A DNA stretch of 28,794 nucleotides from positions 1 to 28,794 of IMG/VR virus record IMGVR_UViG_3300038675_000789. One strand, given 5' to 3'. The position numbers were made by a program, and so were the translations under genes. Under the pieces are notes generated by a model. The model did no database searches, was not told where the DNA came from, and saw nothing but the letters and a program-made list of their open reading frames with translations. This document shows, in pieces, positions 1-28,794 of the stretch (positions are counted from its first letter, which is position 1; every line of letters starts with the position of its first letter). Origin of the DNA: a virus. Its lineage: Duplodnaviria > Caudoviricetes.

Positions 1-1451
1 GCGCTCTTACCATCCAGCAGGCTTGCTATGGGGCTGTCGCCATGCTCTTGCAGAGCGTCGTTCGTCTCCTGCTCGATATAGTCCGGGAGCCCCAGGTTCT
101 TGACGATCGCATCACGGATCCCAGATTGTTTATCGAGAGGCCAGCCCGCTTTTTCGAATAACCCCAGGATAGCAACTATGTCCTGCGTGCTGAGTGGCAC
201 CAGCGGATCGTAAACGATCTTGGGTTTGGGTTTGCCCCGCTCGAACTCAAACTGTGGGTTAAGCCTGAATAGTTGTTTGACTGCCTGACTGTTTATTGAC
301 TCCTGGAAGGATGTGGCCGTGGCCGCGACCGCTAGTGTGAAGTTGTCGGTCTTGTCTCGTGATAAGGCCAGACTGCCAGTTCCACCCATCCCGAGGGCCT
401 GGAACTCAGTCATGGTAGCGATCAGGATCGCTTTGGCTTCTGCCTCGATAGATGCCGTGATATGGCCGATGATGTCTGCGTTCTGTGAGGGCTGTAGGAA
501 CCCTATCTTGATCGTGGGGTTCCCATTCTGGTCCCAGACTTGGGGGGTGATGATCCACTTCTGGGCATCTGTTGTGATGTTGGTCAGGGTCTCGACCAGG
601 CTATTATAAGAGGCTAGAGCGGATTCTGCTTCGGGGGTACTCGGATCTATGAATGGGGCATTGCAGATATTTCCCGGCACTTCTGCCCATGGAATGCCTG
701 CGCCGCCTCTTTCCGCTGTTATGTTTCGCAAGTCCTCCATGAGGGACTTGGTCCGCCAGGACCTCCAGACCGGCCTGAGTATAGATCTACCTTCCGGGCT
801 GTCCCTTCCCGGTTCAGCCCGAAGGTTCAGGATCTTCTCGATTGGAATGAACGTGGTGTGATAATCAGGCGCCGCGAGCTGGGTAAGACCAATCAGGCGA
901 GTTACGTCTTCGGGATCGTAATCCCAATGAAACACCGTGTCCGGGCTCCTGAAAGAAAAGTTGGCCCAGCCGATGGCATTATCATCGTATTCCGAGGAGT
1001 ATCTTTCATCATACTGCTCACCGTTCCTCTCCTTGAATATCTTTTCGAACGGCGCGAACCCGAACTGAAGTGTAGGCTTGGCAGCAGTCGCTATGAACGT
1101 TTGCCAGGAGTGCCACATGTCATTCATGCACTCTTCGAGGAACGCGGCGGACCCATTGTCCTTGTTCTCATCGACTACCGGGTCGACGTGCCAGGTCGTG
1201 CGGCGAATGAAGAGAGAATAGGCATTCAGAGCCGATCCAACGTACGCATCATTTGAACCCATCTGCTCATAGACGAGCCACAGGTTCCGGCCTTGCAGCT
1301 CTGGCAGGAAGTCTCGCCGGATCCAGCCCGGCATGAAGTAGGTAAGTCCTGACCTGCCGTACTCCTGGCGGTTGAGAGCCTTGGGGCTCTGGATAAATTT
1401 CGGGTAGATGCCGCCGTTGGGGGCTGCGGGAGGCTGAGTAGATTTTGGCAT
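1..1451 (-). CDS. Portal protein (DUF935/Mu gp29-like), 3' end outside window
   Basis: Not in the ORF track because no stop falls in the window. Manual translation from ATG 1451 gives MPKSTQPP...EYGRSGL...DFLPELQG...YEQMGSNDAYVGSAL...FGFAPFEKIF...PEGRSILRPVWRSW...AERGGAGIP. It lies downstream of TerL/HNH. Confidence 0.85.
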   Translation of the reverse strand, partial: MPKSTQPPAAPNGGIYPKFIQSPKALNRQEYGRSGLTYFMPGWIRRDFLPELQGRNLWLVYEQMGSNDAYVGSALNAYSLFIRRTTWHVDPVVDENKDNGSAAFLEECMNDMWHSWQTFIATAAKPTLQFGFAPFEKIFKERNGEQYDERYSSEYDDNAIGWANFSFRSPDTVFHWDYDPEDVTRLIGLTQLAAPDYHTTFIPIEKILNLRAEPGRDSPEGRSILRPVWRSWRTKSLMEDLRNITAERGGAGIPWAEVPGNICNAPFIDPSTPEAESALASYNSLVETLTNITTDAQKWIITPQVWDQNGNPTIKIGFLQPSQNADIIGHITASIEAEAKAILIATMTEFQALGMGGTGSLALSRDKTDNFTLAVAATATSFQESINSQAVKQLFRLNPQFEFERGKPKPKIVYDPLVPLSTQDIVAILGLFEKAGWPLDKQSGIRDAIVKNLGLPDYIEQETNDALQEHGDSPIASLLDGKS

Positions 1452-1502
1452 GAGAGGCTTCCTATTTGATGGGTATTTGATGGGATCTTGTGAGATAGAA
1501 AT

Positions 1503-1766
1503 TTATACGGATTCGAACAGTTTACAGCATTCAGTGCATCTCCATTTAGCGCCGTCGCGGGTGATTATATGCTCGTGGTGTTTCGATCGACGATATTCAA
1601 ACTCCAACCCTCGACGAATCCCCGATTCGACCGCCGTGCAGAATTTGCTGTCCTGTGTTGCTTTTTTATATACGAGTCCGAAATGCTTGGCGATATTCCA
1701 TGGTGCGGTGAGGGGGTGTGTCCGGGCAAACGCCTCCACTAGGTTATAATCGATTGTGCCCTTCAT
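1503..1766 (-). CDS. Hypothetical protein, C-terminal His/Cys (Zn-finger-like) motif
   Basis: 87 aa, ATGA-coupled to the HNH gene; HEH...CTECC. Confidence 0.65.
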   Translation of the reverse strand: MKGTIDYNLVEAFARTHPLTAPWNIAKHFGLVYKKATQDSKFCTAVESGIRRGLEFEYRRSKHHEHIITRDGAKWRCTECCKLFESV

Positions 1767-2035
1767 TCTCTTTTTGCCCCCTTGTGTCTGTTAGTGGATC
1801 GACTCACAGCACGCAAATTTCTTTGGTTATTGGATCCACCATGTGATAACGCTACCTTATGATCCACTTCGAGGCGATCCCCCCGCTTGAGCCCCAGCTT
1901 TCTCCTGGCCGCATTGCGCTGTGCCCGTCGCTTGATCTGCTCGGGCTTGCCGTGGTACTCCCTGTATTCGGCCTCGTGGTCCCTGGCTTTCTCTTTCGCC
2001 AGAATGGCCTTCAGAATCGGTATGCGCATGATCAT
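1763..2035 (-). CDS. HNH endonuclease (terminase-associated type)
   Basis: EVDHKVALSHGGSNNQRNLRAVSRSTNR HNH motif; located between TerL and portal. Confidence 0.88.
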   Translation of the reverse strand: MIMRIPILKAILAKEKARDHEAEYREYHGKPEQIKRRAQRNAARRKLGLKRGDRLEVDHKVALSHGGSNNQRNLRAVSRSTNRHKGAKRE

Positions 2036-2041
2036 AGTGGT

Positions 2042-3421
2042 CTACTTCCATGGGGGTACTCGGGTGGCTCCGGTGAAGGTGAGCTTCACGTTCTGGGGCA
2101 TCTGACCCAAGGCCTGAAATGCGTATGCTAAGGCATCACATTGGTCGTCGTGGGCACCTACAGGGAAGCTCAATAACTCGGATTCGAATTCTGGGGGTAG
2201 GCTACGGTTATGATAGATCTGACCTAGCTCGTACCTGGCCTCCAGGGGGGCAAATCTTGATACCTTATCCGATATGGGTTTAACTCCCCGGACGTTTAAA
2301 GACGTTTGGGCCGAAAGCTGCTGGATCAGGGCTTTTTGGTAATTGACTTCTTCAATGGCCACGATAGACGGCTTCCATTTGGCCGCCATCTGACTGATAA
2401 AAGTAATCTGCTCAGAGAATGATCCGCGGATTCGTTGGACGTCTAGCACGTGCAGTATTCCTTCTCGATCTCTGCCCATAACCGCGCCAGCCGTATAATC
2501 GGCTGTCTCTTTTTCAGATATCGCAAGATCTACACCTAGTGATATGTTAAGCTGTGGTTGTGGTGGTGTGCGGTCCTCGTACTTTAGCCAAGCCCGCTGG
2601 ATCCTTGTGGCCCCCGCTCCAATAAACTGACATTCGTATTCTTGTGCGACCCAAGCATTACCGCGCTCTAAGCGTTCTTCCTCGATGAAGGCAGGATCGA
2701 TCCGGGGGCACTGTTGCCACGGAACTTCGATCTTCTCCCAGCCTTTGCTTTTGGCCCAGGTGTCGAAGAAGAATCCTTGCTCCCCCCGCGGGGTGGACAT
2801 GAGCACAAGTCTGCCCCTAGAGACTGCCAGCATGGGCCTGACTGCACCATAAAGCTCGTCCGGTATAGCTGCCGCCTCATCTAGTATGAGGAGGGTTACA
2901 GCGGATATACCCCTAATCGTCTTCTCTGAACCGGGGAGGGCCAGGACCCTCGAGCCATTGGCGAACCTTACTGAGAGCTTAGTATCGCTGTCCAGCTTGA
3001 CATTCTTGTCTACCATGTCGAGGAACTCAGCGAATTTCAGCATGAGTTCCTGTGACTGTCGGAGAGACGGCGAGTCTAGGACTATTGTGCTCCGTGGCTT
3101 ATGGATGGCTTCCCACAGCGCCAGGATTGCGGCGGTGGAGCTTTTGCCAGACTGTCTTGAGCAGTTTAGGCATAGACGAGGGTGAGTGGATCGGAGGAAG
3201 TTTGCTTGCCACGGATCAGGTGTGGTGTTCAGATAATAACGAGCGAAGACGACAGGATCTTTGGCGGCTTCCAAACGAAGGACGTCCTCAGCCGCTTTGA
3301 TCGCTTCTAGTTTCGTTGAGAATTGTGAGGAGTTCTTTGAGTCTTGCATCTGCCTCAGCTTCCGAAAGGGACTCGATTGATCCCGCCATCCTAGACGTTG
3401 GATCATCCCCTGCCAGTTCAA
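2042..3421 (-). CDS. terL: Terminase large subunit (true start probably ATG 3349 or TTG 3274)
   Basis: Walker A SRQSGKS, Walker B LLILDEAA, coupling motif MSTP, nuclease acidic motifs GVDLA / DYTA / HDDQCDAL. Confidence 0.95.
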   Translation of the reverse strand: MNWQGMIQRLGWRDQSSPFRKLRQMQDSKNSSQFSTKLEAIKAAEDVLRLEAAKDPVVFARYYLNTTPDPWQANFLRSTHPRLCLNCSRQSGKSSTAAILALWEAIHKPRSTIVLDSPSLRQSQELMLKFAEFLDMVDKNVKLDSDTKLSVRFANGSRVLALPGSEKTIRGISAVTLLILDEAAAIPDELYGAVRPMLAVSRGRLVLMSTPRGEQGFFFDTWAKSKGWEKIEVPWQQCPRIDPAFIEEERLERGNAWVAQEYECQFIGAGATRIQRAWLKYEDRTPPQPQLNISLGVDLAISEKETADYTAGAVMGRDREGILHVLDVQRIRGSFSEQITFISQMAAKWKPSIVAIEEVNYQKALIQQLSAQTSLNVRGVKPISDKVSRFAPLEARYELGQIYHNRSLPPEFESELLSFPVGAHDDQCDALAYAFQALGQMPQNVKLTFTGATRVPPWK

Positions 3422-3836
3422 GCTCTGCTTTCAGGGCTTTGGCTGCCATGTCGGTAGCCTGATGATGCCAGTTGATGACTTGACCAGGAGAGGCTTTGCG
3501 TTTGACCGGCTGGCCATTCTCGTTCACGGAACCGTATTCGTCGCCCACCTGCCAGTCCAAATGCTGCCAGGCCCTCATCTTGATCTTGTCTATTAGGTCC
3601 AGGCTCTTTATGATCTCGATTTTGGCGGATTCTCGGCGGCTGTCGTGGTTGGCAGCACGTTCCTCCTTGGATTCGGCTACCAGGTCTTTCAGGTCCCAGA
3701 CGGCTATCTTGTAGCGGCTGATTGTCTTGGCCTTCTCGGGGATGCCCAGTCGCTTGGCGATCGATGCCGGACTCTCCTTGCGTCCGAACCCTTCCTCTAC
3801 TTGGTCAATGTACTCTGCTATCGATTCAAACGCCAT
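3288..3836 (-). CDS. Probable terminase small subunit
   Basis: 182 aa directly upstream of TerL; N-terminal HTH (SPASIAKRLGIPEKAKTISRY) and helical body; GTGA RBS-like site upstream. Confidence 0.7.
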   Translation of the reverse strand: MAFESIAEYIDQVEEGFGRKESPASIAKRLGIPEKAKTISRYKIAVWDLKDLVAESKEERAANHDSRRESAKIEIIKSLDLIDKIKMRAWQHLDWQVGDEYGSVNENGQPVKRKASPGQVINWHHQATDMAAKALKAELELAGDDPTSRMAGSIESLSEAEADARLKELLTILNETRSDQSG

Positions 3837-3872
3837 TGGACATCACTTTGGACAATTGGACAAATTTGGACA
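3836..3872. repeat. Four copies of TTGGACA
   Basis: TTGGACA at 3836, 3848, 3856 and 3866, between the tRNA 3' end and the TerS start. Confidence 0.8.
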
Positions 3873-3875
3873 AAA

Positions 3876-3948
3876 AGCCACTTAGGAGACTCGAACTCCT
3901 GAACAATCGGTTACAGGCCGATGGCAATGGCCGCTATGCGAAAGTGGC
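3876..3948 (-). tRNA. tRNA-Thr(UGU)-like, 73 nt, non-canonical C33, no encoded CCA
   Basis: GCCACTT TC GCAT AGCGGCCA TTGC C ATCGG CCTGTAA CCGAT TGTTC AGGAG TTCGAGT CTCCT AAGTGGC T. Acceptor (7 bp), anticodon (5 bp) and T (5 bp) stems are perfect, and a T-run follows. Confidence 0.85.
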
Positions 3949-3957
3949 TGGTCGGTG

Positions 3958-3988
3958 GCTGGGGAAAGGAGGGATCGAGGAACCCGGC
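3958..3988 (-). other. Hairpin with pyrimidine (CCUCC) loop, copy 2
   Basis: Minus strand GCCGGG-TTCCTCGATCCCTCCTTTC-CCCAGC; the loop is nearly identical to the one at 5518-5555. Confidence 0.5.
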
Positions 3989-4000
3989 ATGAGGCCATCC

Positions 4001-5446
4001 TTATAGCTTGTAGAACGTCGCTCCTTCTTGAGTGGCCAGCTCTTTGCCGGTGCAGGTGTTGTCACGAGCCACGATGGTGCTCTGCACTGGTGCTAGGTCC
4101 GTGGTACAATAGCATCCCCCCGGGGCCGTGATCTTGCAGTCTCGGGCCTCTACGTAGGACCGGCCTATTGCATGGATGCCAAACCAGCCTTCCAGTAAGC
4201 AGTCTTCGAATAAGACTTTGGAGCCTTCGATGATGTACGTTGCCCCGCCAGTCGAGTCCTCCCTGGTCTTGCTGCTCACCAGAACGGAGTACTTCACCGT
4301 GCCGGTCCCATCCCGAATCATCAGGCCATAGGAACCCGTGGTGTTGGTACAGTTCATCATGAGATCGCTTATGGTGAAGTCGTTGACCTGCCAAACGGTC
4401 ACCTGGCTATCCGTCCGGAATCGTGAAGCGCTTACATTATCAGGGCTTCGGGCCTTGTAATCGTCGTTCCCATAGAGGACTAAGCCCTCTCTGCATTTCC
4501 AGCCTTCGGAGTCTATCACGGTGCTGTTGTGGCATGTATCAAGGATGATGCCTTCAGCACCGCAGTTCTGGGCTACCACCTGGGAGACTATCTCGTTGGT
4601 GCCGCTATCTCCAGCTCCGTTGTTCCCCAGGTAGATGCCAGATCCCCAGGAGTTCTTCAGGTTGAGCTGGTAGTATAGGCCGTTCTTCCGCTCGGACCCC
4701 ACCAGGATCAGGCCTTCGCCGTCGTGCGGCTGGCCGTCTATCTGGGCTGCTCGATTGCCGTCCAGGGTGAGGTGCTGGATGGTGAAACTCTCGTATCCGG
4801 GATCATAGCCCCTGGTGCCCCTGATGAGCACCATGGCAACGTGTCTCGAGGGGCTACGTTGGCCGGGGAGGAGGTGAAGGACGGTCTCATCCATCCCATC
4901 ACCGCTTATGTGCATATCCTTGTCTAGGGCCTGGATAGCGGAGTAGAAGATGTTGGAGCCGTCTGGGTTGAGTGCGAATGGATAGGGAGCTGATAAATTG
5001 TAATGGCCTGCACCTATATGCAGGCTACCGCCGTCTGGAGTCGCATTTATGGCCGCCTTGAACAGGCCTGCTGCATCCGATGAAACGGGCAATGCTGCTA
5101 TGGGTTCTCCGGCGGCTTCTGTGATAATGAAATTGTCCTTCTGGTAGATCCGGACGTCATAGGAGCTTTCTGGCTCAGGTGCTGGTTCGACTTCTGGTTC
5201 GGGTTCCAACTCGATCTCGGGCTCCAGCTCCAGCTCGATGTCCATAGGCGGCATATCGACCGCCAGCTCAAATTCTGTGAAATTCAGTTCAGGAAATTGG
5301 ATCTCATCCGAGATGTTGACCGAATGGAGCTCGGGCATCACTATGGGAGGTGCCTGGATGTCGGAGAACCGGAATGGAGCTGGATAGACGCCCACAGAGC
5401 TGCCGATAAGCAAAGCTAAGAGGAGTAGCCCGAGAATGTGTTTCAA
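4001..5446 (-). CDS. Secreted right-handed beta-helix (pectate-lyase-like) protein with signal peptide and Pro/Glu linker
   Basis: MKHILGLLLLALLIGSSVG signal; EPEIELEPEPEVEPAPEPE linker; beta-helix motifs FKAAINATPDGGSLHIGAGHY, ISGDGMDETVL, LTLDGNR. Colinear paralogue of 26066-27226. Confidence 0.85.
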   Translation of the reverse strand: MKHILGLLLLALLIGSSVGVYPAPFRFSDIQAPPIVMPELHSVNISDEIQFPELNFTEFELAVDMPPMDIELELEPEIELEPEPEVEPAPEPESSYDVRIYQKDNFIITEAAGEPIAALPVSSDAAGLFKAAINATPDGGSLHIGAGHYNLSAPYPFALNPDGSNIFYSAIQALDKDMHISGDGMDETVLHLLPGQRSPSRHVAMVLIRGTRGYDPGYESFTIQHLTLDGNRAAQIDGQPHDGEGLILVGSERKNGLYYQLNLKNSWGSGIYLGNNGAGDSGTNEIVSQVVAQNCGAEGIILDTCHNSTVIDSEGWKCREGLVLYGNDDYKARSPDNVSASRFRTDSQVTVWQVNDFTISDLMMNCTNTTGSYGLMIRDGTGTVKYSVLVSSKTREDSTGGATYIIEGSKVLFEDCLLEGWFGIHAIGRSYVEARDCKITAPGGCYCTTDLAPVQSTIVARDNTCTGKELATQEGATFYKL

Positions 5447-5517
5447 GGTGACCTCAGAAGAGACGAGTAAATTCGATAGCAGGGATCAATTCGTTGACGC
5501 CAGCAAATTGATATTAT

Positions 5518-5555
5518 GGTGGCCAGGGAAAGGAGGGAGAGGAACCCTGACCACC
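5518..5555 (-). other. Hairpin with pyrimidine (CCUCC) loop, copy 1
   Basis: Minus strand GGTGGTCAGGG-TTCCTCTCCCTCCTTT-CCCTGGCCACC; 11-bp stem with one G.U pair, immediately after a stop codon. Confidence 0.65.
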
Positions 5556-5556
5556 G

Positions 5557-5697
5557 TCAGGGAACTAGGAAGCCTTTCTTGGGTTTGGCGTGGCGACGGA
5601 TCTTCTCTTCCTGGATGTCCGCCATTGTTGCATCTAGGTCGTAGTCGCTCCATTCTGGGAGAGACTTATGCCAGTCGATGTCGATTCTTCTGACCAT
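5557..5697 (-). CDS. Small hypothetical protein
   Basis: MVRRIDIDWHKS... with GGAGG upstream of ATG 5697. Confidence 0.55.
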   Translation of the reverse strand: MVRRIDIDWHKSLPEWSDYDLDATMADIQEEKIRRHAKPKKGFLVP

Positions 5698-5871
5698 GTC
5701 GAGCCTCCATTGAGATGACAAGGAGCCCTCTTTGGCCATTGAAGGCCCGAGGGCCAGCGTAGTCCTTTTTCCGTACCGCCAATTTGTACGGCTTGCACAA
5801 ATGGATGATTAGGAATGTGGCGGGCCACACGGGAGATATCAGAAGCTAAGAAGAGTATGTGGTCCGCCGGA

Positions 5872-6060
5872 TTATGCGATTCTCCGTTTCCCAATCACCT
5901 TATTAACATCGGAAATGTTAATTCCAAGTCGATTGGCTATTTCAGACCGGCTCATTCCACCACGGAACGGGCCTCTGCCATACATTTTTTTGATAATATC
6001 CATTGGAACGTTGTCTGCACCTTTCCAGAAGGTCGCAGACCGACGAGTATCAGAATTCAT
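5872..6060 (-). CDS. Small HTH protein
   Basis: GMSRSEIANRLGINISDVNKVI helix-turn-helix pattern. Confidence 0.65.
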   Translation of the reverse strand: MNSDTRRSATFWKGADNVPMDIIKKMYGRGPFRGGMSRSEIANRLGINISDVNKVIGKRRIA

Positions 6061-6145
6061 AGTCGATGCCCCTTACTCAGGCCCGGTCATCGATGGCTAA
6101 TCGCACACCCCCGCTTTTAACGGGCGGTCTGGATTAATCCAGCCG

Positions 6146-6460
6146 TCATACCCGCGACATCTTTCGCAGGAAATGTTTGGTGTACCGTTGAGTTTCCTTT
6201 GGCTTTTTGCCAAAAGGCTTTCCATCATTCCAGATCCGACAATCGCAGAATGCAAACCCCCTTTCATCGGGCTTGACGATCTGATGACATTCGGGGCAAG
6301 TGATATGACCGGTGGCCAATTCCACAACCTTGCCATAATCTTTTCCTGGGATGATCAGACATGCTAAACATTTATATTCGTTCCAGGCCTGATTTACCCC
6401 CCGAAAACCGCGGGAGATACGATGAATTGATCCGTCGGTCGATAGGAGGGATTTCATCAC
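6146..6460 (-). CDS. Zn-ribbon hypothetical protein (start uncertain)
   Basis: CPECHQ...FCDC; an AT-rich TATA-like stretch lies upstream at 6477-6497. Confidence 0.5.
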   Translation of the reverse strand: MMKSLLSTDGSIHRISRGFRGVNQAWNEYKCLACLIIPGKDYGKVVELATGHITCPECHQIVKPDERGFAFCDCRIWNDGKPFGKKPKETQRYTKHFLRKMSRV

Positions 6461-6511
6461 ATATGGTGTGTGTCGATAATATTATATATATGAAATAGCA
6501 CCAAATCGGTG

Positions 6512-6739
6512 CTAAAGTCTCAATCTAACCACCCTCCTCCACCCTACCCTTCGTTTGGAGGAATGTTTCCCTTTCTCGTCTATTGGCATTTTCTCTACCA
6601 GACCCAATTCAGACATTTCTACCAGGTCGCGCCTTAACCTGCCCTCCGGGCGGTCAAGTTTCTCCGCCAGAACCGGTATAGATATAGCATGATCCGGCAT
6701 TGAATTCAGTATCCGCTTCATCATAGCCGTGCTAGTCAA
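6512..6739 (-). CDS. Winged-helix DNA-binding protein
   Basis: ISIPVLAEKLDRPEGRLRRDLVEMSELGLVEK...GWR; TTG start overlaps the upstream stop. Confidence 0.7.
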   Translation of the reverse strand: MTSTAMMKRILNSMPDHAISIPVLAEKLDRPEGRLRRDLVEMSELGLVEKMPIDEKGKHSSKRRVGWRRVVRLRL

Positions 6740-6906
6740 ATCGACCACTCCCACCCTCGCCCGTCTGCGCTTTCTCGCCTGTTTACGCCCTTATATTTGA
6801 AGACCCTCGACAGCAGCACCAAGACCCTGCTGTGCCTGAAGCCCAGGCCGGTTGCAACGTCCCCGGTTCTGTGCCATCCGGGGTGCGCTTCCAACCAGTC
6901 TACCAC
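6736..6906 (-). CDS. Winged-helix protein not in ORF track (GTG start, or ATC at 6921)
   Basis: Manual translation VVDWLEAHPGWHRTGDVATGLGFRHSRVLVLLSRVFKYKGVNRRESADGRGWEWSI*; fills the gap in the operon. Confidence 0.6.
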   Translation of the reverse strand: MVDWLEAHPGWHRTGDVATGLGFRHSRVLVLLSRVFKYKGVNRRESADGRGWEWSI

Positions 6907-6921
6907 GTGCCACTGACCGAT

Positions 6922-7125
6922 TTAGACCGCCTCCTTCATCTTCGGTAAGAGCTGCTTCTTCTCCTCCTGCAGCTCTTGCTCTTTTGAGACCAGGATGTTT
7001 ATGGCCGTCCGGATGCCTCGTATCTGAGTCTCGACCTCATCCAATTTCTTGCCGGTCTTGTATCGAGTAGAGAGCTGGTTGCGGCGGGCTAGCTCTTCCG
7101 GTGGCAACGTTTTGTGGATGCTCAA
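6922..7125 (-). CDS. Small coiled-coil protein
   Basis: LDEVETQIRGIRTAINILVSKEQELQEEKKQL; coupled to both neighbours. Confidence 0.7.
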   Translation of the reverse strand: MSIHKTLPPEELARRNQLSTRYKTGKKLDEVETQIRGIRTAINILVSKEQELQEEKKQLLPKMKEAV

Positions 7126-8264
7126 AGCTTCGCCCCCTGCTGAAGAAGTCTGATCCTGACAGATTTAGCGCTGTAATAGAGGCCCTTGTCGTAGAGAATG
7201 TCGGATATCTCTTCCAACGTCTTTCCCGCCTTCCACAGATCCCAAATCATAATATTAAGCTCCGATCGGGATATCGAGACTGGCTCGGGACGGGTTTCTG
7301 TTGCTTCAGCCTCTTGTGGCTCTTCGCCTGGCTGTGCCACTGGTTCGGGGTCGTCTGCCTTTTTGGACTCTGGTTTGGCCTGTGCCTTGCCTTTCATCCT
7401 ACCAATGTAGGCTGCTCTGGCTCGTATCTTCGTCCACGGAACGAGCTTGCCTTTCTTTTCTAATTCTGCGGCTATATCGAGAACACCAATGCCATCCCCA
7501 AGCATCCTGTCCACCTCAGCCAGGGTCTCGGGATCAAGTGGAACGTTCCGGGATTCCCGGATAGTTGCCACTTCGTCTTGTTTCTTTTCCTGTTCCGGTG
7601 GCTCTTCTAGATTGGTCGGTTCCGCCTCCTGGGGAGGTTCTGTCTCGGTTTTTGGTGGATGATCTTCTTGAGCGGATTCAGAGACTACTAAATCTCCTAC
7701 GAATGGCTCCACGTGACCTATGACCGGGGCCCCCTCGGCAGAGCCAAGAGTAAATCCCTGTGGAATCTGTGGTGTCTGGAGTTCGATCTCTGTAAATTCG
7801 ACATCTGGTGCGGTCGCCCCCTCGATGTTCTGGAACTCAGTCAACTTGTCTTTGATATCATATCCAGTGAGAGTTGCCTCCTGCATGATCTGCGGTGTCG
7901 ACTTTTCCCTCAGAACTCCGAGTGTGGGTGAGTCTAATGTCTCAACTGTTCGGGATTTCCTAATAGTTGCCTTGCCCTTGCCGTACCTATGCCGCACCGA
8001 ATCTAATGTGGTGCCGCAGATTTCTGCTATCGTCCTCCAGGTTCGCACCTTCCCGTCCGGGCCTGGGGTGTCCCTCAGCTCGATCACACGGGCTGTGAGG
8101 GCTGCGCTCTCGTCTGGTGTGTGTATGCCATGCTCTGTGCTGGCTAGATCGATGATAGAGTTGATATGCTGCCTGATGTGGGGCACGGCTTCGAGCTTCT
8201 CCAGGGGGATAGAACCTGATGGGGGAAAGATCAAGCGGAAGATTTGGGTTTCTATGGGGATCAT
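7122..8264 (-). CDS. Multi-HTH protein with acidic Pro/Glu linkers
   Basis: Three HTH-like segments: RTWRTIAEICGTTLDSVRHRY; GIGVLDIAAELEKKG; GKTLEEISDILYDKG. Confidence 0.75.
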   Translation of the reverse strand: MIPIETQIFRLIFPPSGSIPLEKLEAVPHIRQHINSIIDLASTEHGIHTPDESAALTARVIELRDTPGPDGKVRTWRTIAEICGTTLDSVRHRYGKGKATIRKSRTVETLDSPTLGVLREKSTPQIMQEATLTGYDIKDKLTEFQNIEGATAPDVEFTEIELQTPQIPQGFTLGSAEGAPVIGHVEPFVGDLVVSESAQEDHPPKTETEPPQEAEPTNLEEPPEQEKKQDEVATIRESRNVPLDPETLAEVDRMLGDGIGVLDIAAELEKKGKLVPWTKIRARAAYIGRMKGKAQAKPESKKADDPEPVAQPGEEPQEAEATETRPEPVSISRSELNIMIWDLWKAGKTLEEISDILYDKGLYYSAKSVRIRLLQQGAKL

Positions 8265-8265
8265 T

Positions 8266-8598
8266 TTATTCCACCTCTTCGTCCGCTCGCCGCTCTTCGA
8301 TCAGGCCTTCCAGCAGCAGAGCATAGTTGATCACATCCGTGATCTTCTCGCTGAGCAGTGCGCTTTTGGGCATCGCTCCCCGGTGCTCGATGTCCTCGAT
8401 GATGTCCCGAATGGACACTATGTGCTTAGCCCACATACCGAGCAGAGCGGTTTCGGGCTCGATGTCTTGCAGTGCTGCCGCCACCTTGAAGTTGTGGAGC
8501 CGGTCAGATGTTGCGTATTCGCTTGCTTTTGCATTCAGTACTTGGTGGCAGTAGCCCAGGCGGGCCACTACCAGCTTATCGAACTCAGATGCGTTCAT
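8266..8598 (-). CDS. All-alpha MazG/DUF1599-like (nucleotide-modification-associated) domain protein
   Basis: K.SEYATSDRLHNF ... AKH ... EKITDVINYALLL pattern. Confidence 0.65.
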   Translation of the reverse strand: MNASEFDKLVVARLGYCHQVLNAKASEYATSDRLHNFKVAAALQDIEPETALLGMWAKHIVSIRDIIEDIEHRGAMPKSALLSEKITDVINYALLLEGLIEERRADEEVE

Positions 8599-9125
8599 GA
8601 TTTTGGAACCTCAATATTCACCAATTCGCCTACATGCGAGCGATAGTACTCCTCTTTCTCTGGGGGCCAGGCCGCTCGTATCGTGGTCCACAGGCGACCA
8701 TCTGTGAGCAGTAGCAAGACCAGATAGTCCTGGCCGGCTGGTAGAGGGAAGTTGCCCGGCTTGTCTGCAAACTTGGTGTCCCATTCCAGAAACTCGGGCG
8801 ACAGGTGGCCTACCTTCGCCTTCAGGACGGTTAGGAGTCGGGTGTCCCTGGTGTCCTTGGGCATCTTCACGTACCTGGAGGAGAACTTGATTGTGATTCT
8901 CTGTGTGGGATCTGTGCTGAGGGCTTTCTCATCTGCCCTCGCCTGGACGATCTTCTTATCCAATACGGATTTGAGGAGAGGGTTAGGGAGGGACAGGACG
9001 GTGCCGTCCGGAAGCACTCTGGCTGCGCCTCTTGGGTGGTAGACCTCCACTGAGCCGTCATCGCGGCGGGTGAAGTCGAAGCCCTCTTCCAGGGCGTAGT
9101 CTTCGGCGACTTTGGTGGGGTTCAT
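8595..9125 (-). CDS. Hypothetical protein
   Basis: 176 aa, ATGA-coupled at both ends. Confidence 0.75.
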   Translation of the reverse strand: MNPTKVAEDYALEEGFDFTRRDDGSVEVYHPRGAARVLPDGTVLSLPNPLLKSVLDKKIVQARADEKALSTDPTQRITIKFSSRYVKMPKDTRDTRLLTVLKAKVGHLSPEFLEWDTKFADKPGNFPLPAGQDYLVLLLLTDGRLWTTIRAAWPPEKEEYYRSHVGELVNIEVPKS

Positions 9126-9289
9126 GCCTCGACCTCGTCGAGATCCATCCGGCCACGGGCACTACAGCCACATGGCATCGGGAAGCCTGCCCGCATGGCA
9201 TTGAAATATCTCTCCGCATCGATCAGAGAGAGGCCGCTCACGTCTATCTCGACGTAAATGGTAGATGGGCGGTAGGTGGGGGGAGTCAT
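9122..9289 (-). CDS. Small hypothetical protein (not in ORF track)
   Basis: MTPPTYRPSTIYVEIDVSG...DEVEA*, 55 aa, ATGA overlaps at both ends. Confidence 0.6.
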   Translation of the reverse strand: MTPPTYRPSTIYVEIDVSGLSLIDAERYFNAMRAGFPMPCGCSARGRMDLDEVEA

Positions 9290-9429
9290 GCATATCGCCC
9301 CCCAGGTCTACGGAGCATCGACCACGGGATACGGCGGTTCCCGTATGGCATGAGCGGCATGGCCTGCGGTTCTTCTTCGGTTTTGCGTGCCCTATAGCTA
9401 GGGCCCTTACTTCCGCGTCTTTGACTCAT
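9286..9429 (-). CDS. Small basic hypothetical protein (not in ORF track)
   Basis: MSQRRGSKGPSYRARK...GGRYA*, 47 aa, GGAG upstream, ATGA overlap downstream. Confidence 0.5.
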   Translation of the reverse strand: MSQRRGSKGPSYRARKTEEEPQAMPLMPYGNRRIPWSMLRRPGGRYA

Positions 9430-9440
9430 GAAAACTCCAA

Positions 9441-10130
9441 TTACAGCAATTTTATTACATCTGGATATGGTTCGTAAATCTCACCATCTCTTCTTAGTTT
9501 TTTAATAACAGCAACAGTCGTTGACTCGGGAATTTCCAGCTCGACTACTGCAAAGCCCGCCAGATCGGCTATTTGTATCCCCTTTCGCGTGGCGTGAAGC
9601 CGGATGAGGTTTTTGATTTTGGATTTTGCCTGCTCCATATTGATTGGAACAGGAGAGGAGATCAATTTTTTTTCTGAGTTGAATGCGAATAGATTTTCGT
9701 AATGAAGATCCGCCCGCAGCTGTTCTATATAGGACAGATCTGAATCGGTTAAACGGTGCCACTCCCCCCGTGTGTTTTTGCCCTCGAACCTTTTGTGTAA
9801 TCTGGTTTCGAGGTTTTCTGCCACACGCGCTGATTCACATTTTAAGAAATTGACTAATACGAGTTCGTGTGGGTTTCCTATTTGGAGAGAGCTGAGACGT
9901 GAAGCAAAATCCGTAGCATATCCGATCTTAAATAGACTATCAGACCGAAGAACATACACCCCTGGCCCCCGTGTATCCCCTTCAAACTCGGGACACCGAA
10001 TTTCGTAGATCTTGTTCTCCACGATTTGCAGCTTTCTGGTTAAATGTTTTCGGCGTGCCTCTAATCGAGCTAGTGTTTGAGTCGGATAATCCATATTTAC
10101 ACAATCCCCGTTTGTTCCATTCGTTGACAT
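9441..10130 (-). CDS. GIY-YIG (T5orf172/MUG113-like) nuclease fused to MCM-like C-terminal winged helix
   Basis: GVYVL...FKIGYA...RLSSLQIGNP...LETRLHKRF...RGEWHRL; C-terminus VIKKLRRDGEIYEPYPDVIKLL. Confidence 0.85.
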   Translation of the reverse strand: MSTNGTNGDCVNMDYPTQTLARLEARRKHLTRKLQIVENKIYEIRCPEFEGDTRGPGVYVLRSDSLFKIGYATDFASRLSSLQIGNPHELVLVNFLKCESARVAENLETRLHKRFEGKNTRGEWHRLTDSDLSYIEQLRADLHYENLFAFNSEKKLISSPVPINMEQAKSKIKNLIRLHATRKGIQIADLAGFAVVELEIPESTTVAVIKKLRRDGEIYEPYPDVIKLL

Positions 10131-10319
10131 ACTTTGTCAAATGCCAAATGATTTTCACCCATCTCAATACCACCTTCTGCTATCGCTTCGTTTCATATTC
10201 TTCCATCATCTAATTGACATTATAATTTACATATAATCAATGTGAATAGTATGTCAGTTTTTAGGAAGTCAACCCATAGTATTACCCTCCTTGTCAAAAT
10301 CTTTGACATTTGACGTCAA
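10124..10319. promoter_or_regulatory. Inverted heptamer (TGTCAAA)-repeat array around AT-rich core; candidate origin 1
   Basis: GTCAAATGCCAAA (10136-10148) versus TTTGACATTTGAC (10302-10314), 12/13 inverted match with a 153-bp spacer; extra palindromes at 10124-10140, 10292-10308 and 10310-10319. Confidence 0.55.
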
Positions 10320-11021
10320 GGAATTCCAGGCCCGAAGTCGTAGAACCTTTTGGCGATTATCACCCGCTCTGAAAAAGATCTCATAGCTCCGAGAATCCAA
10401 CCTCGATACTAGCCGGTTCATTTCCTTCGGAGAGATCTCTAATAACCTTTCAAGCTCCTTGTAGGATTTAGGACCGTTGCGGAGAATCTCTTTCATCCGC
10501 TCAATCCTGGCCTTTGACTTCTTTCCAGTTGGTGGTGTTTGTGTCTTTTTTGTTGCCTGCCATACCCTGTTGATTGCATCGGCATGATCGTTGACCTTTT
10601 TTTCAAGATCTGTGAGCCATTCGGCATGATCGTTGACTCTTTCATTGTCAAGCTTTCTGGCGGCCCGAATGTCAACTATCTCCGCTATGAGTTCACCAAT
10701 ACGGTCTTTTGCAAGACCTTTGACAGCTATAACCGCTTCTTCTGATCTATAGTTGACATTTTTCATGTCTTCGATCAGTTTGGCCTGCTTCTCAGTCAGC
10801 TGCTCAAGCTCTTTGATTCGGCCATCGAATGTGTTGAAGAGGATGATGAGCTTCTGCAGCTCATCCGGCTTGATGCCCGTTGCCTTCTTCTGTGGCCCGT
10901 CGTCCTGCAGCCTCTCCAGTTGCGTGGCCTGCTCCCGGATCTTGTCCTCCAGCACCTGCTCTCTCGTAGGGCTGGGGGGCAGTTCTGATGCTAGTTGGAA
11001 TGAAGGTAGGCTAGACGACAT
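10269..11021 (-). CDS. Coiled-coil + C-terminal winged-helix protein (candidate replication initiator), paralogue of 18801-19367
   Basis: Long heptad region, then TGKKSKARIERMKEILRNGPKSYKELERLLEISPKEMNRLVSRL...KVLRLR. Confidence 0.8.
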   Translation of the reverse strand: MSSSLPSFQLASELPPSPTREQVLEDKIREQATQLERLQDDGPQKKATGIKPDELQKLIILFNTFDGRIKELEQLTEKQAKLIEDMKNVNYRSEEAVIAVKGLAKDRIGELIAEIVDIRAARKLDNERVNDHAEWLTDLEKKVNDHADAINRVWQATKKTQTPPTGKKSKARIERMKEILRNGPKSYKELERLLEISPKEMNRLVSRLDSRSYEIFFRAGDNRQKVLRLRAWNSLTSNVKDFDKEGNTMG

Positions 11022-11030
11022 CCTATATCC

Positions 11031-11339
11031 TTACCATGCGCCCATAGGCGCGGCTGGCTTCCTCTTCTCCCAAATCCATGCTGGTATCTGGATTATGTTG
11101 GCGTCTTCGGCCTCGTTTACCGTCTGGCAGCGTGGCCGCTTGCCGTCTATCAGGAGCACGGACTTTGGGAACCAGTAGTTGTTAGCGTCCATACACTGGC
11201 CGTCCAGATTCTCGACAGCTGCGATCAGCAGGGCTTTCTTCGTCTCGTGGACCAGCAGGTAGACGATGCTCCTCTTCTGGCCGGTCAGCGACATGAGCGG
11301 GGCCTCTTGGCCGATCCGGAGGGTTATGTGGTCGGTCAT
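11031..11339 (-). CDS. Hypothetical protein
   Basis: Start refined to ATG 11339 (ATGA overlap); HETKKALL...WFPKS...IPAWIWEK. Confidence 0.7.
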   Translation of the reverse strand: MTDHITLRIGQEAPLMSLTGQKRSIVYLLVHETKKALLIAAVENLDGQCMDANNYWFPKSVLLIDGKRPRCQTVNEAEDANIIQIPAWIWEKRKPAAPMGAW

Positions 11340-11578
11340 TTTACCGCCTCGATGGATTTGATCATCTGGGTATAATGCGGTCCGGGCTTCCACAGAGCGG
11401 CACGGGATTCCATCGCCCGCCCTGCCCGGCTGATGACTCCCGCCAGGGATAGCTTTGTGACCATCCCGGGAGGCATCCCTGCGCCTTTGACTGGTTTGGG
11501 CTCGTTCTCTATCGACCTGAGCCACTTGACGTTGATACCTCGGGCGACCATAGCCGCCGCCATCTGGTTATTGCTCAT
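11336..11578 (-). CDS. Small wHTH-like protein
   Basis: Start refined to ATG 11578; MVTKLSLAGVISR...LWKPG. Confidence 0.6.
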   Translation of the reverse strand: MSNNQMAAAMVARGINVKWLRSIENEPKPVKGAGMPPGMVTKLSLAGVISRAGRAMESRAALWKPGPHYTQMIKSIEAVK

Positions 11579-11739
11579 GCTCCACCCCGTGTGCTCTTGT
11601 CCATGGTCTTCGGCCTCCGGCGCTCTTTGGCCGGGCTGAACCCAATGCATTCCTCCCCCTCTTTTGGCGGAACATGGATGCAGGGGCCCGCCCACGGCAC
11701 CCAACGCCAGCGACAGGAATCGCAGTGCCCCCAGGTCAA
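11575..11739 (-). CDS. Small Cys-rich protein
   Basis: TTG start overlapping the upstream stop; CDSC...C...C. Confidence 0.55.
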   Translation of the reverse strand: MTWGHCDSCRWRWVPWAGPCIHVPPKEGEECIGFSPAKERRRPKTMDKSTRGGA

Positions 11740-11972
11740 GCCTGCGCCCCCGCGCAATCCCGGAGGATCTTGATTTCCGCTCTCGTGTTGGCTAGCATCT
11801 CCTCCAGCTCGTCCTCGTCTTCCAGCCTCATGGCAAGAGCCTGATCAGCCGGTATTAGGCTGGGCCCGGGCTCTTCGGCCTTGGCCCGGAGGAGAGGATG
11901 GGTGCGGACCACGAAGGCCCGTCTGATTGCAACGCAATCAGGACAGCAGCATTGGACATGAGGCGTGATCAT
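11736..11972 (-). CDS. Hypothetical protein (HxxxCCCxxC plus short coil)
   Basis: 78 aa, coupled to both neighbours. Confidence 0.6.
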   Translation of the reverse strand: MITPHVQCCCPDCVAIRRAFVVRTHPLLRAKAEEPGPSLIPADQALAMRLEDEDELEEMLANTRAEIKILRDCAGAQA

Positions 11973-12169
11973 AGTCCCGCCTCCGCCGCGTATTTCCTGA
12001 TCGGCTTTCCCGCCGTTGTGCCACTGACCCCGAACGCCCGGCCAATGGCGCTGTTCAGGTAGCCCTCTTGGTGCATCGCCAGGAGCTTTGGATAGTCCTC
12101 TGGTTGGCCTCGGTGGAGGTCTTCGTGCTTCTTTATCCGATTTGGCCGGTACTTGTGGGAAGCGCCCAT
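11969..12169 (-). CDS. Small HTH protein
   Basis: GYLNSAIGRAFGVSGTTAGK; GGAGG upstream. Confidence 0.7.
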   Translation of the reverse strand: MGASHKYRPNRIKKHEDLHRGQPEDYPKLLAMHQEGYLNSAIGRAFGVSGTTAGKPIRKYAAEAGL

Positions 12170-12478
12170 CTACTCAGCCTCCGTAAGCATGACGCAGAGC
12201 ATATCATAGGAGTTCCCTGCCTGGAGAACACGCATCCAGTCCCTAGATCCAAGCTCTCTTGTTATTGCTCGACTAATGCACAGCCGCTTTGCTTCAGCAT
12301 CTTTGTATAAAATGTATAAGGGGTTGTACCGAGCTTTTCCACGGTGATCTATCGCGCCCGCGCCTTTTCCACAATGTTTCCTACACCAAACGCAATATAT
12401 GGCCCAAAGCATATTGGTTGCCAGATTGGCCGCAAGATATGCTACCAATAATTGCGCAAGTCGCCCCTCTTCTATCAT
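12170..12478 (-). CDS. Hypothetical protein with N-terminal hydrophobic segment
   Basis: 102 aa, ATGA-coupled, flanked by a 27-bp direct repeat. Confidence 0.55.
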   Translation of the reverse strand: MIEEGRLAQLLVAYLAANLATNMLWAIYCVWCRKHCGKGAGAIDHRGKARYNPLYILYKDAEAKRLCISRAITRELGSRDWMRVLQAGNSYDMLCVMLTEAE

Positions 12479-12506
12479 GCAGCCTCCGTAAGCATGGCGC
12501 GGAGCA
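12175..12506. repeat. 27-bp direct repeat at consecutive gene ends
   Basis: CAGCCTCCGTAAGCATGACGCAGAGCA (12175-12201) versus CAGCCTCCGTAAGCATGGCGCGGAGCA (12480-12506), 25/27 identical. Confidence 0.8.
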
Positions 12507-13194
12507 CGGCGGCATGAGAGCAGATTTCAATATCGTCGTCGGCATCATAGCTAATGTATTCCAGTATAATGGACAGAGCCCGGATGGCCGCTATTGCTTC
12601 GCATGCCGCTTTGGTTTTTGGCCTGCATTGGTCACAGTTTCCATGCACGGTCAGGCATGGAATCACGGACTCAGAGATTATTTTTCCAAGTCTTTGATAT
12701 TCCGCAAGGGCATCCTCGAGAGCAACGACCCTGGCTCGCAGTCGTTCTATTTCCGGATGACCGTCCGGCACGAATATTTTCCCATCTCCAGGATCGTAGA
12801 TGCAATTCTTCTCAAGCACCTTGATCCTTCCCAAGTATCCGTTCATCAACTCGGCATTCTGTTTGGTCAGTGCCTCGGCTTCGTCTAGCGACGACCCAAG
12901 TTCCTTGATCCGGGCTTCCGCGTCATGTAGCCTCTTGATGTAGCTGTTAGTGAATTCTTGTTCTACTTTGGACTCATGTTTCAATCGCCTGATCTCTTTT
13001 TTCAGAGACTTGGTCAGGGCGGCCTGTTGGTCGATGACGTCTAGCCGGGCCTCGATGACCCGCTCGGATTGCTCCAGATCGGCCCGCAGCCGCTCGATTT
13101 CGGCTATCATTTCGCCCCAGACATCCCCGACTTCCGCGCAATCATCCTGAAGAAAGTCGCGGAGACCTCTTGCTCTCTCCAGATCGAATGTCAT
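12475..13194 (-). CDS. Coiled-coil protein (Ead/Ea22-like EIERLR repeats)
   Basis: Start refined to ATG 13194 with GGAGG; EIERLRA occurs twice, plus ARIKEL. Confidence 0.75.
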   Translation of the reverse strand: MTFDLERARGLRDFLQDDCAEVGDVWGEMIAEIERLRADLEQSERVIEARLDVIDQQAALTKSLKKEIRRLKHESKVEQEFTNSYIKRLHDAEARIKELGSSLDEAEALTKQNAELMNGYLGRIKVLEKNCIYDPGDGKIFVPDGHPEIERLRARVVALEDALAEYQRLGKIISESVIPCLTVHGNCDQCRPKTKAACEAIAAIRALSIILEYISYDADDDIEICSHAAVLRAMLTEAA

Positions 13195-13535
13195 TGAGAT
13201 GCCTCCACGGATGAAATCCGCCGGACTGCTGCCAATGGTATCCATTCTTGCTTTCCACTACTATGCATTATCCAGAGGGCTGCATGTCCGCAATGCCACG
13301 TGGTTATATCCGAAAATCTTTTCATGTAGTCATCGTGCCACCGGACTTCCAGATCGAAGCCTATCAATTCGTCGGGCTCAACGATATGATCACTGCTATC
13401 GATCATGTCCCGAAGGACGATAAAATGGCTACCATAATTTTCCATTATGTAAGGATGGCATAGCTGGCAGCCAATCGCCATCGGTAGCTTGGATATGACA
13501 CGGATGGCCTCCCGCTGCTCTTCGGTTAGGGTCAT
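13191..13535 (-). CDS. Hypothetical protein
   Basis: 114 aa, ATGA-coupled. Confidence 0.7.
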   Translation of the reverse strand: MTLTEEQREAIRVISKLPMAIGCQLCHPYIMENYGSHFIVLRDMIDSSDHIVEPDELIGFDLEVRWHDDYMKRFSDITTWHCGHAALWIMHSSGKQEWIPLAAVRRISSVEASQ

Positions 13536-13654
13536 GACCGGCCCCCCTCTCCCTCATCTACGCAATCGTCGTTCGGGTCGACTTCTTCTTCCAACCTCTC
13601 GCAGTAATAGCGATCACCGCGAACCAACAACATCGGGCAATGTCCACAAATCAT
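13532..13654 (-). CDS. Small Cys-rich protein
   Basis: MICGHCP...YYCE...DC; GGAGG upstream, ATGA overlap. Confidence 0.6.
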   Translation of the reverse strand: MICGHCPMLLVRGDRYYCERLEEEVDPNDDCVDEGEGGRS

Positions 13655-13992
13655 TGTGTTTCCTCCTCTGTCGCTATGAGCTGGTCTCTGCAGATCCCTC
13701 CGGCCAGCTCTTGTGCATTGTACACACATCCACCCAGCCAGAAGCTCTTGGTAAGCTGCCAGGCCAGTTGAGGGACTTCCTGAGATGCCCCCATAACGAT
13801 CCTGGTAACCACCGGGTGCTCTATGATGATGGCCTTCTCCAAGATCCTGCACATCCTCAGAGCGGTGGCGTTGGAGATGTGCTGAGTCATCGCAATCTCG
13901 TGCAGACCAACCGGCTCCACCGACTTCTCCAGATAGTCGATGATGCCACGGATGGTGACGGCGTCGTCTATGACCTGGTGGAGAGGTTTCAT
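13651..13992 (-). CDS. wHTH protein (IclR-like HTH pattern)
   Basis: IIDYLEKSVEPVGLHEIAMTQHISNATALRMCRILEKAIII. Confidence 0.7.
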   Translation of the reverse strand: MKPLHQVIDDAVTIRGIIDYLEKSVEPVGLHEIAMTQHISNATALRMCRILEKAIIIEHPVVTRIVMGASQEVPQLAWQLTKSFWLGGCVYNAQELAGGICRDQLIATEEETQ

Positions 13993-14267
13993 TCGAGCCT
14001 CCTGCACCTGAAAAGCCCTATATCGTAAGAGCCGTCGTCTCTCCAGTACGGCTCCAGATGAGCACTGAAGCGGATCTGCTCACCTGGTCTTGGGATTGAT
14101 CCTCTCCAGTGTCCAGGCCGGACCCAGGCATGCTCTTCGGCCATCTCGGTGGGCGTCTGAATCTGGTTGAGCGCCAGGAAGCCTCTGCGATCCAGGAAGT
14201 CGCAGCGAGCGGAAAAGACCGCCCTGGTGATTCCTGCACGGAGCATGGCGGCAAAGGCGGATTTCAT
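13989..14267 (-). CDS. Hypothetical protein (beta-rich, OB-like)
   Basis: HAWV...PGEQIRFSAHLEPY; ATGA-coupled. Confidence 0.65.
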   Translation of the reverse strand: MKSAFAAMLRAGITRAVFSARCDFLDRRGFLALNQIQTPTEMAEEHAWVRPGHWRGSIPRPGEQIRFSAHLEPYWRDDGSYDIGLFRCRRLE

Positions 14268-14419
14268 GCCATCCCCCTGAGATTAGCCGCATAATCGCAG
14301 GCTCCAGGCTCTTCCAGAAGGGTCCGGTAGATCGCCTTCTGGCGCTTGTGATAGGCTCTCCACTGGGCTTCGGCGTTGTGGCGTCTGGCGCGCCTCCGAA
14401 TGCCTGTACCGGCGCTCAT
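14264..14419 (-). CDS. Small basic protein
   Basis: Start refined to ATG 14419 (ATGA overlap). Confidence 0.55.
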   Translation of the reverse strand: MSAGTGIRRRARRHNAEAQWRAYHKRQKAIYRTLLEEPGACDYAANLRGMA

Positions 14420-14649
14420 GCCGGTGCCCCCCATATCTGCCAGGTGGTGCCGTTCACCGTCTGGTTGATGCTCGCCAGGAGGAGATCCGCCTCCACTGTG
14501 ATGTTGGTGAACCCCTGGCCGGCGCATGAGCCGGTCATCGAGAGGGTGGCAGCGTCTGACAGCATCGTACTGAGTAGATAGATGAGGGCTATCCCAGCCG
14601 CTATGAAGGCATACCAGACCAGCATGGCAATGATTTCAGTGCCGGTCAT
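14416..14649 (-). CDS. Small membrane protein
   Basis: Start refined to ATG 14649; IIAMLVWYAFIAAGIALIYLL transmembrane segment. Confidence 0.6.
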   Translation of the reverse strand: MTGTEIIAMLVWYAFIAAGIALIYLLSTMLSDAATLSMTGSCAGQGFTNITVEADLLLASINQTVNGTTWQIWGAPA

Positions 14650-15404
14650 GCAGACCCCGCCGGTGTAGCGCCAAAATACGCACCAGTCAGCTTCGACTGG
14701 TATGTAGGACCGCATCCCCAGCTTGGATAGAATATGTCCATATGGAATTTTCCGGCTATCCAAGGCTCTTGCAGCTTCTCTGCAATACCATAACCATATT
14801 TAGGGGGCAGAAAGTCGTTCCAATCGAGCATCTTGCTGCCAGTGTGCCCTTTCAAATCTTCTGTAATGAGGACACTCCGGAGGTGCTGGGCGATCTCACG
14901 AGGTGGATATAAATGGTCTAACTCATGATCTCTGAGCTGCTGCATCATGTATTTTGCAGGAGATTGAGTTGGCAGAATCCAGTTGTTGCCTGCTCCCCTC
15001 TTCTTGTACTGATATGAGATGACGTTCTCCAGGCCATGCTGATCACAGACAGCACAGTTTTTGGTAGGTTCTCTGAGCACTGCCTCAGAATCGATCACGA
15101 GATCTGATATGCTGAGGTCTTCGACAATCTGGACAAGTGCGTCCAATGGCAGAGGATTGTCTATCTTTCCCGTCTTTTTGTTGATGCCATTGAATTTGAC
15201 TTGGTAACCATCGTGCATTACCCGGGATCTGGATATGGTTATGCATCCGTCCATCCTCTTTTCTTGAACCTGTTTTTTCTTTTTGCTAATATTGGTGTGC
15301 CCTGTAAAGCCCACCAGCTCCGTGCTATCGGCAAGTTTGGCCTTCAGCTTGAGGAGAGCTGCCCTATCCACGGCACGCGGCCATTCTGTTGGCATAGACT
15401 TCAT
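14646..15404 (-). CDS. Hypothetical protein
   Basis: 252 aa, ATGA-coupled to the ParB-like gene. Confidence 0.75.
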   Translation of the reverse strand: MKSMPTEWPRAVDRAALLKLKAKLADSTELVGFTGHTNISKKKKQVQEKRMDGCITISRSRVMHDGYQVKFNGINKKTGKIDNPLPLDALVQIVEDLSISDLVIDSEAVLREPTKNCAVCDQHGLENVISYQYKKRGAGNNWILPTQSPAKYMMQQLRDHELDHLYPPREIAQHLRSVLITEDLKGHTGSKMLDWNDFLPPKYGYGIAEKLQEPWIAGKFHMDIFYPSWGCGPTYQSKLTGAYFGATPAGSA

Positions 15405-16522
15405 GAGGATGTCACCCCCTTTCCGTTCATCCGTTGCCGTTCTCGGAATCTTTCTTCGGCTACATCGATTGCCTGTTTTACAATTTCGTCTGCCAGGTCT
15501 TGTGCTTCTTCAATCGATAGATCACAGCAAGTCCATTTCAGCATCAGGCGAGCCGTCTTGCCGCATTTTGGACAAGTCATCTCGTCCCCGATCTCGAGAA
15601 GCATGTCATGGTGGCTCGCGTTCTGCCAGGTGATGGGGACCTTTGGTTTGGTGGCTATTTCATGGACATACTGGTCCAGAGCTGCCTTTTGCTCGTCCGT
15701 GAGAGGTTCGGGTTCGGGTGATTTAGCCCTAATCGAAATGTCATTGGCAATCGCCGCTGCCTTCTGGAAATTGTCCTTGAGTTCAGAAACGATCTGCTCT
15801 TTCTGTTCTGGGGTGCCTTTTTGGAGGACTTTGCCAATAGTCCGGATGTCCTTCTTTGGGGCCTTGATCTCACCAGATTCTATTTTTTGAGCTACATCCG
15901 GTGCGATTTCTTGGACAGCCTTAACAGCTTCTCCGAGGTCAACCGACCGCTGCACTTTCGCAGGAGATATGTTATGCTCTTGCGCAATTCGCGCCCTTGT
16001 CTCTCCAGGAGAATTAACTTGATCATTTTGATCAGGTTGTTTTGATGCGTTAACGTTCCCAATCGGCGCACCTTCGACCTTTTTCTCTAATTCATATTGT
16101 CTGGCAATCGCAAGTTCAAACTGAATGTCGCTCAGGTTGCGCCTACCGAGCTGGTTCTTGAGAATCCAAAGCATGGCCTGATCTTTGTCCGGAAATTCAA
16201 GAAAACGGATATCATATTCTATATCCAGCTCCTTGCAAATTTCGTATCGGTTGTGGCCATCCAGTAGAATTATTTCGGTCTGATATGGTACAGCTCCGCA
16301 TTTATCGCATTGCCATCGCGCATAGTCGTCGTCCCAATGATCGGGAGCGGATGAAAACGTGGTTTCTTGATAACAATGCCTGCACCAGGTCTCTTCAAGT
16401 GGCACCGTCCACAGGACCAGCGGATCTCGGCAGCCCTCGTCCTTGATGCTCTCCCTCAGCTTCGCGCGTTCGTCTGGCTTCAGCGCGGGGATGAGGGCCT
16501 TGATTTCTGGATCGATGATCAT
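15401..16522 (-). CDS. ParB/Srx-like N-terminal domain protein with Zn-ribbon insertion and HTH
   Basis: IDPEIKALIP...LRESIKDEGCRDPLVLW...LDGHNRYEIC...NQLGRRNLS; HTH TRARIAQEHNISPAKVQR. Confidence 0.85.
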   Translation of the reverse strand: MIIDPEIKALIPALKPDERAKLRESIKDEGCRDPLVLWTVPLEETWCRHCYQETTFSSAPDHWDDDYARWQCDKCGAVPYQTEIILLDGHNRYEICKELDIEYDIRFLEFPDKDQAMLWILKNQLGRRNLSDIQFELAIARQYELEKKVEGAPIGNVNASKQPDQNDQVNSPGETRARIAQEHNISPAKVQRSVDLGEAVKAVQEIAPDVAQKIESGEIKAPKKDIRTIGKVLQKGTPEQKEQIVSELKDNFQKAAAIANDISIRAKSPEPEPLTDEQKAALDQYVHEIATKPKVPITWQNASHHDMLLEIGDEMTCPKCGKTARLMLKWTCCDLSIEEAQDLADEIVKQAIDVAEERFRERQRMNGKGVTSS

Positions 16523-16767
16523 GCATCCAGCCTCCGGACGTAGAACTTCCCCGATATGCAGGCTATCCCAACAGGCCCGTTGAGGTATTCCGACAGATCG
16601 AGATCGGGCGGCAGGATAACCTGGTGGCCGTCGATGGTGGCAATCTGGTGGTCCTCGTGTGGCTCAAGGGCCGATAGCAGCCCGAAGAAGCGGCTGTTGT
16701 CGTGCGGCAGTATCTTGGCAGGTGTAGCAACATCAGAACTGTTATCTATGATCGCGGTGTTGGTCAT
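16519..16767 (-). CDS. Hypothetical protein
   Basis: 82 aa, GGAGGTG RBS, ATGA-coupled. Confidence 0.7.
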   Translation of the reverse strand: MTNTAIIDNSSDVATPAKILPHDNSRFFGLLSALEPHEDHQIATIDGHQVILPPDLDLSEYLNGPVGIACISGKFYVRRLDA

Positions 16768-17024
16768 ACTTGGACACCTCCCAGGGTGTCCAACATGCCC
16801 TCTATTTTTTTGATATTCTTAAGCAATGGGTAGCACTGTACTTTGGTGACCCCTGGTTTCATCTCGATCAGATCATGAAGCCAGTACGACCTCACGCGCA
16901 AGCGCAAGGCAGTTTCCGATCGTTCTTTTAAAAATGGCCTTATGACATCCCGGATCGATCCACCCGGTTGTTTCACGATGCCTAACAGCATCCGCCTATC
17001 TAATTCATCCCAATTTTGTTGCAT
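16764..17024 (-). CDS. wHTH protein
   Basis: DELDRRMLLGIVKQPGGSIRDVIRPF...SETALRLRVRSY. Confidence 0.7.
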   Translation of the reverse strand: MQQNWDELDRRMLLGIVKQPGGSIRDVIRPFLKERSETALRLRVRSYWLHDLIEMKPGVTKVQCYPLLKNIKKIEGMLDTLGGVQV

Positions 17025-17308
17025 GCCCTACTTCCCGAAGGGGCAAGGCTGTGCAGCAATGTTATGACCGCCAGATTCTTAAGACTAGGCGGCACAATCA
17101 TATACTGCTAGGGTTGTTGTTACTCCCGGAGACCTTGGAAGATTCTGGAGAGTCCTCAGCCTTAGCTTTCCTTCTACGATTATCCTGTTCTCGTGTTGAG
17201 ATTACTCCATGATATATTCTTTGGTAGTTGTTCCTTCGCCGTGCGGGCGGAGCGAAAGTGAATTAATTCAGAATCGCCAGCATGCGACTTCTCGGTAAAT
17301 TTGCGGCT

Positions 17309-18202
17309 TTAGACCGCCAGCTTTTGCCGCCACTCTTTCTTGCAGACTTCGCAGCGGTATATACCAACCGGTATACCCCCAACGTCGTCCTCTGCAGTAA
17401 GCCTGCTCCTACCACGACAATCCGGGCAGGGCTTTGCGCCGCGAAGGTCCGGCTCGATTGTGGGAAGAGATTCGTCTATACCGCGATTCAGCCACTCTAA
17501 AAGCAAGCTTCCGGTTCCTGGTGTTGGCTGGAACTCTATACCTCGGAACATGCCCGTATTGTCTTTATCTGCCCATGCTTTCGCACGATCTAGGTAGAGG
17601 ACCAACAGGAACTCATACTCAAGGCCGTCTCTCTGAATGGGGGCCAAGCCCACTTTCTTAGGGATGGTCTTGCCCTTCTCGTTGGTCTCGAAGGCATAAG
17701 CCTGCTTGGTCCTGGTGGTGGCTATAATGTGTATAGGTGAGGCCATAATGCGTTCTATGAGCTTGTTCTGTTTTCGACCTATGGAATCCCAATTCAGGAA
17801 TCCTTTTCCAGGGTCCTGCGCATCCATCCGGCTCTTCTGATCCAAAAGGCCGCCAGCTCCAGCCCATGCGTGGCTCAGAGAGTCGATGATGAGCACTGAG
17901 AAGCCAGCTTTTTCCGCAGTGTCAATGACCTCGATGTACTTCTCAGTCTCATAGGGCTCTGAGATCGCGGCCACCTGATAGGGACCAATCTTGAAATCCT
18001 TGACTTCGGGGACTTCAGAGCCGATATAGAGCTCGCCTCTTCCGTGCTCGGTATCTGCCAGAGCGATCTTAGACCAGTCGGATTCTAGGCCGGCTGCGAT
18101 GGCGAGGGCTGACATAGTTTTGCCACTTCCCGAGGGGCCGGTGAGCATCAGCCTGAGCTTTTGCTTCCGGCGCTGCGCTGGCGCGAATTTAACCCCTGCC
18201 AT
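17309..18202 (-). CDS. AAA_24 family P-loop ATPase (Sak4-like recombination protein) with C-terminal Zn finger
   Basis: Walker A GPSGSGKT, DTEHG, Walker B LIIDSLSH, QRDGLEYEF; CPDC...CEVC tail. Confidence 0.88.
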   Translation of the reverse strand: MAGVKFAPAQRRKQKLRLMLTGPSGSGKTMSALAIAAGLESDWSKIALADTEHGRGELYIGSEVPEVKDFKIGPYQVAAISEPYETEKYIEVIDTAEKAGFSVLIIDSLSHAWAGAGGLLDQKSRMDAQDPGKGFLNWDSIGRKQNKLIERIMASPIHIIATTRTKQAYAFETNEKGKTIPKKVGLAPIQRDGLEYEFLLVLYLDRAKAWADKDNTGMFRGIEFQPTPGTGSLLLEWLNRGIDESLPTIEPDLRGAKPCPDCRGRSRLTAEDDVGGIPVGIYRCEVCKKEWRQKLAV

Positions 18203-18203
18203 C

Positions 18204-18458
18204 TTACACCATCACCCTCTCTGGAAACCACTCTCGGCAGCTCCGGCAGATTCTGGAGCCGTTGTGGGCCTCCACGGGCAGACGATTCCTACCACAGTGA
18301 GGGCAGGTCTTGAACGTGGGGGTCATCTGCACTCCACCAGCCTTGCGGACAACTGCAAAAACAAGCTTCACTCTATCTGCTTCTGGTACATCCTCCAGCA
18401 TGTGGTTAATTGCCTGGTCACACACTTCTGATTCGCTAATTTTCTTGGGTTGTTTCAT
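18204..18458 (-). CDS. Zn-ribbon protein, first gene of leftward operon
   Basis: CPHCG...CRSC; GAGGAG RBS. Confidence 0.7.
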   Translation of the reverse strand: MKQPKKISESEVCDQAINHMLEDVPEADRVKLVFAVVRKAGGVQMTPTFKTCPHCGRNRLPVEAHNGSRICRSCREWFPERVMV

Positions 18459-18487
18459 ATTCCTGCTCCTCTATAACATACTGTATT

Positions 18488-18554
18488 ATCTTAAGTATTT
18501 ATAGTTTATGCTAAAACATCTAATTTAAGATAGAAAAGGCGGAAACTTTATATC
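18488..18554. promoter_or_regulatory. Divergent archaeal promoters (BRE/TATA-like)
   Basis: Minus strand CATAAAC-TATAAATA (18510-18496); plus strand GGAAAC-TTTATATC (18541-18554), about 23 nt before the AbrB ATG. Confidence 0.6.
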
Positions 18555-18576
18555 CATAGAGATTGTAGTAGAATAT

Positions 18577-18777
18577 ATGCGCGAAATGACTACCCCCGCA
18601 AAAGTGGATAAACAGGGAAGGGTTACAATCCCACCTGTCGTACGTGATAGTCTGAACATCGAAGTGGGAGATGTTGTTGAGATCACAGTAAAGAAAATAG
18701 CATTGACAGAAAAGGAAAAGAGCCAAAGCATAAACCCTCTGATGGCCGCTGAGACTCTTATGCCTGTTTCTGCTTGA
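18577..18777 (+). CDS. AbrB/MazE/SpoVT-family DNA-binding protein
   Basis: AKVDKQGRVTIPPVVRDSLNIEVGDVVEITV. Confidence 0.92.
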   Translation: MREMTTPAKVDKQGRVTIPPVVRDSLNIEVGDVVEITVKKIALTEKEKSQSINPLMAAETLMPVSA

Positions 18778-18800
18778 AGACAAGGTAGGTACGAGCTACA

Positions 18801-19367
18801 ATGTCTCAAAACGATAATAGCCTGCCTCAGGCAATAAACCTTTCCAATCGACTCACTCATTCGATGGAGTCTCTGGGGACCCCTCAACAGATCCAAATGG
18901 CCATTCGGCCTTTACAGGATGAGATTGCCCAGCTCCGGGAAGAGAGAGAGCTGGAGAGGCAAGAGGTGGCAGCTTTGCATGCGAAATTGACCTTCCTGGA
19001 GAGCCTGCAAGAGCAGGATATTAACAGGATATGCCTCGACATCGCCCTCGATCGCAAGAGAATAGCGAAGCTTGAGAAGAGTGATTCAGGAAAACACCGG
19101 ACTGGTGCAAAACAGGTCGCGCGCTTAGCCAGGGTTGAGGCGCTTCTGATCACTCGACAGAATGAACCCATGACATTCTCAGAGATTGGCAAATTCTTAG
19201 AGCTGGGCCATAGGGATGGTAAGAAGAACACCAGAAAACAGAACATGACCCATCTTGGGAAGGCCATTGGGCAAGACGATAGATTTCGTGTCTTTGACAG
19301 CAATACTCAGAAGGGATCTAAGATGGTATGCCTCCGCCAGGATTATTTTGGGGGTTCGATGAGGTAA
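18801..19367 (+). CDS. Coiled-coil + C-terminal winged-helix protein (candidate initiator), paralogue of 10269-11021
   Basis: Heptad region, then TGAKQVARLARVEALL...EPMTFSEIGKFLEL...MTHLGKAI...KMVCLR. Confidence 0.8.
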   Translation: MSQNDNSLPQAINLSNRLTHSMESLGTPQQIQMAIRPLQDEIAQLREERELERQEVAALHAKLTFLESLQEQDINRICLDIALDRKRIAKLEKSDSGKHRTGAKQVARLARVEALLITRQNEPMTFSEIGKFLELGHRDGKKNTRKQNMTHLGKAIGQDDRFRVFDSNTQKGSKMVCLRQDYFGGSMR

Positions 19368-19562
19368 AATTTTACCCTTTACCCTTTAGGCACTCTTTCT
19401 AACAAGCTTAAAGATTTCATTGATTTCTTGTAGGAAAAGTCGGGAATTTGGCTTTTCTTGTATATGTTTTACTTTGGAGAAGGAGAAGTATAAGCTATAT
19501 ATAATATTAAACATCAATTCTTTACTGGAGAAGGCTGGAGAGGTAAAGGGTAAAATTTGCCC
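19363..19562. promoter_or_regulatory. Perfect 17-bp inverted repeat (TTTACCC heptamers) around AT-rich core; candidate origin 2
   Basis: AAATTTTACCCTTTACC (19367-19383) and its exact reverse complement (19542-19558), 158-bp spacer; palindrome GGTAAAATTTTACC at 19363-19376. Confidence 0.65.
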
Positions 19563-19753
19563 TGGTGGTTTACATATCGCAGATAATTCCCGAAAATATT
19601 TGCGTACCAAAATGCCCCAATAGCACTTATTCTCCCAAAAGTAATAATCGCTATCTAGCGGCCTTGTGTGTACCTTCAAAGAATACGCATTCGTGATCGA
19701 TCCCGTTTTCACTAATGGTACAGTATATATACTATGAGCACCCATGCAGTCCT

Positions 19754-20272
19754 ATGGCACGCCCTAGTTACAAAGGACGCATTGCTTCTATATATTTCCG
19801 TAGCTCCGAGGAGCTGCGGCAGTTCGCGGGGGAGGCAAAGGCAGCCGGATGTCCGCTCAGCACCTACATCCTGGAGATGGTGGCGAAGGCAAGGGAAGCC
19901 GCCCACTCCAGGCCGCATGAGATCATCTCAAAGGATCTCGAGGATATGAAGCAGGAACTCAGGATAGTCAGAAAGGAGAACCGCGAGAAAGAACTCCTTC
20001 TAGAGCACTATGAGACGGAGCTGTTCAAGCTGCGAAACCAGACATTTTCCCAAGTAGATGCTCATCACACAGGAAAGGAGTACGAGACTCGTTTGGTGTC
20101 CATGCTGCAGGAGGGCAAGACCCTGAGCAGCTACAAGATCCTGCAGGAGCTTGGTGTAGATCCCAACGATAGCGATGCGGTGAGGCTGATATCCAACCAG
20201 CTTGAAGAGCTGCGCAAATTCGGCTTGGTGAAAGAGACTGCAGCAGGATGGAGATGGATGGTGAAAAGATAA
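19754..20272 (+). CDS. RHH + coiled-coil + wHTH protein (probable recombinase partner)
   Basis: RIASIYF...FAGEAKAAGCPLSTYILEMV (RHH-like); coil; LEELRKFGLVKETAAGWRW. Start refined to ATG 19754. Confidence 0.8.
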   Translation: MARPSYKGRIASIYFRSSEELRQFAGEAKAAGCPLSTYILEMVAKAREAAHSRPHEIISKDLEDMKQELRIVRKENREKELLLEHYETELFKLRNQTFSQVDAHHTGKEYETRLVSMLQEGKTLSSYKILQELGVDPNDSDAVRLISNQLEELRKFGLVKETAAGWRWMVKR

Positions 20273-20667
20273 TGGGATACGAAATATCGGTTGACCATGC
20301 AGAAATCCATATCAGGAAAGAGAATTTCGGTGCGGTGCTGAATGCAATAGCATCGATACCGGACCGGATGGCATGGACGGAACTTAAGGACATCCAACGC
20401 ATCGCGAAAAGTGGTGACATCACCAAGATGTTTGAACACCTCGGATGGCCGGTGGAGTTTGACTCTGATGGAAACATTGTTCGTATGGAATTTGACTCCA
20501 GTAAAATGGGGGACGAAGAAGTCTGGCTGGGAGCCATAGCACCATACGTAGAATCTGGCTGCATCCAGGTCCGGGGCGAAGATGGCGATCTGTGGCGATG
20601 GGTCCTTTCCGGTGGAAAACTTAAGGAAATCAGGCCGGAGATTAAGTGGCCGGAGGGGAAAGAATGA
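20272..20667 (+). CDS. Hypothetical viral protein
   Basis: MGYEISV...IAPYVESGCIQVRGEDGDLWRW; TAATG coupling. Confidence 0.75.
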   Translation: MGYEISVDHAEIHIRKENFGAVLNAIASIPDRMAWTELKDIQRIAKSGDITKMFEHLGWPVEFDSDGNIVRMEFDSSKMGDEEVWLGAIAPYVESGCIQVRGEDGDLWRWVLSGGKLKEIRPEIKWPEGKE

Positions 20668-20721
20668 TTGATATAAAAAAGCTATCTGATTTGGAAAAGG
20701 CGGCAAAACAGGGGCCATGGT

Positions 20722-21159
20722 ATGACCCTCTCTGAGCTTCTGGAGGGGCTGAAGCAGATCGATCCCGAAGAGTGGGAAATTATCATGCACGGCATTCCCC
20801 TAATACCGATGAGCCAATATTTTACATTTGATCATGGGGAAACAACAGCGCACCGATATCATAGTACGTATCTACCGTTTTCACAGATGGAAAGAGACGT
20901 TGCCCTGGTATGGCTTCAAGGCTGCCTCCAGCGTGCATGCGAAATGCGGGAATGGGACTTGCGGCAAGACCAGTGGGTCATCAAAATGGATGGCCAGAAT
21001 GTTGTCTACCACTATGCCACAATCGAGAAGGGCATAGCAGAAACCGGCGAGCCTTTTGAACACGAAGGCAGGGGCAAATCTCAGGCCGAGGCCCTGCTGG
21101 CGGCCTATATGGCGGCGGTAAAGGGGGAGAAGCTGTCAACCGTTCTGGCCCAAAAATGA
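20722..21159 (+). CDS. Hypothetical viral protein
   Basis: 145 aa, ATGA-coupled to the integrase; C-terminal SQAEALLAAYMAA helix. Confidence 0.7.
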   Translation: MTLSELLEGLKQIDPEEWEIIMHGIPLIPMSQYFTFDHGETTAHRYHSTYLPFSQMERDVALVWLQGCLQRACEMREWDLRQDQWVIKMDGQNVVYHYATIEKGIAETGEPFEHEGRGKSQAEALLAAYMAAVKGEKLSTVLAQK

Positions 21160-21401
21160 CCCTGATCGACGACTATATAGTGGACTGCCAGCTCAGGGGC
21201 ATCCGCTACCCCAAGACAGCTATCTACTACATCCAAGACTTCGCCACCACCTGCGAAGACCTGCAGAACGCGAACCGTGCAGACCTGAAGCGATACCTGG
21301 CGGTCCTTCGGGGCCGGAACCTCAAGCAATCCAGCATCATGAAGGCCTACAATCACCTGTCAGGCTTCTATGAATACCTGGTGGATGAGGAGCTGATCAC
21401 A

Positions 21402-21670
21402 GTAAGCTACCCCTCCCCTGAAGGAGAGGGGCTTTCAGCAGCCCTGAGCAGATCTGTTTCAGAATCAGAGATCTGCCCGGACCTCCAGGCCAGCCTACAT
21501 GCATCGACGATCTGCAGAGGTCCCAGTCTTGCTGGAACGTTGGCCTCAGATCTGCCAAAGACGGCTTCAAATCGTGTTTCGACCGCACCCTTTCGGGCAA
21601 GAGTCTGGCAGAGCCGTACAGGATCAGCATCGAACGGTTTACCGCTAGGGTGCCTATGATGCCCAAGTAC
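21402..21670 (-). ncRNA. Putative structured RNA (omegaRNA/reRNA-like) inside the IS605-like element
   Basis: Four successive stem domains plus the right-end hairpin; G.U pairs and a GAAA tetraloop form only on the minus strand; TATA-like ATATTTAA at 21701-21694. Confidence 0.55.
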
Positions 21671-21788
21671 ATGCAGGAGATTGATTTGACATGTTAAATA
21701 TGTATGCAGAGCACCGCGAAAGTAAACTGGGAAGTGTACCCAATTCCTCCCACCCCCTAAAGGAGGTGGGCCTCCTTGGTGCTTTACT
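21402..21788 (-). mobile_element. Non-autonomous IS200/IS605-family element (387 bp, no tnpA/tnpB)
   Basis: Subterminal hairpins CCCACCTCC-TTTA-GGGGGTGGG (left end) and AAAG-CCCCTCTCC-TTCA-GGGGAGGGG-TAGCTTAC (right end). Inserted 3' of TTCAC on the minus strand, with no target duplication or TIRs. Confidence 0.85.
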
Positions 21789-22573
21789 GTGAACCCGGTC
21801 ACATCCTTCAGGAAGAGGTATCTCCAGACCTACAAAGAGCAGATAGCTCAGGATGTGCGGCAGCTGGTCAGCATCGAGGACGCCAGCAGGCTGGTCAACT
21901 CAACTCTGGATAGTCGCGACAAGGCGATACTCATCCTCCTCTTCAAGACGGGCATGCGGGCCAATGAGCTTCTAGCACTAGACGTAGGCGATGTAGACAT
22001 TCTAAAAATGGAGATCAGGCTCAAGCCCACAACGAAGCGCAGCAATAGGCTGCTGTTCTTCGACGAGGAGGCCGCCGCAGTCCTGGGGGCCTGGCTCCGG
22101 GCAAGACCGCTCAGGAGCACCCACGGAGGCGATGCCCTGTTCCCGAGCAAGACCACCGCCAGGATATCAGTCCGCAATCTTGAGAGGTTGGTGTCGAAAC
22201 ATGCAGAGCGCGTGGGCCTGCACGACCCTGCATCGCCTCTGCTGGAAAAAAGATTCTCTCCACACAATGCGAGGCACTGGTTCAGTACCTGGCTATATCG
22301 CGCTGGGATGGAGGAGAGGTATATAGCCTGGCTGAGGGGGGATGCTCCACGAGGGGCTATGGGGCCCTATATCCACATTGCCCCCGAGGACGTCAGGAAG
22401 AGCTACCTAGCCCATGTGCCCAGGCTTGGGGTGTAGTTCGCGCGGCTTTGCATGTAAAGTCGGTTCTGCAAATAAAGTCGAGCGCCTGCAAATTAAGTGA
22501 CGGATTATATCAATTGATTGATTATATCATTTGATACCATATTTGATTAAGCTTTGTACAAAATAGACGAAAA

Positions 22574-22771
22574 CTATATACGCACGTAAAGAGATATTAA
22601 TATGGGGTGAATTAGGATGATAGATCTATGTGATAGTTCCACGACGGTAATCGAAGAGTCGATAGAAACCCAAATCATCACCAGTGAGATCATTGATTTG
22701 ATTCCTGGTGTGGGGCCTATCTTCGTCGATGGTAATATCGTATGTGGTTTGGAGTGACCTATTCGGGTCAT
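22574..22771 (-). CDS. Possible small hydrophobic protein
   Basis: 65 aa; ATGA overlap with the RHH gene stop; no recognisable motif. Confidence 0.3.
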   Translation of the reverse strand: MTRIGHSKPHTILPSTKIGPTPGIKSMISLVMIWVSIDSSITVVELSHRSIILIHPILISLYVRI

Positions 22772-22935
22772 TCTAATGATCTTTTTTTTCGCTCTTCTCG
22801 GACATAATTGACTGCGATATAGCTAACTAGGTTGCTTAGTGGTACTCCGGTCTCTTCCGCTTCCTGTTCTAAGAACACCCTCGCGTCCTCAGGCAATGTT
22901 ACCGCGACGCGCTTTTGTTGCTTATATTCTGTCAT
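22768..22935 (-). CDS. Ribbon-helix-helix (CopG/Arc-like) protein, not in ORF track
   Basis: Manual translation MTEYKQQKRVAVTLPEDARVFLEQEAEETGVPLSNLVSYIAVNYVREERKKRSLE* (55 aa). Confidence 0.8.
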   Translation of the reverse strand: MTEYKQQKRVAVTLPEDARVFLEQEAEETGVPLSNLVSYIAVNYVREERKKRSLE

Positions 22936-22981
22936 AGTATCTTATCGCGCAGTCAAAGGATAAATAAGTTATGCAAAGTGA

Positions 22982-23023
22982 CTATTAGTAACTTATAAAT
23001 ACTAATAGCATCTATTAGTAACT
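22982..23023. promoter_or_regulatory. Operator-like repeats overlapping a TATA-like box
   Basis: CTATTAGTAACT at 22982 and 23012, inverted TACTAATAG at 23000, around TTATAAAT (22993-23000). Confidence 0.6.
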
Positions 23024-23153
23024 ATGACAGAATCCCGCGAAGGTAACCAAATTTATCCCAAATTACTGATATTAGTACACCTTGCAATTAAAGTCTGATG
23101 TCTGCAAAGGAAGTCCCTCGTTTTAGGGACTTTACATGCAAAGCCATATGTAC

Positions 23154-23176
23154 CATAAACTATATATACTTATGAT
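23154..23176 (+). promoter_or_regulatory. Promoter of rightward accessory operon
   Basis: CATAAACTATATATACTTATGAT, 21/23 identical to the minus-strand promoter at 18510-18488. Confidence 0.65.
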
Positions 23177-23203
23177 GCGTATTAGGTATTGGAGTGAAAT
23201 GAG

Positions 23204-23350
23204 ATGGTACTGATTGGAAATAGAAAAGATATATTGGAACTGGATGAGCTGTCGGACGCCAGCCTGAAGGCCAATTTCGGCTACACTGTAGCTGGAATTG
23301 AGAATCTGAGAGACCAAGCGAATGAGGTTAGAAAAGAAGAGGCGATCTGA
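23204..23350 (+). CDS. Small hypothetical protein (not in ORF track)
   Basis: MVLIGNRKDILELDEL...EEAI*, 48 aa, GGAGTGA RBS. Confidence 0.6.
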   Translation: MVLIGNRKDILELDELSDASLKANFGYTVAGIENLRDQANEVRKEEAI

Positions 23351-23351
23351 A

Positions 23352-23645
23352 ATGGAGCCCAGAACGATCGAAGCCGAAACCGCTAACAAGATGACTGAAA
23401 CAGAGCTCATGGACACCGTCTGGGAAGCCCCAGACAACAGCATTATCGAGATCAACGCCGCCGACCCCAATCCGCAGGCGGAAGACAACGATGGGGTCTA
23501 TCTGGAGGTCGTCAAGCTTGACGATGAGGAAAGCGTGGTCCGCGACAGATGGCCGAACCAGGACAACCACCGCGTCCTGGTCAGAACGAAAGACATCTAT
23601 TCGATCTACCGCGCCCTGGTGGATCAGGTCGAGGAGGTAGCCTAG
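23352..23645 (+). CDS. Acidic hypothetical protein
   Basis: Start refined to ATG 23352 (GAGG RBS, after the upstream stop). Confidence 0.7.
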   Translation: MEPRTIEAETANKMTETELMDTVWEAPDNSIIEINAADPNPQAEDNDGVYLEVVKLDDEESVVRDRWPNQDNHRVLVRTKDIYSIYRALVDQVEEVA

Positions 23646-24119
23646 ATGGCCCCACCAGAAAGCCAGATCCAGAAGGTATCTCCCTCGGGGGATGCCATAG
23701 AAATGAAACTGCATGCGAGCATTCGAGCAGGCCCGTGGAGCGAGCCTGATCATATATATGTTGCCCCATGCGGCTGTGAGTACAGTCTCCGCGCCTATAA
23801 TCGGGGCGAGGGGTGGAGCTTCGTTTGCCCCTCCCATCGGGGCAACGTCAAATATATAGATGGGCCAGAAGCCAGACAAGTCCTGCCATATGGATGCTCT
23901 GCTGAGGAGTATCTGGAGTCCGACAGATCGAAGGCATTCATGGCATTCTTAGTGGGTCAGGACTGGGTGCCATCGACATATGAATATGGTACGAACGCAG
24001 GGGATTATAGTTCTCCTTTGGAATCGCGGGGAGGAGAACTCTGGTACCACAATGTGCGCCAGGGCTGCGCTACAAAGAGTGCGCTAATTGCCCGGAAGGT
24101 CGAGGAGGTCGCCCCCTGA
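23646..24119 (+). CDS. Hypothetical protein
   Basis: 157 aa, GGAGGT RBS, CGC...CPSH. Confidence 0.7.
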   Translation: MAPPESQIQKVSPSGDAIEMKLHASIRAGPWSEPDHIYVAPCGCEYSLRAYNRGEGWSFVCPSHRGNVKYIDGPEARQVLPYGCSAEEYLESDRSKAFMAFLVGQDWVPSTYEYGTNAGDYSSPLESRGGELWYHNVRQGCATKSALIARKVEEVAP

Positions 24120-24574
24120 TGCCTCCCCAAAAATCCCTCATCCCGAAGCCCCGCGGCCCGCCCAGGACGCCTCCTGAGCTGCGGTCGCTGAAGCTCAGCA
24201 TCTCCTTCAGAGCTGACCAGAAGGCCTACCTGGCCCGGATGAAGCTCGATCACCGTCTATCCAGGCTCTGCCAGCAGGCGGTAGACCTGGAGGCGGATAT
24301 GCTAGATCTGCCTGATGGCCTTCGCGATGATGCGCTGGAAGCTGCTGCTGCCAGCTTCTTCGATGAGTGGGCTGTGGCTGGATCGTATGCGATCAGCCAG
24401 GATGAGCTGATCCAGCACAAGGCAACATCTGGGGAGATGGCACTGGACGCCGAGGCCCTGGGGATCGCGCCGGGAAAGCTCATCGCTGCCCTGCGTGACC
24501 TCTGGGATCTGGAAAAGGAGTATGCGCTGAGGAAGGCGGCGGTGCTCAGGAAATATAGGAGTGGAAAGAGATGA
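24119..24574 (+). CDS. Hypothetical protein, N-terminal RHH-like segment
   Basis: LKLSISFRADQKAYL...LSRLCQQAVD; TGATG coupling. Confidence 0.7.
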   Translation: MPPQKSLIPKPRGPPRTPPELRSLKLSISFRADQKAYLARMKLDHRLSRLCQQAVDLEADMLDLPDGLRDDALEAAAASFFDEWAVAGSYAISQDELIQHKATSGEMALDAEALGIAPGKLIAALRDLWDLEKEYALRKAAVLRKYRSGKR

Positions 24575-25158
24575 AATTGGCATCGTTTATATTAATGTTG
24601 GTCGCATTAATTTGTAGTGGCTGCATACAGCCATCTCCTGAAGAAGTATACGATACCCCTATTACCTTGCCAATCAACGCCAGTCCGGTTGATACACTCA
24701 AAGAGAGCTTGAGGACTATGACCGATGCGGATGGCTCACGCGGGGTCACATTGTTTTTGGATGCATTCGACAAGAACAGAGTAACTCTAAGTGCAAAAGC
24801 GGATGAACCATCCGATTTTGTTGATACCATAGCAGCAATCATTATCATAGATCTCCATCTAAACACTCAAAATATAACTCCTGAGGAATATACTGTGAAA
24901 TATAGTGGTCGGTACTTCTCCAATTCCGGGGATTTTAAAATAACAAAAAAACAAATAGCCCGGATCGATCAGAACACACAGAACCAGGGATTGTTGGAAG
25001 CTGTTATAGCCGCCATGGCTAAGGGGGATTTTGGAGACGACATGAAGACACGCGGGAAGTATCTCACCGACAATGCTTATACGCCTAGCAATGAAAGACT
25101 CGAACTATACAAGGGATATGTTTCGCGGCCACGGTGGATGATAATAGAGATCCAGTGA
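24571..25158 (+). CDS. Putative lipoprotein
   Basis: MKLASFILMLVALICSGC lipobox-type signal. Confidence 0.75.
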   Translation: MKLASFILMLVALICSGCIQPSPEEVYDTPITLPINASPVDTLKESLRTMTDADGSRGVTLFLDAFDKNRVTLSAKADEPSDFVDTIAAIIIIDLHLNTQNITPEEYTVKYSGRYFSNSGDFKITKKQIARIDQNTQNQGLLEAVIAAMAKGDFGDDMKTRGKYLTDNAYTPSNERLELYKGYVSRPRWMIIEIQ

Positions 25159-25220
25159 GGGGCGGGCGGCATCACCACATACGGTGTTTTGAATAGAGGA
25201 GAATAACAGGAGGAAAAAGA

Positions 25221-25454
25221 ATGACTGAAAAAGTGTGGGTCCGTTTGGGCGGAAAAGATGGGGTGTACCTGGTAGAGGGCGAGGACTACACCGTGGACCG
25301 CGATGCGGGGCTGCTCACGATCAACGAAAAAGCGTGGGCGAAGGTTCCTGCCAAGTGCATCAAATATCCAGACGTTCCGGTGGATGTTGGATATGTGGAG
25401 GAAGGTCAGGAGGAGATGGGCAATGGGGGGGGAATAAATGCTAACGACGAGTGA
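25221..25454 (+). CDS. Small hypothetical protein
   Basis: GGAGG RBS; LVEGEDYTVDRDAGLLTI. Confidence 0.65.
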   Translation: MTEKVWVRLGGKDGVYLVEGEDYTVDRDAGLLTINEKAWAKVPAKCIKYPDVPVDVGYVEEGQEEMGNGGGINANDE

Positions 25455-25686
25455 TGGCATCTGGATATTTATTATATGCGCGGGAATACCTCTCGGGTGG
25501 GGGATTGGTTATTTTGGCCCACTGATTGTATTTGGATTTTATCAGTGGTGGACCCACAAGAACGATTATAAGAGTCCACGCCGGCACAGCAAATACCACC
25601 AGATGGTGCCCCATGGAGCCCTACCGAGGCCAATCGGCATGCAAATAACTCTGCGACCAGTAGGTCCGCAGGAGGAAAAGAGATGA
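25438..25686 (+). CDS. Small membrane protein
   Basis: Hydrophobic N-terminal half, basic tail. Confidence 0.6.
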   Translation: MLTTSDGIWIFIICAGIPLGWGIGYFGPLIVFGFYQWWTHKNDYKSPRRHSKYHQMVPHGALPRPIGMQITLRPVGPQEEKR

Positions 25687-26018
25687 GTGCTTCAGGACCA
25701 TGCCCTCGATGCGGTGCGTACTACAGCACCACATGCGGCCAGGGAAGGGGGTGGTTCATCTATGGGGGGGCGGTGTACGATCCGGTGGCTTTCAATCCCG
25801 AAAGCTACAATAACAAAATCCTTCTCGATGGTGTCTTCAGTGCGTTGGACGTACTCTATGAAGCAGTAAAGCACTACCTTTCCGACCGCCCGTTGTGGAA
25901 GGATGAAACATCCCCGATATTGAATCAGCGGGTCGAAGTGTGTATGCGATGCGGATTTATTTATGGGGAAGCCACCGACCTACAGAAAAGGTTGTGGGGC
26001 ATCCACCAGGAGGGATGA
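25683..26018 (+). CDS. Zn-binding hypothetical protein
   Basis: CPRCG...CMRCG; GGAGG RBS, ATGA overlap. Confidence 0.65.
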   Translation: MSASGPCPRCGAYYSTTCGQGRGWFIYGGAVYDPVAFNPESYNNKILLDGVFSALDVLYEAVKHYLSDRPLWKDETSPILNQRVEVCMRCGFIYGEATDLQKRLWGIHQEG

Positions 26019-26065
26019 GGAAACGCAAGGAATCCCCAAAGGTAGTTTGGTGTTGGTCAACTACC

Positions 26066-27226
26066 CTACGCTTCCATGAGGCTCGACCCCTCCTGTATAT
26101 CGCTCTTTTTTCCTGCCCATGTACATCCCCTGGCGACGATGGTACTCTGCACCGGGTTGGGGTCCGTGGTGCAATAGCAGCCCCCAGGTGCGACTATCTG
26201 GCAGTTTTTGGCCTCTGCATACGATTTGCCGACCGCATGAATCCCAAAGTGCCCTTCTATCTGGCAGGCTTCCAGCAGAACACGCGCCGATTCATAGAAG
26301 TACGTCGCCCCTCCAAAAGATGATGCCTTGTTGGGATCGCTCATCAGGATCGAGTTCTTGATCGAGCCGGCCCCGTCCCTGACGACAAAGCCATATGAGG
26401 AAGCAGCTTTTGAGCAGTCCATCTCGATATTGCTCAGGGCGAAGTCGTTGACCTGCCAGCAAGTGATCTGGCTGTCGGTCTTGAATCGGGTTGCTGTAAC
26501 GTTGTCTGACCCCCTGGTCCTCCAATCGTCGTTGCCATTCAGGAACAGCCCGACCCGGCACCCATAAGCCTGGCAGTCTATCACCTGGCTGTTCTTGTTG
26601 GTATCGAGCATGATCCCTTCGGCGGCACAGTTCCTGGCTATGACGTTGCGGACGGTCTCGTTCACTCCCGGCCCGCTTCCGTTGTTCCCCAGGTACATGC
26701 CTGCTCCGTGGGAGTTCTGGAATACCAGATTTTCGAATACCCCATTGGATCTCTGAGAGCCCACCAGGAGCAGGGCCTCACCGTCGTGGGGCTCAGCAGC
26801 ACTTTGCCGCGCCCTGTCCCCCTCGAAGGTAACCCCTCGCAGGCTGAAGCTGGAATAGCCCAGGTCGAAGCCTCTCTTGCCCCTAACCAGCATCAGAGCG
26901 ACATGCCGCCCTTCTCGCCTCTGGCCGGGAGCAAGCTGCAAGATCGTCTGACCGACACCCGCGCCCGTGATGTGCATTCCCTTATCGATGATCGGGATGG
27001 AGCAGTAGAATAGATTGCTCCCATCGGGATCCAGACCGAACGCATACGGAGCTGAGAATACATATCGCCCTTTGCCTATGTTCAGGCTGCCGCCATTCGG
27101 CACGGCATCGATCGCCGCCTTGAACAGTGCCCTGGCGTTCCCTTTGATCTGGCAGGCAGCTATTTGCTTACCGCCCGCCTTTGCGATCGTGTATTGTCCT
27201 GACTGATAGATTTCTACATTAGCCAT
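26066..27226 (-). CDS. Right-handed beta-helix protein without signal peptide (tailspike/depolymerase candidate)
   Basis: Start refined to ATG 27226 (GAGG RBS); FKAAIDAVPNGGSLNIGKGRY, ITGAGVGQTIL; follows baseplate J. Confidence 0.85.
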   Translation of the reverse strand: MANVEIYQSGQYTIAKAGGKQIAACQIKGNARALFKAAIDAVPNGGSLNIGKGRYVFSAPYAFGLDPDGSNLFYCSIPIIDKGMHITGAGVGQTILQLAPGQRREGRHVALMLVRGKRGFDLGYSSFSLRGVTFEGDRARQSAAEPHDGEALLLVGSQRSNGVFENLVFQNSHGAGMYLGNNGSGPGVNETVRNVIARNCAAEGIMLDTNKNSQVIDCQAYGCRVGLFLNGNDDWRTRGSDNVTATRFKTDSQITCWQVNDFALSNIEMDCSKAASSYGFVVRDGAGSIKNSILMSDPNKASSFGGATYFYESARVLLEACQIEGHFGIHAVGKSYAEAKNCQIVAPGGCYCTTDPNPVQSTIVARGCTWAGKKSDIQEGSSLMEA

Positions 27227-27359
27227 TATTTTTTCCTCTTCAGAACCTTTTTGACATGCTTTTTCCATTCAGCAACGGACAGCCGCAGGCAGACATCGCA
27301 AGAGGTGCCCGTTGTCCTGCAGTGCTCGAAAGCCGGGCACTCTCCTATCGTGGGCATGA

Positions 27360-28793
27360 TTACACCGAGGTTACGGTGACTGTGCCGGTTTCTATTCGTT
27401 CATCGCCATCCATTACCACCTTCTGGCCAAAACCGGTGATGGTCGAGCCCTTACAGGTGATTGAAAAGCTTGAAACATCGTCTATCCCAGAAAAGGCCCG
27501 TCCGGTCGCATAATCGATGTAAATGTATTTGACCAGGTCAGCATACTCCAGGTCTTCGCCTATCCGGTACGAAGCCAGTTTAGCCTCCAGGCTTGCCTGG
27601 ACGTTTGCCAGCAGGTTAAGCTCTGGTGTGGTGGTGAGCACAAGATCGAGATCTATGTCTACGTCCTGTAGTTCTGGCGGCACCCATAGCCGGGGATAGA
27701 TCCCTCTGCCCATGAACAGATCAAAGCTCAGGCTTCCGGCATAGGTCGATGATAGAATCTTGGTGGCATAAGGATACTCCGAGTCCATAGTCGCCAGAAC
27801 CATAGCCCCCGCCGGAGATCCGGCTGGGATGGTGGCCGTACCGTTCTTGCTGGTCGCGCCCGGTTCTTCATAGACAAACGGTATCTCGATATCGATGGGC
27901 GTGAACTGCAGGTTGCGGACCCAAACCGGAGCTCCGGCACAATCTCCTATCTCAAAACTGTCACCAGCATCACGAAGACTCGCGCCCAGGACACCGCAAG
28001 CCGTGCAGCCTGCAGCGATATTGTCATAAATCATCTTGTCCAGAGCAGTATCAATCCCGCTGATGGCATCTATCACCAGAAGGACATCACCCTGCCCCAG
28101 AGTCTCGACCTGAGCCTCGTGGACGCCATAGACCCCATCGATATGCTCTTCCATGAGCGGTATGGTAGCCCTGCCAGGCAGCCAGATAGTATAGAGAGCC
28201 CTTTCCCTGAGGTCGCTATCAGACTCTTCATCAGTTCCGCCAGTGAAAGGTGAGTCATTGGTACAGTTGGTAATCCCGATCACGGGAGTGCGGATGATCG
28301 ATATCAGGCCGGCCACAACGTTCCCCGCTGTTCCGACGTCGGATGCTGTGGCGGGCACGTAGACCTGAGTATTTCCGGTCGCCAGGATGGCCACATCATC
28401 AGTCTGGAACTCAGTGAGCGTGCCATCTTCGGCCACAGCAGCACATATGGTATTGGCTGGAATGGTGATGTCGCTTGCAGCTGGTGTGGACCGGCTGAAT
28501 ATGATAACTCCAGCGGCGTTCGTCCCCGGCTGCCTTCCTTCCGGCAGCATCGACAGGACGATGGCTGAGAGAGCATCGCCCTCGGCGGTGAGGACGTTGG
28601 AGTCTTTGACCTTCTGTTTTAGAAGCTGTATGAACACCCAGAACTGTGTGGATACGGCCTCTGCCAATATCGAATTGAAGGTTGCTACTCCCGTGTCCTG
28701 CAGGAGCGGATCTCTTGAAGTTATATAAGTCAGCCAATCCTCGTATAAATCTTCTGCTGACATTTCAAGGAACTCTGTAAAATCGATTGCCAT
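27360..28793 (-). CDS. Baseplate J/gp47-like wedge protein
   Basis: AEGDAL...RQPGTNAAGVIIFSR...IPANT...GTAGNVVAGLI...TNDSPFTGGTDEESDSDLRER. Confidence 0.92.
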   Translation of the reverse strand: MAIDFTEFLEMSAEDLYEDWLTYITSRDPLLQDTGVATFNSILAEAVSTQFWVFIQLLKQKVKDSNVLTAEGDALSAIVLSMLPEGRQPGTNAAGVIIFSRSTPAASDITIPANTICAAVAEDGTLTEFQTDDVAILATGNTQVYVPATASDVGTAGNVVAGLISIIRTPVIGITNCTNDSPFTGGTDEESDSDLRERALYTIWLPGRATIPLMEEHIDGVYGVHEAQVETLGQGDVLLVIDAISGIDTALDKMIYDNIAAGCTACGVLGASLRDAGDSFEIGDCAGAPVWVRNLQFTPIDIEIPFVYEEPGATSKNGTATIPAGSPAGAMVLATMDSEYPYATKILSSTYAGSLSFDLFMGRGIYPRLWVPPELQDVDIDLDLVLTTTPELNLLANVQASLEAKLASYRIGEDLEYADLVKYIYIDYATGRAFSGIDDVSSFSITCKGSTITGFGQKVVMDGDERIETGTVTVTSV

Positions 28794-28794
28794 A

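Follow-up and report, generated by a model that had tools for sequence, protein, structure and literature searches.

A mobile, protein-free IS200/IS605-type element of Methanothrix and its viruses carries a structured RNA with a predicted TnpB omegaRNA layout

The integrase gene of a Methanothrix virus is interrupted by a mobile element that has no protein gene and whose minus strand carries a fold of about 270 nt that is under selection. The element is a PATE, that is, a non-autonomous IS200/IS605 element, and the 3′ 145 nt of its predicted RNA can be fitted, in structure only, to the omegaRNA layout of co-resident TCAC-type TnpB loci, with two hairpins added in stem 1. The reading we favour, with a probability of roughly 0.6, is that of an omegaRNA-bearing PATE that uses TnpB in trans for homing. 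The whole stretch of DNA analysed, here called the window, corresponds to a 28,794-base virus record of IMG/VR with genes for portal and terminase. Its features are collected in Table 1.

Table 1. Features of the element, its RNA and its insertion site (window coordinates)
Feature	Position	Strand	Basis
ORF-free IS200/IS605-type (IS1341-like) element, 387 bp	21402..21788	-	boundaries from homologous copies; no protein family in four frames
Target motif TTCAC, predicted TAM, 5′ of left end	21789..21793	-	sequence
Left end type A: predicted DNA guide GAGG (21774-21771) and subterminal hairpin (21770-21749)	21749..21788	-	similarity to L032; fold
Right end: predicted DNA guide AAAG, hairpin 21432-21409, terminal GCTTAC	21402..21435	-	6/10 pairs compensatory; three hairpin variants
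TATA-like box, predicted start near 21670	21693..21701	-	sequence; spacing constant in left-end types A and C
RNA 5′ domain, helix P1 with invariant loop motifs	21616..21671	-	4/6 pairs compensatory
RNA 5′ domain, three-way junction with GAAA-tetraloop hairpin	21548..21615	-	7/11 and 2/9 pairs compensatory
Predicted omegaRNA stem 1 (21546-21541 with 21492-21487), enclosing two hairpins and the pseudoknot strand	21487..21546	-	stem invariant; hairpins 4/7 and 2/4 compensatory
Predicted pseudoknot strand, partner of the terminal hexamer 21407-21402	21493..21498	-	no other strand of the RNA pairs 6/6; 97 nt from the end
Predicted stem 2 and long variable hairpin (stem 3)	21437..21486	-	of 17 pairs, 4 compensatory, 3 one-sided
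Predicted guide, flanking integrase DNA	21382..21401	-	sequence; by analogy with TnpB omegaRNA biology (PMC10278001, in part)
Integrase 5′ part, SAM-like domain	21156..21401	+	PF13495/PF02899; 82/82 residues as in intact P0145
Integrase 3′ part, catalytic domain	21789..22436	+	PF00589, E 1e-25

Results

A protein-free element within a viral integrase gene

The stretch 21402-21788 separates the SAM-like from the catalytic portion of a tyrosine integrase whose homologues show no indel at the insertion site. One of these, P0145 (297 aa), is identical to the virus integrase over the first 82 residues and across the insertion site, which shows, at the protein level, that there is an uninterrupted allele; in 9 of the 10 other members of the integrase cluster that span the site, the residues there differ. 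Homologous copies of the element diverge from one another exactly after ...GTAGCTTAC and before TCAC|. The copy boundaries and the indel-free homologues together confirm 21402-21788 as the limits of the protein-free IS605-like unit proposed in a preliminary description of this DNA. Its removal would restore the integrase site of the intact allele, and the insertion lies 3′ of a fixed tetranucleotide. The empty allele would read TTCAC|TGTGATCAGCTCC, and both this junction and the predicted guide at 21401-21382 read as had been described. DNA of the empty allele was found in none of the viral contigs, a set that may omit near-identical records.

Four other copies lie beside genes that bear the name Methanothrix soehngenii or Methanothrix sp., and the close integrases are from Methanothrix sp., which identifies the host as Methanothrix. 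The record also has a tRNA-Thr(TGT) gene at 3875-3949 on the minus strand. Just past the integrase lies a perfect 18-bp inverted repeat (22444-22461 and 23128-23145, 666 nt apart), accompanied by degenerate copies; these are possibly integrase arm sites around an attachment site. The same 18-bp motif adjoins the insertion in L006/L008.

The element has moved to many TCAC sites

Searching with an interior 17-18-mer pattern returned at least 80 metagenome and 10 viral loci, and 74 of the 90 matches listed (64/80 metagenome, 10/10 viral) proved to be copies of the element. These matches have about 37 distinct right flanks and come from Methanothrix and its viruses; sites with one flank in common may be assembly chimeras. 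The left end could be resolved at 29 sites among the matches listed, 355-393 bp from the right end, and is preceded by TCAC at 26 of them, by TTAC at two and by TGAT at one. The copies show mobility to many TCAC sites, absence of ORFs and left ends in common with tnpB elements.

Subterminal hairpins of the IS200/IS605 type are present at both ends. The type A left end of the window is 82% identical over 50 nt (E 9e-7) to that of L032, a tnpB element of virus G001, and by inspection types B and C resemble L036/L037 and L033, respectively; each of the three left ends therefore has its like in a TCAC-flanked tnpB-coding element. A single RNA cassette is found behind all three and with three right-end hairpins, and always stops at the right end. 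The end guides presumably follow the pairing rule of IS608, GAGG or GAAG fitting TCAC and AAAG fitting the terminal TTAC. Pairing of this kind between end guides and targets is described in excerpts of PMC10055086. No tnpB lies between the element ends in any of the copies examined, all 13 viral elements with this right-end type are family members, and homology searches found no tnpB-bearing parent with this RNA or right end. A Y1 TnpA fragment occurs in one of 28 virus records.

Among the 29 resolved sites of the matches listed, the integrase copy is the only one that clearly breaks a long ORF. It matches contigs of other samples with zero differences across long stretches, which suggests a recent hop. 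At six of the 29 sites (L058, L085, L102, L104, L113 and L123) the insertion point is exactly a TGA stop codon on the opposite strand. There the element end supplies an in-frame TAA, so that the host protein would stay unchanged; these flanks are possibly chimeric, and four of the six ORFs exceed 180 codons.

Several copies are incomplete or rearranged. Those without a left end (L053, L063 and L135; L076 and L108) start within 2 nt of one point, corresponding to about 21682 of the window; one of them starts directly after the stop of a portal gene, and L063 has an additional hairpin of ~30 nt within a loop. Truncated versions of 85-130 nt were seen in L010/L021 and L011/L017. In L071 (1940-2145), a second small ORF-free IS605-like element in the opposite orientation sits at a TGAT-type site inside the first helix of the RNA, and its end abuts the 85-nt truncated copies in L011/L017.

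Other searches delimited the family. An exact 23-mer specific to the window has no match in viral contigs, and in plasmid and phage collections only the end hairpin is matched. The single match in GTDB genome contigs (L024 / G002:C13) falls within a 3.8-kb contig assigned to a Syntrophaceae MAG without mcrA. Proteins of this contig resemble those of Methanothrix virus G001, and it is probably misbinned; the RNA family model (R1) had no match in 140 other genomes of that MAG's phylum and the copy pattern was absent from 50 genomes of its class.

The interior of the element does not code for protein

A 91-codon ORF on the minus strand was rejected as a gene: the frame is open in only 21 of 36 copies, variable columns are spread over the codon positions as 37/42/33, and its longer homologues are read-throughs of 164-211 aa and one repeat protein. 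Pfam detected no protein family in four frames of the element. Degraded tnpB was likewise rejected, as no frame scored above shuffled decoys against a TnpB C-terminal profile and there was no nucleotide match. The earlier statement that the interior is not tnpB debris therefore holds by Pfam, profile and nucleotide tests, and the alignment to degraded tnpB that would contradict it was not found. The idea that the 5′ hairpin is a copy of a hairpin in tnpB coding sequence was dropped (best E 0.12, on the opposite strand), as was a resemblance to the HEARO core seen by eye, which failed profile tests.

A fold of about 270 nt is selected on the minus strand

We aligned 36 copies (alignment A1): of 40 distinct copies, L071, which is broken by another element, and four near-duplicates were omitted, and L125 was added. 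RNAalifold recovered from this alignment the chain of minus-strand helices that had been proposed from the window alone, and covariation supports it. In the resulting structure of 78 named pairs, 98.3% of cells are paired and 29 pairs have changed on both sides. This level was reached in none of 500 shuffles, and slid controls gave 32-45% paired. The covariation cells overcount events, because many of the changes were inherited by one lineage of four sequences; others turn up in more than one lineage, such as three pair types at a single position and the replaced hairpin of L102.

The strand can be assigned as well. The single-sequence fold z is -2.31 for the minus versus -0.62 for the plus strand, and the minus strand is the better folded in 35 of 35 distinct copies. 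Alternation of Watson-Crick with G-U pairs occurs at 14 of 77 pairs (231 cells) against 8 pairs (13 cells) for Watson-Crick with A-C, in line with the claim that the G-U pairs work only on this strand. The TATA-like box noted earlier at 21701-21694 is present as a putative promoter. Left-end types A and C, which are unrelated, both have an AT-rich box ~30 nt ahead of the first helix, and from this spacing a start near 21670 and a scaffold of 270 nt are predicted. Six RNA runs contain the element and contigs cover it in all four runs examined; these contigs also span the left end or flanks, and strand and transcript ends are not readable from them.

The 5′ 125 nt (21671-21548) covary strongly and have no homologue in 51 TnpB, IsrB and HEARO loci or in Rfam. 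The suggested comparison with omegaRNA, sotRNA and HEARO models gave no Rfam match at gathering level; at E up to 10, the window and the divergent copy L102 returned only weak, chance-level matches. As a verdict on the whole molecule, the suggestion of a new RNA class was too strong: it may stand for the 5′ 125 nt, for which no homologue was found, whereas the 3′ half fits the TnpB omegaRNA layout.

A predicted TnpB omegaRNA layout in the 3′ part

Of 15 TnpB loci, mainly TCAC-flanked ones, 13 have a terminal hexamer that can pair 6/6 with a stretch lying immediately before the stem-1 3′ arm; this pseudoknot strand lies 68-96 nt from the end and covariation is present. The 6/6 partner in the window RNA (21498-21493) likewise directly precedes the 3′ arm of an invariant 6-bp stem, which is identical to stem 1 of L045. 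The pairing is kept in 36 of 36 copies with a single informative one-sided change (G-U to A-U in L136), and in the two copies that vary there, L102 and L136, nested competitor pairs are broken and the pseudoknot pairing is kept. Shuffles gave a chance level of 7.6% for such a partner at that distance range and of 44% anywhere in the RNA. The surrounding hairpins change, but the hexamer and its predicted partner either do not vary or vary in ways that keep the pairing. A second candidate, the GUAAAC loop at 21642-21637, was set aside because it pairs only 5/6.

Next in the predicted layout come stem 2, stem 3, which is variable, and the hairpin of the right end; excerpts of PMC10097598 describe this order for ISDra2. 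The right-end hairpin (21432-21409) sits 7 nt from the 3′ end, and a hairpin within 10 nt of that end is a feature of TnpB omegaRNAs according to passages of PMC10278001. The hairpin at the right end, part of the earlier fold, is confirmed; its proposed extension by GCUGC/GUAGC, which a single change from G-U to A-U, seen in 3 of the 36 copies, favours, competes with the pseudoknot and stem 2, and these fit the alignment at least as well.

A covariance model of TnpB omegaRNAs (R2) scored the window at 18.9 bits and the copies at 15-30. Most of this score comes from the right-end hairpin, since the end of an IsrB element reaches 27.5, and R2 does not reproduce the stem-1 mapping. The family model R1 and a nucleotide profile found nothing beyond the right-end hairpin in the co-resident TnpB omegaRNAs. 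An additional hairpin is likewise found inside stem 1 of L164, the 3′ end of a bacterial TnpB, which suggests that enlarged stem-1 loops occur elsewhere in cis.

Candidate TnpB partners

TnpB is encoded in 3 of the 14 virus records that carry the element. The G001 protein passes the cut-off of NF040570 (guided_TnpB) and, by inspection, has the three acidic residues of the RuvC motifs. The virus population in which the element occurs also contains TCAC-flanked TnpB elements that share its left ends. In G004, a tnpB element is inserted in a second tnpB of opposite orientation (L137:350-1800). The same virus has a 355-aa IscB-family protein of IsrB size, below the NF040563 cut-off, with an upstream RNA region (L141:1266-2562), and this region is unlike the RNA of the element.

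Discussion

Proposed mode of action and alternatives

Under our preferred reading, TnpA supplied in trans would move the element to TCAC sites, and transcription of the RNA cassette would run from the TATA-like box across the right end and on into flanking DNA, so that each copy would take its own flank as guide. The RNA would be loaded on a TCAC-recognising TnpB encoded elsewhere, for example by a sister element, and the guided TnpB would cut the empty insertion site, repair from the filled allele then retaining or spreading the element. Retention or spread by such repair was shown for Geobacillus elements (excerpts of PMC10055086). We infer the start and end of the transcript, the pseudoknot, the supply of TnpA, the TnpB partner, cleavage and homing. 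The earlier proposal of a stand-alone guide-RNA gene that borrows TnpB in trans accordingly survives as the best reading, TCAC TnpB elements co-occurring with this one, without the homing or immunity aimed at the integrase that had been attached to it. A predicted guide against the repaired integrase is what any such insertion would have, because each would target its own empty site.

An RNA derived from an omegaRNA might instead no longer guide cutting, and serve as a stable PATE transcript, as a decoy for TnpB or TnpA or as a regulator with another partner on the 5′ domain. We regard this as possible, if unlikely. It would accommodate a structurally selected 5′ domain of 125 nt without counterpart in TnpB loci, our failure to find a cognate TnpB in the searches and the persistence in viruses of copies lacking the left end, and passages of PMC4615843 report an expressed PATE RNA in Halobacterium that has a growth effect and is a proposed TnpA competitor. 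The terminal hexamer and its predicted partner, however, keep pairing while adjacent hairpins change, and the cassette always ends at the right end. A dedicated role of the integrase copy, kept to destroy integrase-restored or superinfecting sibling genomes or to silence the integrase mRNA, seems to us highly improbable. The intact allele with identical residues across the site means that the target can exist in nature, but the integrase is one of the many right flanks listed and the only resolved site that clearly breaks a long ORF, and immunity or antisense control, as put forward in the preliminary description, is therefore unsupported. The differing site residues in most of the cluster, the signs of a recent hop and the empty-allele DNA missing from the viral contigs also argue against it, and the integrase is probably an incidental landing site, one among many.

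We consider it very unlikely that the folds function while the transposing element is single-stranded DNA, or that they are palindromes of degraded tnpB under no selection. Short frames resemble TnpB C-termini by eye and truncated versions of the element exist, but these frames do not rise above shuffled decoys and have no nucleotide match, while the G-U alternations, the replacement of whole helices and the constant spacing of the TATA-like box also count against this reading. We give next to no credence to an IscB/IsrB-type (HEARO) RNA on the plus strand with a 5′ guide. Rfam does give a weak match at 21402-21498 (+) (13.8 bits versus a cut-off of 83, E 1.1-7.6), and G004 has the IsrB-sized element; this match, however, is limited to the end hairpin common to both RNAs, which HEARO, or IscB omegaRNA (RF02033), carries on the other strand, and its core is unmatched. 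In 35 of 35 copies the plus strand gives the worse fold, it turns the G-U pairs into A-C, and there is no similarity to three HEARO loci or to the G004 RNA. An IStron or self-splicing intron was rejected on the grounds that no Rfam intron matched at E up to 10 and that the RNA is antisense to the integrase.

Relation to known systems

The closest relatives are the PATEs encoding omegaRNAs that need TnpB in trans, described in excerpts of Meers et al. (PMC10055086), and the stand-alone omegaRNAs acting in trans that are summarised in passages of Altae-Tran et al. (PMC10691335). Like these, as far as those texts go, the present element has no protein gene, shares its ends with nuclease-coding elements, has an RNA bounded by the right end and would need its effector in trans. 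It differs from them in its archaeal host and viruses, in its ~270-nt RNA, to which a 5′ domain is added and whose stem 1 is enlarged, in that no nuclease-coding parent with the same RNA was found, and in that one cassette occurs behind three left ends. Length alone is not new, because processed omegaRNAs of 79-466 nt are reported in PMC10278001 (excerpts).

The omegaRNAs of the TCAC-flanked TnpB loci L032-L046 have in common with the element the TCAC motif, the left ends and the predicted order of stem 1, pseudoknot strand, stem 2, stem 3, right-end hairpin and 3′ tail. They overlap the tnpB ORF and are ~100 nt long, whereas the RNA of the element has its own predicted promoter, a GCUUAC tail and two hairpins in stem 1; sequence homology was not detected beyond the right-end hairpin. 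AmaTnpB has a TCAC TAM and a 106-nt scaffold, according to parts of PMC10278001. The ISDra2 omegaRNA, compared here by its description in parts of PMC10097598, has four stems plus a pseudoknot that joins its 3′ end to the stem-1 region, as is predicted for the element, but its TAM is TTGAT, unlike the TCAC of the element. Haloarchaeal VNG_R0052 and the sotRNAs (excerpts of PMC4615843) are likewise archaeal PATE-derived RNAs with a UUCA-type tetraloop hairpin at the right end; VNG_R0052, in contrast to the RNA of the element, is a fused left and right end, and the Rfam sotRNA and HgcC models had no match in the element. We found no description of this RNA family in literature on Methanothrix/Methanosaeta, IS605 and TnpB, and the omegaRNA supplements of PMC10278001 and PMC10691335 could hold a relative. 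What is new here is the enlarged, uncatalogued RNA architecture, a family for which no nuclease-coding parent was found, and the capture of three left ends.

Implications

More speculatively, and in our opinion doubtful, the cassette would be a nuclease-free, self-promoted guide-RNA module that has outlived tnpB, swaps ends and forms a guide library dispersed between chromosome and viruses. Its 5′ domain and enlarged stem 1 would then recruit a distinct partner (for instance a second protein, or a TnpB that is domesticated or dimeric), and it might park silently on stop codons, since the right end gives TAA where the target had TGA, with guides against the 3′ ends of genes.

The finding alone does not establish a new immunity system. 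The role of stand-alone omegaRNAs is called unknown in passages of PMC10691335, and trans-guided homing in a methanogen virus is directly testable, since there are dozens of natural guide-target pairs, a covarying model, candidate TCAC TnpBs and an intact/interrupted pair of integrases. The 5′ domain may show how a guide RNA gains independence from its mRNA.
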